A DNA stretch of 64,000 bases from a virus: the IMG/VR virus record IMGVR_UViG_3300027970_000019, positions 7,713-71,712 of that record; one strand, given 5' to 3'. The position numbers and the translations under genes were made by a program. Shown piece after piece: positions 1-64,000 of the stretch. Positions within the stretch are counted from its first letter, which is position 1. Every line of letters starts with the position of its first letter. The notes beneath the pieces were generated by a model. That model was not told where the DNA came from, made no database searches, and saw only the letters and a list, made by a program, of their open reading frames with translations.

Positions 1-1004
1 GCATTTTGGGTAATAAAAACATATTCAGTTTCTTTGAATTCTTCCAAAGTTCTTGAGTTAGTATAAGACATTGCTGACTTTAAGTAGTCTTCAAAGTTTT
101 CAATCCATTTTTCCATTGTATATTCAACTTTGTTATACTTAACAATACCCTCTGATGTTGTTAATTTCTGTTTCCCCCACTTTTTCTGAACTTCTTTGGT
201 GCTCATACCTCTGAATTTCTTAAACATAAATCTCCTCAAAAATTTAAGGTTATCCCACATATATTTTGATGTTGATTTATTCAATGGAATTAGTTTTCCA
301 AAATAAACTGGGGAACAAGATTCAAGGGATTTATTTAAAACACCACCCAACATCACATAATCAGCACCTAGAGCCAATGCTTTGATTATGTCATCATAAT
401 TTCTGAATCCACCATCGGCAATAATCTTCGTATGGTAGTTTCTATTCTTTTTGATTTGATAACATTCTGAAATTAGGGAAGCCATTGGGTAATGTATTCC
501 GGTATTTGCTGATGTAAGACAACCAGATCCTCCACCAATACCAACTCGGACATAATCAACCCCCAATTCTGCAAACTTTTCATAGGTTGTGGGATTGGCA
601 ATATTCCCAATCATCAATTTATGATTTGTTTTGATTTCATTAACAAAATATTTGCATAAATCATATAATTTTGTCATATGACCATTGGCGATATCAACCA
701 ATATTTTGGTTTCAATGGGTTCTACTTCAAAACGTTTGTGTTTGTCAATCATTAATTCAAATTCTGTTAATGATATTGATGTAAACCCATCGTATTCATC
801 TAATCTTTCGTTTCTTGGTAAACATACTTCCATTTTCATATCTGAGAATATGGAATAGTTGTTATAATCAATAACAGTGTCCATTGGACTGACTATTATT
901 GGTAATTTGTTGTTTGAATTTTTAATATCAATCTCATTTCTTGATGAAATTGAGGAGAGGGCTTCTGGAACTAATGTAATGTCTTTAAAATCGAACTTTT
1001 GCAT
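1..1004 (-). CDS. guaC: GMP reductase (IMPDH/GMPR family), 3' end runs off window
   Basis: Manual translation from ATG at 1004: MQKFDFKDITLVP...SPMDTV...VDIANGH...RVGIGGGSGCLTSANTG...IIADGG...ALALGADYVMLGG; not in ORF track because truncated. Confidence 0.9.
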   Translation of the reverse strand, partial: MQKFDFKDITLVPEALSSISSRNEIDIKNSNNKLPIIVSPMDTVIDYNNYSIFSDMKMEVCLPRNERLDEYDGFTSISLTEFELMIDKHKRFEVEPIETKILVDIANGHMTKLYDLCKYFVNEIKTNHKLMIGNIANPTTYEKFAELGVDYVRVGIGGGSGCLTSANTGIHYPMASLISECYQIKKNRNYHTKIIADGGFRNYDDIIKALALGADYVMLGGVLNKSLESCSPVYFGKLIPLNKSTSKYMWDNLKFLRRFMFKKFRGMSTKEVQKKWGKQKLTTSEGIVKYNKVEYTMEKWIENFEDYLKSAMSYTNSRTLEEFKETEYVFITQN

Positions 1005-1056
1005 ATTAACCTTATTTTTTAAAAAGGATAATCATTAAAAATGGATAGTTCAAGTT

Positions 1057-1680
1057 CTATCCCTTGAATCGCCTCACCATTTTGGATAATAGTTCTTTGA
1101 AGATAATGCCAGATAATGTTAATCCAGTGAATCCAATGATTCTGATAGCAAATTCTTTCAAATCAAGGCTAGTTACCAATCCATCTGTAACCATTTGATA
1201 TATTAGGGGGATTAATGGTATGATGAAAGTATAACTCATCATATTTGTAATTTTATGAAAGGTCACACCCAGACCATCAACAAAATCAAGGAAAGTATTC
1301 CTTAATAAATCACTCTTTTTTAATATATTTTCAAATTGTTTGACAATTCCTTCATCTTTAATTTTGTTATAGATTTTTGTTAAGAATTTTTTATTCTCAA
1401 CAAAATAGGTTGCAATAACACCAATCAAAATAAGGTTAAGTTGTAACTCAGAAAGACTTGGGTATTTTCCTCTAACAAAATCTTCAATTGGACCCATAAA
1501 GCCACCAATACCAGCCCCCCAAGTTAACAAGAATTGAAGGTTAAGTCCTATTTGTGATTTGGCCTCCTCAATTATTTTTTTAACCCTTTCGGCATTTTGT
1601 TTAATGATACCACCTAGTTGTTCTCCAGTACTTTCTCTAAGTAGTATTCGTCTTTGACTTTCTGTTATTATAATTTTCAT
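1057..1680 (-). CDS. hypothetical membrane-associated protein
   Basis: ORF 1057..1842; likely start MKIIITESQ at 1680; hydrophobic segments. Confidence 0.6.
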   Translation of the reverse strand: MKIIITESQRRILLRESTGEQLGGIIKQNAERVKKIIEEAKSQIGLNLQFLLTWGAGIGGFMGPIEDFVRGKYPSLSELQLNLILIGVIATYFVENKKFLTKIYNKIKDEGIVKQFENILKKSDLLRNTFLDFVDGLGVTFHKITNMMSYTFIIPLIPLIYQMVTDGLVTSLDLKEFAIRIIGFTGLTLSGIIFKELLSKMVRRFKG

Positions 1681-1728
1681 AATGATAAATATTTTAATAA
1701 ATACATTATATTTATGAATAAAAAGATT

Positions 1729-2286
1729 ATGAACGCATATTTTTTCAAAATGAATCAAGCAGAAAAGAATGATATTCTTGACCAACATAGACAAGTGTAT
1801 GATGGTTATGTAACAACATATGGTCAACAGATAAATCAACAACCATTATATGTACAAGATTTCGCTAATGACAAGGTTGGCTTGGTTGTTAATAATAAGG
1901 GTGTTGTTAAGCCATATTCTAATATGAGAATAAATGAAATGAGACATGATGGTATGGATATCGGATTGTTTTCTGACGAGGAAGACATTTATATGACACC
2001 AACAGACGAAGATTTTGATGGATTGGATATGATTGGTGACGGTCCCAATGATTTGGAATATGGTACAATGGGTGATTCATCTGAAGAAGATGAGACATAT
2101 TTAAAGGATATTGATGAAGAAGAATATTCTGAAGAAGATGAGACATATTTAAAGGATATTGATGATGAAGAATATTCTGAAGATTATGAGACATATTTAA
2201 ATGATGTTGATGAAGATATGATTGAACCACTTCAAGAACAAGTAAATAAAACTTTGGATATGTTTAAACGATTTAAAAGATACTAA
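1729..2286 (+). CDS. acidic hypothetical protein with internal repeat
   Basis: ORF track; TATTTAT motif at 1709; repeats of SEEDETYLKDIDEEEY. Confidence 0.65.
   Translation: MNAYFFKMNQAEKNDILDQHRQVYDGYVTTYGQQINQQPLYVQDFANDKVGLVVNNKGVVKPYSNMRINEMRHDGMDIGLFSDEEDIYMTPTDEDFDGLDMIGDGPNDLEYGTMGDSSEEDETYLKDIDEEEYSEEDETYLKDIDDEEYSEDYETYLNDVDEDMIEPLQEQVNKTLDMFKRFKRY
2080..2215 (+). repeat. 48-bp in-frame tandem repeat (~2.8 copies)
   Basis: tctgaagaagatgagacatatttaaaggatattgatgaagaagaatat repeated. Confidence 0.85.
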
Positions 2287-2287
2287 A

Positions 2288-2581
2288 ATGGAAATTATTG
2301 AGATTATTACATTTCATATTAACAAATTGGAGGAAGTTTTGGAGGTTTCGTTTAGAACAAACTCTGATAGTGACGAAGAATGTCGAGAAGGAAAAATACC
2401 GTTTATTGAAATTGACGATTTCGGATATACGTTTCACACAGAAATAGACGAATTTAGTTCTTCCGATGAATATGATGACATTGACGATGACTTATTTGTT
2501 GATGAGAATGAAATTCAATCATTTTTGAATGAATACTATGTATTATTTATGGATAAATTACCAAAACCAGAATTATTCTAA
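2288..2581 (+). CDS. acidic hypothetical protein
   Basis: ORF track, operon-like packing. Confidence 0.65.
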   Translation: MEIIEIITFHINKLEEVLEVSFRTNSDSDEECREGKIPFIEIDDFGYTFHTEIDEFSSSDEYDDIDDDLFVDENEIQSFLNEYYVLFMDKLPKPELF

Positions 2582-2841
2582 TGGGAGTACACGAAATTGA
2601 CAAAATTATTAATACGATGAGAAAATATACCACCAATGTCCATACCGATAGTAAAGAAACTGATGATGGTGAATTGGATGAACAGGAAGCTGCGGCTAGT
2701 GGTAGTGGAGATAAACCAGCTTATCCAACAGTGACAAAATGGGAGTCTGGTGCGACTAGAGGACCTGCAAATCAAATCGGATTAACAAAATGGAGAGATA
2801 TTGTTAAAGTTACTAGAGGTAAAGCTAATACTTTATTGTAG
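2581..2841 (+). CDS. hypothetical protein
   Basis: ORF track, TAATG coupling. Confidence 0.65.
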   Translation: MGVHEIDKIINTMRKYTTNVHTDSKETDDGELDEQEAAASGSGDKPAYPTVTKWESGATRGPANQIGLTKWRDIVKVTRGKANTLL

Positions 2842-2870
2842 TATGATATATTTATATTTAAATAAAAAAA

Positions 2871-4301
2871 ATGATAACTAAAGGTTTTGCAATTTCTGAA
2901 AATTTTAATTATATTTTTACACCTAAAGGAGTTGTTAAAGTTTCCAACGAAGAAAATAATCCTAGGTTCAAAAAAATAATACCATATACTATGGATAACA
3001 TAGATATAGCTTTTAATATTTTAAAAGAAAATTTATTATGCAAATATCAAAATAAAAAAATGGACTTGGTTGAGTATTCAAATTATCCTAGGAAAGTTTT
3101 ATATAAAATGGTAGAAATATTCAAACCTAGTAATAATTTGAGTATAATAAGTGAGTGGGAAAAAAAATATGGTAACAAACTATTATTAATTAATGAATCT
3201 ACAGATAAATCAATTATCTTAGAAAGAGTAAATAATTCAATAAACCATATAAAAACAATTGTTGAACAATGGTATAATCCATTTTCAAAGGATTTTGTTG
3301 TAGCTCAAGCAGCAAGAAATGTTAAAGATGCTGCAGTAAGTGCTGGGAAATGGGTTGTAGACCAAGGTAAACAAATTGGTGAAAAAGGTTTATTAAATTA
3401 TGTTGGAGAAAAGGCAAAATCGGCTTGGAATTATATTAGTAATGGCATAGCATCCGCTTGGAATTGTGTTACTTCAGGTGTTGAGTGCATTATGGAAGGT
3501 ATTCGTTCTATGCTATTTAGTGCAGTTGGAGTAGGAATTATGGCTGGGTTTTCTACTTTGATACCAGTTGTTGGTCAAATTGCAAATGCTGTTTTATATG
3601 GAGCTCTATTGATTTGGGATATATACAAAATGTTAAGTGGAAAATACGAAAGTGGAAAATACCAATGGAGTTATCTTGATATTTTTATGGATATAATAGC
3701 AATGATTCCTAGTATGCAACTGATAGCAAAATCAGCTAGAACAGTTTTTGCTGGGGCACGGTCGTTTTTAGATATTGGTAAGATTGCTGCGAAACAAGGA
3801 GGCGTATTTGCTGGAATGGTAAACGCCATAAGAGGTGGTATTAATACAGTAATAGGTTTAATAGCTCAAGCTGCATCATTTTTTGGTAATACATTAGGTA
3901 TCAAATGGTTGGCTGATTGGGGAGGTAAAACTACCGCTAAGGTTAAACAATTCGTTGATGATTTAGCAGCTGGAGCTAAGGGAGGTACTCAGACAACAAC
4001 ATCAATAGTTAAAAATTTAAAACAAAAATTAAAACAAATATGGGCTAAAGAATTAACACAAAAAGGAGGAACTTTAGGTCAAGCGGGAAAAACAACATTG
4101 TCAGCTGCAGTAAAACACGCTTTATTTTGTGCTGCTATGGGGGTTGATAATCCTATAACTTGTCGTGAAAAAGAACAAGCAAATGAATTTACAGCCGAAC
4201 AAAAAGCTAACGCTAAAGTTGAGGTTGATAAAGCGATGGCTGAAATGGCAAAAGAGATGGGGGGTAGCTTAGATAATGTTGAATTAACTGGTGAATTATA
4301 A
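2871..4301 (+). CDS. putative virion/ejection protein, Gly/Ala-rich amphipathic
   Basis: 476 aa ORF, TATTTAT upstream, hydrophobic helices. Confidence 0.55.
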   Translation: MITKGFAISENFNYIFTPKGVVKVSNEENNPRFKKIIPYTMDNIDIAFNILKENLLCKYQNKKMDLVEYSNYPRKVLYKMVEIFKPSNNLSIISEWEKKYGNKLLLINESTDKSIILERVNNSINHIKTIVEQWYNPFSKDFVVAQAARNVKDAAVSAGKWVVDQGKQIGEKGLLNYVGEKAKSAWNYISNGIASAWNCVTSGVECIMEGIRSMLFSAVGVGIMAGFSTLIPVVGQIANAVLYGALLIWDIYKMLSGKYESGKYQWSYLDIFMDIIAMIPSMQLIAKSARTVFAGARSFLDIGKIAAKQGGVFAGMVNAIRGGINTVIGLIAQAASFFGNTLGIKWLADWGGKTTAKVKQFVDDLAAGAKGGTQTTTSIVKNLKQKLKQIWAKELTQKGGTLGQAGKTTLSAAVKHALFCAAMGVDNPITCREKEQANEFTAEQKANAKVEVDKAMAEMAKEMGGSLDNVELTGEL

Positions 4302-4316
4302 AATATAAAAAATATT

Positions 4317-5702
4317 ATGGAAAAAAAATTAATATCAGAAGAAATTGCGAGATTTAAACTTTTAAGTAATTACAATTCTAATTTAACTTTAACGGAAAAT
4401 GAATCAAAGTTAGAGATAAATGAATTTGCTGAATTAGGGGAACAAACAAAAAAACAATTTTTGAAGATTTTCAACGTCGGTTTAAATAAAGCTGATGATG
4501 TCGCATTTTCAAATAGTGGAAAAAACTATGCAGATTTTATTAAAGGTGCAAGAAACGCTGAATATCAAGCTGCAAAAAATTTGTTAGATAAAGTAACTAG
4601 TAAGGTAGGCGGAATCACACTCAAAGGTGGGGGTGTTGCGAGCTCAACTGATGAGATTTTAAACGCTCTTAAAGCTGGAACTATAACGGCAAATGGTTTG
4701 AGTAATTTAGCCAAAGGTTTACTAAAATCAGGTTCGTTTCCTTCCGGTAGTCCAATCAGAACCGCTCTAGTTGATAAAGCGGCTACTTTAAGTATAAAAA
4801 CCGCACAATTTGCTGATGAGTTATCAGAAAAAGCTATTGCTAAGATATTAAAGGGTAAAGGTTACGCTGATGATGTAGCGGATGATATTGCGGTTCGTAT
4901 TAAGTCAAAACAAGGTGGAAGTCCTCGTCCTGGCCCTGGCCCTGTTCCAACACCTCCACCACCACCTCCACCACCAAAACCTTGGGTACAGAGATTATGG
5001 GCCAACAAAACCTTTAGATATGCCTCAATTGCTGCAGCTGGTGCGGGAGGATTAGCACTATTACAATGGTGGTTTTCAGATGGACATAAAGATCCTGAAA
5101 TTGAATGGGTTCCCGATTGTTTAAAGGTTATTTATGCTAAAGGTTCTAAAGGATTAACAGAAGACGATTTAAAAACTCTTTCAGAAAAAGGTAATCCTAA
5201 TATGTTACCAATGGCAAATCCAAATACAGTTGATTCAAATGGAGAACATGTCCCATTTCCTGACTCAGTATTCAATAAAGATCGTAGTTTTGTTTCATCA
5301 AAAGGGAAAGGAAATTGGTTGGTACAAGGTGATAAAATAATAATAAACCAAGATGGTAATGTTTATTTTATTGATTGTAGTTTGACTATTAATGTTACAC
5401 CTAAACCAGTACCTCCAGTACCACCAGTTAGTGGATGTAAACCATGTAGTGGATTCCCTCAAGGATATTATTGTAGAAGTTCTGAAATTGAAGAAATTCA
5501 AGGTTGTGTTGGTGCTTCAGTAGATGGTTGTTTAGGCCCTGAAACAGCTCGTAAGACTGGTGAGTTCTTAGGTACTAGTCCAGTTAAAACAATAACTAAA
5601 GATATTTATGATCAGGTTAAGGCTAAATGTGGAAAATCAACAACAACAACAACAACTTCAATTACTTCTGGTGGTGATACATCAGTCATTGATAATATGT
5701 AA
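4317..5702 (+). CDS. putative virion protein, Pro-rich linkers, Cys-rich C-terminus
   Basis: 461 aa; N-terminal ISEEIARFKLL motif; C-terminus resembles peptidoglycan-binding DG.xGP.T motif. Confidence 0.55.
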   Translation: MEKKLISEEIARFKLLSNYNSNLTLTENESKLEINEFAELGEQTKKQFLKIFNVGLNKADDVAFSNSGKNYADFIKGARNAEYQAAKNLLDKVTSKVGGITLKGGGVASSTDEILNALKAGTITANGLSNLAKGLLKSGSFPSGSPIRTALVDKAATLSIKTAQFADELSEKAIAKILKGKGYADDVADDIAVRIKSKQGGSPRPGPGPVPTPPPPPPPPKPWVQRLWANKTFRYASIAAAGAGGLALLQWWFSDGHKDPEIEWVPDCLKVIYAKGSKGLTEDDLKTLSEKGNPNMLPMANPNTVDSNGEHVPFPDSVFNKDRSFVSSKGKGNWLVQGDKIIINQDGNVYFIDCSLTINVTPKPVPPVPPVSGCKPCSGFPQGYYCRSSEIEEIQGCVGASVDGCLGPETARKTGEFLGTSPVKTITKDIYDQVKAKCGKSTTTTTTSITSGGDTSVIDNM

Positions 5703-5729
5703 AATAAAAAAATAGATAAATAATTAATT

Positions 5730-7550
5730 ATGAAAATATTAAAAGAATCTAATGAGACTTTGGGGTTTGGGGATCCGTTATTGGCTGCGGCGTATGATAA
5801 TAATTGTTTCCGTGATTTCCCAGCTAGTACCGTTGACTACGATGGAAAAAAAGCTTTAACTAGACCATCCAGAGATGGACTTTCAACCCTTTATCTTGTA
5901 TCCGCAGGTTTTGGTGAACAAGTCGGTAACTCCGTTTATTATACATTATATGTTGTTAATAATGAAACAAAAAAGGTTACGTTAACAAAAAATAAATTAA
6001 CTTGTCAAGGAACTGTTAATACTTTCTATGACCCTTTGAACTTATCCGGTACAAGGAAAACAGCGTACGAGACTTTAATTCATAACGATAATAATTTTGT
6101 AACCTGGAAAGATATTAATGATAAGAAACTTAATTTGTCTAATTATACCTTAGTTGATATTGGTACAGACCCTGATGCCCAAAAACTCGTTCCTGCTACT
6201 ACATATCCACAATTATTAACGGGGCAAAAACTTACATTATGGAAATTTAAGGGTTTGACGCAAGCGGCTAGAAATCTGTCTGAGGATCAAACCAATATTA
6301 TAAATTACTTAAAAAAACCGCCGTTTAATTTTGTTGATTTTAGTGAAGGGGATGCAACTAAAATGAACGAATACGATAAATTTAATCTAAGAGATTTCAA
6401 TAGCTACCCTAGAGAATTAAGTAACTATAATTATAGTTCTTATTTTAAGACTGACTATTTCATGCTTCGTCCTAAAAATACAACAATAGGTGGTTCTGAC
6501 CCATCACTAAATCAAAAATTATTCAAAGAGAATAATACTATTCAATCTTGTGTGGATCAAATTGTAACTTACAGTGAGGCTTATACTGACGCACTAACTA
6601 ATAAAAGTAACGCAAGTCCAGATGCTGAAGATAAGGATAAGTCATTACAGTGTATTAAAAATTATGGCTTAGAGGGATTTAAAAAAGCAATGCAAAAAGG
6701 TATTATTAGTAAAAATCGTACTTATACTGAATTTGAAGCCAAAATAATAGACCCACTTTTTGCCGCATCACCAGTTCACTTAGCGGCTTGGAAACTTGGT
6801 AAGAACAAAGAACAGTATAGGCAAGCTAAAACATATATTGTTAATCCAAACCGAGTAAAGGAAGATGTTTTATTAAAAAATATAATATCTGAAAATTTAA
6901 ACAAATTAAAACGAAACAAACAAGAGTCGTTAAGTGAAGAAATGATAATCAAAAAACACCTACATATTTTAACTGAAGGTAGATACATTAAAAAAAAAAG
7001 TGAATTAAATAATTTATTTGGTGATCTTCTGAATGAGGTTGTTTATCTTAATTCAAAAGGATATGATGAAAAAATTATTTCAGAAGAAGTGTTAAACAGC
7101 CTTGCAGGTCTATTCGGTGGGACTATTTTCGGCGGGGCTTATAGCTACTTCAAAGAGTATATTATGAAATGGGTTGTTGAGAAATTAGGGATAGATTCTA
7201 AAGGATGGTTAGGTAATATAATTATTGTCGGTTTAGGTAATTTAAAAATTGGTGATTTATTGACAATTTGGAAATGTGATAAATTTGTGTCATTTATGGG
7301 TGGAACAATAAGTGAGGCTATAATTAGAAAATACACATCAAGTAAAAATATGGAAGGACCACTTGAGGGTGTGTTAAGGAATTCAATCACTAAAATGTTG
7401 GCTAGTACTCATTTTATTAAAGCAATTGAGGAGGGGTTAGAAAACGCCATATGTCCAATGTTGTCTGACTTGGGTTCTAAAATTGATGAGGTTTCAACCT
7501 CATTAGCTAATAAAGAACCAAGGGAAACTCCAAGTGAAACTAATACATAA
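5730..7550 (+). CDS. putative virion protein
   Basis: 606 aa ORF with several (I/L)xE motifs. Confidence 0.55.
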   Translation: MKILKESNETLGFGDPLLAAAYDNNCFRDFPASTVDYDGKKALTRPSRDGLSTLYLVSAGFGEQVGNSVYYTLYVVNNETKKVTLTKNKLTCQGTVNTFYDPLNLSGTRKTAYETLIHNDNNFVTWKDINDKKLNLSNYTLVDIGTDPDAQKLVPATTYPQLLTGQKLTLWKFKGLTQAARNLSEDQTNIINYLKKPPFNFVDFSEGDATKMNEYDKFNLRDFNSYPRELSNYNYSSYFKTDYFMLRPKNTTIGGSDPSLNQKLFKENNTIQSCVDQIVTYSEAYTDALTNKSNASPDAEDKDKSLQCIKNYGLEGFKKAMQKGIISKNRTYTEFEAKIIDPLFAASPVHLAAWKLGKNKEQYRQAKTYIVNPNRVKEDVLLKNIISENLNKLKRNKQESLSEEMIIKKHLHILTEGRYIKKKSELNNLFGDLLNEVVYLNSKGYDEKIISEEVLNSLAGLFGGTIFGGAYSYFKEYIMKWVVEKLGIDSKGWLGNIIIVGLGNLKIGDLLTIWKCDKFVSFMGGTISEAIIRKYTSSKNMEGPLEGVLRNSITKMLASTHFIKAIEEGLENAICPMLSDLGSKIDEVSTSLANKEPRETPSETNT

Positions 7551-7627
7551 TTCATTAAAGATACCTGTGAGGTAGGACTTACATGGGATAAACTCAACTA
7601 AAAGAAAGGGAGGTATCCAACATCTAC

Positions 7628-7653
7628 CAAAAGGACGTTTTTACGTCCTTTTG
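7628..7653. terminator. bidirectional intrinsic terminator
   Basis: caaaaggacg-ttttta-cgtccttttg between convergent genes. Confidence 0.8.
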
Positions 7654-7656
7654 TGT

Positions 7657-8148
7657 TTAATAGAATGTCGTTTTGAAATCTTCCCACATATCACCAACAG
7701 AAGAATTAATTATCTCTGAGAATATATTTGGTTCATAGGGAAGAATATTCATTTTCATATTTGCTTGTTCTGGTGTTCTATCATCTTTTAATCTGTTACA
7801 AGGAGAACAACAAGTTATTAGATTCATCCAAGTATTCTGACCACCCTTTGATTTTGGGATGATGTGGTCAATTGTTAAATTCTTTTTACTGCCACAATAT
7901 GTACATTCGTGGCCATCTCTTCTGTATAATCTGTGTCTGTTAATCTTCAATTTATTAACTCTGAACTTAACAAAGTTGAATAAACGGATGATTAAGGGAC
8001 GAACAAATTCTTTGACTCCAGTACATAAGGGGGTTTTGCTTGCCTTCAAGATTTCAGCCTTTCCTTTGTTAACCAAGGTAAATCCTTTATATACAGTGGT
8101 GACATTTATTGGGGTGAAATCAGCATTTAATACTAATACTTTTTCCAT
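7657..8148 (-). CDS. HNH endonuclease (McrA-like)
   Basis: VLVLNA start, RDGHECTYCG...TIDHIIPKSKGG...WMNLITCCSPCN. Confidence 0.9.
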   Translation of the reverse strand: MEKVLVLNADFTPINVTTVYKGFTLVNKGKAEILKASKTPLCTGVKEFVRPLIIRLFNFVKFRVNKLKINRHRLYRRDGHECTYCGSKKNLTIDHIIPKSKGGQNTWMNLITCCSPCNRLKDDRTPEQANMKMNILPYEPNIFSEIINSSVGDMWEDFKTTFY

Positions 8149-8203
8149 ACTATTTATTTTATATACAATATAAATATTTAACAATCACTATGTCAAATTT
8201 TTT

Positions 8204-8881
8204 ATGAAAATAAAAATAGTTTATTTTGCCTATCTTAAACCTGGTATTTGGGAACCAATTTTTTTAGAACAATTATCACAATTAAAAAATTGTGGATTAT
8301 ATGATTTAGCAGATAATGTATACATTAGTTTAAGTTGTAATACTGATGACTTAAAACGAGCTAAACAATTAATTTGGGCAAAATTCAAAAAGGTTCAAAT
8401 TATAAATTTATTTTCTGATAATTTATATGAATATCCGGGAATAAAAGCAGTGTACGATGTATCATTAGGGGAAGACTCAGTAATTCTATATTTTCATACT
8501 AAAGGAATGACATCGGGTGAAAAAAATAATGGTAATCACACTCTTCGTAAAATATTATTCAAAAATGTTATTGAAAACTTTAATTTATATCTAGACGAAT
8601 TCAAAAAAAACGACTCATTAGATGTTGGAACTATCTTGCCTAGTGAGTTTGGTTTTGCATGGTATAATTTTTTTTGGGTTAGGAGTGGATATGTACAAAA
8701 ATATTGTATACCTCCAGAATTTACCTCTCATAGGTATTATTGGGAAAGATGGTTGGGTAACGAACATTCAACAAAAAAAAATATTGTAACTTATAGTCCT
8801 TTTCTTGGATACAATAAACTAAAAAATAGAGTGGATTTAAACAATAAAAGATCCATCATTTTTAAACAAACTAAATTATGA
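8204..8881 (+). CDS. putative glycosyltransferase-associated protein
   Basis: YEYPGI...ILYFHTKG...NFFWVRS motifs; next to GTs. Confidence 0.5.
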   Translation: MKIKIVYFAYLKPGIWEPIFLEQLSQLKNCGLYDLADNVYISLSCNTDDLKRAKQLIWAKFKKVQIINLFSDNLYEYPGIKAVYDVSLGEDSVILYFHTKGMTSGEKNNGNHTLRKILFKNVIENFNLYLDEFKKNDSLDVGTILPSEFGFAWYNFFWVRSGYVQKYCIPPEFTSHRYYWERWLGNEHSTKKNIVTYSPFLGYNKLKNRVDLNNKRSIIFKQTKL

Positions 8882-9489
8882 ACCATATAATTGTAACTAG
8901 ATGTTATTTTACTGATGAAGAAAAATTCAACTCATATTTTGAGGTGATGAAACAAACTTTTATTCCAGCAATAAATAATCAAACAAATAAGAATTTTAAA
9001 CTAGCCTTAATTTCCAAACCACATCATTTTTCATTAATTAAAGAAAAATTAAATACAAATATTGATGTTTTGAGATTTGAAAGCACAAAAGAAGATTACA
9101 AAAAATATGTTATTGATAATAACATAACTTTACAAACTAGGCACGATTGTGATGATATCATGGTAGAAAATTATATTGAGTATATCCAAAATTTATACCA
9201 AAGAAATAGTAACCTATATGATAATTTTATTATCACCTTTCAACCAACAAAATATGAATTAAACACAAAAAAGGAATATAAACATAGTAGAGATTACTCA
9301 AAAGTTTGTTCAATGTTTTCAACATTAATTCAAAAAAAAGTCAATTCAGGTATTTTTGATGTTGTTCACGATAGATTAAAAACTATAAGTAATAACATCA
9401 TATATGTTAAAGAAACTTATGTTAAGTTGGTTATTCATGGAAATAACACACTATCCAAATTAAATCCAAATGACGTTTTAATTAAATAA
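8878..9489 (+). CDS. putative glycosyltransferase (rhamnosyltransferase-like)
   Basis: HIIVTR...P.I.NQTNKNF...TRHDCDD (DxDD). Confidence 0.7.
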   Translation: MNHIIVTRCYFTDEEKFNSYFEVMKQTFIPAINNQTNKNFKLALISKPHHFSLIKEKLNTNIDVLRFESTKEDYKKYVIDNNITLQTRHDCDDIMVENYIEYIQNLYQRNSNLYDNFIITFQPTKYELNTKKEYKHSRDYSKVCSMFSTLIQKKVNSGIFDVVHDRLKTISNNIIYVKETYVKLVIHGNNTLSKLNPNDVLIK

Positions 9490-9495
9490 TTTATT

Positions 9496-11184
9496 ATGAT
9501 TTCAATTATTGTTACCGCTTACAAAAATACATCATATATCAAAGAAACATTAGAATCAATCATAAATTCTTGTGGCGATTCGGAATATGAAATACTGATT
9601 GGAATTGATAATTGTATTGAGACAATGAAATTCTTAATGTCAATTAAAAATCAATTATCTGATAAAGTAAAAATATTATTTTTCACTAAAAAAGTAGGCA
9701 CATATATAATCAGAAATACTTTGGTTAAAAACTCTAGTTACGAAAAATTATTGTTTTTTGATTCCGATGATGTTATGACATCAACCTTAGTTTCTAATGT
9801 TGTAAACACATTAGATAATTATGAATATGTAAGGTATCGTTATATTACATTTAGAGATAACTATGTAAATTATATTAACAATACTCCGGTCAATCATTAT
9901 CATGTTGGTACTTTTGGTATCAATAAAAAGGTATTTATGTCATTAAATGGTTTTGAGCCTTGGGATTGTGCTGCGGATGGTGAATTTTTTTGGAGAGTTA
10001 CTGCGAACAAGATTAGAATTGAAACCTTGGATAGTGTTGGTTTATATTATAGGAAACATGGTGAAAGTTTAACATCAAACCCTAGTACTGGTATGAACTC
10101 ACCAATACGAAAATACTATCACGACAAAAAACATAAAAAACAAAGTAATAATAATTTTGGTCCTTTAGATAATTTAGTAATCTCTGACTTTATTCTTTAT
10201 GTGAATGATGACTCATTTTTGTTAGAGTATTTAGTTAGGCCAAAAATATCCATCCTCGTCCCCACATTCAAAAACCCAACAATGTTATCTGAGTGTTTAA
10301 ATAGTATTAGAGGGTACTCTGATTGTGAAATCTTGGTAGGAATTGATGGATGTGAGGAAACATTAGAATATGTTAAGAAAAACAAATACAATGAAGACAT
10401 AAGATTTTTTTATTTTGACAAAAACAACGGACCATATATTGTTAGAAACTCATTAGCCAAAATATCCAATTCAGATATATTACTTTTCTTTGATTCAGAC
10501 GATATAATGAAAGAAAATATGATTTCAGATATATTAGGAAGAATGAGGACAAACGATTTTGTCAAACCAATGTATTCTGATTTTACAAATACACCAAATT
10601 ATAACATTACCAGATCAAACACATATGGTGAAGGTGTCTTTGCAATCAAAAAGGATTTATTTTTATCAATGAATGGATTTGAACCTTGGCCAGTCGCCGC
10701 AGATTCAGATTTTATGGGAAGACTTTATAAAAACAATAAGAAATTCAGTTATACAAATGATGTTGTATTTTATAGGAGAGTACATCCAAATAGTTTAACC
10801 CAAAGAAAAGAAACTGGATTATCATCACCATTAAGAGGTAAATATTACTCAATGAGTAAACGTAAAAGTAATTTTGGTCCATTACAAGAATTGGTGACTA
10901 GTACTTTTAATGAGGTTAATACAAATAAAATATACAATACTGACCCATACATTGAGATCACCCCCAAAAAAGATATTTCCGCAATATTAACTCATCCAAA
11001 AACAATTGATTATGATAGAATCAATGAAATATTAGGAAAGAAACCAGAACAAAAGGTATTGCCAAATCAAAAACCTGAAAAACCTCAAGTCCAACAAAAT
11101 AAACCAATATCAAGGAATGTTGTTAATGACAATAAGAACTTACAACGACATAATTTGGCAAAATTGAGTATTAAGAAAAAATAA
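9496..11184 (+). CDS. tandem two-domain GT2 glycosyltransferase
   Basis: Two copies of ISI.V...EIL.GID...G.YI.RN...FFDSDD...NGFEPW..AAD. Confidence 0.9.
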   Translation: MISIIVTAYKNTSYIKETLESIINSCGDSEYEILIGIDNCIETMKFLMSIKNQLSDKVKILFFTKKVGTYIIRNTLVKNSSYEKLLFFDSDDVMTSTLVSNVVNTLDNYEYVRYRYITFRDNYVNYINNTPVNHYHVGTFGINKKVFMSLNGFEPWDCAADGEFFWRVTANKIRIETLDSVGLYYRKHGESLTSNPSTGMNSPIRKYYHDKKHKKQSNNNFGPLDNLVISDFILYVNDDSFLLEYLVRPKISILVPTFKNPTMLSECLNSIRGYSDCEILVGIDGCEETLEYVKKNKYNEDIRFFYFDKNNGPYIVRNSLAKISNSDILLFFDSDDIMKENMISDILGRMRTNDFVKPMYSDFTNTPNYNITRSNTYGEGVFAIKKDLFLSMNGFEPWPVAADSDFMGRLYKNNKKFSYTNDVVFYRRVHPNSLTQRKETGLSSPLRGKYYSMSKRKSNFGPLQELVTSTFNEVNTNKIYNTDPYIEITPKKDISAILTHPKTIDYDRINEILGKKPEQKVLPNQKPEKPQVQQNKPISRNVVNDNKNLQRHNLAKLSIKKK

Positions 11185-11252
11185 TTCATTCGTTGGAACT
11201 TTGTTTAGTCAATAGTAGTTCTTATATTTGTAACATCAAAAAATAAACAACT

Positions 11253-11957
11253 ATGAACGACTTAATCAAAATTGCCGTTGTTGCTCTTATCGTATATTTT
11301 GTTTGGGATTATATGAAAGAAAAGAAACTCACATTGTCTGAAATGTTTGTGATTCATCCCCACAATTCATTTAACCAACCAACAAACCCAATTGCTATTA
11401 CAATTAATAATCAAAAGGAAATTGACAATAATAATATCAATAATGAATATGTTGTTGATAATAAAACTCAAGTTGAAACGATAAATCATTCTGAGTTTCC
11501 AAATAAAACAATTGTTATCAAATCTTTGGGGAATGTTGATTATAGTGATATTACTGATGCCGTTAGGATTATCAAAGGTTTTTATGGATTTAATTGTATT
11601 ATTGGAGATAATGAACCGATAAGTGATGATATGTACATAAAAGGTGCGAATCATATCCTTAATGCCGATATTTGTTTGAATAAACTTTTTAGTCAACAAA
11701 ATGTTCTATATATTGTTGATAAAGAATTATGGGCTAGAGGTGATTATTTAAGAGGTTATGCCGCAGTGAATGGTGGGACTGCTATAGTTAGAGGTGAAAA
11801 ATCTTTCCTCCAAGAAACTATCATTCACGAATTGGGTCATACATTAGGTTTAGGTCATTGTGGTGATTTATCTTGTGTTATGGCGATAGATAATGATGTG
11901 TATGATAGTGGTAATTTTTGTAAAAATTGTAAAAGAAGACTAAACATCTATGAGTAA
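11253..11957 (+). CDS. archaemetzincin-like zinc metalloprotease with N-terminal TM
   Basis: HELGHTLGLGHC....CVM.......FCKNC. Confidence 0.85.
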   Translation: MNDLIKIAVVALIVYFVWDYMKEKKLTLSEMFVIHPHNSFNQPTNPIAITINNQKEIDNNNINNEYVVDNKTQVETINHSEFPNKTIVIKSLGNVDYSDITDAVRIIKGFYGFNCIIGDNEPISDDMYIKGANHILNADICLNKLFSQQNVLYIVDKELWARGDYLRGYAAVNGGTAIVRGEKSFLQETIIHELGHTLGLGHCGDLSCVMAIDNDVYDSGNFCKNCKRRLNIYE

Positions 11958-12333
11958 AAAATCTATAAATGAAAAACTCCGTGATCATTATGAAAAACAC
12001 GGTATTATCAAATTGAACAAGATGTCTTCAATCTCAGTTAAAGACCTGTGTGAGATGTTGGACTTAAACTTTAAGGTATTTGAGGATATTGAATTCAGAC
12101 CCCATCCATATATTGGAGGTGTTGTAAGTAGAATTATGTTTGACAATGGGTATGGAGCTTCAGTAGTGTGTAATGAAAGTTCATATGGTGGACAAAAAGG
12201 GTTATATGAATTAGACGTACTTGACAAAGATGGAAAACTTACTTATGGTACACCAATTACTAGTGATGTTGTAGGTAATCTAACACCAGAAGAAGTAACA
12301 AATATATTAATTCAAATACAAGATTTAAAATAA
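11950..12333 (+). CDS. conserved phage hypothetical protein
   Basis: FDNGYGASVV...SYGG..GLYEL motif. Confidence 0.65.
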   Translation: MSKKSINEKLRDHYEKHGIIKLNKMSSISVKDLCEMLDLNFKVFEDIEFRPHPYIGGVVSRIMFDNGYGASVVCNESSYGGQKGLYELDVLDKDGKLTYGTPITSDVVGNLTPEEVTNILIQIQDLK

Positions 12334-12336
12334 CCC

Positions 12337-12365
12337 TTGACAACCTCAATCTAATATTCTATACT
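12337..12365 (+). promoter_or_regulatory. housekeeping-sigma-type promoter
   Basis: TTGACA-N17-TATACT upstream of 12392 gene. Confidence 0.65.
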
Positions 12366-12391
12366 TTCAAAACAAATTAAATAAAAAGATT

Positions 12392-13795
12392 ATGAACTTC
12401 TTAGACGCATTACAAACAGAAGACACATTTACTGAAAATGGTATGGTTACAAATTCATCAACTCTTAATGAGTGTGTGAATTTATTCTTCACCATTGGAG
12501 CAATGAGAGGACAAGACAAACAAAGATTGTTGAGTAATTTCTCAAAGGCATTTAATGAAAATCCATTGACTGCGATGCGTATTCTATTTTGGTCAAGAGA
12601 TGTTCGTGGAGGTGCTGGTGAAAGACAAATATTCCGTGATATAATCCAATTCTTAGCAGAAACGGATTCAGAAGTATTGGCAAAGAACATTAAGTTCATC
12701 CCAGAATTCGGTCGTTGGGACGATTTAACTGTCCTATTCAACACCAAAGTGAATAACGATGCGATGGCGACAATAATCCAGGGATTAGAATCCCGTAATG
12801 GATTGTGTGCAAAGTGGATGCCAAGAAAAGGGGTTATATTTAACTCCATCAGAAAGGCTATGGGTCTGACACCAAAATCTTTACGTAAAATGTTGGTTGA
12901 ACTTTCCAACACCGTAGAACAAAAGATGTGTGCAAATGAGTGGTCAAATATTGAATACTCTAAACTACCATCTTTATCTATGGGAAGATATTCAAAAGCG
13001 TTTCCAAAACACGATAGTCTTGGGTTTGGTCAATATATTCTCGCCCTTAAAAATGGTGAGACTAAGGTAAATGCAAGTGCAGTTTATCCTTATGATGTTG
13101 TCAAAACCTTGAACTTAGGTAATAGAGAATTAGCTATTGAACAATGGAAAGCTCTTCCAAATTTTATGGAAGGATGTACCGAAAGAATACTACCTGTTGT
13201 GGATGTTTCAGGATCTATGATTAGCAGTGTTGGTGGAAACGCCAATGTTACTTGTATGGATGTTGCAATATCATTGGGATTGTATATTTCTGAGAGAAAT
13301 GAGGGTGTATTCAAAGATAGTTTTATTACTTTCTCTGAAAAACCTGAACTACAAAAACTAAGTGGTGATTTGTATCAAAGATATACACAACTTAGTCGTT
13401 CTGATTGGGGTATGAGTACAAACCTTGAGAAAGTGTTTAGAGTAATCCTTGGTCAGGCAGTGAAACATAATGTCTCTGAGAATGAAATGCCAACGAAAAT
13501 CCTTATCTTGTCTGATATGGAATTTAATCAAGCAACAAACCTACCTTTAACTGCAATGCAGATGATTCGTAGGGAGTACGAACAACACGGATACACTTTA
13601 CCTAGTATCGTTTATTGGAATATTCAATCAAGAAATAAGAACTTCCCAGTTCGTTTCGATGAAAAGGGAACATCATTGATTTCTGGTTTGAGTCCTGCAA
13701 TAATGAAATCAGTTTTGGTAGGAAATATTGATTCACCAGAATCAATTATGAATATCACGATTGACTCAGATAGATACAAGATGTTAGTAATCTAA
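12392..13795 (+). CDS. ROT/TROVE-like plus vWA protein (DUF2828-like, Ro60-related)
   Basis: TENG, RDVRGGAGER, GRWDDL, AKWMPR; vWA MIDAS VVDVSGSM; ILSDMEF; YWN. Confidence 0.85.
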   Translation: MNFLDALQTEDTFTENGMVTNSSTLNECVNLFFTIGAMRGQDKQRLLSNFSKAFNENPLTAMRILFWSRDVRGGAGERQIFRDIIQFLAETDSEVLAKNIKFIPEFGRWDDLTVLFNTKVNNDAMATIIQGLESRNGLCAKWMPRKGVIFNSIRKAMGLTPKSLRKMLVELSNTVEQKMCANEWSNIEYSKLPSLSMGRYSKAFPKHDSLGFGQYILALKNGETKVNASAVYPYDVVKTLNLGNRELAIEQWKALPNFMEGCTERILPVVDVSGSMISSVGGNANVTCMDVAISLGLYISERNEGVFKDSFITFSEKPELQKLSGDLYQRYTQLSRSDWGMSTNLEKVFRVILGQAVKHNVSENEMPTKILILSDMEFNQATNLPLTAMQMIRREYEQHGYTLPSIVYWNIQSRNKNFPVRFDEKGTSLISGLSPAIMKSVLVGNIDSPESIMNITIDSDRYKMLVI

Positions 13796-13801
13796 CAATA
13801 T

Positions 13802-13936
13802 GGAAAAATTGGTTTATAAGGAATGATTCCTGCAAATCTAACTACAATCAATAACTAGAATCGAGATGGTTAAACTCACTTCTCCCACCAAGGAGATAAA
13901 TTTTTAACCAAAACCCATTCTGAAACCAATTTTTCC
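13802..13936 (+). ncRNA. structured repeat RNA copy 1 (Y-RNA-like hairpin)
   Basis: 14-bp stem GGAAAAATTGGTTT/AAACCAATTTTTCC, ATAA/G internal loop, GGAATG/CATTCT, TTCCTGCAAA motif. Confidence 0.7.
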
Positions 13937-13987
13937 TATTTTTTTCTTGACTTAATGAAACTTTTTATCTAATTTTACGTTATATAT

Positions 13988-14054
13988 TGTACAAGGGATA
14001 GTTCCAGCAAATTAAAAATCAAATTATAGGAATTTTGAAAAACCTATCCTGACA
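13988..14054 (+). ncRNA. structured repeat RNA copy 2
   Basis: TGT/ACA, ACAA/G loop, GGGATAG/CTATCCT, TTCCAGCAAA. Confidence 0.65.
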
Positions 14055-14060
14055 TTTTAC

Positions 14061-14127
14061 TGGTTATAAAGAATGAGTTCAGCAAACTAAAACAAATCCA
14101 AATTGTAAAAAAAATCATTCTGAACCA
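14061..14127 (+). ncRNA. structured repeat RNA copy 3
   Basis: TGGTT/AACCA, ATAA/G loop, AGAATGA/TCATTCT, GTTCAGCAAA. Confidence 0.7.
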
Positions 14128-14170
14128 AACTTTTTAATAAATTACAAATACTTATAAACAAATACAAATA

Positions 14171-14266
14171 ATGAAACGCTCAAATAAACATAATGTAATA
14201 TCAATTCAACCGCAATTTAGCAATTGCTGGATTGGTAATATCTATGGTTTGGGTATAGTAAGTTAA
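14171..14266 (+). CDS. attenuator leader peptide 1 (MKRSNKHNVISIQPQFSNCWIGNIYGLGIVS)
   Basis: A-rich start context; ends 27 nt before a terminator; contains antiterminator strand. Confidence 0.75.
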   Translation: MKRSNKHNVISIQPQFSNCWIGNIYGLGIVS

Positions 14267-14292
14267 TTTTACATTTTATTATTTTTCATAAT

Positions 14293-14328
14293 AAAAACCC
14301 TGAACCGAAAAAGTTCAGGGTTTTTTTT
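14293..14328 (+). terminator. attenuator terminator 1
   Basis: AAAAACCCTGAAC/GTTCAGGGTTTTT plus T-run; 5' arm can pair alternatively with GGTTTGGGT 14246-14254. Confidence 0.85.
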
Positions 14329-14357
14329 GTTCATTGACATCGTTGGTAAAAATATAA

Positions 14358-14430
14358 TCCCCCTTGGTATAAAGGTTGATTACATCAGATTTTGATTCTG
14401 AAAATGGTGGTTCAATTCCATCAGGGGGAA
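14358..14430 (+). tRNA. tRNA-Gln(TTG)
   Basis: Cloverleaf TCCCCCT/AGGGGGA; tcaga-ttTTGat-tctga. Confidence 0.9.
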
Positions 14431-14561
14431 CAAAAAAAAATATCAAATCTTGGAACTAATAGGATGTGATATTGGTTTTAATAAAAGAGTAAGGAAAGGT
14501 CGTAGGTAGCACTGTCCACAGCCAGCCTTAAACGTGGTGGATACTTACTCTAAATTTTTAT

Positions 14562-14598
14562 GGTGATGTTGCCAAGTTGGTCAAGGCGAACGACTGAA
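14562..14598 (+). pseudogene. 5' half of tRNA-Phe(GAA), truncated
   Basis: GGTGATG TT GCC AAGTTGGTCAA GGC G AACGA CTGAA then unrelated sequence; no 3' half found. Confidence 0.65.
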
Positions 14599-14892
14599 GT
14601 GGTGGTGACCCACACGATTCATATGGTGAAGAAATTTTTGATGGTATTAAAATAATTCTTAATAAATAAAATCTAATGTTATGTTGATGTTTTATTCAAT
14701 TTTTTTCCTTATCATTGCCTTGGTATTATTGATAATCTGGGTAACCAAAAGAAGTTCTGATTTATTATTGATTTCAATCGTTTTCTTTTTGGTTGTTATG
14801 TTGGGTTTTATTTATACGTTTTTTGTTTAAATATATGTAGGTTCGAGTAGGTTTTTCCGTACTATCAATATATTTATATATAAAATAGATAT

Positions 14893-15681
14893 ATGAAAGA
14901 ACTATACAAAGGACACTACCAAAATGTTTTAAGAGGTCAAAAATTAGCAACTGAAGCTGCTAAGTTGAAATCTGATAAGGTAAAAGAAGAGTATAATAAA
15001 ACCCCTAATAAATGTACGAATTGTGGGAATGATTTGACTTATCCTCAAAGACATAACAAGTTTTGTTGTAGTTCTTGTGCCGCAAGTTTTAACAATAAAA
15101 ATAGAGGTGGACATAAGGAAGAAACTAAGATTAAAATTTCAAAGAAACTTGAGGGGAGAACTTTAAGTCCTGAACATAAAGAGAAGTCCATTAAATCCCT
15201 TCAACGAGTGGTCAAACAAAGACACGATGAGGGTTATGAAAGATTCTTAAACAAAAAGACAGGAAAAAATTGTGTTATATGTAACACAGAAATTACTTAC
15301 GAAAATAGATTTAGAAAAACTTGTTCAGATGAGTGTCAAATAAAAAGTAAAACAAACAGAAAATACTTGAATGGTAGTAGAAAAACAATAAACTACAATG
15401 GTATTATTTTGGAATCAAGTTGGGAATTAAAATTAGCAGAATGGTTGGATGAGTATAAGATTAAATGGATAAGACCAGAACCAATTAAATGGGTTTTAGA
15501 TGGTAAAAACAAACTTTATTATCCTGACTTTTATCTACCAGATTTCAACTTGTATCTAGATCCAAAAAATCCATATTGTATGGATAAGGATAGGGTGAAA
15601 ATGGAAATTGTATCAAAAGAAATTAATATTATTTTTGGCGATATTGATTATGTAATTACTAAATTAGGGGATGTGGTGTAA
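14893..15681 (+). CDS. free-standing homing endonuclease (Zn ribbon, NUMOD3, PD-(D/E)XK)
   Basis: CxxC pairs, HKEETKIKISKKL, SSWE...YYPDFYL...YLDPK; stop codon lies inside tRNA-Pro. Confidence 0.8.
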   Translation: MKELYKGHYQNVLRGQKLATEAAKLKSDKVKEEYNKTPNKCTNCGNDLTYPQRHNKFCCSSCAASFNNKNRGGHKEETKIKISKKLEGRTLSPEHKEKSIKSLQRVVKQRHDEGYERFLNKKTGKNCVICNTEITYENRFRKTCSDECQIKSKTNRKYLNGSRKTINYNGIILESSWELKLAEWLDEYKIKWIRPEPIKWVLDGKNKLYYPDFYLPDFNLYLDPKNPYCMDKDRVKMEIVSKEINIIFGDIDYVITKLGDVV

Positions 15682-15738
15682 CTCGGTTAGCATACTTCGT
15701 TTGGGACGAAGAGGAGGCGTTCAAATCGCACATCCCCA
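15667..15738 (+). tRNA. tRNA-Pro(TGG)
   Basis: GGGGATG/CATCCCC; cttcg-ttTGGga-cgaag; imperfect T stem. Confidence 0.8.
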
Positions 15739-15746
15739 ACACAATA

Positions 15747-15820
15747 GGTTTTATAGCTCAATTGGTTAGAGCTTTCCGCTCATAACGGAGGGGTTCCAGG
15801 TTCGAGTCCTGGTAGAACCA
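15747..15820 (+). tRNA. tRNA(CAT), likely Ile2
   Basis: GGTTTTA/TAGAACC; ctCATaa loop; body resembles Ile2 tRNAs (TAGCTCAATTGGTTAGAGC). Confidence 0.8.
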
Positions 15821-15903
15821 CAAAAAAATATTCAACACTTGAAACTTTTTATTCTTTGGTGTGGTTTATATAATTGAAGTTTGAATCATAAAAAAATAAC
15901 ACT

Positions 15904-16158
15904 ATGTACAGCACACAATTAATTTACACTAAAGAAGTTATTAAATATTTCAAAGATGGTGTTGAAGTTACACCAGAAACATATAATGAAAAATTGTTTT
16001 TTACTTTATATGGTGAAACTAAAGTTATAAAAACTGAAAAGATAGTGGAAGAATGGAAAGTGAAAACAAAAAAAGAGGTTAATTTAAAATTCAATAATTG
16101 GATTAACGAAAACAATGTGAGTATAAGTGATTACCACCTTGTTTATGTAAATAAATAA
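15904..16158 (+). CDS. hypothetical protein
   Basis: ORF track; GAAAC-N17-GGTT motif upstream. Confidence 0.6.
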   Translation: MYSTQLIYTKEVIKYFKDGVEVTPETYNEKLFFTLYGETKVIKTEKIVEEWKVKTKKEVNLKFNNWINENNVSISDYHLVYVNK

Positions 16159-16182
16159 AGTTCTGTCACCCATACAATAATA

Positions 16183-16259
16183 CGGCAAGTATACCCTCGT
16201 GCTGATACCACGTAGAAAGGTTAATTGGTTACATATAGGTTCGATTCCTATCTTGCCGA
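16183..16259 (+). tRNA. non-canonical tRNA-Ile(GAT)-like RNA lacking a D-arm
   Basis: CGGCAAG/CTTGCCG-A, perfect T arm, CGTG-ctGATac-CACG, D-loop-like AATTGGTTA placed after anticodon arm. Confidence 0.6.
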
Positions 16260-16321
16260 CATAGATTAAAAGTCAATTGTTCGAATGTGATATATTTATA
16301 TATAATAAAATATTACATAAA

Positions 16322-16939
16322 ATGAAAAGTTGTGAAAATTGTAGTTTAGAACACGATGGTACATATGGTTCTGGTAGATTTTGTTGTTCAAAGTGTGCTA
16401 GAAGTTTCAGTACTAAAAATAAAAGAAATGAGATTAATCGAAAGGTTTCGAAATCACTTGCTGGCAGGGGACATGGAAAAATAAAATTAATTTGTGAAAA
16501 TTGTAAAAATCAATTTGAAGTTAATTGGACTAAACGAAATCAAAAGACGTGTTCATTTAGTTGTAGTTCTTCACTTAAATGGGAAAACGAAGATTATAAA
16601 AGAAAGATGTCTATCATTAATTCAAATAATGCTTATGAAAGACATAAAAATGATGATAAAACTTTTGGTTGGAAAACTAGGAAAAAGTTAGAACCATCTT
16701 ACCCCGAAAAGGTGGCTATGAGAGTTTTAGATTCTTTAAATATTCAATACGAATATGAAATGCCATTAGAAAGATATTATGTTGACTTTGCAATACACGA
16801 TAGAAAAATTGCTATCGAAATAGATGGTAAACAACATGATAAGCCTGAACGAATCATAACTGATAAACTTAAAGATAAACTTTTGATTAAAAATGGGTGG
16901 GATTTTTCTTTTAAAATTTTCAACCGAAATGTTAATTAG
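16322..16939 (+). CDS. homing endonuclease, Vsr/DUF559-like, C-terminus disrupted
   Basis: Zn ribbons; SYPE...YYVDFAI...IEIDGKQH...D..L...GW then abrupt unrelated tail. Confidence 0.75.
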   Translation: MKSCENCSLEHDGTYGSGRFCCSKCARSFSTKNKRNEINRKVSKSLAGRGHGKIKLICENCKNQFEVNWTKRNQKTCSFSCSSSLKWENEDYKRKMSIINSNNAYERHKNDDKTFGWKTRKKLEPSYPEKVAMRVLDSLNIQYEYEMPLERYYVDFAIHDRKIAIEIDGKQHDKPERIITDKLKDKLLIKNGWDFSFKIFNRNVN

Positions 16940-16960
16940 AACGATGAACGGAACACTTAC

Positions 16961-17083
16961 ACATAACGGATGCAAATATAAAACGTTTATTAACGAAAAC
17001 TTAAATTGAAAAACAGAATTTAAAATATAAACCAATAACAAATTTGGAACACTGAAATAAATGTTTTATATTTGTTGTTATAA
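16961..17083 (+). mobile_element. attC-like palindromic cassette recombination site
   Basis: ACATAAC ... GTTATAA ends; 19-bp inverted repeat 16973-16991/17056-17074. Confidence 0.55.
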
Positions 17084-17118
17084 GTATGTATTATTTTTTA
17101 ACATAAAACTTAAATAGA

Positions 17119-17877
17119 ATGGAAGAACTTAAAATTTGGCTTGAAGGTTTTATTAGCCATACTGAAAAGAAAATTGAAAATATGAAACGAGTTGTTCCAG
17201 ATCATAGGAACATTAAAAGATTTGAAGGTGAAGTTAGTATGGCTAAGAAAAATCAAGACGTAAAATTTGCTGTTGACTTAAAAACAACTTACAGGAAGAA
17301 AAGCGGAGTTTCTAGTTTTACTTTGGGAAGTCACGGAAGTTATTTCAAAGAAAGGGACAAAAAGAAAAATATTCAGTTTCCCTACAATCAATATTTAGCA
17401 CATTTTTGTTTGGGTGTAATTTACACAAGAACAGACTTGGCTGATGATGCTTCTGAAACAGAAATTTATCAAGTTCAAGAACTTCAAGAAGAATACGAAA
17501 CGCCTAACCAAAAAGTAGGAGAAAGAGAAGTAGCAACCGTTAAAAATTTAAAATCAATTACATCAGTGATTAAAGATTTTGACTTTTTTGTCGCAGAGAA
17601 ATGGAAAATTGCGAGTGACAAACAAGGTTTGGGAAATACTGCAAATATCGGTGCTACACTTAGCATTGACGATTTAAGAAGTGAAAATGGAATTTTTAGC
17701 CAACTAGGTGAAGAATGGTTTGATGAATATTGGATAAATCACGGTTCTGCAACAATGGTAAAAGATGGTAAGCCAACAAAAATTACCACTCTTAAAGACT
17801 TTTTAGAATTTAAAGGTAGGACAGACTTATGGGATAAGATAGTAAAGTGTTCAACTTTAAAAAAGGATGCCGAATGA
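17119..17877 (+). CDS. chimeric, N-truncated EcoRV-family restriction endonuclease
   Basis: KFAVDLKTTY...FTLGSHGSYF...KNIQFPYNQYLAHFCLGVIYTR matches EcoRV; the upstream PD motif is missing. Confidence 0.8.
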   Translation: MEELKIWLEGFISHTEKKIENMKRVVPDHRNIKRFEGEVSMAKKNQDVKFAVDLKTTYRKKSGVSSFTLGSHGSYFKERDKKKNIQFPYNQYLAHFCLGVIYTRTDLADDASETEIYQVQELQEEYETPNQKVGEREVATVKNLKSITSVIKDFDFFVAEKWKIASDKQGLGNTANIGATLSIDDLRSENGIFSQLGEEWFDEYWINHGSATMVKDGKPTKITTLKDFLEFKGRTDLWDKIVKCSTLKKDAE

Positions 17878-18791
17878 AAGTAATTGTTCCACCAATAAAA
17901 AGTCAGGGCATAAAAACCAAGCTAGTTCCTTGGATTATGGAACTTGCACCAAAGGTTCAAGGTAAATGGATAGAACCATTTCTTGGAACTGGTGTAGTTG
18001 CGTTTAATTCGGGTTACAAAAAAGCGATTTTAAACGATACAAATCCTCATATTATCAATTTTTATAAAGGTATTCAGGCAAAAGAAATTACTGCACCTTT
18101 GATGAAACACTATCTTGAACAAGAAGGAGCGATTTTAAGTGAAGCCGACAATAATGGTTATGAGCATTATTTAAAAGTTCGTTCTCGTTTCAATGCTGGA
18201 GAATTTTCACCTTACGATTTTATTTTCCTTTCAAGAGCAGGATTTAATGGAATGATGAGATTTAACAACAAAGGTCATTGGAATATTCCATTCTGTAAAA
18301 AACCAGAACGTTTTGCTCAAGCATACGTGACAAAAATCACAAATCAAGTTGCAACGGTTTCTCAAATCATTCAAACTGAGCCTGACTGGACTTTTCACAA
18401 CAAATCATTTGCTGACATAATACCTTTAGCTACTGAAAACGACATTATTTATTGCGACCCACCATATTACGGCAGACACGTTGACTATTTTAACGGTTGG
18501 ACAGAACAAGACGAAGAACTTCTATTCAATTTATTAAGTGAAACAAAAGCAAAATTTATTCTTTCAACTTGGCATCATAACGACTGGCGACAAAATGAAA
18601 TGATTGAAAAATTTTGGAGTAAATTTAATGTAGTCACAAAAGACCATTTTTATCATAATGGCGGTAGTATTGAAAATAGACGGACAGTTGTTGAAGCATT
18701 AGTCTGCAACTTTAATACAGACCATTTTGACCAACACAATCACGGTCAGAAAGAAAAAATAAAATTATATGACGAATGTAAAAATTGGTGA
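17874..18791 (+). CDS. Dam-family N6-adenine methyltransferase (M.EcoRV-like)
   Basis: PPIKSQGIKTKL, EPFLGTGVV, FNGMMRFN, YCDPPY. Confidence 0.92.
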   Translation: MKVIVPPIKSQGIKTKLVPWIMELAPKVQGKWIEPFLGTGVVAFNSGYKKAILNDTNPHIINFYKGIQAKEITAPLMKHYLEQEGAILSEADNNGYEHYLKVRSRFNAGEFSPYDFIFLSRAGFNGMMRFNNKGHWNIPFCKKPERFAQAYVTKITNQVATVSQIIQTEPDWTFHNKSFADIIPLATENDIIYCDPPYYGRHVDYFNGWTEQDEELLFNLLSETKAKFILSTWHHNDWRQNEMIEKFWSKFNVVTKDHFYHNGGSIENRRTVVEALVCNFNTDHFDQHNHGQKEKIKLYDECKNW

Positions 18792-27329: not shown

Positions 27330-27547
27330 CAATGAGTAAGGGATACTCACCAGTCTTTGGTTCAAGACTCATTTAACAATGAACTCGGTTTAGACTGGGA
27401 AATGCCGATAGTACCCAGCCGTGGAATAACGGTCCCAACACGCCGCCACGTAGTCTGACTTTTTTCAAAGGGGATGCCCAGCAGGTTTTTTAAATAGGAA
27501 AAAACCGATGTAACTACTCACCAGTAATCTCAAGGTGGGGAAATTTA

Positions 27548-27621
27548 GCACCCATAGCTCAACTGGACAGAGCAAAAATTTTCTAAGTTTTCGGTTGTAG
27601 GTTCAACTCCTACTGGGTGTA
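27548..27621 (+). tRNA. tRNA-Arg(TCT)
   Basis: GCACCCA/TGGGTGT; ttTCTaa. Confidence 0.9.
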
Positions 27622-27703
27622 CAAAAAAATATTTGAAATTGTTTGAACTCTTTTTAACTTTGGGTGGTTTATATTAGAAATCACCCTTTAAAAACAAAAC
27701 ACA

Positions 27704-27967
27704 ATGGCACTAATATATCTTATAGTAAATAGGGAAGATAAAATCCCAGCACTAACTGCAACCAGTATGGAAAAGGCTAAAAATCTCTTGGATGAGTATA
27801 TGGGAATGCCCCCATATTACCAGGATAAAGATGTAGAATACTTGGGTTATGAACCTTATTATTCTAAATATGGTGGAGACATATTTGAGGGTATTTACAA
27901 ATATAGATTTGAGGGGGAAATACAAGAATACAATTTGTATTGTATGGAAATTGATAACTTAAATTAA
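27704..27967 (+). CDS. hypothetical protein
   Basis: ORF track. Confidence 0.6.
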   Translation: MALIYLIVNREDKIPALTATSMEKAKNLLDEYMGMPPYYQDKDVEYLGYEPYYSKYGGDIFEGIYKYRFEGEIQEYNLYCMEIDNLN

Positions 27968-28052
27968 AAATACTTGATAAGTTATTTGGAAATTAGAATA
28001 GGAAAGTGTAATTTTACATCAGAATATAACTCACCAATAAATCTTCAATAAA

Positions 28053-28451
28053 ATGTTTACAGCAAAGACCAAAATCTCAACTTTGTCTAAATACCAGGTT
28101 GCTAAACTTGCTAACATAATTGTTGAGTTTTGCCAAATCAATCTTGGTAAAAAACGTAACAAACAATTCCCCAAACTTGTTTTGTCTTATAAGAATGAAG
28201 AAGATTGGGGTTGTTATGATCCAGAAGAACACATTGTTTATGTGTATGTGAATAACATACCAAACGTATCTGAGTTGTCAAAAACAATTATACACGAATG
28301 GACTCATACCAAACAGAACATCATTGGTGAGTATGGAAGATTGTATCGTAAACATGGGTATGACGAACACCCAATGGAAATTGAGGCATATGCTTCTGAG
28401 AAAGTATGGAATCGTAAATCATTATATTACCTAAGAAAAAAATTGAACTAA
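28053..28451 (+). CDS. HEXXH metallopeptidase-like protein
   Basis: TIIHEWTHTKQ...PMEIEA. Confidence 0.75.
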   Translation: MFTAKTKISTLSKYQVAKLANIIVEFCQINLGKKRNKQFPKLVLSYKNEEDWGCYDPEEHIVYVYVNNIPNVSELSKTIIHEWTHTKQNIIGEYGRLYRKHGYDEHPMEIEAYASEKVWNRKSLYYLRKKLN

Positions 28452-28843
28452 TGGACTTTTTATATCATAGTATTTTTAAAGACAAATTAAAGGAATTTGG
28501 ATTTGATAATCCCGCCTTTGAAGACTTATATTTATTTGCTGAATCAAACAACATTAATTGTGTTATTGATGAGGTGGATGGTAAATGGGTTTATAGGATT
28601 TATTGTAATGAATATGTATTTGACGATTGTGACGAATATGATGACTTAGATGAATGTGAGTTGGATATGTTTAGACACTTGATTATGGATTTAGAGTTCA
28701 TTATGGGTATTGAGGAAGATTGGTATTATACATTAACTGATGAACAGAGAAAACAAATTGAGAGGGGACTGGAAGATGTTAAAAATGGTAGAGTTGTCCC
28801 TCACGAGGAAGTGATGAAACAAGTTAAGGAACTTTTTAAATAA
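28451..28843 (+). CDS. acidic protein with antitoxin-like C-terminus
   Basis: LTDEQRKQIERGLEDVKNGRVVPHEEV. Confidence 0.55.
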   Translation: MDFLYHSIFKDKLKEFGFDNPAFEDLYLFAESNNINCVIDEVDGKWVYRIYCNEYVFDDCDEYDDLDECELDMFRHLIMDLEFIMGIEEDWYYTLTDEQRKQIERGLEDVKNGRVVPHEEVMKQVKELFK

Positions 28844-28847
28844 AACT

Positions 28848-28923
28848 GCGGTTGTAGTATAAAGGATGATTATGTTGCCTTGCCAAGGCAGTGATATGGG
28901 TTCGATTCCCGTCAACCGCTCCA
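28848..28923 (+). tRNA. tRNA-Gly(GCC), CCA encoded
   Basis: GCGGTTG/CAACCGC-TCCA; ttGCCaa. Confidence 0.92.
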
Positions 28924-28937
28924 AAAAAATAAAAATT

Positions 28938-29243
28938 ATGGATAAAAAGAAAGAATTTCAAAAAGAATATGAAGCATATATGAAACAAGTAACAGATAGT
29001 TTTATTAATATGCAAAGCGAGACGACAACACAAGAACATTCGAAAGATGTAATGTCACAAATGTTAATTGTTGAATGGAATTGTGGATTAGATTGGAAAG
29101 CAATCAAAACAGAAGAAATGTTTCGTGATGGAAACTTAATGGAAGAAAACAGGCAATACAATTCTGAAATAGCGAAGAAATATTTACAAGCTAATACACT
29201 AACTTATGATGAGTGGGTTGCGAAGCATAAAACAAATTCATAA
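28938..29243 (+). CDS. hypothetical protein
   Basis: ORF trimmed to ATG after tRNA. Confidence 0.55.
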   Translation: MDKKKEFQKEYEAYMKQVTDSFINMQSETTTQEHSKDVMSQMLIVEWNCGLDWKAIKTEEMFRDGNLMEENRQYNSEIAKKYLQANTLTYDEWVAKHKTNS

Positions 29244-29452
29244 AATTTTTAAAATTAAACATAACTAAGAAATATACCCAGTAATCCCCAACCCCAACAA
29301 AATCAAGGGTTTGAATCTGTTGAATTACAAGATTAGAAAATAAAATAGTAATACTTATAATTATTCCCAGGTATTGATTGACAATGGAATGTTACATATA
29401 TTTAGTGAGAGTCAACTTGAGCTTGACAATAATCTTACAAATATTTAACATT

Positions 29453-29689
29453 ATGGAAAAGACACCAATTCAAAACGTAATTGACAAAATTGATAACTTA
29501 AGAAAAGAATTTAACTCATCACCAACCGAAAAACGTATTTTCTATTTGGTTATTTCGGCCCTTTGGGATGAGTTGGATGGTGAGAGGGAGGTATTAACCA
29601 AGATATTTGATTCTGGCAAGAATGGTGATGATATGAGTGGTAAAATATGGGTGAATGAAAATTTTATTGACTATCAAAAAATATTGTAA
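29453..29689 (+). CDS. hypothetical protein
   Basis: ORF track, ATG 29453. Confidence 0.55.
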   Translation: MEKTPIQNVIDKIDNLRKEFNSSPTEKRIFYLVISALWDELDGEREVLTKIFDSGKNGDDMSGKIWVNENFIDYQKIL

Positions 29690-29954
29690 TGAAAGAAAAA
29701 AATCAAGGTAAGACTGAATCTCAAAAAGAATTCGCGTTATTTATGTTTTCCGGTGCAATGATTGGAATAATCATATTGGGTTTGATTTATCTCATTAAGG
29801 TGGGATTTGGTTTTAACCCCTCATTTAACTATGATACATAGAGAAAACTGGTATGTATCATTTAAGGTTCGACCCCCTTTTCTTTGAACCCCACGCTCAC
29901 TTTGGTCGGCGTCTAGGTTTCTGATAGGTTCCCAGATAAGTTGAACATATTCAT

Positions 29955-30028
29955 ACCCCCTTGGCGGAATTGACATACGCATATGATTTAGGACCATAGT
30001 TTTGAGAGTTCGAGTTTCTCAGGGGGTA
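29955..30028 (+). tRNA. tRNA-Leu(TAG), short variable loop
   Basis: ACCCCCT/AGGGGGT-A; ttTAGga. Confidence 0.8.
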
Positions 30029-30051
30029 CTAACAATTTAAAAAATAAAAAA

Positions 30052-30300
30052 ATGGAAGTAATTGTATCATCATTGTTAATGTTTTCTGGACTATTCAGTG
30101 TACTTAGTTTCGGAATTGAAACTAATTTTAAAAAAGGTTTAACTCTTCTTATTGTTGGTTTTATTGTTTTTATGGTTGGTTATTTCACATTCCCAAAACC
30201 CCCATTGAAACCAATTGTATTGAAATCTGGTAAGGTTATTAATACCGATTCAATTTATACAAAGGGATATAAAGATGGGATTAAAGATTGTCAAAAATAA
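30052..30300 (+). CDS. small membrane protein
   Basis: two TM segments. Confidence 0.55.
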   Translation: MEVIVSSLLMFSGLFSVLSFGIETNFKKGLTLLIVGFIVFMVGYFTFPKPPLKPIVLKSGKVINTDSIYTKGYKDGIKDCQK

Positions 30301-30358
30301 TTTACAATTTGGGAACATTTGGTGGTGATGGTTGGTTATAATAAAAAACATAATCAAA

Positions 30359-30520
30359 ATGAAAAACAAGAATAAACTCCAAGTCACAATCAACGCCATC
30401 GGTAATGGCGCAAGATTGGACTATCTTGAGAAACATCCACATGGATTTGCCTCAGTTACAAAAGTCCACAAAAGTGTAAAAAATTATTCACGTAAAAACA
30501 AAAAGAATAATGAAATATAA
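30359..30520 (+). CDS. small basic protein, possible ArfA/BrfA-like rescue factor
   Basis: GFASVTKVHKSVKNYSRKNKK tail; GGAAC-N17-GGTT upstream. Confidence 0.45.
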   Translation: MKNKNKLQVTINAIGNGARLDYLEKHPHGFASVTKVHKSVKNYSRKNKKNNEI

Positions 30521-30878
30521 AATCTATTTGGATGATGAAAGAACCCCTAATGACAAAACTTAGATTGTTGTTAGAAATTATGACCAATTCATCCAAAAAA
30601 TATCTGAACTTGGTTTTGACAATATTGATGTCATTTCATTTGATCATGATTTGGGTGATACCAGAATTGAAGAAAAGACAGGATATGACGCGGCAAAATG
30701 GTTGGTTAATGAATATTGCGACTATACAATTCATACCCCTCAAATTTATTCTCACTCAGCCAATCCTATTGGAGCTGCTAATATTATTGGTTATGTTAAT
30801 AGTTTCTTAAAACATACTAAGAAAAAACAAACCGCTGAATTAAAAGTTGAACCTTTCACTATTCAAAACAAAGATTAA
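30510..30878 (+). pseudogene. cyclic-phosphate-processing receiver-domain protein with in-frame TAG
   Basis: MKYKIYLDDERTP...T*IVVRNY...ISFDHDLG...TGYD..KWL...HSANPIG; TAG 30561-30563. Confidence 0.75.
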
Positions 30879-31369
30879 TGAATATTTTCTTTTTGGATTA
30901 TGATGTTGTTAAATGTGTAAAATACCATTGTGACAAACACGCAGTCAAAATGATCCTAGAATACGGACAACTTTTATGTGGGGCTCACCATGTAACAGAA
31001 TCCAAATTGGATATCCCTTATAAATTATCACACAAAAACCACCCTTGTTCAATATGGGTTAGAGAATCATTATCTAATTACTATTACCTATGTGAACTTG
31101 GGTTGGAGTTGTGTAAGGAATATACCTATCGTTATGGTAGAAGACATAAAACCCAAGATGTGATTGAGTGGTGTGTAATGAATCCAATCAATGTAGTTGA
31201 TAAAGACTTTACAGAACCACCAAAAGCAATGACAGATGAATATAAAGTTAACGATGTTATCCAGTCATATCGGAACTATTATATTGGGGCAAAAAAAAAT
31301 TTTGTTTCTTGGAAAAATAGGGAAGTTCCTTATTGGTTTTGTGAAGAAAATAACTTAGAATTAGTGTAA
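30878..31369 (+). CDS. pyrimidine-dimer DNA glycosylase-like protein
   Basis: MNIFFLD...HCDKH.VKMILE..QLLC...HKNHPC..W...YRNYY. Confidence 0.85.
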   Translation: MNIFFLDYDVVKCVKYHCDKHAVKMILEYGQLLCGAHHVTESKLDIPYKLSHKNHPCSIWVRESLSNYYYLCELGLELCKEYTYRYGRRHKTQDVIEWCVMNPINVVDKDFTEPPKAMTDEYKVNDVIQSYRNYYIGAKKNFVSWKNREVPYWFCEENNLELV

Positions 31370-31449
31370 TCAAAATATTTATTATTAAATTTACACTATA
31401 TGAATAATTTATTAACATCCGCATTTATCCTATTTATGATAAAACTTCG

Positions 31450-31734
31450 TTGGAGGAGAAAAGCATGACACAGAATTTAACTAAATTCCAAAGTGAGGTT
31501 TGGAACAAAATTAAACCCCATATCAAGGAAGAATTTGATTTCCAGGTTACCTTTGATGACGAACTTCAAATAAAGTTTGACATTGAGAGTGGTAAGGTTA
31601 GTATTGAGATTTTTCCCCAAGATGATGTTTTATTATTTGTCCAATATGAAACTGAAGGATTTGAAAAACAATTTTTTAACAACAGTAACTTAAATAGTTT
31701 AATAGAAATTTTAAAGAAAAATGAATATCAATGA
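31450..31734 (+). CDS. hypothetical protein
   Basis: ORF track. Confidence 0.55.
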   Translation: MEEKSMTQNLTKFQSEVWNKIKPHIKEEFDFQVTFDDELQIKFDIESGKVSIEIFPQDDVLLFVQYETEGFEKQFFNNSNLNSLIEILKKNEYQ

Positions 31735-32023
31735 AGCGTATGAGTTTGTAATGAACAAACTTGAAAAATTAAAAAATGATGGGGTTGATTATATAATTAA
31801 CGAACCAATTAAAACTTCCACCCTTATTGAAAAATATGATAAACCACAAAGACTTCCAGTTGACAAATGGATTAACGTCTCTTTTAATTTAGAAAACGAA
31901 ACTGACGTTCAAAAAATTAAGGATATGGAAGATCTATGTAAGATGGTAGGAATTTATTTTGATACAAGATTTGGTAAAACCCAACGAGATTGGGAAATTG
32001 ATTGGTCATTAAAAACAAATTAA
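31721..32023 (+). CDS. hypothetical protein
   Basis: ORF track. Confidence 0.6.
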   Translation: MNINEAYEFVMNKLEKLKNDGVDYIINEPIKTSTLIEKYDKPQRLPVDKWINVSFNLENETDVQKIKDMEDLCKMVGIYFDTRFGKTQRDWEIDWSLKTN

Positions 32024-32024
32024 A

Positions 32025-32504
32025 ATGGGAACAAATTACTATAGAATTCCTAGTGTCCGAGAAATGGATGAAAAGAAATCTAAACTTATTGAGGATATTA
32101 AAAATTTGGACATATCTCCATCCTCAATAATATTTAATTTTAAAATAGTCGGTGAAACATTTGAACAAATTTCTTATTGGGATGAATTTACCAAAAACAC
32201 TTCAATCCATTTAGGTAAAAGAAGTAGCGGTTGGAAATTCTTATGGAATTTTCATGATAACAAATATTACTCAAACAAAGAAGAATTATTTAATTTCATA
32301 AAATCAGGAAGAATAGTTGATGAATATGGAACTGAAATTGGTTTTGATGAGTTTATAACTATGTCACTTGAATGGGGACAACCTAATGGATTTGATATGA
32401 AAAAATATCGTCAAGAACATCCAAGACAATATCATTATGATTTTGAACATCAGGAGACATATATTGACGGATTAAGAGTTTCACCAAATAATGATTTTTG
32501 TTAA
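32025..32504 (+). CDS. conserved phage hypothetical protein
   Basis: MGTNYY...IHLGKRSSGWKF...IVDEYG. Confidence 0.7.
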   Translation: MGTNYYRIPSVREMDEKKSKLIEDIKNLDISPSSIIFNFKIVGETFEQISYWDEFTKNTSIHLGKRSSGWKFLWNFHDNKYYSNKEELFNFIKSGRIVDEYGTEIGFDEFITMSLEWGQPNGFDMKKYRQEHPRQYHYDFEHQETYIDGLRVSPNNDFC

Positions 32505-32505
32505 A

Positions 32506-33516
32506 ATGGAAAGGAAATTAGCAAGCATACAAATTGTAAAAGAAGTCAAACCAATACCTGGTGCTGATATGATTGAAGTTGTTAGAATAAACAACTGGGA
32601 TGTTGTATCTAAGAAAGGGGAATACAAAGTTGGTGACTTCTGTATCTATTGTGAAATAGATTCATTCTTACCTATAAAGGAAGAATTTGAATTCTTGAGA
32701 AAAACATCTTACAAGAAAATGTCTGATGGATCAGAAGGATTTAGATTGAGGACAATCAGACTTCGTGAACAATTGAGTCAAGGTTTAATACTACCTATTC
32801 ATATTTTACCTTTGGGTGAATTGGTTAGTGAGGGAAAAGATGTTACTGAAATGTTGGGTATTGTTAAATATGAACACCCAATTCCTGCTGAGCTCGCTGG
32901 TAAGGTTAAAGGACAATTCCCATCTTTTATTCGTAAGACAGATGAAGAAAGAATTCAAAACCTATCTGACAAGTATGAAGAAATTAAGAATTATGGTAAG
33001 GATTTCTATGTTACAGAAAAGTTGGATGGGACTAGTGCAACATTCTACCTTAAAGATGGTGAATTTGGGATTTGTTCAAGAAATCTTGAGCTTTTGGATA
33101 GTGAGGGTAACACCTTTTGGAAAGTTGCAAGAGAATTGAACTTAGAGGATTCTTTATCCAAATTGGGTTATAATATCTGTATTCAGGGTGAGCTTATAGG
33201 TGAGGGGGTGCAATCCAATCCATACAAGATAAAAGGTCAGACAGTTAGATTCTTCAATGTGTTCAATATTGATGAACAAAAAAATATCCCATTCACAAAA
33301 TTTCTAATCTTAATGGAAGAATTGGGTTTGAAACCTGTTCCAGTGTTGGATTACAATTTTGAACTACCAAATACAATTGATGAATTACTTGTACTGGCAG
33401 ATAAAAAATCTGAACTTAATGGGAACTTTGATAGAGAAGGAATCGTTATAAGATCATACGATAGAAAAATATCATTCAAAGTTATATCAAACCAATTTTT
33501 GTTAAACGAAAAATAA
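32506..33516 (+). CDS. RNA ligase, DRB0094/Rnl5 family
   Basis: RKLASIQ OB domain, KTDEERIQN, TEKLDGTS, QGELIG, EGIV, FKVIS. Confidence 0.92.
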   Translation: MERKLASIQIVKEVKPIPGADMIEVVRINNWDVVSKKGEYKVGDFCIYCEIDSFLPIKEEFEFLRKTSYKKMSDGSEGFRLRTIRLREQLSQGLILPIHILPLGELVSEGKDVTEMLGIVKYEHPIPAELAGKVKGQFPSFIRKTDEERIQNLSDKYEEIKNYGKDFYVTEKLDGTSATFYLKDGEFGICSRNLELLDSEGNTFWKVARELNLEDSLSKLGYNICIQGELIGEGVQSNPYKIKGQTVRFFNVFNIDEQKNIPFTKFLILMEELGLKPVPVLDYNFELPNTIDELLVLADKKSELNGNFDREGIVIRSYDRKISFKVISNQFLLNEK

Positions 33517-33524
33517 TTATCACT

Positions 33525-33845
33525 ATGGGAAAGAGACTTTCATATGAACAGAAAAAAGAAAAGTTTGTTGTTGATGCAATAAACAAGATGTTTAAAATAT
33601 CAGGTCACAAGGTAACTTATGATGACATCAAGGATAGAAAAGATGCTTGGTATCAGGAATACACTATGACTGAGAAACAAAACGACAAATGGCAAGAGTG
33701 GGGTATAAAAGAACTTCAAAAGAAACTGAATCTCACTGAGACTTATGCTAAAAGACAAATGGCTATGGTAAGTCTAATGTGGGGTCTTAAATTTAGTGAC
33801 TTAGATATTTATAAAGAAAAACATTATGAAACAGATTCTTTGTAA
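33525..33845 (+). CDS. hypothetical protein
   Basis: ORF track. Confidence 0.6.
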   Translation: MGKRLSYEQKKEKFVVDAINKMFKISGHKVTYDDIKDRKDAWYQEYTMTEKQNDKWQEWGIKELQKKLNLTETYAKRQMAMVSLMWGLKFSDLDIYKEKHYETDSL

Positions 33846-33959
33846 ATTAATTCAAAAAATAACTTTTGGTAAAGTTTGTTTGGGTTGGTGTAAAATTTAA
33901 AAGGTGTGGGTTATCTCGCACCTTTTTTTGTATATATCAATATTTATTATTAAAATATT

Positions 33960-34523
33960 ATGAAAGAAATAAATTATAAATCTAGTAATGGTGTTACAAT
34001 AACTAACCCACCAGATCAATATTTTGATGCGTTTTCTGACTATTTATCATCAATTTTTACCTATTGGGAAAAAAATAATAGCGGATGTAAATTAACATTA
34101 TCACCTAAATTACCAGCAGATACTAATGGAAAAACGGCGGAATTAAAAACAGAAACCTGCCCAAATGAATTAAGAGATTTAGTTAGTACCGCATGGAATG
34201 CAAAAAATATAACGAAAGAACTTATTAGCGGTAATGATCGACATATTAAAATTGCTTGGGTAAAGGAGGGTCCCCCTAACAATACCCCAGGTGCAACAAC
34301 GTCAAGTGAAAAAGTTACTTTAGATGATAAAGGGTCAACTGATGAGGCGAAACTTAAAGCTGACATAGAAGCAAAGGTTTATTCTACATTGGCCAGCCAA
34401 GTAGCATCAAGCAGTGGTAATACTACAACTACTACTGCAGCCAAAGTTAAAACCGAGTCAATATTAAATAATAAGATTCTACAAGAACAAATAATAAGAA
34501 TGAAACAAATAATGAAGTTATGA
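33960..34523 (+). CDS. putative virion protein
   Basis: TATTTAT upstream; C-terminal LQEQIIRMKQIM motif. Confidence 0.55.
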   Translation: MKEINYKSSNGVTITNPPDQYFDAFSDYLSSIFTYWEKNNSGCKLTLSPKLPADTNGKTAELKTETCPNELRDLVSTAWNAKNITKELISGNDRHIKIAWVKEGPPNNTPGATTSSEKVTLDDKGSTDEAKLKADIEAKVYSTLASQVASSSGNTTTTTAAKVKTESILNNKILQEQIIRMKQIMKL

Positions 34524-35155
34524 AATTTATAAAACCAATAAAATATGGAAAATTAATTGATGAGAGTCCAAAAAAATATATATATCAAGCGGATACTACA
34601 GATACAATTATAGCACCTTATGATGGAGTTATATATGACACTGATAAATCTAAATGTGATGGTTTTGTTCAAATTGCACATTTAATTGATAAAAAAATAA
34701 TATATTCAGAAATTTGTGGCGTGAATCGTAATATTTTTGTTGGAAACAATACGGAAGTTAAACAAGGGGATATTGTAGGACACTGTGGGGGGAACAATGT
34801 CACATATCAGGTTAAAGACTCTAATAGAGATACTATAAAAATTGAACCTTTTTTTATTGGTAAAATTGAAAAAGAACCAGAAAAAGAAGGATTAAAAAAA
34901 GAGAAAGAATCGGAAAAAGAAAAAGAAGGGTTAAAAAAAGAACCAAAAAAGGAAGATCCAAACAAAAATGTTGTGGATGACAAAGATAAAAAGAAGTGGG
35001 ATTTTAACAGAAAACTAGATGATATTCCAGATTTGTTTGGTTCATTATTATTAACTCCTTTAGATATTGTCAATAAAGCATTTACATTTAAAAAAAAGAA
35101 AAAAGAGGAAGAATTAAATGAAGAAATAAAAAGAATGAAACGATTATTAAAATAA
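34520..35155 (+). CDS. degenerate M23-peptidase-like protein
   Basis: IIAPYDGVI...VKQGDIVG; Zn ligands absent; C-terminal LNEEIKRMKRLL. Confidence 0.55.
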   Translation: MKFIKPIKYGKLIDESPKKYIYQADTTDTIIAPYDGVIYDTDKSKCDGFVQIAHLIDKKIIYSEICGVNRNIFVGNNTEVKQGDIVGHCGGNNVTYQVKDSNRDTIKIEPFFIGKIEKEPEKEGLKKEKESEKEKEGLKKEPKKEDPNKNVVDDKDKKKWDFNRKLDDIPDLFGSLLLTPLDIVNKAFTFKKKKKEEELNEEIKRMKRLLK

Positions 35156-35208
35156 AAAAATCCCCATTTCAATTAAGAGTGGGGATTTTACTTTTAACCT
35201 AAGTTCTA

Positions 35209-35391
35209 TTATTTACCTTCAGGTTTTTTTACTTCAACTTTAGCAGAATCAACAGATGGAGTTGTTACTGTAGTTGTTTCAACTTTAGTAGAGTCTTCAG
35301 TTGTTTTAGTTTCTTCTGTTTTAGTGGCAGTACCACAAGAAGTAAAAATAGTACCAAGTACCAATGCGATTCCAAAAATAGTGTTTTTCAT
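35209..35391 (-). CDS. small Thr-rich lipoprotein
   Basis: FTSC lipobox, Bacteroidota-style DST repeats. Confidence 0.7.
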   Translation of the reverse strand: MKNTIFGIALVLGTIFTSCGTATKTEETKTTEDSTKVETTTVTTPSVDSAKVEVKKPEGK

Positions 35392-35513
35392 TTTTAAGAT
35401 TTTTTTTTATTTAATTTTGATTATTAATCAACAAATAAATACGCAACTAGTCTAAATAAGTCAAATATATTTGAATTTTTTTTAGTTAAAATTATACTTA
35501 TAAATAAAAAGAT

Positions 35514-35870
35514 ATGAACTGGAAACACACCCTAATTATTGTTGCATCAATTTTACTTTTAGGTATTGTATTGGGATATATGATGAGATTAAATCATGTA
35601 GAAAACAATAAGAACCAAAAGATGATTATTGAACAAGAAAGAAAGACCATTGATTCATTGTTTAAGGAAATTAGTAGTATTAGAACGGAGAGAAAAAATA
35701 TGGAGCTCCAACTTAATGTATTGACAACTGATATTAAACGAAGTGAATCAAATTTGTCATACAAACTAAACCAATTAAAAATTCAAAACAATGTTAAGAT
35801 TGATTCTATTCGTAATAGTTCTAATGATGAACTTCTCATTGAGTTACGCAAGAGATTTGGAACAAAATGA
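35514..35870 (+). CDS. N-anchored coiled-coil protein (spanin-like)
   Basis: N-terminal TM plus coiled coil, overlaps next gene. Confidence 0.45.
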   Translation: MNWKHTLIIVASILLLGIVLGYMMRLNHVENNKNQKMIIEQERKTIDSLFKEISSIRTERKNMELQLNVLTTDIKRSESNLSYKLNQLKIQNNVKIDSIRNSSNDELLIELRKRFGTK

Positions 35871-36279
35871 TACCATCCCCCCAATGATAAATCTTGTTGT
35901 GATGAATGGGGATACCTTATTCACAATGAATAGGACAATGGTTGAAGAGATTACCATCCAGTACGATTCTTTGGTCAATACAACCAAAAAACTAAATGAT
36001 TGTATGGAAGTTGTTGATTCATTTCTTTTAATACAAGAGAAGTACCAAACAGCGATAAAACAATCATCAGAAATATCTGATATGCTGAAAAAGGAAAATA
36101 ATTCCAAGGACAAGGTTATTAGTAGCTATGAGAATATTGATAAACTCCAAAAGGACATTATTGGTGATATGTCAAAGGAATTTAGAAAAGCTAGAAATAG
36201 GAATAGGTTATTGACCGGATTGGCAATTGGTGGTATTACATTTGGATTTACATCTTTTATGCTTTTACTATTAAAATAA
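35791..36279 (+). CDS. coiled-coil protein with C-terminal TM (spanin-like)
   Basis: signal-like N-term, C-terminal hydrophobic segment. Confidence 0.45.
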   Translation: MLRLILFVIVLMMNFSLSYARDLEQNDTIPPMINLVVMNGDTLFTMNRTMVEEITIQYDSLVNTTKKLNDCMEVVDSFLLIQEKYQTAIKQSSEISDMLKKENNSKDKVISSYENIDKLQKDIIGDMSKEFRKARNRNRLLTGLAIGGITFGFTSFMLLLLK

Positions 36280-36332
36280 GTTGTTTATTATTTTTATGTC
36301 TTCGGACATAAAAATTTAAATAATTTATTATT

Positions 36333-36767
36333 ATGGCAATTACTTATTTTGCTTTAGGTATGCTCACGATGGTTGCTCTAACTTTTATTGGAGTTATTGT
36401 TTGGGGTCTGTTTAGAGTCAGTAAAATCCAACGTCAAATTGTTGACATAAAACAAAACTACAGATTTGAGTTTGACAATGTTCAACGACAATTTGAGGGC
36501 ATTTATCGCAGTTTTGATGACACCAGAAATGATTACAGACGTGAATTTGAATCCGTATTTCGTAGGTTTGAAACAATTGAAGAAAATTCAAGGTTAAACA
36601 CCAATGAACTTGTTAGAACAATGGATGAAAGGTTCAATAAAATGGAACAATACGAAATCAAAAGATTTGATGAACTATTGAGGATTATTAATGATAGGTA
36701 TGACGATTCAATTAGATATACAGACAAACGAATTGATAAGTCACTAAATCAAAAAGAAGTGTTATAA
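36333..36767 (+). CDS. TM plus coiled-coil protein
   Basis: ORF track. Confidence 0.6.
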   Translation: MAITYFALGMLTMVALTFIGVIVWGLFRVSKIQRQIVDIKQNYRFEFDNVQRQFEGIYRSFDDTRNDYRREFESVFRRFETIEENSRLNTNELVRTMDERFNKMEQYEIKRFDELLRIINDRYDDSIRYTDKRIDKSLNQKEVL

Positions 36768-36845
36768 CAAAAAACCCCTCCGATAAAGAGGGGTTTTTTA
36801 TTTTATGTAATATTTATTATGTAAATAAATAATCAAAAAAAAACA

Positions 36846-37394
36846 ATGAAGAAGATAGTAAGATTAACAGAAAGAGATTTAACTCGTTTAGTGAAAAGAG
36901 TTATAATAGAGAATGACGAAGAATGAGTGGGATTTGAAATATATGATGATTATGATAAAAAGATAGAAAGTTTAGTTGGTGTTGAAGTTGAGGTTAGTGA
37001 TGACAAAGGATATCCTGAAAAATGGGGTGGACCAAAAGGTGGTATTAATAAAGGTGATAGAGGTACAATAATTGCTATTGATAAGGTGTCAGATAGTTCC
37101 GGACGTTGTGGCGTTGCGGATGTGTTAGTTAAATTTGGAGATAAAGGAGAATATTGTTATAATCATAGAAATTTAAAAATTAATGCTAATTCTTTAAAAA
37201 CAATTCTAAATAAACACAAAGAAACTAACATAACAAATCAACAAGTGTTTGAAAAATATCTGGAAGACCTTTTGTTTCGTATTGGGAATAAATTTAGAAA
37301 TCCAAAATTAATTGAGAATCAATTATTTGAAAAACTAAATCAAACTATTACCAATTATGAAAATGAAATAAAGAAACAAATTGGGTTTTTCTAA
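36846..37394 (+). pseudogene. putative virion protein with in-frame TGA
   Basis: MKKIVRLTERDLTRLVKRVIIENDEE* in frame with ORF 36927; TGA 36924-36926. Confidence 0.65.
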
Positions 37395-37428
37395 ATAATA
37401 AAACCCCATCTTAATAGGTGGGGTTTAT

Positions 37429-38100
37429 TTATTTATTGATAATTCTGCCTTTTACCCACCCTTCGTTTAAAAAAGTAGATAAACCGTCTTTTTTAATTTT
37501 TTTATTTTGATTATCTTTTGTAATCCAAATTGTACCAAATTGTGAATTTGTTTCACCTAAACCTACATTTTTTTTTATCATAGACATTTTCTTTTTTGAC
37601 TCCTCTGAGTGTTTTTTGCCTGTCCAATCATAAGTGAAGTTTTTTAATTTCCCCTCAAGATGTCTTTTTTTTCCTGATTTGGACATTGTTTCTGAATGTT
37701 TTTTACGGAATTCTTCATCATTCTTTAATTTTTCTATGAAAATCTTTTTTCCAAGTTCAGAACCTTTACGTTGGAAATTTAAAAAATGTTTTTCATCAAT
37801 GAACCCACCTGACTCACCTCCAACTACCAAATTCATACACAAATTATCTAATAATAATTCTTTATTAACTATTTCTTTTTCTTTTTCCAATAAAATTTTT
37901 CTGCTTGAAAAAAATTCTAAAATTTCTTTAGTGTGGTTTTCTTGGCCGTGATAGTTTATGGAATTCCATAATCTTTTACCACTTCCAAAATAACGATCGT
38001 TTAAATTATCAGTAGAATGTATACCAATATAAAATCTATGGGTTTTTTTACAAGTTATTTTATAAAGATAGTGGTATTTTCTATTTTCTGCTCTCATCAT
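37429..38100 (-). CDS. GIY-YIG (Seg-like) homing endonuclease with NUMOD3
   Basis: YLYKITC...FYIGIHST...YFGSG; GKKHSEESKKKMS. Confidence 0.88.
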   Translation of the reverse strand: MMRAENRKYHYLYKITCKKTHRFYIGIHSTDNLNDRYFGSGKRLWNSINYHGQENHTKEILEFFSSRKILLEKEKEIVNKELLLDNLCMNLVVGGESGGFIDEKHFLNFQRKGSELGKKIFIEKLKNDEEFRKKHSETMSKSGKKRHLEGKLKNFTYDWTGKKHSEESKKKMSMIKKNVGLGETNSQFGTIWITKDNQNKKIKKDGLSTFLNEGWVKGRIINK

Positions 38101-38148
38101 ATATTCTTTTATTATATAAATATATGATAAGAACAAAAACTTCCGATG

Positions 38149-38527
38149 TGGAGATACGGGGAATCGAACCCCGGTGTCGCCCATCTTAACTATTAAGGAC
38201 TACATGTTTAGGACAACATTATTCGCAATGTTCCGAACTACTTGATTTTTATATCCCCCAAAATCAACAAAATCGGCCAATTCATTTTTAGGGATGAGAA
38301 TTAGTTAGACAACCCTATAGTACTCCTGTTCCTGAGTGAATGTACCCCGACTCGAAAGTAATGACCTATTAACTAGGCTACTACCGTTTCTTCTGAACGG
38401 ATTAAACCGACAGCAGAAAGTTTGTCAAAGATGTTGCCATCTGTGTTTTAAACCAGTTTAACAGACTTAGTTCAGGTCTGACATGCCCCTAATAACCAAC
38501 AATGTCGATCGATGCCAATTTATCCCC
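38149..38527 (-). ncRNA. ssrA: tmRNA
   Basis: GGGGATA/TATCTCC-A with G3:U70, T arm, gcatg/catgt; tag frame 38438-38373. Confidence 0.9.
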
Positions 38528-38610
38528 ATATTTTCAAATAACTATACTCAAGTATAAATATAATTATTGACAAAACCAATATTGGAAAGTATTTATAAAG
38601 AAAAATTTTT

Positions 38611-40053
38611 ATGACGCCAAAGAAACTGCGTAGGATATATGAACAGGATGATGATGAAAATAAATCACCTAAAGAAATTGCGGACGAAGGTATTGAGATA
38701 TTATTTGAAGATGACTCGGTATTGTTATTACAAATATTTAAAAGGGTTTCTATGGAATATTATGCCCCACAAGAAATCAGTAGACAATATCAACATAATG
38801 ACAAAAAAAATTATCTTGTTTTATCAAAAGGTGATAAGTTAGGTTTTTGGTTACAAGAACCAAGGTATGGCGCTTTTTATATTGAGGGATTTGATGGTAA
38901 AACTTATTTGTTTGATAAGGTTATTAATGAATATCCCCAAATAGCTAAAGAAATTATTGAGTTAACTGGAAGTGATAATACCACATATGGAATGTTAATG
39001 ATGATAAAATTTGGGAAAAAATATGATAGATATGATTTAAGAAATCTTACTGATAAGTTTTTATGGGATATTGAATATAATGAGAAAAACCCAAGCAAAA
39101 GTATGGTTGTTCTTAATTTTACTCACGATGAGTATTTCAACACATTTAGATTTGAAAATGATGAAGACCGAAATTATCTAGATATGGCATTAGGTGAAAG
39201 TTCTTATTATGATGGTATGTTTTTTAGCGAAGATCCTTATGAATGGAATGAAGGTTATATTATGATGGGTTTTAACGACACTAATATGGAATTGGTTAAA
39301 AAAATATTAAAATACACACATCCAGATTTATTAAGAAAAAATCAAGACTCAAATGAATTCTATGAGGAAGCTTCAAACTTTTTATATAAAACATTTTATT
39401 ATCCAATTGATAGTATTATTACAAATTATTTTGAACTCAAAAATGAAGGTGTAATAGAATCACTTAAAAAAGAAATTGTTGAAGATTTTACGGACATCTT
39501 CCAAAGATATGGAATATACAGGGAAGATGAAACCCCATTTAATAACTATCTTACCTCAGTCAATATTCTATTATCTTTATATGATAGAGTTGAGGATAAA
39601 ACAATCCCATTAGTTAGTACAAGTAAAGAAGATAAAACAGTTTTTAGGAAACTTGGAAAAACTTTTGGAGAATTTGGAAATTATTATGAAAGAATTTATG
39701 CTACCGACAATATGGATTACAATAAATTTAAAGAATATGCTAAAGATAAGTTGGAAGAAATTCTAGAAGAGATTGAAGAAAATCCTGAAAAATATATTAA
39801 CAATATTGGTAAAATTTATGATGAGTTGAGCAAATTAGGATATGACCTTAATAATGATTATCCCCTACCAACAGACAACTCAAAATCATTCAAAATTATA
39901 GATATTGATAAAGATACACTACGAATTACCTTATCTCATTTTGATAAAGGTACTACTGAAAAAAGGTCATATAGCATTGATGAATTTAAAAATTATATCT
40001 CAAGTGGAGAACTTTTTGAACGATTAGTTAGGAAATTAAAAAAACTTTTGTAA
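38611..40053 (+). CDS. acidic hypothetical protein
   Basis: 480 aa ORF, TATTTAT upstream. Confidence 0.65.
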   Translation: MTPKKLRRIYEQDDDENKSPKEIADEGIEILFEDDSVLLLQIFKRVSMEYYAPQEISRQYQHNDKKNYLVLSKGDKLGFWLQEPRYGAFYIEGFDGKTYLFDKVINEYPQIAKEIIELTGSDNTTYGMLMMIKFGKKYDRYDLRNLTDKFLWDIEYNEKNPSKSMVVLNFTHDEYFNTFRFENDEDRNYLDMALGESSYYDGMFFSEDPYEWNEGYIMMGFNDTNMELVKKILKYTHPDLLRKNQDSNEFYEEASNFLYKTFYYPIDSIITNYFELKNEGVIESLKKEIVEDFTDIFQRYGIYREDETPFNNYLTSVNILLSLYDRVEDKTIPLVSTSKEDKTVFRKLGKTFGEFGNYYERIYATDNMDYNKFKEYAKDKLEEILEEIEENPEKYINNIGKIYDELSKLGYDLNNDYPLPTDNSKSFKIIDIDKDTLRITLSHFDKGTTEKRSYSIDEFKNYISSGELFERLVRKLKKLL

Positions 40054-40062
40054 TTTTGTAAT

Positions 40063-40881
40063 ATGAAACAAGATTACGAATTACTAAAAAAGGTTTTGTC
40101 TGTACCTACCAAAACATACAAGGAGGATTTAATGATTGAATTTTTAACCAAGTGGTTGGTTGAAAATGACATCCCCCATTTTGTTGATGATATGGGAAAT
40201 ATCTATGCAACAAAACAAATAGGTGAAGTTGAATATTTCCCTTGTGTTGTCGCACATACGGACACGGTACACGAATTGGATACAATCAATATTAAAGAGA
40301 TGATGTTACCCAATGACCAAAATGAAATGAAATTGGCTTATAAGGCGTTTAATGATTCAAACCAACCAACTGGTATTGGTGGGGATGATAAATGTGGGGT
40401 ATATATTTGTTTGGAGATGTTGAGACTTCTTCCCAATGTCAAGGTTGCGTTATTTGTATCTGAGGAAACTGGTTGTCACGGATCAAAAAATGCCGATAAG
40501 AATTTCTTTTCCAATGTTGGTTATGTTATTCAATGTGATGCCCCAGGTAACTGGATGGTTAGTGAATATTGTATGGGTACAAAATTATTTGATAAGGAAT
40601 CTGAATTCTTTAAAAAATGTGACAAGGTATTAACAGAGGGATTTAACAACAGAAACAAATATCAATCCCACCCTTATACGGATGTATATGCGTTAAAGAA
40701 TAAATTTGATTTTGCTTGTATCAACTTTGCTGTTGGTTATTATAACTATCACACCAAACATGAGTATGTTATTGTTGAGGATGTTTATAACACATTGGAA
40801 ATTGTAAAGAATATGATTAGTGATTTGGGTTATAAGAAACACGAACAAAAAAATGATGAAAAAAGGAAAATCATTTTTTGA
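40063..40881 (+). CDS. M20/M28 family metallopeptidase
   Basis: AHTDTVH, GGDDKCG, SEETG, YTD, YHT. Confidence 0.88.
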   Translation: MKQDYELLKKVLSVPTKTYKEDLMIEFLTKWLVENDIPHFVDDMGNIYATKQIGEVEYFPCVVAHTDTVHELDTINIKEMMLPNDQNEMKLAYKAFNDSNQPTGIGGDDKCGVYICLEMLRLLPNVKVALFVSEETGCHGSKNADKNFFSNVGYVIQCDAPGNWMVSEYCMGTKLFDKESEFFKKCDKVLTEGFNNRNKYQSHPYTDVYALKNKFDFACINFAVGYYNYHTKHEYVIVEDVYNTLEIVKNMISDLGYKKHEQKNDEKRKIIF

Positions 40882-40906
40882 TGATATTTATTATTAAAAT
40901 TCAAAA

Positions 40907-41434
40907 ATGAAAAAAATAGTTTATTTAACAGAATCTGATTTATATAGAATCAGTAAAAGAATAATACAAGAAGAAAAAATTGAAATTGAGGAAGGTATTT
41001 TTGATGGAATTAGTAACATTTACCAAGGATTGAAAGGTGTTTGGAGGGGAGAGGGTTATGATTTTTTTAGGTATTTAAATACTTTAAAAAATATTGCTAA
41101 ACAATTAAAAAATTTAGACGCCCCTAATCATAAAATCATGAACAAATTAACTGATTTAAAAAATAAAGTATCTGCGTCAACTATGCCACAAGAAAAAAAA
41201 GGACAATTAATTTTTGAAATTGAAAAGGCGTTAAAAAATTTCAAAGAATACTCTGAACATATAAATAATATAGATGATATTGCGACTCAAAGATTAAAAG
41301 GTGTAAACACTTATTCTGAAACCTCAACTCGTGGATTAAACGAACCAAACCCCCTAAATACTACTCAAAATAAGCTACCTCAACCTATAGAACCTCCAAG
41401 TGATATATCAGAACGAAGATATAGAAGATATTAA
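40907..41434 (+). CDS. putative internal virion protein
   Basis: MKKIVYLTESDLYRISKRIIQE leader. Confidence 0.55.
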   Translation: MKKIVYLTESDLYRISKRIIQEEKIEIEEGIFDGISNIYQGLKGVWRGEGYDFFRYLNTLKNIAKQLKNLDAPNHKIMNKLTDLKNKVSASTMPQEKKGQLIFEIEKALKNFKEYSEHINNIDDIATQRLKGVNTYSETSTRGLNEPNPLNTTQNKLPQPIEPPSDISERRYRRY

Positions 41435-41443
41435 AAAAAGGGA

Positions 41444-42721
41444 CTATTCAGTCCCTTTTTTCTTTTTATTCTTCTTTGGTGTCATTAACACCACTTTTTC
41501 TTCTTCCACTGTAAGTTCATATTTCTCGTTCTCAACTATTTTCCCATTCAAGACTTCCTCAGATATGAAATCCTCAATTTGGTCTTGTATGGCTCGTTTT
41601 ATTGGCCTTGCACCATATGTTTCATCAAACCCAACTTTGGATATCAATTCCAATACTTTTTCATCACAAGTAATATTATATTTCAAACCATTTAATCTGT
41701 TTATCAATTTGTCAATTTCAAGTTTAACAATTTGTTTAACTTCTTCTTCTTTTAGGGTATTGAATACAATAACTTCATCTATTCGGTTTAAGAATTCTGG
41801 AGCAAAGAATTTCTTAAGTTCTTTTTTCAACATGTCCCTTTTTTGTTCTTCTTCAATATAAGAATTTGTTGTGGTTTTGAATCCAACTCCAGTTCCGAAT
41901 TCTTGGAATTTCTTAACCCCCAAATTTGATGTCATAATGATAATACAATTTTTAAAATTGATTTTTCTTCCTAAGCCATCGGTTAAATGACCTTCATCCA
42001 ATACTTGGAGTAAGGTTGAAAATACATCCTTATTTGCCTTTTCAATTTCATCAAATAGAATTACAGAATATGGTTTGTTTTTAACCAATTCGGTTAATTG
42101 TCCTCCCTCATCATAACCAACATAACCTGGAGGGGCCCCAATCAATCTAGATATTGAATGTTTTTCTTGGTATTCTGACATATCAACTCTGATTAGATTT
42201 TCTTCACTACCAAATATTTCTTTGGCTAATTGTTTGGCTAAATATGTATTGTGTGACAAAATACCGTTAGTATAATATCTCCTATTAGAATTTTCATTCA
42301 ATTCAAGATCATACATAATTTCCTTATAACCTAAATTAGTTATTTCTAACACCTCAGATTCAATTAAATTGCCGTTATTATCAGATACCATAACAAACGA
42401 ACCAATATTTAAATCTTTAACAAAGATTTCAGTTAAACCAATTGGTTCAAAAGTAATTTCATAATATTCGGTAACAAATACAATATGATTATCCGCACAT
42501 TTAAGTTCTTTACCATCAGATAATTTTAAATGATACACCTCATAAGGGATTGTTTCATGTAATGCCTCAATATCAATAAACCCATCATCAGTTAAAACTT
42601 CGTATTCGGTTATTTTAGTCGTTTTGGTTATCTTTTTTAATGACTCTAATTCATGTCTATCTAATAAAAAAACATTATCTGAGTTTTCAATTAAATTCCT
42701 TATTTCTTCTAATTTATTCAT
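41444..42721 (-). CDS. clpC: split-intein C fragment (42721-42248) fused to ClpC C-terminal part
   Basis: CADNH, YDL...NGILSHN|TYLAK, IRVDMSEY, PPGYVGY, LFDEIEKA, PEFLNR. Confidence 0.9.
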   Translation of the reverse strand: MNKLEEIRNLIENSDNVFLLDRHELESLKKITKTTKITEYEVLTDDGFIDIEALHETIPYEVYHLKLSDGKELKCADNHIVFVTEYYEITFEPIGLTEIFVKDLNIGSFVMVSDNNGNLIESEVLEITNLGYKEIMYDLELNENSNRRYYTNGILSHNTYLAKQLAKEIFGSEENLIRVDMSEYQEKHSISRLIGAPPGYVGYDEGGQLTELVKNKPYSVILFDEIEKANKDVFSTLLQVLDEGHLTDGLGRKINFKNCIIIMTSNLGVKKFQEFGTGVGFKTTTNSYIEEEQKRDMLKKELKKFFAPEFLNRIDEVIVFNTLKEEEVKQIVKLEIDKLINRLNGLKYNITCDEKVLELISKVGFDETYGARPIKRAIQDQIEDFISEEVLNGKIVENEKYELTVEEEKVVLMTPKKNKKKKGTE

Positions 42722-42722
42722 C

Positions 42723-43040
42723 TTATTTAGTTAAAAAATTTATACATTTATTTATAATTTCTTGTTTATTACCCCATCTATATTCTGAATCCCATATAAC
42801 TAATATTTCAAAACCTTGTTTATTTGCTTGAAATAATTTCTTTTCGTCTTTCTCCCACATTTCTTGTGCTGTAATGTTTTTTCTAAATGGGTTTGGATAA
42901 TCCGAAGCATTATATTTATTTGGGTTACCGTGATAATCATCCCCATTGTATTCAATAATTTTTTTATTTTTCAAATCGGTAAAATCATATAACCACACGC
43001 CACCATTTTCTTTTTCTATTTTATACTCTCCATTGTGTAT
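42723..43040 (-). pseudogene. remnant Vsr-like endonuclease between split ClpC halves
   Basis: YDF...IIEYNGDDYHGNP...VIWDSE; N-terminal part absent. Confidence 0.7.
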
Positions 43041-44346
43041 CGGTAATGATATTTTCTATTTTTATTGTTTTTATTTCACCAGTTATTTTATTTCTAACAA
43101 TTATTTCCGTATCTCCACTAATACACTTACCCACCCCAGTTGAACCTAAGAATATGAATGAACCAATTGGTTTATTGGGGTCTTTAATCCCCAATCTATT
43201 TCTTCTGATAGCTTTGGCGATTTTCATTACAGCGTCGGATTGACCAATAACTTTTGATGATAAATTATCACCCAATGTTGATAGTTTATTGGTTTCATCT
43301 GAATTCATTTTTGATATTGGTATTTTTGTCATATTGGACACAACCTCATATACTAGCTCAACGGAAATTTCTTTCTTTTCGTTTAACAAATCGGATTCAA
43401 ATTTTTTCTTTTCTTCATCTAGTTTATCCAATATTTTAGTTTCCTTATCTCTTAAATCAGCCGCCAATTCATAATTTTGACTTTTAACAACTTCAATCTT
43501 TTGTTGTTTGATATCTTGAGCTTTCTGTTTCAAATCTTCAATAATTTGTGGCATCTTAGTATCAACTTGACTTCTTGCACCAACTTCATCAATAATGTCA
43601 AAGGCTTTGTCAGGAAATTCTCTATCTGTGATATATCGTTCCGCCAAATCAACACAAAGTTTTAGGACTTCATCGCTATAAGTTACTTTATGATAATTTT
43701 CATATTTGTCTTTAGTGTTTGTTAAGATATTTAACGTTTCTTTTTTTGTTGAGGGGTCAACAATTACTTTTTGGAATCTTCTTTCTAATGCCCCATCTTT
43801 TTCAAAGTTCTTTCTATATTCATCTAGGGTTGTCGCACCAATACATTGGATTTCCCCTCTTGCTAATGCTGGTTTGAATATGTTGGAGGCATCTAATGAC
43901 CCTGATGAATTTCCAGCACCAACTATTTGGTGGATTTCATCAATGAATAGAATTATATTTGGAGCATTTTGAAGTTCATCAATAATGATTTTCATTCTTT
44001 CTTCAAATTGTCCTCTATATTTTGTTCCAGCGACAATGGATGTCATATCTAGGGACATAATTCTTTTGTCCATTAGATTTCTTGGACATTCTCCATTTAA
44101 TATTTTAAGGGCAAGACCCTCTACTATAGCCGTTTTACCGCAACCAGGTTCTCCGATGATAATTGGGTTATTCTTTTTTCTTCTTGAAAGAATTTGTGCA
44201 ATTCTAGTTATTTCTCTATCTCTACCTACCACCGGATCTAATTTTCCTTCTTCGGCAAGTTTGATTAAATCTTTTGCAAAGTTATTTAACACTGGTGTGT
44301 CCCCTTTGCCCTTGTTTGAGTAGTCTCCGTCTTTTGAATCTATCAT
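43021..44346 (-). CDS. clpC: ClpC N-terminal part ending in 34-aa intein N fragment (43125-43024)
   Basis: GEPGCGKT, FIDEIH, UVR M-domain, GSTGVGK|CISGDT. Confidence 0.9.
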   Translation of the reverse strand: MIDSKDGDYSNKGKGDTPVLNNFAKDLIKLAEEGKLDPVVGRDREITRIAQILSRRKKNNPIIIGEPGCGKTAIVEGLALKILNGECPRNLMDKRIMSLDMTSIVAGTKYRGQFEERMKIIIDELQNAPNIILFIDEIHQIVGAGNSSGSLDASNIFKPALARGEIQCIGATTLDEYRKNFEKDGALERRFQKVIVDPSTKKETLNILTNTKDKYENYHKVTYSDEVLKLCVDLAERYITDREFPDKAFDIIDEVGARSQVDTKMPQIIEDLKQKAQDIKQQKIEVVKSQNYELAADLRDKETKILDKLDEEKKKFESDLLNEKKEISVELVYEVVSNMTKIPISKMNSDETNKLSTLGDNLSSKVIGQSDAVMKIAKAIRRNRLGIKDPNKPIGSFIFLGSTGVGKCISGDTEIIVRNKITGEIKTIKIENIITDTQWRV

Positions 44347-44505
44347 AAGTTTTTTTATTCAATTATAGCCTTTTATTTTACATTTTCAACAATGATGACA
44401 AATTGTCATAGATTAAAAATATATTGCCCAATTATTTGTTTTTTGATTTTTTTGGTATATAATTAGTGTATTAGAGTATATAATAAACTTATTAAATAAT
44501 AATAT

Positions 44506-44931
44506 ATGTCAAACAAAGAATTTAGTAAAAGATTTGAAGAAATTTTAAAAGACTTATTTGGGGAAAAACCATTAGGTAGTTTTTTTGATAAAATTGATTT
44601 AACTGATAATGTCAGTAATTTTAAAAAAATTATGAAGACACCTAAAGATGGTATATTCACGTCAATTATTTTTTTTAACCCAGAATCAGATTTCAAAAAA
44701 TCAAATGAATATCCTCATCAAAAAGTGGTGAATGCCCTTCAAAAAGAACTTGATGAATGTATTAAAGAACAAGACTTTGAACGTGCGACAATCTTAAGGG
44801 ATGAGATTAAAAATCTAACCAAAAACAAATCAAAAGTAGCTGACCTCCAAAAAGAATTGGAAAAGGTAATCCAAGAACAAAACTTTGAACGAGCAATTGA
44901 AATCCGTGATGAACTAAAAAAAATTAACTAA
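44506..44931 (+). CDS. tandem UVR-domain protein
   Basis: Two I.EQ.FERA..(L/I)RDE motifs. Confidence 0.8.
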   Translation: MSNKEFSKRFEEILKDLFGEKPLGSFFDKIDLTDNVSNFKKIMKTPKDGIFTSIIFFNPESDFKKSNEYPHQKVVNALQKELDECIKEQDFERATILRDEIKNLTKNKSKVADLQKELEKVIQEQNFERAIEIRDELKKIN

Positions 44932-44973
44932 ACCTAACCCCCAACTCAATGGGGGTTTTTAAATATTAACACT

Positions 44974-45216
44974 ATGGGAATTTTAAGAGAAGAAATTAAT
45001 GGAACAAAAATTATTAATGAAATTCAGTCAAGTAATATAAGAAGAACTGAATTTGATACAGAATCAAAAGAGTTAGTTGTGGAATTTAACAACGGACTCA
45101 GATATTTGTACGAGAATGTTCCTCATCAACTATACACCCAATTTAGAATGTCCGAATCACAAGGAAAATTTTTCAATTCAAAAATTGCAAAATCATTTCA
45201 ATATAAACGATTGTGA
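44974..45216 (+). CDS. KTSC domain protein
   Basis: SSNI...L.VEF..G..Y.Y..VP...S.GKFFN..I. Confidence 0.88.
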   Translation: MGILREEINGTKIINEIQSSNIRRTEFDTESKELVVEFNNGLRYLYENVPHQLYTQFRMSESQGKFFNSKIAKSFQYKRL

Positions 45217-45233
45217 GAATATATTTATGTATT

Positions 45234-45977
45234 ATGGAATCATTAAAAAATGTAATATCTAGTTTTAATACACAAAAAACATTAAACCCAAAAATGTGGG
45301 TTGATGATGGCACAAAACTTAATCCATCGGTTAGAAGAAATCTTTTGGAAATCGCATATCAATTTATTGATTCATTTGGAATGGAAGTGGTTATTGACGA
45401 TATTATTATTACTGGATCAATAGCTAATTACAATTGGTCAAAATACTCTGATGTTGATTTACACATCACAGTTGATTACAGTCAATTCCCAAAAGAACTT
45501 AAAGATTTATATATGGAATTTTTTGATTTAAAAAAAATTGTTTTTAACCAAAAAAGAGAATTAAAAATGTTTGGGTATGATGTTGAACTTTATGTTGAAG
45601 GGGTTGATGCCGAGGGTATTAGTGGTGGTGTGTATTCGGTTATGAGAGATGAGTGGATTAAAAAACCATCAAAAGAAAATTTAAAAACTAGTAAAACTGA
45701 AATTATTAAAAACTCAAAAAGGTGGATGCGTTTAATTGACACTTTAATTAAAAACTTACAAGGTGAGAGTATTGATGAAATTAATAGTGGTGTGAAGGTA
45801 ATTAAAGACAAGTTAAAAAAATATCGTAAGAGTGGATTGGATAAATCAGGTGAGTTAGGGTTAGAAAATTTGGTGTTTAAAGTTTTGAGGAGAAATGGTT
45901 ATATTGAAAAATTATATAATGTACCAGTTAAAATGATTGATAAAAAACTTTCTTTAGATGAAAAAGAAAAGAATTGA
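45234..45977 (+). CDS. Pol-beta superfamily nucleotidyltransferase
   Basis: GSIANYNWSKYSDVDLH...DVELYV. Confidence 0.8.
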   Translation: MESLKNVISSFNTQKTLNPKMWVDDGTKLNPSVRRNLLEIAYQFIDSFGMEVVIDDIIITGSIANYNWSKYSDVDLHITVDYSQFPKELKDLYMEFFDLKKIVFNQKRELKMFGYDVELYVEGVDAEGISGGVYSVMRDEWIKKPSKENLKTSKTEIIKNSKRWMRLIDTLIKNLQGESIDEINSGVKVIKDKLKKYRKSGLDKSGELGLENLVFKVLRRNGYIEKLYNVPVKMIDKKLSLDEKEKN

Positions 45978-46016
45978 TTATTTCAATATATTTATATTAT
46001 AAAAACAAAAAAAATT

Positions 46017-47210
46017 ATGGGAAAACTAAGACCTATTGGTAGTGAGAAATTAGAAGGGATGGATAAAATAAGAAGGATGATTGAGATATCTCAATATAAT
46101 CTTAATACGCCAAAACCAATTAATGAAGTTTCATCTAATGAATATAGAAAGACCTTGGCTGATGGAAATACTTATCACATTGTTAAAGAAAGAACTGGAT
46201 ATGTAATTAAAAAAGGACTTTACGAATCAACTGCCGAATATATTGAACCAATCAAAAATAGAAAATTTTATCCTTCATATTCTCAAGCATTAAAACGTTT
46301 GAATTTAATAACAAAAGAGGTAAATATAAATGAGGGTCAAACTAAAAATCTTTCATTGTTTGTTGAAAGTGATGAGCAAATGGAATATTATTTGGAAATG
46401 GACGAACAAGCTCCTCCTACAGCCCCACCTCCTGTGCCAGCACCAGCTCCCGCTCCAGCACCTACTGATATGCCTCCAGCACCTGAAGGTGATATGCCGC
46501 CTATGCCAGAAGAACCAATGCCTGAACCTGAAGAACCGATGGATATGGGGGACGATGACGATGATGATGAGGATGTTACATTTAAAACAATTCAAAAAGT
46601 AACTGGTAGATTAGCACAAAAAATTAGAACATTCTTGTCTAATGAAGACAACGAAATGACATCACAAGATACGAAATATGTTATTAACTCAGTTCTTTCT
46701 GCTTTAGATTTATCAACACTTGAAGATGATGATATGGATGAAATTATGGCCAAATTTGAAGGTGGTGAGGAAGATGGTGAAGAAATGCCTGAAATGGGTG
46801 GAGAAGAAGGAGGAATGGAAGGTGAACAAATGCCACCACCACCAATGCCTGATGAAAGTATGACACCACCACCACCCGCACCAGAGAGTGAAATTGCGGA
46901 ATATCGTACACATGGGGCTAGAAAAAACAGACATCAATCTATTGAAGAAGTTTTTGAAGAAGTTTTTTCTGAATCTAAAGTAGATAAAGTATTGGGTAAA
47001 TATTTTGGTAAACAACAACATAAATCAAATAACAATATAGTGTCAAAAATTCAAAATTTATCTGAATCATTTAAACAAGAAACTCAATCTGTTAAATTTA
47101 TAAATGAGAATAATGATTTTAGACTTTTGGGTAAAAACAAACAAGGGTATTTAGTATTTGAAAATGATTATGAAAGAATTAGAGTAAGTCCAAAAGGTAA
47201 TATTTTATGA
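46017..47210 (+). CDS. Pro/acidic-rich head-assembly region protein
   Basis: ORF track, TATTTAT upstream. Confidence 0.6.
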   Translation: MGKLRPIGSEKLEGMDKIRRMIEISQYNLNTPKPINEVSSNEYRKTLADGNTYHIVKERTGYVIKKGLYESTAEYIEPIKNRKFYPSYSQALKRLNLITKEVNINEGQTKNLSLFVESDEQMEYYLEMDEQAPPTAPPPVPAPAPAPAPTDMPPAPEGDMPPMPEEPMPEPEEPMDMGDDDDDDEDVTFKTIQKVTGRLAQKIRTFLSNEDNEMTSQDTKYVINSVLSALDLSTLEDDDMDEIMAKFEGGEEDGEEMPEMGGEEGGMEGEQMPPPPMPDESMTPPPPAPESEIAEYRTHGARKNRHQSIEEVFEEVFSESKVDKVLGKYFGKQQHKSNNNIVSKIQNLSESFKQETQSVKFINENNDFRLLGKNKQGYLVFENDYERIRVSPKGNIL

Positions 47211-47614
47211 GTTTTTTAATTTATGTTAATAAGTTGGGTTCTAATTACAAAGGTGAAAATTTGTATGAATTCATCTTTTCTGAAAATATAAATGATGTTT
47301 GGGGGGAATCTTGGGATAGTAAACCAGCGAATGGTTACCCATCACCACCAGATTTGGAATTTATATCCAAAGTTGGATTATTAAAAAATGTTTTAGATTT
47401 TGAAGTTTTACAAAATTCTGATACATTTTCAATGTTTGATGGAGTGGAAGATGTTATAGCATTAGGTTGGGAGAAAGAATCAGAATCTGTAAATTTTGAA
47501 AAGGATAAAAGATTAGTATTTAGATTTGGGGATACCATTGAAAGTGTTAAAAATAAACTATACGAAAGAGATATCGTTTTAGAGTTTGAAAAAAAAGTTC
47601 AATATGAATCTTAA
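47207..47614 (+). CDS. hypothetical protein
   Basis: ORF track. Confidence 0.65.
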   Translation: MSFLIYVNKLGSNYKGENLYEFIFSENINDVWGESWDSKPANGYPSPPDLEFISKVGLLKNVLDFEVLQNSDTFSMFDGVEDVIALGWEKESESVNFEKDKRLVFRFGDTIESVKNKLYERDIVLEFEKKVQYES

Positions 47615-48863
47615 TAAAAAAATTGGTTTATTATTAGATAATGGGTTTAAACCTGAATTTATTTCATCCTTAACTGAAAGTAAAATTAATTTTCTATTTG
47701 AAAAAATGTCAAAGAGAAAAGAGAATAAGGAAGCGACAACAACAACAAAAACTGAAAAGGTAACAACTTACACACCTGATGAACTCACTAAAATGAAACA
47801 ACAAAACACAGGTGTGAATGTAAATAATGGTGAAGTTACTCCAACGCCCCAAGGTGGTTTAATTGTTAAACAACAAGCCGAAGGTGAAATAAAAGAAAAA
47901 TTTGAATCTAAGGCGCAACAAGGTTTATTTTGGGCTAGATGTAACAAATGTAAAACTGACGATTGTAAGTGGTGTAAAATGGCTAAGGAATTTTCAAAGA
48001 GTACGTCTGAGAAACAATACAAAAAAATGCCAGAAAAAAAACATCCAAAAAAGACAGTAAAATATAAAAAGAAAGAAACTAATGAGGAATTTACAATGGC
48101 TAATTACTATGATAAGGTTGCTAGTACATACACCAATTTAGCTAAAAGCAAATTAACCAAAGAAGAAATTATAAATAAACATTTAACAAAAATTGTTGAG
48201 TCAAATTTAAAACCAACTATGAAAAAAAGAGACTTACTCAGATTAATTGAATCTGAAAACAAAAATAAAAAAAATCTAAATGAAGATTTTTATTATGACG
48301 AAATGGGTGAAGATTTTGATATGATGTCAAAATACGAAGGAAGACCAAATTGGTATGAAGAAGATGAGGAAGACTATGAAGAGTATGATATGCCTCCAGG
48401 TAGAGAAGATGATGATACTCCAAGGCCTAGAAATAAAATGAGTCGTTTATCTCGTAGAATGAATGACCCATTTGCACCAACAATTGACCCTGGTATTAAA
48501 GAACCAAAAATTAAACCTATAGACCCTGATGTTGAGCCTGAGTGGACACCAGATGAATATGAACCTGAAAATCCTGATGAAGATGAAGAAACAAAGATTC
48601 AAGGAAAAAGAAATATGAATGGACCAGCTATTATACCTATTCGTATTGACCCAAATAGGAAAAGAGAAAGAGAAAGAGAAATAGAACCAGATGAGTGGCA
48701 ACCAGATGAATATGAACCTGAAAATCCTGATGAAGATGAAGAAACAAAGATTCAAGGAAAAAGAAATATGGAATTTATGTTAGAAATTAGAAATAAGTTC
48801 AATAGAACAATGAATCGTTTAAATGAAACACATTACAAGCCAATTAAATATAATAAGTATTAA
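47604..48863 (+). CDS. hypothetical protein with 69-bp internal duplication
   Basis: PDEYEPENPDEDEETKIQGKRNM twice. Confidence 0.6.
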   Translation: MNLNKKIGLLLDNGFKPEFISSLTESKINFLFEKMSKRKENKEATTTTKTEKVTTYTPDELTKMKQQNTGVNVNNGEVTPTPQGGLIVKQQAEGEIKEKFESKAQQGLFWARCNKCKTDDCKWCKMAKEFSKSTSEKQYKKMPEKKHPKKTVKYKKKETNEEFTMANYYDKVASTYTNLAKSKLTKEEIINKHLTKIVESNLKPTMKKRDLLRLIESENKNKKNLNEDFYYDEMGEDFDMMSKYEGRPNWYEEDEEDYEEYDMPPGREDDDTPRPRNKMSRLSRRMNDPFAPTIDPGIKEPKIKPIDPDVEPEWTPDEYEPENPDEDEETKIQGKRNMNGPAIIPIRIDPNRKREREREIEPDEWQPDEYEPENPDEDEETKIQGKRNMEFMLEIRNKFNRTMNRLNETHYKPIKYNKY

Positions 48864-48865
48864 AA

Positions 48866-50071
48866 ATGAAAAAAATTTTATACGAAGCACCTGTTGATGA
48901 TTTTATGGACGATGAGTCTAAAATAAATCTATATGCCGCACAAAAAAGAAAATATGAAAAAGCAAAAGGAGAAGGTGGGTCAAGTAATAAAATGGGTGAA
49001 TTAATGTATTCATTACCGAATTTAGAACGTGAATATAAAACCCAATTAATAAATTTAGCTTTGGCTATTTTTTATAGTAAATTTCCAAAAATAAAAGAAA
49101 GGGTTGACAATGGGTTACTAAAAATGGATGTTAATTTAACTAGTAGTCCTGGTGGTAGAATAAGTCCGCAAAAAGTTGACAAACAAAAAATTGAAAAAGC
49201 CAAAGAAATTGATTCTGATTTTGATGAACGAGTTAAAGCTAGAAATTTTATTAATGCTACAACACAAGGAGCTGCTTGGTCTGAAGGATTCAATGCTTAT
49301 AAAGAAATTGAAAATCAATTAAATCAGTTAAACCCTGAATTGGTAAATAAGTACAATCAATTTGAAAACTCAGCTACAGTATTTTATAACGACAATATTG
49401 AGACATTAGAACGTATGGCCGAACAATCTAGTGGTCGTGTTGCGTATACAGACCTTGTTCCAGATAATAGTAACCCAGGTAATTGGATTTTAATCGTTAG
49501 AGCACCACATTTTCCATTATTAATTCACGAATTATATAAAGGCGGGAGGTATTATAATTCAATTTTATATACACCAAAAGACAAAAATGTAAGTAATACA
49601 TTAAAAGATGTAACAGACACTCATAAACATGAAATCCGAAATATGATTAGTGGTAGAGAAATTAGTTCTAAATTAAGATTTTTATGGGGTGAATTGGTTG
49701 ATGGATATGAGACATGGATGGATGGAGCAATTCAAACACAATTTAATAAAATGGCTAACGACAATCCAAGATTACACAATGAAATTATGTATGATGGTGT
49801 TTTAGGTAATCCTAAACCTGGAGATTCCCCAGAAAAAAAACTAAAACATCAAAAAGCTATGGATAAATTTGAAAAATTTTCACAGATGATTGTTGATGCA
49901 ATTAGAAAAAATCCACCAAAAGTTGAAAAACCTAATTATGATAAAATCATACAGAGTCAAAAAAAGGTTGAACCTATCGAACCAGAATATGATGATGATG
50001 AGGAAGAAAATGACGATGAACCAGAGGATGATGATACAAGTTGGATGGACGATATAGACGATGAAGATTAA
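48866..50071 (+). CDS. hypothetical protein
   Basis: ORF track. Confidence 0.65.
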   Translation: MKKILYEAPVDDFMDDESKINLYAAQKRKYEKAKGEGGSSNKMGELMYSLPNLEREYKTQLINLALAIFYSKFPKIKERVDNGLLKMDVNLTSSPGGRISPQKVDKQKIEKAKEIDSDFDERVKARNFINATTQGAAWSEGFNAYKEIENQLNQLNPELVNKYNQFENSATVFYNDNIETLERMAEQSSGRVAYTDLVPDNSNPGNWILIVRAPHFPLLIHELYKGGRYYNSILYTPKDKNVSNTLKDVTDTHKHEIRNMISGREISSKLRFLWGELVDGYETWMDGAIQTQFNKMANDNPRLHNEIMYDGVLGNPKPGDSPEKKLKHQKAMDKFEKFSQMIVDAIRKNPPKVEKPNYDKIIQSQKKVEPIEPEYDDDEEENDDEPEDDDTSWMDDIDDED

Positions 50072-50128
50072 AAAAAACCCCCCATTTAGAAATAAGTGGG
50101 GGTTTTGATATTTATGTAGAAAGGATTT

Positions 50129-51139
50129 ATGAGTTTAACAAAAGAACAAGTTATGATTGAGTATGTAAAGTGTATCAAAGATACACCTTACGCTCTTAAA
50201 ACATATTTGGAAACATACGACAACACCGTATCAAAATATGTCCCCTTGGAGTTATTTCCTGACCAAATTTCATTATTAAATGATTATGAAGATTATAATG
50301 AAAATATCGCATTAAAATATCGTCAGGCTGGGGTGTCAACGGTAACTGCGGCTTGGATATCTAAGAAAATAGCTTTTGCTAATAAAAAGAAACCTGAGAA
50401 AATTTTAATTATTGCCAACAAATTGGATACATCCCAAGAAATGGCAAATAAGATAAGATTGTTTATTGCCCAATGGCCTAGTTGGGTTGGAATTGATTTC
50501 TCCAAAGATAAAGACTCCCAAAAACATTTCAAAACAAATAATGGGTGTGAAGTAAAAGCGGTTGCAACGTCAAAGGATGCTCTTCGTGGTTTTACACCAA
50601 CAATCCTAGTATTTGACGAAGCTGCGTTTATTGATGCCGACTCAGACTTTTGGGCAGCTTGTATGGCCTCACTATCAACTGGGGGTAAGGTTATTGTGGT
50701 ATCAACACCAAATGGATATGACCCAATTTATTATGAAATCTATAACCAAGCAAATAGGGGAATGAATGATTTCAAAATATCTGAAATGTTTTGGTTTAGA
50801 GACCCAAGATACACAAAAGATTTATACCTAGTCAAAACCAAAGATACAGTCCACTACCTACTCAATAAAACTGAGTATAGTAAAGATGATATTATAAGTT
50901 GGGATAATATACCATTTGAGAATAGAAACTTCGAAGAACTCAAAATTATAATGAGTACAGGGTATAAACCTTGTTCATCTTGGTTTGAGGGTATGGTGAA
51001 GAAATTGAAATACGATAAGAGAAAGGTATCTCAGGAATTAGAGTGTGTTGATTATAATACAATGGTAACACTACGAGACAAAAATACAAATGAAATTTTT
51101 GATGTTAGAATTGGTGATTTATATGAAAATCTATTGTAG
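50129..51139 (+). CDS. terL: terminase large subunit N part ending in 31-aa intein N fragment (51044-51136)
   Basis: LKYRQAGVST, FDEAAF, STPNG, QELE|CVDYNT. Confidence 0.92.
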   Translation: MSLTKEQVMIEYVKCIKDTPYALKTYLETYDNTVSKYVPLELFPDQISLLNDYEDYNENIALKYRQAGVSTVTAAWISKKIAFANKKKPEKILIIANKLDTSQEMANKIRLFIAQWPSWVGIDFSKDKDSQKHFKTNNGCEVKAVATSKDALRGFTPTILVFDEAAFIDADSDFWAACMASLSTGGKVIVVSTPNGYDPIYYEIYNQANRGMNDFKISEMFWFRDPRYTKDLYLVKTKDTVHYLLNKTEYSKDDIISWDNIPFENRNFEELKIIMSTGYKPCSSWFEGMVKKLKYDKRKVSQELECVDYNTMVTLRDKNTNEIFDVRIGDLYENLL

Positions 51140-51187
51140 AATATAGTTCTTGAGTTACTTTTCATTAAAATTGTGATATTTATTTAT

Positions 51188-52369
51188 ATGGAACTTAAAG
51201 AACTCAAATCAAAAATAGAAGAAACTGGATATATTGACAATGTTAAAATTGGAAATTATTTCCATATGAAATACCCCTCAATTTATTCTGAAGTTATAAA
51301 AATAACATCTTGTTTAGAAGATTCATATTGTGACAACAAACTTTTTAGAGCTAGGGTTATCTTCATTTTAAAATATAATTTAGACGTTAACAAAATTAAA
51401 AACGACAAAGGATGGTTTCGTTTTAATAGAAAAAAAGATGATTTTTTTGAAAAAAATATTGACTATGTGAAACAGGGTTGGGAAACAAGTAAGTGTAACT
51501 CGACTAATAACTTTTTAAGTTTAGATGAAACTATTAAAATACTTAGAACAGAAGATTGTTATAAAAATTACTTAGGGAGGTCAAAAAATAGAACTTTAAT
51601 TAAAGAAAATATCAAATTATATGATTCTATTTACCAACACACAAAATTTATGGATTTTTTTAATAAAAATAGTAACAAATTCTCTATGAGAATTTTATTT
51701 TTAGTTAATAAGAATGGTGAAATAAATCAAATAAAGTGTAAAAGTTGTAACGTAAATTTTACTTCATTTAACTATTCAATAGGTGATTATAATGAAAATT
51801 GTGTAAATTGTTTTCATAATACTATTAATCATTATCCGACAATTGGTTATTTTAAAAAAAAATATGGTGACGAATATCAAAAATTTTATGATGAAGATAG
51901 AAAAAGGGTTTCTAATTTAAAAGTTAATAGTAAACAATGGTTTATTAGGAAATACGGTGAATGTAATGGGGTTAAAAAATACGAAGAATATTTATCAAAC
52001 AGAATTGAGATTCTTGAGGGTATTAAATCAAAAAAATATTCAAAAATATCTCAAAAACTTTTTTGGTTAATATATGAAAAATTAAATGAAGAGGAGAAAA
52101 AAAATTGTTGGTTTAAAGAATTAAATAAAGAGGTATTAGTTAAAGTAAGTGAAAACAAATTTTATTTTCCTGATTTTTTGATGGGTAAAAAAATAATTGA
52201 ATATGATGGTAAATATTGGCATCAACAAGATGATGATGATATAAGAAATTCATTATATAAAAAAAATGGATATGATATAATGATAATTAATGAGGATGAT
52301 TTTAGTAGAGTCCATATAAGTGATAATATAATTAATAATTGTGTAAATTTTTTAAGAAATGAAATATAA
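51188..52369 (+). CDS. Vsr-like homing endonuclease inside fractured terL
   Basis: KKYG repeats, SKISQ.LF, FPDF...IIEYDGKYWH. Confidence 0.82.
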   Translation: MELKELKSKIEETGYIDNVKIGNYFHMKYPSIYSEVIKITSCLEDSYCDNKLFRARVIFILKYNLDVNKIKNDKGWFRFNRKKDDFFEKNIDYVKQGWETSKCNSTNNFLSLDETIKILRTEDCYKNYLGRSKNRTLIKENIKLYDSIYQHTKFMDFFNKNSNKFSMRILFLVNKNGEINQIKCKSCNVNFTSFNYSIGDYNENCVNCFHNTINHYPTIGYFKKKYGDEYQKFYDEDRKRVSNLKVNSKQWFIRKYGECNGVKKYEEYLSNRIEILEGIKSKKYSKISQKLFWLIYEKLNEEEKKNCWFKELNKEVLVKVSENKFYFPDFLMGKKIIEYDGKYWHQQDDDDIRNSLYKKNGYDIMIINEDDFSRVHISDNIINNCVNFLRNEI

Positions 52370-54758
52370 TAACGGTAAATATGAAATATCTAGTCCAGAA
52401 GGATTTGTTGATTTTTTAGGGGTTCAAAAACTACAAAGAAAAACTATTGAAATATCATTTTCAAATAATTTAACTCTACGCGGATCTTTAAATCATACTA
52501 TTTTTGATTTTGATAATCACCCAATTGAACTTTCAAATATTAAAATTGGAGACTCTATTAAATCTTTTGATGGTAACTTGGTTGTTGTTGATATACTAAA
52601 CTATGAGGATGAAACTGATGTGTATGATATAATTGACTCAGGTAAATTACATTTATATTACACTAATAAGATTATTTCACATAATTGTAATTTTCTTGGA
52701 TCTGGTGATAATGTATTTGACTCATTATTAATGCAAAAAGTAAAAGACAATTACATAAAAGAACCCCAAAATAAAATGATGGGTAATTCTTTATGGATAT
52801 GGAAAGAACCTGTGATGGGACACAAATATGTTATGGGTTGCTTACCTCCAGGTGAAAAAGTATTAACAAATTTTGGGTTGAAGAATATTGAGGATGTGAC
52901 TTTTAACGAGTTATTAGTTAATGAAACTGGTAATTATGTTAATATTATTAACAAACAAATATATCCAGTAATTGATGAAGATATCTATACAATAAAAGTA
53001 GATAATACATTTAGAACAACAACTTTTACAAAAGAACATCCAATTTTAATAAGTAAAACAATATTAAAAAGAAATTATAAGAAAAATAATAAAGATTATC
53101 AATTTAATGAAAGATATTGGGATTTTGATTTTAAATATGTTAAGACTGAAGATATTGAAGTTGGGGATTGGATTAAAGTTCCAAATCAATATTTTAATAA
53201 AAAAATAGAAAATATTGATAACTATTGGAAAATTTCTGAAAAAGTAAGAACTGATTTTAATATTAGTTCGCCACTAAATAATAAAGAGTTTTGGTGGTTT
53301 ATAGGTATGTGGTTAGGCGATGGTTGGTTAGAACAAAAAAATGATAACTATTTAATTGGTATTTGTTTTGATAAAAAACAAAAATCATATTTATATGAAA
53401 TGGAAAAAATTATTTTTAAATTATTTAATCGTAATCCAACTTACATTGATAAGGAGAGTTCTGATAATTTAGTTTTTAATAGTAAATTTTTATATTATTT
53501 TTTATTGGAAAATTTTGGTAGATATTCATATGGTAAAATGATAAGTGAATGGGTAAAAACAATTCCTAATGAATTTAAATATGAGTTAATTCGTGGTTAT
53601 TTTGATAGTGATGGATGTTGGGTTAAAGTTAAAAAAAAGGATAAATATAACTCTAAGTTAAGCTTTGTAAGTATTAGTTTAACACTATTAGAGTCAATAC
53701 AAGATATTTTATTTTCAATTGGTATAATATCATCACTAAACTTATTAAGAAACCTAGGTGAAATTACATTTAAAAATAAATTATATAAAACAAAAGAAAC
53801 ATATTCTTTAAATTTAGGAAATAATGATTCATTGGAATTACTGCGTTTTATTAATAATAAAGATGATATTAAACTACAAAAATTTAATATTAATGAATTC
53901 TCAATAGTTAATAAAAGAATAATTAGTTCATGCCATTTTAATCAGACTAAAGAATTTATTTTTTTTAGAGTAAAAAATATTAAAAAAAATAAATTTACAG
54001 GTAATGTTTATAATTTTGAGTGTGAAACAAATACATTTATGTGTCATCATATAACAACGCATAATTGTGATGTTAGTCGTGGAGATAGTGAAGATTTTAG
54101 TGCGTTCCAAATAATTGATTTTGATGAAAGAGAACAAGTTGCCGAATATGTGGGAAAATTACCCCCAGATACAATGGCTGAAATATGCTATAAATGGGCA
54201 AATATGTATAACTGTTTTATTGTAATAGATATAACTGGTGGTATGGGGGTATCAACCTCAAGAAAATTACAAGAAATGGGTTATAAGAATTTATATGTTG
54301 ATGGTGTTGATTTGGCGAATAAATGGAAGTATGACCCAAAAACATTGGATAAAATCCCCGGACTAAATTTTAATAACAAACGTGTTCAGATTATTGCTTC
54401 ATTTGAGGAAGCTATGAGACACGAATTTAAGATATATAGTTCAAGGTTATTTGATGAGATGAATACCTTTATTTATGTGAGTGGTAGACCTGACCACCAA
54501 AAGGGACAACATGATGACCTTATTATGTCAATTGCAATGGCGACATATGTTGCAGAATCATCTTTCAGTAGTTTAGAAAAAGTTACGGAACAAACAAAGG
54601 CAATGTTGGAATCTTGGTCTGTATCTAATAATGAAAATATGGGAAAACAATTGGATTTTAATCCAGTAATACCATTTGGACACGAAAGAATAAATCAAAG
54701 AAATCAAAATGTAAGTAAAGATGACTATATGAAATACTCTTGGTTATTTGGAAGATGA
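52359..54758 (+). CDS. terL: intein C fragment (52359-52685) plus terminase C part with cis LAGLIDADG intein (52839-54065)
   Basis: IISHN|CNFLGSG; MG|CLPPGE...GMWLGDG...RGYFDSDG...TTHN|CDVSRGD; HDDLIM. Confidence 0.92.
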   Translation: MKYNNGKYEISSPEGFVDFLGVQKLQRKTIEISFSNNLTLRGSLNHTIFDFDNHPIELSNIKIGDSIKSFDGNLVVVDILNYEDETDVYDIIDSGKLHLYYTNKIISHNCNFLGSGDNVFDSLLMQKVKDNYIKEPQNKMMGNSLWIWKEPVMGHKYVMGCLPPGEKVLTNFGLKNIEDVTFNELLVNETGNYVNIINKQIYPVIDEDIYTIKVDNTFRTTTFTKEHPILISKTILKRNYKKNNKDYQFNERYWDFDFKYVKTEDIEVGDWIKVPNQYFNKKIENIDNYWKISEKVRTDFNISSPLNNKEFWWFIGMWLGDGWLEQKNDNYLIGICFDKKQKSYLYEMEKIIFKLFNRNPTYIDKESSDNLVFNSKFLYYFLLENFGRYSYGKMISEWVKTIPNEFKYELIRGYFDSDGCWVKVKKKDKYNSKLSFVSISLTLLESIQDILFSIGIISSLNLLRNLGEITFKNKLYKTKETYSLNLGNNDSLELLRFINNKDDIKLQKFNINEFSIVNKRIISSCHFNQTKEFIFFRVKNIKKNKFTGNVYNFECETNTFMCHHITTHNCDVSRGDSEDFSAFQIIDFDEREQVAEYVGKLPPDTMAEICYKWANMYNCFIVIDITGGMGVSTSRKLQEMGYKNLYVDGVDLANKWKYDPKTLDKIPGLNFNNKRVQIIASFEEAMRHEFKIYSSRLFDEMNTFIYVSGRPDHQKGQHDDLIMSIAMATYVAESSFSSLEKVTEQTKAMLESWSVSNNENMGKQLDFNPVIPFGHERINQRNQNVSKDDYMKYSWLFGR

Positions 54759-54781
54759 TAATATTTATAATATAAAAACAT

Positions 54782-54922
54782 ATGGGATTAGTAGATAGAA
54801 AAAAAACAGGTAGAATAATTGCTTCAAAAGTATTAGTTCCAAACCAAGGTATTGTAACTTCCAAGATACAAGTACCAGATAAATTAGAAATCAAAACTAC
54901 CAAAATTAAGGGAAATGATTAA
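54782..54922 (+). CDS. small basic hypothetical protein
   Basis: 46-aa ORF with TATTTAT upstream. Confidence 0.5.
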   Translation: MGLVDRKKTGRIIASKVLVPNQGIVTSKIQVPDKLEIKTTKIKGND

Positions 54923-54959
54923 GTCTTTAATTATTTCACGAATCAATTAAATTAGATTT

Positions 54960-57911
54960 ATGGAACAAAATCAAAATAATTTAACGGTTTGGCAGAGGTT
55001 ATCCAAAGCCTTTGGACCAAATGCTTTATTAAATCAAGATTATCCAACTTATAAATTTGATAAGAAGGAATTATTACGTGCAACATCAAAACAAGAGTAC
55101 GAAAAAGAGCTTTTACAAGCTCAACAAACTTATTACTTAGGTAATCAGTGGACAAAGATTGAAAGTAATCTCTATACACAAGCAATATATTATGAACCAA
55201 CTAGATTGGCTTCTTTTTATGATTACGAATCTATGGAGTATTCAATACATGGTGAAACTAAAATTGCAACACCCAATGGTTTTATCACGATTAAAGAATT
55301 AGCTGATAAAGGAAGAGATTATGAGTTTATAACATATGCTTATGACCACAATTTAAAAAAAGTTGTGCCGGCTAAAGCAAGAAACGCTCATTACACTCGT
55401 GATGAAATGACTTATAAAATTACATTTGATGATGATTCTCATATTATAGCAACATATGGGCACAGATTTCTTAAACGAGATAGTGTATTTGAATACGTTG
55501 AAAATTTAAAACCTGGTGATTCTATGATGCCTTTTTATCGTAAATCATTTTACAATAATGAGAAATATAATTGGGTTTATACTTGTAATTCTGATGAAGG
55601 ACATAATGGGTGGATTTCTGAACATAATCTTATTGCTGAATGGTTTTATGAAACCAAAGTAAAAGAAGATGAGGAAGTACATCACGTAGATTTCAATGGT
55701 AAAAATAATTTACCTGAAAATCTTCAAATTATGACTATATCGGAACATAGAGCTTACCACGCAAGATTAAATAATGAAAAATTATGGGCTAATCCCAAAT
55801 ACAGACAAAAAATGTCTGAGGTGGCAAAAAGAAAAGGTAAGTTAATTTGGGGTGGAAGAAGAAGTGGTGATAATAATCCATCATATATAAAAATTCCATT
55901 TGATGAAATTGTTAGGGTAGCAAAAGAAAAAAGGGGGGTAGAAGAAACAGCAAAAACTTTAGGGGTATCATATAGAAAGATTCAAAATGAATTAAGGTTT
56001 AATGGTTTTAAAAATTGGGACGATTTTCTTTCAGTATATAAAATAAAAAAATATCTAAAAGTTTCAGAAGACTATCATTTAATTAATTTCAAATTAATAC
56101 CTTGGGATTTATTAGTTGATGTAGCAAAAAAAGAAAAATTAATGAAAAATGTTTGTAAAACATTGGACATTACAATGGGTAAATTACGTTCAACTATAAG
56201 ACAAGGTGGATATAATAATTGGACTACATTTATGACAGCATATGGATTAGAGATTGGTAAAACAGGAAGAAAAAAAGAAATTAAAGAAAATGTAGTAAAC
56301 CATAAAATTGTTTCTATAGAACCTTATGGAATTGTTCCTGTTTATGATTTAACTGTACCTGGATATAAAAATTTTGCAACAGACACTATATTCTCACATA
56401 ATACCCCAGAAATATCCGCAGCATTAGACATATATGGAGAAGAATCAACAACTGTGGATAAGGATGGTTTTATGTTACAGATATTTTCAGAGTCAAAAAG
56501 GATAAAAGGTATTTTGGCCGACTTATTTAATAACGCATTGGATATTAATACAAATTTACCAATGTGGACAAGAAATACCTGTAAGTATGGTGATAATTTT
56601 GTTTATTTGAAACTTGATCCAGAGAAAGGAATTGTTGGTTGTATGCAATTACCGAACATTGAAATTGAACGTTTGGAGAGGGGTATGCCCGCTCAAGCAA
56701 CAAGACAAAATATTGAAGAACCCGCAGAAAACAAAGGACTAAGATTTAAATGGAAAGCCAAGGATATGGAATTTAATTCTTGGGAAATTGCCCACTTCAG
56801 ATTGTTGGGTGATGACAGAAAACTTCCATACGGCACATCAATGTTGGAGAAAGCAAGACGTATTTGGAAACAATTATTATTGGCTGAAGATGCGATGTTG
56901 ATATATAGAACATCAAGAGCACCTGAGAGAAGGGTATTCAAAGTGTTTGTTGGTAATATGGATGACAAAGATGTTGAGCCATATGTACAACGTGTTGCTA
57001 ACAAATTTAAACGTAGTCAAGTGGTTGATTCTCAAACAGGTAATGTTGATATGAGATTTAATCAAATGGCGGTGGATCAAGATTACTTTATTCCTGTTCG
57101 TGACCCAGCTCAAGCAAGTCCAATTGAAACTTTGGCGGGCGGAACAAACTTGGGTGAGATTGCGGATATTGAATATATCCAAAAGAAACTATTGACAGCA
57201 TTAAGAGTTCCAAAAGCATTCTTAGGTTTTGAAGAACCAGTTGGAGATGGTAAAAATTTATCATTAATTGATATCCGTTTTGCTAGAACAATCAATAAGA
57301 TACAAAAATCAATGATATCTGAATTAAATAAAATAGCTATCATTCATTTATTCTTATTGGGTTTTGAGGATGAATTAAATAATTTTACACTAGGTTTAAC
57401 TAACTCATCTAAACAGGCTGATTTATTAGGTCTTGAAGTTTGGAAAGAAAAAATTGCAGTTTACAAAGAATGTGTTACAGCATTACAAGATGGCACAGCC
57501 CCAACATCACATACTTGGGCAAAGAAACATGTATTAGGATTTTCAGAAGAAGAAATTAAGACTGACTTATACCAACAACGTATTGAAAGGGCTGTTGGAG
57601 CTGAATTAACTAATACGGCAACAATTATAACCAAGACTGGTATATTTGATAATATTGATAAATTATACTCTCAGAAGAGTGGTAGTACGGCATCAGCGAG
57701 TGGAACACCACCTCCCCCTGGTGGAGGAGCACCACCACCTCCTGGGGGTGAAGCTCCAATGGGATTACCTGAAAGTGAAAAGAAAGATAATTTAAAAATA
57801 CTATTGGAATCTGATGGGTTATTAGATGATGAAACTTTCATTGATTTGTCAAAAGCAAAAAATTCCTTGGGTGAAATGGAGATTCATCTAAACAAACTTT
57901 TAAATGGTTAA
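54960..57911 (+). CDS. portal protein (T4 gp20-like) with HNH intein (55242-56402)
   Basis: EY|SIHGET...VHHVDF.GKNN.PENL...IFSHN|TPEIS; LAEDAMLIYR..RAPERRVF. Confidence 0.92.
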   Translation: MEQNQNNLTVWQRLSKAFGPNALLNQDYPTYKFDKKELLRATSKQEYEKELLQAQQTYYLGNQWTKIESNLYTQAIYYEPTRLASFYDYESMEYSIHGETKIATPNGFITIKELADKGRDYEFITYAYDHNLKKVVPAKARNAHYTRDEMTYKITFDDDSHIIATYGHRFLKRDSVFEYVENLKPGDSMMPFYRKSFYNNEKYNWVYTCNSDEGHNGWISEHNLIAEWFYETKVKEDEEVHHVDFNGKNNLPENLQIMTISEHRAYHARLNNEKLWANPKYRQKMSEVAKRKGKLIWGGRRSGDNNPSYIKIPFDEIVRVAKEKRGVEETAKTLGVSYRKIQNELRFNGFKNWDDFLSVYKIKKYLKVSEDYHLINFKLIPWDLLVDVAKKEKLMKNVCKTLDITMGKLRSTIRQGGYNNWTTFMTAYGLEIGKTGRKKEIKENVVNHKIVSIEPYGIVPVYDLTVPGYKNFATDTIFSHNTPEISAALDIYGEESTTVDKDGFMLQIFSESKRIKGILADLFNNALDINTNLPMWTRNTCKYGDNFVYLKLDPEKGIVGCMQLPNIEIERLERGMPAQATRQNIEEPAENKGLRFKWKAKDMEFNSWEIAHFRLLGDDRKLPYGTSMLEKARRIWKQLLLAEDAMLIYRTSRAPERRVFKVFVGNMDDKDVEPYVQRVANKFKRSQVVDSQTGNVDMRFNQMAVDQDYFIPVRDPAQASPIETLAGGTNLGEIADIEYIQKKLLTALRVPKAFLGFEEPVGDGKNLSLIDIRFARTINKIQKSMISELNKIAIIHLFLLGFEDELNNFTLGLTNSSKQADLLGLEVWKEKIAVYKECVTALQDGTAPTSHTWAKKHVLGFSEEEIKTDLYQQRIERAVGAELTNTATIITKTGIFDNIDKLYSQKSGSTASASGTPPPPGGGAPPPPGGEAPMGLPESEKKDNLKILLESDGLLDDETFIDLSKAKNSLGEMEIHLNKLLNG

Positions 57912-57931
57912 TATTTATAAATAAAAAAGAT

Positions 57932-58645
57932 ATGAAATTTGGAATTATTAAATCAAAAATAGATTACGTATTATCAGAATCATTTAAGAATGATGAACAT
58001 TTTAAAGTTGAAATGAAATTTTTCAAAAAAAATATTTTGGAGAATAAAAACCTTAGTAAACTTTTTTATTTATATGATGAGTTGACAACAAAAAGAAATA
58101 TGGATAAAAACATTGTTGATGACTATATTAATCAATCAATTACCATATATGAAAATACTATCAACAAATTAAAACCAACTGATTACAAAAAATTAGACTA
58201 TTGGTTAAATGGGATTGAGGTTGAAAATAATTATGAAAACATTGATAAATTGTTTTCAACCAATATACTGACTTTAGAAAATAAAGTTATCAGTAAAAAA
58301 ATGATTGCGGAATCTCTAATTAAAAAAGAAGAGACTAAGGAGGTAATTAACTTACCAATTAGTTCAATGATTAAAATGGCTAATAAATCTATCGCTTCTT
58401 ATATTGAAAATTTAAATGAAAGTGATAAGAGTGAGTTGGTGAAATTATTGTCTCAGGATGAAAAGATTATGAAAGAGAGTTATGAGTTGACAAAACTTAA
58501 AGTAATTGACAAATTAAATAACCATAAATCGGAATCGGATTCCGATACATCAGTAAGAATTGATGAAACCATATTAAAATTAAAAGAGGAGAAGTTTGAT
58601 AAATTAACTTATTTCAAATTAAAAAATCTGAACGAAAGTCTTTAA
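57932..58645 (+). CDS. head-module hypothetical protein
   Basis: ORF track. Confidence 0.65.
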   Translation: MKFGIIKSKIDYVLSESFKNDEHFKVEMKFFKKNILENKNLSKLFYLYDELTTKRNMDKNIVDDYINQSITIYENTINKLKPTDYKKLDYWLNGIEVENNYENIDKLFSTNILTLENKVISKKMIAESLIKKEETKEVINLPISSMIKMANKSIASYIENLNESDKSELVKLLSQDEKIMKESYELTKLKVIDKLNNHKSESDSDTSVRIDETILKLKEEKFDKLTYFKLKNLNESL

Positions 58646-58830
58646 TCCTCTCTTTTTGTTTTTTGAGAATATACCGCTTTTTTAACTTTGTCTCTGCGTC
58701 TAATAGAGTTTTTGGTGAATTCTTTTCTTTGTTTCAACTCCGTCATTAATTTAGTTTTAATCACTTTACTCTTAAAGAGTTTAAGTGCTTTTTCAATTGG
58801 GGTTTTGTTATCTACTTTTACAATTAACAT
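58642..58830 (-). CDS. rpsU: ribosomal protein bS21
   Basis: MLIVKV...IEKALK.FK.K..KT....EL..RKEF.K.S..RR....KAVY. Confidence 0.88.
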   Translation of the reverse strand: MLIVKVDNKTPIEKALKLFKSKVIKTKLMTELKQRKEFTKNSIRRRDKVKKAVYSQKTKRED

Positions 58831-58904
58831 ATTTTGGTTTTTTTGACATTTACTTAAATTTTACTTATTTTTTATTCAAAAATAAACAAAGAAATATTTT
58901 ATGA

Positions 58905-59363
58905 ATGAAAAAAGGAAAAACTTCAAAAATCCAAGGATTTAAAACCGCTAAGATTTTATATGGAACTGTTGATTCAGTTGAACTGAAATCAATATATCTA
59001 AACATACAAACTTGGGTTGAACCTCAACTTGAACTTGAAAATTGGAATCGTGTAATATTGAATTTATCAAGAAAAGTCAAACACACAATTTACAATAATA
59101 TAAATACTGAATTATTTGAAAAAAAGTTTATTGTTGATTTGGATTTAAGGTCTAGTGGGCTACAAATGGAAAAAAAGTCTTTCCTTAATCTTGAGATTAA
59201 TTTTTTTCTTAACCAACAAGATATTGATTTTAAATCAAATAATGTTAAAGAAATCTTAAAGAATCTAACAAAAAAAATTATCCAAGACAATCTTACCAAC
59301 AATCATTATTTCAATTTTAGTCTAACTAAAAAGAGTGATAAGTTAATAAATATAAAAACATAA
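58905..59363 (+). CDS. hypothetical protein
   Basis: ORF track. Confidence 0.65.
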   Translation: MKKGKTSKIQGFKTAKILYGTVDSVELKSIYLNIQTWVEPQLELENWNRVILNLSRKVKHTIYNNINTELFEKKFIVDLDLRSSGLQMEKKSFLNLEINFFLNQQDIDFKSNNVKEILKNLTKKIIQDNLTNNHYFNFSLTKKSDKLINIKT

Positions 59364-59387
59364 ATATTTATTAATAAAAATCACAAA

Positions 59388-60107
59388 ATGAGCTTAAGAA
59401 TTTTAAATCCTGGTGAATTAGGTAAAGGAATATTAATTGAGAATGATGGGTGGGTTTCGCCTAATACAACAATGAATTCTTATATATTGGAAACTAGAAA
59501 CTTTTTAGACCACTCCAAACCTTTTGAATTTTATGCCGTTCTACAAAAATATAATACCCCAAATAGAAATGGTAGAATTTATCCTGAAAGGATATTAAAA
59601 AGAGAATCTGAAAATTACAAAAAGATGATTCAAAAAGGCACTTCTCTTTCTGAATTAAATCACCCAGAATCGTCTCTAATTGATTTAGACAGAGCTTCCC
59701 ACTTAATTACTGAAGTGTGGTGGGAAGGACCAGTTTTAATGGGTAAATTAAAACTATTAACAAGTCCTGGATTTCACGAGAGAGGAATTGTATCCACAAA
59801 AGGAGATTTAGCGGCAAACTACTTAAGACAAGGTGTTACTCTTGGTATTTCTTCTCGTGGTGTAGGATCACTTAAAAAGGTTGGGGAACAAAATGAAGTT
59901 CAGGATGACTTTGAATTAATTTGTTTTGACTTGGTATCTTCTCCATCAACACCTGGTGCTTATCTTTTCTTGAATAAAGAAGATAGAACAAGTTTGGATG
60001 AGAATTTGGATGACGATAAAAAAATGTCTGTTGAGAGAAATGTTGGTCAAAGTGGGAATAAATCACTTGACTTAATGAAAAGATTAAACGATTATTTGGG
60101 ATATTAA
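59388..60107 (+). CDS. prohead core protease (T4 gp21-like)
   Basis: NRNGRIYP, ELNHP, GISSRGVGS, FDLVSSPSTPGA. Confidence 0.92.
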   Translation: MSLRILNPGELGKGILIENDGWVSPNTTMNSYILETRNFLDHSKPFEFYAVLQKYNTPNRNGRIYPERILKRESENYKKMIQKGTSLSELNHPESSLIDLDRASHLITEVWWEGPVLMGKLKLLTSPGFHERGIVSTKGDLAANYLRQGVTLGISSRGVGSLKKVGEQNEVQDDFELICFDLVSSPSTPGAYLFLNKEDRTSLDENLDDDKKMSVERNVGQSGNKSLDLMKRLNDYLGY

Positions 60108-60136
60108 TTAATATTTTAAAAAAAAATTCTAAAACT

Positions 60137-60352
60137 ATGGAAGACGGACAAAAATATTTTGTTGCAAAAATTGCTGAAGATTTTGTTGATGATGAAACCG
60201 GAAAGGTAAAGAAAATTAAACTTGAAAAATTGGTTATGGGATATACCCCAACTGATGTTGAGGCCAAAATAACCAAGGTTTACGAACATTACACAACTGA
60301 TTGGCGTATTACCGCAATTGTTGAAAGTAAAATTGATGAGGTGATTGAATAA
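60137..60352 (+). CDS. hypothetical protein
   Basis: ORF track. Confidence 0.6.
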   Translation: MEDGQKYFVAKIAEDFVDDETGKVKKIKLEKLVMGYTPTDVEAKITKVYEHYTTDWRITAIVESKIDEVIE

Positions 60353-60519
60353 TTAATTCATCAATAATTTTGATAAGGATAATCCAAAAAATGGGTTATC
60401 CTTATTTTTTTTGTCCATATACAATATTTATGTTATATAAAATAATCTTTTTTGTATGGTATTATCTACAAAAAAATATTTTTTTAAAAAATTAACATAT
60501 TTATATAATAAAAAACGAA

Positions 60520-62076
60520 ATGGCTGAAAATAAATCATTAGTTGAAGAAGCAATACTACAAATGAAAAATTTGGAAGACGTTGTAACTGAAAATGCAAAA
60601 GGAATACTTGCCTCAACAATGAGACAAGAAATCAAAGAATTGGTAAAAGAATCTCTCAAAGAACAAGACGATGAAGAGGTTGAAGATGAAGAAGATGATA
60701 TGGACATAGAAGATGATGTGGACATTGATGACGCCTCTATGGATTTAGAGGACGATGATATGGATATTGAAGACGATATGGATATGTCAGAACCGAATAT
60801 GGAGGTTGATACAATAGACCTAACAAAACAACCAGCTTCAGAAGTTTTAAGAGTATTCAAACTTTTAAGTCCTGAAGATGAAATCGTTGTAACCAAAGAT
60901 ACTGCGGGCAACATAAACTTAAAAGACAATGAAACAAATAAAGAGTATATGATTGTTAGCGAAGGTATGGATGAATACGATGAATACGATGAAATGTATC
61001 ATTCTAATGAAATGATGGAAATGGACGATATGGACATGGATATGATGGAAATGGACGATATGGACATGGATATGATGGAAATGGACGATATGGGTTATGG
61101 TATGAATCATCAATACGATGAAGAAGAAGAAACTTTATACGAAATTGAAATGGATGACTCTGATGTTGAATCAGCATTTGAAGATGAATTTGGAGAAGGT
61201 TTTGAAGAAGAAGAAAATTATTCAGACGAGGAATTCTTTGAAGATTTTGAAGAGGAAGAAAATTATTCAGACGAGGAATTCTTTGAAGGTTTTGAAGAGG
61301 AAGAAGACAATGAATTTATGACGGAATCAAAAAAATCCACAAAAAAACCAAAAGGTATGGGTTTTGGCTCAGCATCTAAATTTAAGTATTCTAGTAAAAC
61401 TACTGATTACCCAACTAAAAAACAACCACAAGGCACTAGAGGTGTAGGTATGGGTAAACCTAAAAAAGATATTTACAAATCTGATTCTCCAAGTTTTGAT
61501 GGTGAGTTTTCAAAGAAACCAACATCATCAAGAAAAGAAAATATGGCTAAACCAATGAAACCAATGATGAAAAAAATGGAAACAAAGGAAGCGTCACGTA
61601 CTTTAGGAAATGGTAAATATTGGGGTAGAGAAGGTCTTCCGAAACCAAAAGCCGCACCACGTCACATCAGAAAAGAATCTATTGACAATTCTGAACTTGA
61701 AATCCTTAGAGAAAAAAATGAAGAGTATAGAAAAGCATTAAATATTTTTAGAACTAAACTTGATGAAGTTGCAATCTTCAATTCTAATTTGGCGTACGCA
61801 ACTAGATTGTTTACAGAACATTCAACTTCAAAACAAGAAAAAATTAATATTCTACAAAGATTTGATGGTGTTGAAACTCTTAAAGAATCAAAAAATCTAT
61901 ACAAAGTATTAAAAGACGAACTAACAAGTTCAAAACCTCAACAAGTTAATGAATCAGTTGAAAGGACAATTCAAAAATCACCTTCAACAGGTTCAGCGAT
62001 TAACTTAATTGAATCAAAAACATACGAAAATCCCCAATTCCTAAGAATGAAGGATTTGATGTCTAAATTAAAATAA
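60520..62076 (+). CDS. acidic prohead scaffold protein
   Basis: Position before MCP, acidic, 30-bp and 48-bp internal repeats. Confidence 0.7.
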   Translation: MAENKSLVEEAILQMKNLEDVVTENAKGILASTMRQEIKELVKESLKEQDDEEVEDEEDDMDIEDDVDIDDASMDLEDDDMDIEDDMDMSEPNMEVDTIDLTKQPASEVLRVFKLLSPEDEIVVTKDTAGNINLKDNETNKEYMIVSEGMDEYDEYDEMYHSNEMMEMDDMDMDMMEMDDMDMDMMEMDDMGYGMNHQYDEEEETLYEIEMDDSDVESAFEDEFGEGFEEEENYSDEEFFEDFEEEENYSDEEFFEGFEEEEDNEFMTESKKSTKKPKGMGFGSASKFKYSSKTTDYPTKKQPQGTRGVGMGKPKKDIYKSDSPSFDGEFSKKPTSSRKENMAKPMKPMMKKMETKEASRTLGNGKYWGREGLPKPKAAPRHIRKESIDNSELEILREKNEEYRKALNIFRTKLDEVAIFNSNLAYATRLFTEHSTSKQEKINILQRFDGVETLKESKNLYKVLKDELTSSKPQQVNESVERTIQKSPSTGSAINLIESKTYENPQFLRMKDLMSKLK

Positions 62077-62093
62077 ACAAAAACAAATACAAA

Positions 62094-63947
62094 ATGGGAG
62101 CATTATTAGAAAGCGGTCTTGTTGGTAATATTGGTTTGAAACACCTTAAAGTTATCAAAGAAGATACAATTAACAAATGGGATAGATTAGGATTCCTTGA
62201 TGGCCTTAGAGGTCACCTAAAAGAAAACGTAGCTCAGTTATATGAAAACCAAGCTTCATACTTAATCAATGAGGCGACTTCTGACGCAAGCTCAGGTTCT
62301 TTTGAAACTGTAGTATTTCCAATCCTTAGACGTGTATTCTCTAAATTATTGGCGAATGATATCGTATCTGTACAAGCAATGAACTTACCTATCGGTAAAT
62401 TGTTCTACTTCGTACCTAAAATCCAAGGTTATGCTTCGGGTGGAACTGGTTCGGACACTTACGCTGAACACTATTCACCTCTTGGAGCTCCAGGTAACTA
62501 TCCTGGACAAGGAGTTGGATTTAATACTGGTTACGAAGGCACTGGAGCATTTGCAAAAAATCTTTATGATTTGTTTTATGAAGGTAGTGAACCTGGTCTA
62601 GAACCAGCTGGTCTTTTTGATTACTCAAAAGGTGCATGGACAGCAATTTCTCAAAACACTCAACTAGTTCAGTGGTCAAATGGTTCACTTGTTGAATCGA
62701 CAGGTATTACTCAAACTCAAGTTGGTATTAGAAAAATTTTGATGAAACTTTGTGGATGGAATTCTTATCAAGGATGGGGTAAACTTGTCGGACCTGATGG
62801 TGCTGAAGTTGATTCTGAAACATTCTTAGCTGACCTTAAAATTATTGCAACTTCAAATTTCTCTGTTGAAGCATCGCCATGTCCTATTACGGTCGGTCAA
62901 CCACTTTTATTCCGTGTTGTAACACAACAATATGGTAAATCAATTGTAAATCCAACATCAAGAAGAGTTCAAACAACTTTTCCAACAGGAACAGCTTCTG
63001 GTGCTGGAAATGGTGGTTCTTTTGAAAGTGTTTGTGACCCTGAAGGTTGTATCTATTTAGAAGTTGATTTATCATGTCCGGTTTGTGCTGATTGTGATTC
63101 GTCTACTTTAGATGGTTACACAGGTACAACTATTCTTTCTGCATCATCAGCTAGTTCATTTACTGCGGTATGGAGAAGATACCAAGAACTTGAATTTGAA
63201 GATAAAATTGGTGAAGTTTCTTTTGACCTTGAATCTGTAACTGTTTCTGTGTCTGAAAGAAAACTTAGAGCACAATGGTCACCTGAATTAGCTCAAGACG
63301 TTGCGGCATTCCACAACATTGACGCTGAAGCAGAATTGACTGCATTGTTATCTGAACAAGTTGCGGCTGAAATTGACCGTGAAATCCTTCGTGATTTACG
63401 TAAAGGTGCTGCTTGGAATTTAAGATGGGACTACAACGGATGGAGAAGAATTTCTCAAACAACTTCTTACACTCAAAAAGATTGGAATCAAACTCTTATC
63501 ACAACAATTAACCAATTGTCAGCTCAAATCCACAAATCTACTTTAAGAGGTGGTGCTAATTGGATTATTGTTTCTTCTGAGGTTTCTGCTATCTTTGATG
63601 ACTTGGAATACTTCCACGTATCAAATGCTTCACCTGAGCAAGACCAATACAATATGGGTATTGAAAGAGTTGGTACATTAGCTGGTCGTTACCAAGTATA
63701 TCGTGATCCTTACTTCCCACCAAATCAGATTTTGATTGGTCACAAAGGTACATCACTTCTTGATACTGGTTACATCTATGCTCCGTATGTTCCACTTCAA
63801 TTAACACCTACAATGTACAATCCGTTTAATTTCACACCTATCAAAGGTATTATGACTAGATACGCTAAAAAAATGGTGAACAACCGCTTTTATGCGCGTG
63901 TTACAGTTGATGGTGTAAGAACATTTGACTTACAAGAATTGAGATAG
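62094..63947 (+). CDS. major capsid protein (T4 gp23-like)
   Basis: VSVQAM..P.G, RKLRAQWSPELAQD..AFH.IDAEAEL, YAPYVPL, GIMTRYA. Confidence 0.95.
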   Translation: MGALLESGLVGNIGLKHLKVIKEDTINKWDRLGFLDGLRGHLKENVAQLYENQASYLINEATSDASSGSFETVVFPILRRVFSKLLANDIVSVQAMNLPIGKLFYFVPKIQGYASGGTGSDTYAEHYSPLGAPGNYPGQGVGFNTGYEGTGAFAKNLYDLFYEGSEPGLEPAGLFDYSKGAWTAISQNTQLVQWSNGSLVESTGITQTQVGIRKILMKLCGWNSYQGWGKLVGPDGAEVDSETFLADLKIIATSNFSVEASPCPITVGQPLLFRVVTQQYGKSIVNPTSRRVQTTFPTGTASGAGNGGSFESVCDPEGCIYLEVDLSCPVCADCDSSTLDGYTGTTILSASSASSFTAVWRRYQELEFEDKIGEVSFDLESVTVSVSERKLRAQWSPELAQDVAAFHNIDAEAELTALLSEQVAAEIDREILRDLRKGAAWNLRWDYNGWRRISQTTSYTQKDWNQTLITTINQLSAQIHKSTLRGGANWIIVSSEVSAIFDDLEYFHVSNASPEQDQYNMGIERVGTLAGRYQVYRDPYFPPNQILIGHKGTSLLDTGYIYAPYVPLQLTPTMYNPFNFTPIKGIMTRYAKKMVNNRFYARVTVDGVRTFDLQELR

Positions 63948-63968
63948 TTAATCTTAATAAAAAATGAT

Positions 63969-64000
63969 GAGAGGAACAAGTTTTTGTTCCTCTTTTTTTT
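63969..64000 (+). terminator. intrinsic terminator after MCP
   Basis: agaggaacaa/ttgttcctct plus T-run. Confidence 0.85.

What the first reader, a model, noticed from the sequence alone, without database searches (positions are those of the whole stretch)
14171..30028. Codon-matched leader-peptide attenuators appear to control the two phage tRNA arrays (tRNA-depletion sensor)
Seen: both arrays begin with a short ORF whose last codons contain a strand that can pair with the 5' arm of the downstream terminator. Leader 1: GGTTTGGGT 14246-54 with ACCCTGAACC 14297-306. Leader 2: GGAATGGGCGTG 22081-92 with CAAACCCATCTCC 22119-31. Leader 1 core is ATA TCA ATT CAA CCG CAA TTT AGC AAT TGC TGG ATT, and array 1 encodes Gln(UUG), Phe(GAA, broken), Pro(UGG), Ile2(CAU), Ile-like(GAU), Cys and Trp. 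Leader 2 core is TAT TTA TAT ACA GGT GAA ACT CTT AGA GCT GAA GAT TTA...GGG, and array 2 encodes Tyr, Leu(UAA), Thr(UGU), Gly(GCC), Glu, Leu(UAG), Arg(UCU), Ala, Asp, Gly(UCC) and Met. Q/P/F/C/W/I occur only in leader 1 and D/E/T/A only in leader 2. Established: ribosome-mediated attenuation, as in trp/his/ilv leaders. Inference: stalling on any codon whose host tRNA has been cleaved or starved frees the antiterminator and switches on the array that supplies those tRNAs. I do not know this to be described for phage tRNA arrays. Caveat: internal promoter-like motifs also lie downstream of both terminators.
Basis: partly seen in the sequence, partly recalled or inferred. Interest (0 to 1): 0.97.

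Follow-up and report, generated by a model that had tools for sequence, protein, structure and literature searches.

The report
Leader-peptide attenuators gating phage tRNA arrays
Each block of tRNA genes in this lake phage sits behind a tiny test gene, written in the codons those tRNAs read and wired to a switchable transcription stop. The phage therefore probably makes more of a tRNA set only when ribosomes run short of it.

Summary
Two short ORFs (14171-14266, 31 codons; 22026-22097, 23 codons) each end just before a strong intrinsic terminator that precedes a tRNA block. In both, the last codons pair with the terminator's 5' arm when the RNA is folded without the 3' arm.

The decisive evidence is comparative. 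Relatives split their tRNAs into different blocks. Each block has its own short ORF plus terminator, and that ORF is built from the codons of its own block. For 17 leader/block pairs in 6 phages, the true pairing scored best of all 27,648 within-genome permutations. Matching codons cluster 9-44 nt upstream of the antiterminator strand.

The window's own first block is a deletion derivative, so leader 1 matches the relatives' fuller block (17 of 19 codons) better than its own.

Translation, readthrough and the direction of the response are inferred, not shown. A repeated promoter-like motif inside the arrays may bypass the switch in this window.

Seven literature searches found no published account. 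Earlier notes of this scan report the same kind of element on other phage DNA.

Verdict: a real element and a new variant of ribosome-mediated attenuation, applied to tRNA genes.

The parts
14109..14163 (+). Nearly invariant block upstream of leader 1 (5' leader or promoter; not resolved)
   Evidence: Invariant in the window and all 10 aligned relatives, while the ORF itself diverges. The sigma-70-type scan finds no strong match here. The block overlaps a hairpin that another note on this window reads as Y-RNA-like.
14171..14266 (+). Leader ORF 1, 31 codons
   Evidence: A 31-codon ATG ORF ending 91-92 nt before tRNA-Gln is kept in 10 of 10 relatives that hold the region. 17 of its codons 2-20 are cognate to the relatives' full block 1, against 1 of 19 for block 2.
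14200..14236 (+). Hairpin inside the sensing codons of leader 1 (possible pause or timing hairpin)
   Evidence: Seen in the minimum-energy fold of 14190-14332 (z -5.69). The inner 6 pairs are paired in 100% of cells but hardly vary (5 never vary, 1 changes on one side). Two outer pairs change on both sides.
14246..14254 (+). Antiterminator strand 1, inside the ORF (codons 26-28)
   Evidence: Pairs with 14297-14306 in the fold without the 3' arm. Duplex -12.0 kcal/mol against -6.8 +/- 2.4 for shuffles. 85.6% of cells are paired in 10 distinct sequences, 58-59% when slid by one column, with no change on both sides.
14293..14332 (+). Intrinsic terminator 1 with T-run
   Evidence: tRNA-Gln starts 34 nt after the stem.
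14358..19560 (+). tRNA block 1: Gln 14358-14431, truncated Phe 14562-14598, Pro 15666-15740, CAU (Met or Ile2) 15747-15821, Ile(GAU)-like 16183-16259, Cys 19405-19477, Trp 19487-19560
   Evidence: The block is interrupted by ORFs. It is a deletion derivative of the block in near relative L004.
21972..21999 (+). Promoter-like site upstream of leader 2
   Evidence: Best sigma-70-type match in 13000-31000, 11 of 12. Conserved in G001-G003.
22026..22097 (+). Leader ORF 2, 23 codons
   Evidence: A 23-codon ORF at the same place in G001, G002 and G003. There the core residues are permuted but drawn from the same set. Ten consecutive codons are cognate to block 2.
22063..22082 (+). 8-bp hairpin at the end of the sensing codons of leader 2
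   Evidence: Read from alignment A2: against G001 one pair changes on both sides and one on one side, while the encoded residues change.
22081..22088 (+). Antiterminator strand 2, inside the ORF
   Evidence: Pairs with the terminator 5' arm in the fold of 22068-22138 (z -2.68). Duplex -11.0 against -7.8 +/- 2.5 for shuffles.
22120..22154 (+). Intrinsic terminator 2 with T-run
22163..22188 (+). GGAAC-N17-GGTT motif between terminator 2 and tRNA-Asp (possible bypass promoter)
   Evidence: 6 matches in the window against 0.36 expected, all on the + strand and all within 14.4-30.4 kb. Absent at this place in G001-G003.
22301..30029 (+). tRNA block 2: Asp, Tyr, two long-arm tRNA-like genes (23975-24069, 24151-24244), Glu, CAU (25479-25562), Ala, Thr, Gly(UCC) 26830-26900, Arg(UCU), Gly(GCC), Leu(UAG)

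Best explanation
Both cassettes are ribosome-mediated (leader-peptide) transcription attenuators placed in front of tRNA genes.

How it is built. A transcript starts upstream of the short ORF. The middle of the ORF holds about one codon for each tRNA species encoded behind the terminator. Its last codons contain a strand that can pair with the terminator's 5' arm.

The OFF state. If all those codons are decoded quickly, the ribosome runs onto that strand or sits on it at the stop codon. The terminator hairpin then forms and transcription ends before the tRNAs.

The ON state. If any of those codons is decoded slowly, the ribosome stalls 9-44 nt upstream. The strand stays free and captures the 5' arm, and RNA polymerase reads through into the tRNA block.

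The result. Each block gets its own negative feedback loop, because the block's own products shut it off.

What is shown and what is inferred. Shown here are the anatomy, its conservation, the codon/block correspondence and the alternative pairing. Inferred are translation of the ORFs, the direction of the switch, and the natural trigger (codon demand, starvation, or tRNA cleavage by host defence).
For: (1) Anatomy in the window: ORF, terminator, and an alternative pairing that appears in the minimum-energy folds.

(2) Conservation. The 31-codon ORF is kept in 10 of 10 relatives despite roughly 79% DNA identity. The 23-codon ORF is kept in 3 of 3.

(3) Substitutions keep the set, not the order. 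In leader 2 of G001-G003 the core residues are permuted but remain those of block 2.

(4) Tracking across distant relatives whose tRNAs are split differently. In 17 leader/block pairs from 6 phages, all 17 own-block Z scores are positive and each is the highest in its row. Their sum is 49.3, against 1.6 +/- 10.2 over 27,648 permutations, and none is as high as the true pairing. The result holds for the 15 automatically found leaders (1 of 1,728) and without the window (1 of 13,824).

(5) Single-block relatives. In G010b 34 of 34 leader codons are cognate (background 0.75). The G011 and G015 leaders contain all 20 amino acids.

(6) Position. 76-90% of codons are cognate in the bins 9-44 nt upstream of the antiterminator strand. 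The figure is 31-33% in the first three bins at or past its start (19-50% in the last three, which hold 2-16 codons each) and 41-47% at 45-71 nt upstream.

(7) Antiterminator. In 17 of 17 leaders the best partner of the 5' arm ends 4-36 nt before the ORF end. Duplex energies are -9 to -19 kcal/mol. 11 of 17 are within the best 5% of shuffles and all 17 within the best 25%.

(8) No room for a promoter. In 10 of 17 cases the first tRNA starts 13-36 nt after the terminator.

(9) The missing Shine-Dalgarno sequence is not an objection. Only 3 of 55 long ORFs in the window have one.
Against: No direct evidence of translation, termination or readthrough exists. The only RNA-library hint is one assembled contig from a roughly 95% identical relative that spans 14108-14372, and it may be DNA carry-over.

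In the window alone the codon match is not significant: leader 1 has 7 of 30 cognate codons (p 0.12) and leader 2 has 13 of 22 (p 0.13). Leader 1 carries codons for tRNAs (His, Asn, Lys, Arg-ACG, Val, Ser-GCU) that this phage's record no longer holds.

In close relatives the antiterminator of leader 1 shows no change on both sides. Its fold is only z -1.39. Six of 17 duplexes are not within the best 5% of shuffles.

The GGAAC-N17-GGTT motif recurs inside the arrays. One copy lies between terminator 2 and tRNA-Asp, so part of the window's tRNAs may be transcribed independently. ORF-filled gaps of up to 3.6 kb inside the blocks may hold further promoters.

Seven of 33 tRNA cluster starts examined have no terminator upstream. 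Two of the 17 leaders were found by eye. The leaders of different phages are partly related by descent, so the 17 pairs are not fully independent.
Confidence: 0.8

Rival explanations
1. The parts are the same but the read-out differs. Leader translation would still sense decoding, but it would act through Rho, RNA processing or stability, or with the opposite sign (fast translation giving readthrough), rather than through the classical stall-gives-antitermination logic.
For: The direction of the switch was not measured. The hairpins inside the sensing region could belong to a more complex switch. A conserved short motif (GTTCWTTGA type) lies between the terminator and the first tRNA in some relatives and could be a processing site.
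Against: The stop codon lies 27-31 nt before the terminator 5' arm in leader 1, so a terminating ribosome cannot mask the terminator itself. The strand that competes with the terminator lies inside the ORF in 17 of 17 cases, and the sensing codons lie just upstream of it. This is the geometry of stall-gives-readthrough.
Confidence: 0.1
2. The attenuator is marginal in this window. The tRNAs are transcribed mainly from internal promoters, and the cassettes only end upstream transcription or are relics.
For: The GGAAC-N17-GGTT motif has 6 copies against 0.36 expected, all inside the tRNA island. One lies after terminator 2 and three lie 21 nt after a tRNA. Long ORF-filled gaps sit inside the blocks. 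Leader 1 no longer matches its shrunken block.
Against: tRNA-Gln starts 34 nt after terminator 1 with no such motif between them. The motif is absent after terminator 2 in G001-G003 and is rare or absent in the more distant relatives that have leaders. Both leaders and both antiterminator strands are conserved.
Confidence: 0.06
3. The ORFs are ordinary small genes, or not genes at all, that happen to end before terminators. The codon match would be chance or shared ancestry.
For: In the window alone the match is not significant. Terminator-like and promoter-like sites are no commoner in 13000-31000 than in shuffles.
Against: The permutation result is 1 of 27,648. Substitutions preserve the set of residues. 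Cognate codons peak at a fixed position. Leaders change with the block when tRNAs are partitioned differently.
Confidence: 0.04

Closest known systems
Multivalent leader-peptide attenuators of enterobacterial amino-acid operons (thr: Thr and Ile; ilvGMEDA: Ile, Val, Leu), and the single-amino-acid trp, his, leu and pheA leaders (recalled textbook knowledge; for pheL I saw only a search listing and abstract, PMC3082878)
   Same: A short translated leader ORF, regulatory codons, an intrinsic terminator, and an antiterminator strand whose availability depends on where the ribosome is. The leader senses charged-tRNA supply through decoding speed.
   Different: The controlled genes are the tRNAs themselves, not biosynthetic enzymes, so the sensed molecule is also the product. 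The leader samples up to 13-20 different amino acids, about one codon each, rather than runs of one to three. The element lies in phages, one per tRNA block. There is no sequence relationship: the Rfam Thr_leader match of 30.4 bits against a cut-off of 55 also hits the opposite strand, so it reflects only the terminator hairpin.
T-box riboswitches
   Same: They control transcription readthrough according to the state of a specific tRNA.
   Different: T-boxes bind uncharged tRNA directly, without translation, and control synthetase and amino-acid genes. No T-box match was found in 13500-31000 at E up to 1.
Cryptic long tRNA operon of Anabaena sp. PCC 7120, induced under translational stress
   Same: An accessory tRNA array that is switched on when translation is impaired.
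   Different: According to the abstract and passages I read, it is controlled by the protein repressor TrcR (PMC10272220). Neither paper's main text contains 'attenuat', 'leader' or 'leader peptide' (PMC8421152; PMC10272220).
Stalling-sensor leaders of antibiotic-resistance genes (erm and cat type; recalled)
   Same: A short leader ORF in which a stalled ribosome remodels downstream RNA structure.
   Different: Their trigger is a drug-bound ribosome on a specific nascent peptide, not codon supply, and most act on translation initiation.

Membership tests
Ribosome-mediated (leader-peptide) transcription attenuator | Short ORF in the transcribed leader, between a promoter and the controlled genes | tested here: met
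   ORFs at 14171-14266 and 22026-22097, kept in 10 of 10 and 3 of 3 relatives. A promoter-like site (11 of 12) lies upstream of leader 2. The promoter of leader 1 was not identified.
Ribosome-mediated (leader-peptide) transcription attenuator | Regulatory codons that correspond to what is controlled | tested here: met
   17 of 17 leaders score best against their own block, and the true pairing is best of 27,648 permutations. Window leader 1 matches the relatives' block 1 at 17 of 19 codons. In the window alone the match is weak.
Ribosome-mediated (leader-peptide) transcription attenuator | Intrinsic terminator between the leader ORF and the controlled genes | tested here: met
   Of 33 tRNA cluster starts, 26 have a hairpin plus T-run within 750 nt upstream and 23 also have the ORF.
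Ribosome-mediated (leader-peptide) transcription attenuator | Alternative antiterminator pairing placed so that ribosome position decides the outcome | tested here: met
   Present in the folds of both window leaders. The strand lies inside the ORF in 17 of 17, and 11 of 17 duplexes are within the best 5% of shuffles. Sensing codons peak 9-44 nt upstream. There is no compensatory change in the shallow alignment of leader 1.
Ribosome-mediated (leader-peptide) transcription attenuator | The leader is translated, and readthrough responds to charged-tRNA supply | not testable with these tools
   Only assembled contigs of RNA libraries were on hand. They cannot show ends, strand or level.
T-box riboswitch | Match to the T-box covariance model (specifier loop, T-box bulge) | tested here: not met
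   No T-box match in 13500-31000 at E up to 1.
Rfam Thr_leader (RF00506) | Score at or above the gathering cut-off of 55 bits | tested here: not met
   30.4 bits on the + strand and 27.5 bits on the - strand at the same hairpin.

The most novel reading that the evidence does not exclude
Each tRNA block is a self-contained module that reports on itself. Its leader is a readable label of the block's content, and the two are kept in step through fission, fusion, gain and loss of tRNA genes. The modules would let the phage detect which host tRNA species are being destroyed (for example by anticodon nucleases of defence systems) or outrun by phage codon demand. The phage would then answer with only the matching replacement set. 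That would be the first known case of tRNA genes regulated by their own decoding activity, and a counter-defence that is sensed codon by codon.
Probability: 0.3. Interest if true: 0.95.

Novelty: new variant of a known kind. Interest (0 to 1): 0.88.

Why it matters
How phages control their tRNA genes is essentially undescribed. tRNA genes in general are thought to be controlled at initiation, not by attenuation.

A leader that samples every tRNA of the block behind it would give product feedback on decoding capacity. It would explain why large phages split their tRNAs into blocks. It would also offer a way to read from sequence which tRNAs act together.

The idea is directly testable with reporters and defined tRNA pools. 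It bears on the current question of whether phage tRNAs serve codon supply or counter-defence against tRNA-cleaving immune systems. The design, one sensing codon per tRNA, could also be reused as a synthetic sensor of decoding.

Tried and rejected
Near-identity DNA search of 13800-22400 against the phage collection found no match.

A search for relatives with the 171-aa protein upstream of leader 2 in viral contigs found none. Leader 2 relatives were found instead by DNA search in the records that hold leader 1 relatives. One of the five handles I gave, L007, was not held and so was not searched.

Rfam gave only a sub-threshold Thr_leader match that also hits the opposite strand. I rejected it as the terminator hairpin alone.

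The TGGAACTAA motif with one mismatch is not enriched: 35 matches against 31 expected. The longer GGAAC-N17-GGTT form is enriched.

GTTCWTTGA gave 5 matches against 2.2 expected, which is not significant in the window. In relatives it lies 10-25 nt before some tRNAs and before a tmRNA. I could not decide between a promoter and a processing site. It lies too close to the mature 5' end for a standard two-box promoter; this is inference.

The window's tmRNA (38146-38527, - strand) has no ORF-plus-terminator cassette upstream.

Sequencing runs. The holders are lake and freshwater metagenomes. Three runs labelled RNA hold small shares. When laid they gave only assembled contigs, which cannot show transcript ends or levels. 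Parts without cover mean nothing. One RNA-library contig bridges leader 1, its terminator and 15 nt of tRNA-Gln. I treat this as a weak hint only.

Vibrio phage KVP40 has a 37-codon ORF plus terminator before its main tRNA block, and the ORF holds 19 different amino acids. That is only p 0.016 by simulation, and the alternative pairing is weak, so I do not count it as a case.

G020 has two overlapping candidate ORFs, neither convincing (p 0.28 and 0.07). G015's match is weak (28 of 47, p 0.059), perhaps because its tRNA list is incomplete.

Papers. Seven searches listed no paper describing leader-peptide control of tRNA genes. From three papers I read only passages found by term search. Supplementary files were not opened. 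Subscription journals are mostly outside the library, so an older description cannot be excluded.

Full report
What the window is. The window is bases 7713-71712 of a 71,712-base viral contig judged about 24% complete. It has about 30% G+C. Runs that hold it are lake and freshwater metagenomes. Region 14-30 kb carries 16-18 tRNA genes on the + strand, and a tmRNA lies at 38146-38527 on the - strand. The tRNAs are not compact arrays. Between them lie ORFs with endonuclease-type domains (DUF559; weak HNH) and an EcoRV-type endonuclease with a D12-class methyltransferase. Directly upstream lies a 467-aa DUF2828/DUF7788 protein at 12392-13795.

The observation. Each is followed by a strong hairpin plus T-run: 14293-14325 and 22120-22148. 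Folding the RNA with the terminator gives the terminator (z -5.69 and -2.94). The stated amino-acid partition between the two leaders is correct. The tRNA list is essentially right: Phe is truncated after 37 nt, the Ile(GAU)-like gene lacks a D arm, and 26830-26900 is Gly(UCC). Within this window alone the codon match is unimpressive: 7 of 30 and 13 of 22 cognate codons, simulation p about 0.06 each.

Close relatives. The DUF2828 protein has 290 relatives in viral contigs, of which 80 loci were kept. Eleven of them (L002-L012) share the DNA downstream. Ten hold the whole leader region, and all ten keep a 31-codon ATG ORF ending 91-92 nt before tRNA-Gln, at 79-93% DNA identity. In the 78% group the block behind leader 1 is Gln, Phe, His, Arg(ACG), Ser(GCU), Pro, often CAU and Ile(GAU), Asn, Lys, Val, Cys, Trp. 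The window's leader 1 fits that block: 17 of its codons 2-20 are cognate to it, against 1 of 19 for block 2. Compared with L004, a 95% relative, the window has lost 2.76 kb. The loss removed the 3' half of Phe together with His, Asn, Lys, Arg(ACG) and a Leu. The window has also gained an 841-nt insertion before tRNA-Pro. The record holds no other copy of these tRNAs. Leader 1 is therefore a label that has outlived part of its block.

Leader 2 recurs in G001, G002 and G003 with the same length. Its core residues are permuted relative to the window but are drawn from the same set, which is the set of block 2: Asp, Glu, Met, Tyr, Gly, Ala, Thr, Arg(UCU), Leu. The 8-bp hairpin at the end of its core keeps pairing through one change on both sides and one on one side, while the encoded residues change (read from the alignment). 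Selection thus appears to act on codon set and RNA structure, not on the peptide.

Distant relatives: the decisive test. Fifteen of 20 longer records of the same protein family hold tRNAs. I fetched their tRNA regions and called tRNAs. These phages partition their tRNAs differently. An automated scan for a hairpin plus T-run preceded by a short ATG ORF and followed by a tRNA found cassettes before most blocks, and two more were found by eye. Three examples, in my working frames, illustrate this:
- A block of Leu(UAA), Glu, Arg(UCU) and Met has a leader whose core is made of Leu, Glu, Arg and Met codons.
- A block of Arg(ACG), three Leu and Gln has a leader whose core alternates Leu and Gln codons with Arg.
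- A block of Tyr, two Pro, Trp and Cys has a leader rich in exactly those residues.

For 17 pairs in 6 phages I scored each leader against each block of its own genome. The score used codon-level wobble rules and a background taken from long ORFs. All 17 own-block Z scores are positive and each is the maximum of its row. The true assignment is the best of 27,648 permutations, with a sum of 49.3 against 1.6 +/- 10.2. The result holds with the 15 automatically found leaders (1 of 1,728) and without the window (1 of 13,824). Relatives with one large block have leaders that sample nearly everything: 34 of 34 codons are cognate in G010b, and all 20 amino acids occur in the leaders of G011 and G015.

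Geometry. In all 17 leaders the best partner of the terminator 5' arm lies inside the ORF and ends 4-36 nt before its end. Duplex energies are -9 to -19 kcal/mol. Eleven of 17 are within the best 5% of shuffles and all 17 within the best 25%. Cognate codons are 76-90% of all codons in the bins 9-44 nt upstream of that strand. They are 31-33% in the three bins at and just past its start, and 41-47% at 45-71 nt upstream. From textbook knowledge of ribosome footprints, a ribosome stalled on the sensing codons would leave the strand free, and one that has moved on or is terminating would cover it. In 10 of 17 cases the first tRNA begins 13-36 nt after the terminator. That leaves no room for a separate conventional promoter, so those tRNAs can only be made by readthrough.

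The absence of a Shine-Dalgarno sequence before the leaders is normal for this phage, where only 3 of 55 long ORFs have one. Promoters before leaders in relatives resemble the Bacteroidota type. That consensus is recalled and the sequences were seen only by eye, so the host assignment is a guess.

Weak points.
- Nothing shows translation or regulated readthrough.
- The antiterminator of leader 1 has no compensatory change in its shallow alignment: 85.6% of cells are paired, against 58-59% when slid by one column.
- The GGAAC-N17-GGTT motif, a lead from another note on this window, is truly enriched at 6 copies against 0.36 expected. It lies 21 nt after three tRNAs and once between terminator 2 and tRNA-Asp. 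It is confined to the window's lineage and is absent after terminator 2 in G001-G003. If it is a promoter, part of the window's tRNAs escape the switch.
- Seven of 33 cluster starts, mostly single tRNAs, have no terminator upstream.
- The promoter of leader 1 is not identified. The invariant block at 14109-14163 overlaps a hairpin that another note reads as Y-RNA-like.

Comparison with what is known. The logic is that of the classical leader-peptide attenuators, closest to the multivalent thr and ilvGMEDA leaders (recalled). It differs in three ways: the controlled genes are the tRNAs themselves, the leader samples up to 20 amino acids about once each, and the elements come one per block in phages. 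It is not a T-box, and it is not a member of the Rfam Thr_leader family. That operon is under a protein repressor, and neither paper's main text mentions attenuation or leader peptides. Seven searches found no description of leader-peptide control of tRNA genes. Earlier notes of this scan describe the same kind of element on other phage DNA. They are unchecked AI notes and not independent proof.

Verdict. I file it as a new variant of ribosome-mediated attenuation. My confidence that the cassettes act as codon-matched attenuators is 0.8. The idea that they serve as sensors of defence-inflicted tRNA loss remains open.

Noticed in passing
14599 (deletion junction) and 14825-15664: Against the 95% relative L004, the window lacks 2.76 kb. 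The loss takes the 3' half of tRNA-Phe together with His, Asn, Lys, Arg(ACG) and a Leu tRNA. The window also carries an 841-nt insertion just before tRNA-Pro, holding most of a 262-aa ORF with a weak treble-clef match. Metagenome contigs of relatives skip the insertion.
   Followed up: partly
17119-18791: An EcoRV-type restriction endonuclease and a D12-class adenine methyltransferase overlap each other inside tRNA block 1.
   Followed up: no
14452, 22163, 22396, 23862, 28828, 30312 (+ strand): The GGAAC-N17-GGTT motif has 6 copies against 0.36 expected. Three copies start exactly 21 nt after a tRNA 3' end and precede ORF-filled gaps. The motif is found in the window's lineage only. It may be a promoter of the inserted genes or part of an RNA element.
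   Followed up: partly
14329-14337 and 22273-22281; relatives: A short conserved motif (GTTCWTTGA type) lies 10-25 nt before the mature 5' end of some tRNAs and of a tmRNA in relatives, including between tRNAs only 40 nt apart. It may be a processing signal.
   Followed up: partly
14432-14561: The spacer between tRNA-Gln and the Phe remnant is conserved with G001 up to the Phe 5' end, which suggests a structured or functional RNA.
   Followed up: no
23975-24069, 24151-24244, 25479-25562, 16183-16259: Several odd tRNA-like genes. Two are 94-95 nt with long extra arms and unclear anticodons, one is an 84-nt CAU tRNA, and one is a D-arm-less Ile(GAU)-like gene.
   Followed up: partly
38146-38527 (- strand): A phage tmRNA (83.1 bits) with no leader cassette upstream. 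In relatives L077 and G005 a tmRNA lies behind a leader plus terminator, at the head of a tRNA block.
   Followed up: partly
13796-14127: The spacer after the DUF2828/DUF7788 gene holds repeated hairpin units. Another note on this window reads them as Y-RNA-like, and an RNA-library contig covers the area.
   Followed up: no
L111 10794-10907 (Vibrio phage KVP40): A 37-codon ORF with 19 different amino acids, followed by a terminator, lies about 80 nt before the main tRNA block on the strand opposite an annotated hypothetical gene. It is a weak candidate for the same kind of leader in a cultured phage (p 0.016).
   Followed up: partly
L101 (G011) and L104 (G015): Relatives with a single large tRNA block have leaders of 46 and 48 codons that contain all 20 amino acids (p about 0.03 each).
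   Followed up: yes

What the first reader, a model, noticed from the sequence alone, without database searches (positions are those of the whole stretch)
16183..16259. Rewired tRNA-Ile(GAU): D-loop sequence placed after the anticodon arm
Seen: perfect acceptor and T arms, but the 5' strand runs into one extended helix (ACC/GGT, CT/AG, CGTG/CACG) capped by CT-GAT-AC. A D-loop-like linker TAATTGGTTA then precedes the T arm. Inference: an alternative topology that can still give an L-shape. Leader 1 contains ATT/ATC codons and no other Ile(GAU) gene is visible in the window, which supports a decoding role.
Basis: partly seen in the sequence, partly recalled or inferred. Interest (0 to 1): 0.78.

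Follow-up and report, generated by a model that had tools for sequence, protein, structure and literature searches.

The report
Rewired non-cloverleaf phage isoleucine tRNA
This 77-base gene in a lake phage is very probably a working isoleucine tRNA whose D-arm pieces lie on either side of the anticodon arm instead of before it, a layout shared by many phages and not described in the papers I could search.

Summary
Window 16183-16259 (+) has a perfect 7-bp acceptor stem and T arm. It has a GAU anticodon loop and no D hairpin. A 3-bp helix (ACC/GGT) encloses the anticodon arm, and a D-loop-like TAATTGGTT follows it.

ARAGORN misses the gene. Rfam's tRNA model scores it 29.2 bits, against a cut-off of 29.

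It belongs to a large family in phage tRNA arrays, including cultured Streptomyces and Microbacterium phages, where it is mostly unannotated.
- **Covariation:** in 46 aligned relatives all four helices covary. The odd helix is paired in 138 of 138 cells, with changes on both sides at all three pairs. A 15-48-type tertiary pair also covaries.
- **Identity:** family anticodons are only Ile (GAU, UAU, CAU) or Arg. Arg-type members carry A after the loop GG, as canonical tRNA-Arg does; Ile-type members almost never do.
- **Gap filling:** in three rich arrays, one in a CheckV-complete 207-kb phage, Ile is the only amino acid the finder misses, and a rewired GAU gene sits there.

Best reading (0.8): a functional, L-shaped tRNA-Ile with permuted D-arm wiring. 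Expression and charging are not shown.

Six literature searches found no description. This scan has noted the same family before on other DNA (eight notes).

The parts
16183..16189 (+). Acceptor stem, 5' strand (tRNA positions 1-7)
   Evidence: Forms 7 of 7 Watson-Crick pairs with 16252-16258. All 7 pairs show changes on both sides among 46 relatives, with 97.8% of cells paired.
16190..16192 (+). Connector T-A-T. The first two bases correspond to U8 and A9.
   Evidence: T8 and A9 are invariant in 46 and in 68 aligned relatives.
16193..16195 (+). ACC, the 5' strand of the D-stem-equivalent helix. In my mapping it takes the place of canonical positions 23-25.
   Evidence: Pairs with GGT at 16219-16221. 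In 46 relatives 138 of 138 cells are paired, and the pair types are CG25/AU18/UA3, CG28/GC9/AU4/UA4/UG1 and CG37/GC8/AU1. RNAalifold predicts the helix independently.
16196..16196 (+). C that pairs with G at 16215, a 26-44-like layer between the two helices
   Evidence: C-G in 44 of 46 relatives and in 67 of 68. The pair never varies, so conservation supports it but covariation does not.
16197..16213 (+). Anticodon arm: a U.U layer plus a 4-bp stem (16198-16201 with 16209-16212), the loop CTGATAC (16202-16208) and the anticodon GAT (16204-16206)
   Evidence: All four stem pairs show changes on both sides. In the loop, T21 (U33) is invariant in both alignments. C20 (C32) is invariant and nearly invariant. 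A25 (A37) is nearly invariant and invariant.
16214..16218 (+). A-G-A-A-A: one bulged base, the G that pairs with C16196, and three unpaired A
   Evidence: The last two A are invariant in 46 relatives; G and all three A are invariant in 68 relatives. A role in base triples with the 3-bp helix is inference.
16219..16221 (+). GGT, the 3' strand of the D-stem-equivalent helix. In my mapping it takes the place of canonical positions 10-12.
   Evidence: See 16193-16195.
16222..16230 (+). D-loop equivalent TAATTGGTT. In my mapping these are A14, A15, G18, G19 and U20.
   Evidence: T, A and GG are invariant. The second A covaries with T16234 as a 15-48-type pair: AU35/GC8/other3 in 46 relatives and AU48/GC17/GU1/other2 in 68. 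The base after GG tracks the anticodon's amino acid as position 20 does in canonical tRNAs.
16231..16234 (+). Linker ACAT; its last base is the Y48 equivalent
   Evidence: The A of the CA step is invariant and the C nearly invariant. The last base covaries with 16224.
16235..16251 (+). T arm: a 5-bp stem and the loop TTCGATT
   Evidence: Three of the five pairs show changes on both sides and two never vary.
16252..16259 (+). Acceptor stem 3' strand and discriminator A (16259). No CCA is encoded; the next bases are CAT.
   Evidence: All 53 Ile-type relatives and all 45 have A as discriminator. C follows the discriminator in 59 of 61 family genes.

Best explanation
The element is a gene for a functional elongator tRNA-Ile(GAU) with a non-cloverleaf secondary structure.

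After U8-A9 the chain does not form a D hairpin.
- It runs as ACC straight into the anticodon arm.
- After the arm and a conserved G-A-A-A, the chain returns as GGT and pairs with ACC.
- This builds a 3-bp helix that stacks on the anticodon stem. I count about ten stacked layers, the same as anticodon stem + 26-44 + D stem in a normal tRNA.
- The D-loop equivalent (A14, R15, G18, G19, N20) then follows this strand, as it follows positions 10-13 in a normal tRNA.
- A short linker ending in Y48 leads into a normal T arm.

The parts of the D arm are therefore all present but threaded in another order. The usual core contacts (U8-A14, R15-Y48, G18/G19 with the T loop) can still form an L shape.

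Shown here: the pairings and their covariation, the conserved core bases, the link between anticodon and identity elements, and the position and gap-filling role in tRNA arrays.

Inferred: transcription with the array, end processing, CCA addition (none is encoded), charging by IleRS through the anticodon and A73, and reading of AUU/AUC. Those two codons make up 53 per 1000 codons of this window's long ORFs.

Why the wiring differs is not known.
For: 1. **Covariation.**
- In 28 relatives 97.7% of cells are paired against 68.5% in shuffles, 17 of 20 pairs change on both sides, and 0 of 500 shuffles reach the score.
- In 46 relatives the figures are 97.8% against 64.7%. The non-canonical helix is paired in 138 of 138 cells, with changes on both sides at all 3 pairs.
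- RNAalifold finds the same helices unaided.
- A later set of 67 sequences gives 98.1% against 63.3%. That set was selected for 3 of 3 pairs in the odd helix, so only its pair-type variety counts there.

2. **Core bases.** T8, A9, the TA and GG of the D-loop-like stretch and the T-loop bases are invariant. The 15-48-type pair covaries: AU35/GC8/other3 and AU48/GC17/GU1/other2.

3. **Identity elements.**
- Among 60 distinct members, 53 have Ile anticodons (GAU, UAU, CAU) and all 53 have discriminator A. The other 7 have Arg anticodons.
- The base after the loop GG is A in 6 of 7 Arg-type members and in 1 of 53 Ile-type members (Fisher p about 1e-6).
- In a second set it is A in 22 of 22 Arg-type and 0 of 45 Ile-type members.
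- Canonical tRNAs of the same loci follow the same rule: A in 54 of 64 tRNA-Arg, in 37 of 501 others, and T in 20 of 21 tRNA-Ile.

4. **Context.** Every relative scanned except L011 and L083 lies among ARAGORN-called tRNA genes.
- Of 12 loci whose ARAGORN calls cover at least 16 amino acids, 9 carry a rewired GAU gene. Eight of those 9 lack a canonical Ile(GAU) gene.
- All 3 loci that carry only an Arg-type rewired gene have a canonical Ile(GAU) gene.
- In L184, L040 and L312, Ile is the only amino acid missing.
- L040 lies in a 207,029-bp record rated 100% complete. All 25 of its RF00005 matches fall at 70,707-76,445, inside the locus I scanned.

5. **Spread.** The covariance model R1 separates the family (62 matches at 42 bits or more) from canonical tRNAs (23 matches at 32.2 bits or less) in 485 kb. 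Members occur in 40 Streptomyces phage records, in Microbacterium phage A3Wally and in huge uncultured phages.

6. **Demand.** ATT is the fifth commonest codon of the window's long ORFs (658 of 15,375), and no other Ile tRNA is detected in the contig.
Against: - There is no direct evidence of transcription, processing, CCA addition or aminoacylation. The four runs I laid are assemblies, two of them probably DNA.
- Standard finders reject the gene or barely accept it.
- The single-sequence fold is not better than shuffles.
- The anticodon stem has only 4 Watson-Crick pairs plus a U.U layer, and the D-stem equivalent has only 3 pairs.
- In 11 of the 45 loci a canonical Ile(GAU) gene lies in the same locus, including cultured phage Jay2Jay. 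The rewired gene is therefore not always needed for decoding and could have another role there.
- The window's contig is about 24% complete, so a canonical tRNA-Ile may lie elsewhere in this phage.
- The L shape and the base-numbering map are my inference. No 3D model was made.
- The sequences are related, so shuffle controls overstate significance; the slid-partner control does not have this weakness.
Confidence: 0.8

Rival explanations
1. A tRNA mimic that is not used in translation. It would act as a decoy or sponge for host tRNA-directed defence nucleases or for other tRNA-binding proteins, keeping a tRNA-Ile-like anticodon loop only as bait.
For: - It coexists with a canonical Ile(GAU) gene in 11 of 45 loci and in Jay2Jay.
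- Phage tRNA arrays are discussed as counter-defence in papers whose listings, abstracts or one passage I saw.
- The window has other anticodon-less tRNA-like genes and a Ro-like gene nearby (note e1-6189564).
Against: - A decoy has no need for a discriminator and a position-20 base that switch with the anticodon exactly as aminoacylation identity rules require.
- It would not be expected to be the only Ile gene in otherwise complete arrays.
- It would not need three Ile anticodons that cover all three Ile codons.
Confidence: 0.1
2. A D-armless, floppy tRNA of the mitochondrial kind with a long unstructured or hairpin variable region. This is how Rfam's model aligns it. It would have no D-loop/T-loop contact.
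For: Rfam aligns it with the D arm deleted (4 nt in place of 15) and 18 nt inserted in the variable region. An engineered D-armless tRNA works in E. coli (PMC11551756, abstract and passages).
Against: - The ACC/GGT helix covaries at all three pairs.
- The supposed insert holds invariant A and GG bases and a covarying 15-48-type pair.
- A hairpin inside the insert is not supported: 47.8% of cells are paired against 49.3% in shuffles, and 488 of 500 shuffles do as well.
Confidence: 0.05
3. A module of another RNA system in this island, for example a Y-RNA-like or regulatory tRNA-like element tied to the neighbouring Ro-like gene or to the proposed leader peptides.
For: A Ro-like gene (12392-13795; Pfam DUF7788 and DUF2828) and tRNA-like RNAs without an anticodon arm lie in the same island. 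Jay2Jay also has a gene annotated Ro.
Against: - The element has a full anticodon arm with a canonical 7-nt loop, unlike those RNAs.
- Relatives occur in many arrays where I saw no Ro gene.
- The Ile/Arg identity pattern has no meaning for such a role.
Confidence: 0.03
4. A decayed tRNA pseudogene that lost its D arm through a rearrangement.
For: It is missed by ARAGORN and sits at the Rfam cut-off. It lies next to a homing-type endonuclease ORF (16322-16939).
Against: The same layout is kept with compensatory changes in over a hundred distinct sequences from unrelated phages.
Confidence: 0.02

Closest known systems
Canonical class I elongator tRNA-Ile(GAU) of bacteria and phages (Rfam RF00005)
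   Same: It has a 7-bp acceptor stem, a 5-bp T stem with a TTCRAWT loop, a 7-nt anticodon loop C-U-GAU-A-N and discriminator A. U8, A14, R15, G18, G19 and Y48 equivalents are present. It sits in tRNA arrays and has the same 3' trailer as its neighbours.
   Different: There is no D hairpin between position 9 and the anticodon arm. The two strands of the D-stem equivalent flank the anticodon arm, and the D loop lies 3' of it. The strand that carries the D loop is the 3' strand of the helix, not the 5' strand.
D-armless mitochondrial tRNAs, for example metazoan mt-tRNA-Ser(AGY) and nematode mt-tRNA-Ser (review PMC7609411, passages)
   Same: There is no D hairpin after the acceptor stem, and standard tools see a 'D arm deleted' tRNA.
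   Different: As that review describes them, those tRNAs have lost the D arm and are flexible. Here the D-loop motif and a D-stem-like helix are kept and covary. The organisms are phages and a few bacterial genomes, not mitochondria.
Class II tRNAs with a long variable arm (Leu, Ser, Tyr; nev-tRNAs, PMC3333845, abstract seen)
   Same: There are extra nucleotides between the anticodon arm and the T arm.
   Different: The extra stretch does not form its own hairpin. It pairs back to the 5' connector, and the normal D arm is absent.
allo-tRNAs and (8/4) tRNA-Ser/His of bacteria and phages (Mukai et al. 2016, PMC5389517, abstract and passages)
   Same: They are non-standard tRNA structures found by mining metagenomes, some in phage tRNA clusters.
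   Different: Those change the acceptor/T split (8/4 or 9/3) but keep the cloverleaf order of arms. Here the split is 7/5 and the arm order is changed.
Engineered 'mini HisT', a D-arm-lacking tRNA accepted by E. coli HisRS, EF-Tu and the ribosome (Edelmann et al. 2024, PMC11551756, abstract and passages)
   Same: It shows that bacterial translation can use a tRNA without a normal D arm.
   Different: It is artificial and simply lacks the arm. Its abstract states that all known bacterial tRNAs are cloverleaves, which the present natural family would qualify.
Circularly permuted tRNA genes of the red alga Cyanidioschyzon merolae (recalled from memory; no call)
   Same: The order of tRNA parts in the DNA is permuted.
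   Different: As I recall, the permutation there is at the gene level and processing restores a normal cloverleaf RNA. Here the acceptor strands are at the two ends as usual, and the mature RNA itself would be non-cloverleaf.

Membership tests
tRNA (Rfam RF00005, canonical cloverleaf) | Score at or above the curated cut-off of the family model | tested here: inconclusive
   The score is 29.2 bits against a cut-off of 29 in a 241-nt search and in the contig search. There is no match in the whole-window gathering scan, and ARAGORN makes no call.
tRNA (Rfam RF00005, canonical cloverleaf) | 7-bp acceptor stem, discriminator, and a 5-bp T stem with a T-loop motif | tested here: met
   7 of 7 and 5 of 5 pairs with loop TTCGATT; both stems covary.
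tRNA (Rfam RF00005, canonical cloverleaf) | Anticodon arm with a 7-nt loop, U33 and a purine at 37 | tested here: met
   The loop is CTGATAC on a stem of 4 Watson-Crick pairs plus a U.U layer. The four stem pairs covary.
tRNA (Rfam RF00005, canonical cloverleaf) | D hairpin (stem 10-13 with 22-25 and its loop) between position 9 and the anticodon arm | tested here: not met
   Only 5 nt lie between A9 and the anticodon arm, and Rfam aligns 4 nt in place of 15. The D-like strands flank the anticodon arm.
tRNA as a functional class (adaptor in translation) | Identity elements consistent with the anticodon | tested here: met
   All 53 plus 45 Ile-type members have A73. The position-20-like base is A in 6 of 7 and in 22 of 22 Arg-type members, and in 1 of 53 and 0 of 45 Ile-type members. 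Canonical tRNAs of the same loci behave the same way.
tRNA as a functional class (adaptor in translation) | Mature CCA end, aminoacylation and decoding | not testable with these tools
   No CCA is encoded. The runs available were assemblies.
D-armless mitochondrial-type tRNA | D arm replaced by a short unpaired connector, with no D-loop/T-loop contact | tested here: not met
   A D-loop-like stretch with invariant A and GG and a covarying 15-48-type pair is present. The contact itself is inferred.
Class II tRNA (long variable arm) | Self-paired hairpin in the variable region, together with a normal D arm | tested here: not met
   The hairpin test gives 47.8% paired against 49.3% in shuffles, and there is no D arm.
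allo-tRNA / (8/4) tRNA | 12-bp acceptor branch split 8/4 or 9/3 | tested here: not met
   The split is 7/5.
Rewired-D-arm tRNA family defined here (model R1) | A 3-bp helix enclosing the anticodon arm, then G-A-A-A, then a D-loop-like stretch, then the T arm | tested here: met
   The window scores 97.7 bits, but it was in the seed alignment, so this holds by construction. Members not in the seed score 42-99 bits, and canonical tRNAs 32.2 bits or less.

The most novel reading that the evidence does not exclude
These RNAs are the first natural class of non-cloverleaf tRNAs that work on bacterial ribosomes, and the rewiring is adaptive. On this reading it is a disguise: decoding, charging and the L shape are kept, but the D-arm/anticodon-stem surface that host tRNA-directed defence nucleases or modification enzymes dock on is changed. 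That would explain three things: the family is confined to two identities (Ile and Arg), it often sits beside a canonical copy with the same anticodon, and it has spread among unrelated phages of Actinobacteria, Bacteroidota and freshwater hosts.
Probability: 0.25. Interest if true: 0.95.

Novelty: new variant of a known kind. Interest (0 to 1): 0.85.

Why it matters
Textbooks, and a 2024 paper's abstract (PMC11551756), hold that all tRNAs used by bacteria are cloverleaves. A conserved family in which the D-arm strands are threaded around the anticodon arm would show three things.
- The L shape, not the cloverleaf order, is what translation needs.
- There is a natural scaffold that may be orthogonal to some tRNA-binding enzymes.
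- A class of genes is being missed by ARAGORN and left unannotated in deposited phage genomes. Of the 40 listed Streptomyces-phage rows, 37 have no feature there and two call it tRNA-Leu.

The family occurs in cultured phages of harmless laboratory hosts, so the claim can be tested directly.

Tried and rejected
**Searches that found nothing or added nothing**
- Megablast of 6 kb around the element against GenBank phages found no match.
- The single-sequence fold has z = -0.77 and gives no support on its own.
- The promoter and terminator scan of 15500-16500 found 5 promoter-like sites against 5.9 expected, and no terminator. It is uninformative.

**Structural alternatives**
- A hairpin inside the 'variable' insert is rejected by the pair counts.
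- I looked by eye for a canonical D arm using other registers and found none with four pairs.
- A reading in which an internal piece is removed as an intron gives no anticodon arm or no loop.

**Expression**
- The look-up of sequencing runs listed lake-water DNA runs and a few RNA-labelled runs.
- The four runs I laid (X15-X18) are assemblies, and the tool marks X15 and X16 as probably DNA.
- One X17 contig covers 16165-16400 with no listed difference inside the element.
- Nothing can be said about transcription, RNA ends or CCA.

**Cellular genomes**
- The exact-pattern scan of 185,579 species' genomes gave 28 loci, and 17 of them hold true members.
- At least two of these are jumbo-phage contigs inside MAG bins, because their lengths equal those of IMG/VR records.
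- An order-wide search around one isolate genome found the model in 1 of 151 genomes, the isolate itself. Only 31 candidates per genome were scored, so weak members could have been missed.
- I therefore do not claim that the family is a regular chromosomal gene of any bacterial group.

**Ideas not pursued**
- The Y-RNA idea prompted by note e1-6189564 was dropped, because the element has a full anticodon arm.

**Rows dropped before counts**
- One search listed 44 distinct candidates. By eye I set aside 7 that were parts of ordinary tRNAs: L070, L074, L049, L038, L185:8842, L026:12187 and L155:2576-like calls.
- L092 has the same element sequence as the window and was represented by the window row.
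- Subtype-B and longer variants (L012, L020:310, L040, L068, L083:4361, L093, L095, L112:11632, L075:5182, L075:5269, L149:872, L119) were left out of alignments A2 and A4, because their helix register differs by one base.
- In one search the 5'-cut L190 copy was mis-parsed as 'TAA'. I counted it as GAU from its loop.
- In one search, 7 of 74 candidates failed the filter. None failed only on the odd helix.

**Supplementary files** of the papers were not opened. They could hold tRNA lists that bear on novelty.
Full report
**What is in the window.** The window is bases 7713-71712 of a 71.7-kb IMG/VR virus record that CheckV rates about 24% complete. Its G+C content is about 30%. It carries 16 ARAGORN tRNA calls and a tmRNA.

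- a 7-bp all-Watson-Crick acceptor stem with discriminator A;
- a 5-bp T stem with loop TTCGATT;
- a 7-nt loop CTGATAC (anticodon GAT) on a CGTG/CACG stem;
- ACC pairing with GGT around that arm;
- TAATTGGTT between GGT and the T arm.

There is no room for a D hairpin, because only five bases separate A9 from the anticodon arm. ARAGORN does not call the gene. Rfam's tRNA model misses it in the whole-window scan. In a small search and in the contig search it scores 29.2 bits against a cut-off of 29. That alignment deletes the D arm and treats 18 nt as an insertion in the variable region. The minimum-energy fold reproduces the long helix but is no better than shuffles (z = -0.77). The single sequence therefore settles nothing.

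**Relatives.** I scanned IMG/VR for a D-loop-like octamer lying 5-12 nt before a T loop, a spacing impossible in a cloverleaf. The scan gave 100 loci, and 22 of them hold clear homologues (17 distinct sequences). All are 77-78 nt and all have 7 of 7 acceptor pairs. A second scan anchored on the GAU loop and the T loop added members with other D-loop-like sequences.

I built a covariance model (R1) from 28 of them. In 485 kb of loci it separates 62 family matches (42-100 bits) from 23 canonical tRNAs (32.2 bits or less). The window holds one member only.

BLAST against GenBank phages found the gene in 40 Streptomyces phage records and in a 462-kb uncultured phage.
- In 37 of the 40 listed rows nothing is annotated under the match.
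- Two rows, both for phage EGole, call it tRNA-Leu.
- Microbacterium phage A3Wally carries an unannotated Arg(ACG) member that scores 81.8 bits.

An exact-pattern scan of one genome per prokaryote species gave 28 loci, 17 of them with true members. At least two of those contigs have the same length as IMG/VR phage contigs. A sample of 151 genomes of one bacterial order held the model only in the query genome. The family is therefore mainly, perhaps wholly, phage-borne.

**Structure.** On 46 MAFFT-aligned subtype-A members, 97.8% of pair cells are standard pairs, against 64.7% after shuffling and 35-41% with partners slid by 1-3 columns. None of 500 shuffles reaches the observed covariation score.

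The helix that a cloverleaf does not have, element positions 11-13 with 37-39, is paired in 138 of 138 cells. Its pair types are CG25/AU18/UA3, CG28/GC9/AU4/UA4/UG1 and CG37/GC8/AU1. RNAalifold predicts the same four helices without guidance. The 28-sequence seed gave the same picture.

A later set of 67 sequences from 89 new loci gives 98.1% against 63.3%. That set was selected for three pairs in the odd helix. Some of its rows repeat earlier sequences.

A hairpin inside the 'insert', as a class II reading would need, is not supported. The C-G pair next to the anticodon stem is conserved but never varies.

**Core.** T8, A9, the T-A and G-G of the D-loop-like stretch and the T-loop bases are invariant in both large alignments. 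The base after that T-A (A or G) covaries with the last base before the T stem (T or C). The counts are AU35/GC8/other3 and AU48/GC17/GU1/other2. This is the behaviour of the R15-Y48 tertiary pair of ordinary tRNAs; that comparison rests on established tRNA structure, not on a call.

My mapping follows from this. GGT plus the D-loop-like stretch corresponds to positions 10-12 plus 14-21 in their normal order. ACC takes the place of 23-25 and runs straight into the anticodon stem. The conserved G-A-A-A takes the place of the variable-loop bases. The stack then has about ten layers, as in anticodon stem + 26-44 + D stem. The L shape is an inference from these facts.

**Function.** Four lines of evidence point to a working adaptor.

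1. Anticodon range. Among 60 distinct members, 53 have GAU, UAU or CAU and 7 have Arg anticodons. Among 67 further members, 45 are Ile-type and 22 Arg-type. No other amino acid was seen, although both sets come from patterns that fix parts of subtype A.
2. Identity elements switch with the anticodon. All 98 Ile-type members have discriminator A. The base after the loop GG is A in 28 of 29 Arg-type members and in 1 of 98 Ile-type members (A3Wally adds one more Arg-type with A). The canonical tRNAs of the same loci show the same rule: A in 54 of 64 tRNA-Arg, in 37 of 501 others, and T in 20 of 21 tRNA-Ile. That A20 is an ArgRS identity element is recalled knowledge. The in-session control shows only the correlation.
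3. Gap filling.
   - Among 12 loci whose ARAGORN calls cover at least 16 amino acids, 8 of the 9 with a rewired GAU gene lack a canonical Ile(GAU) gene.
   - All 3 loci with only an Arg-type rewired gene have one.
   - In L184, L040 and L312 Ile is the only amino acid missing.
   - L040 belongs to a 207-kb record rated 100% complete. All of its tRNA matches lie inside the locus I scanned.
4. Gene context. The family genes share the 3' trailer of their neighbours. C follows the discriminator in 59 of 61 family genes, and the window's canonical tRNA calls end the same way. Close relatives of this phage carry a rewired UAU gene directly upstream of the rewired GAU gene. In the window's long ORFs ATT is the fifth commonest codon, and no other Ile tRNA is detected in the contig.

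**Against.** Nothing shows the RNA itself.
- The runs that hold this DNA are lake-water assemblies, and the four I laid cannot show ends, strand or level.
- A canonical Ile(GAU) gene lies in the same locus in 11 of 45 loci and in Jay2Jay. The rewired copy is therefore sometimes redundant, which leaves room for a second role.
- The stems are short.
- The sequences are related, which inflates shuffle statistics.
- The window's own genome is incomplete.

**Comparison with what is known.** The element works like a class I tRNA-Ile but fails one defining feature of the cloverleaf, the D hairpin.
- It is not a D-armless mitochondrial-type tRNA, because the D-loop motif and a D-stem-like helix are kept.
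- It is not a class II tRNA.
- It is not an allo-tRNA, because its acceptor/T split is 7/5.

**Literature.** Six full-text searches listed no paper that describes this layout.
- I read passages of a 2020 review of non-canonical tRNAs, which never mentions phages (PMC7609411).
- I read passages of the allo-tRNA paper (PMC5389517).
- I read passages of a 2024 paper whose abstract says all known bacterial tRNAs are cloverleaves (PMC11551756).
- I read one passage of a 2026 paper on mycobacterial tRNA arrays (PMC12803027).
- A 2023 paper on phage tRNAs held none of my terms (PMC10264068).
- Subscription journals and supplementary files were not covered.

**Earlier notes of this scan.** By the time I looked them up the analysis of the structure, the identity elements and the first arrays was done. 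Eight notes on other genomes describe the same family with the same reading. They are AI notes and not independent evidence. I list them, and I re-derived their shared claims here.

**Verdict.** The element is a member of a widespread, largely unannotated family of Ile and Arg tRNAs with permuted D-arm wiring. I found no description of it in print. It can be tested in cultured phages of harmless hosts.

Noticed in passing
L002 9971-10047(-); the same gene in L027, L059, L071 and L084: Close relatives of this phage carry a rewired tRNA-Ile(UAU) gene 14 nt upstream of the rewired GAU gene. The window lacks it and has an 84-aa ORF (15904-16158, no Pfam match) there instead.
   Followed up: partly
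About 45 of the loci L001-L100, for example L008, L009 and L010: The same pattern scan hit a different tRNA family. It has a normal D arm, a UAU anticodon loop, a long variable region holding the same D-loop-like octamer, and an encoded CCA end. It may be allo-tRNA-like.
   Followed up: no
L004 2508-2591(-); similar 84-86-nt calls in L026, L044 and L190: This is an 84-nt tRNA-Ile(GAU) with a normal D arm and a long variable arm. It lies between a canonical Ile(UAU) gene and the rewired Ile(GAU) gene, so three Ile genes of three designs stand in a row.
   Followed up: no
L224 and L227 (also L225); genome contigs of Cytophagales-like MAGs: A rewired tRNA-Ile(UAU) gene sits outside any tRNA array, next to a tRNA-Arg(ACG) gene. 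It lies between an M41-peptidase-like ORF and a WYL/WCX/PhyH ORF, with the same synteny in two genomes.
   Followed up: partly
window 23975-24068, 24151-24243 and 25365-25468: Other odd tRNA-like genes are present. Two have 36-37 nt where the 17-nt anticodon arm should be. One 104-nt match scores 26.6 bits.
   Followed up: no
window 16322-16939, 17119-17877 and 17847-18791: A DUF559/Vsr-like endonuclease ORF lies directly downstream of the element. It is followed by an EcoRV-like restriction endonuclease and a Dam-class methyltransferase, all inside the tRNA island.
   Followed up: no
Streptomyces phage Jay2Jay, which also carries the rewired gene, likewise has a gene annotated Ro, a tmRNA and about 36 tRNA genes.
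   Followed up: partly
L230/L288 and L238/L323: The contigs filed under a Paceibacterota MAG (362,763 bp) and a Firmicutes MAG (410,106 bp) have exactly the lengths of IMG/VR virus contigs that hold the same gene. They are probably jumbo-phage contigs binned into MAGs.
   Followed up: no
L101 960-1481 (Jay2Jay gene 110): In Jay2Jay the rewired gene lies 14 nt downstream of a gene annotated nucleotidyltransferase. I did not test whether this is a CCA-adding enzyme.
   Followed up: no
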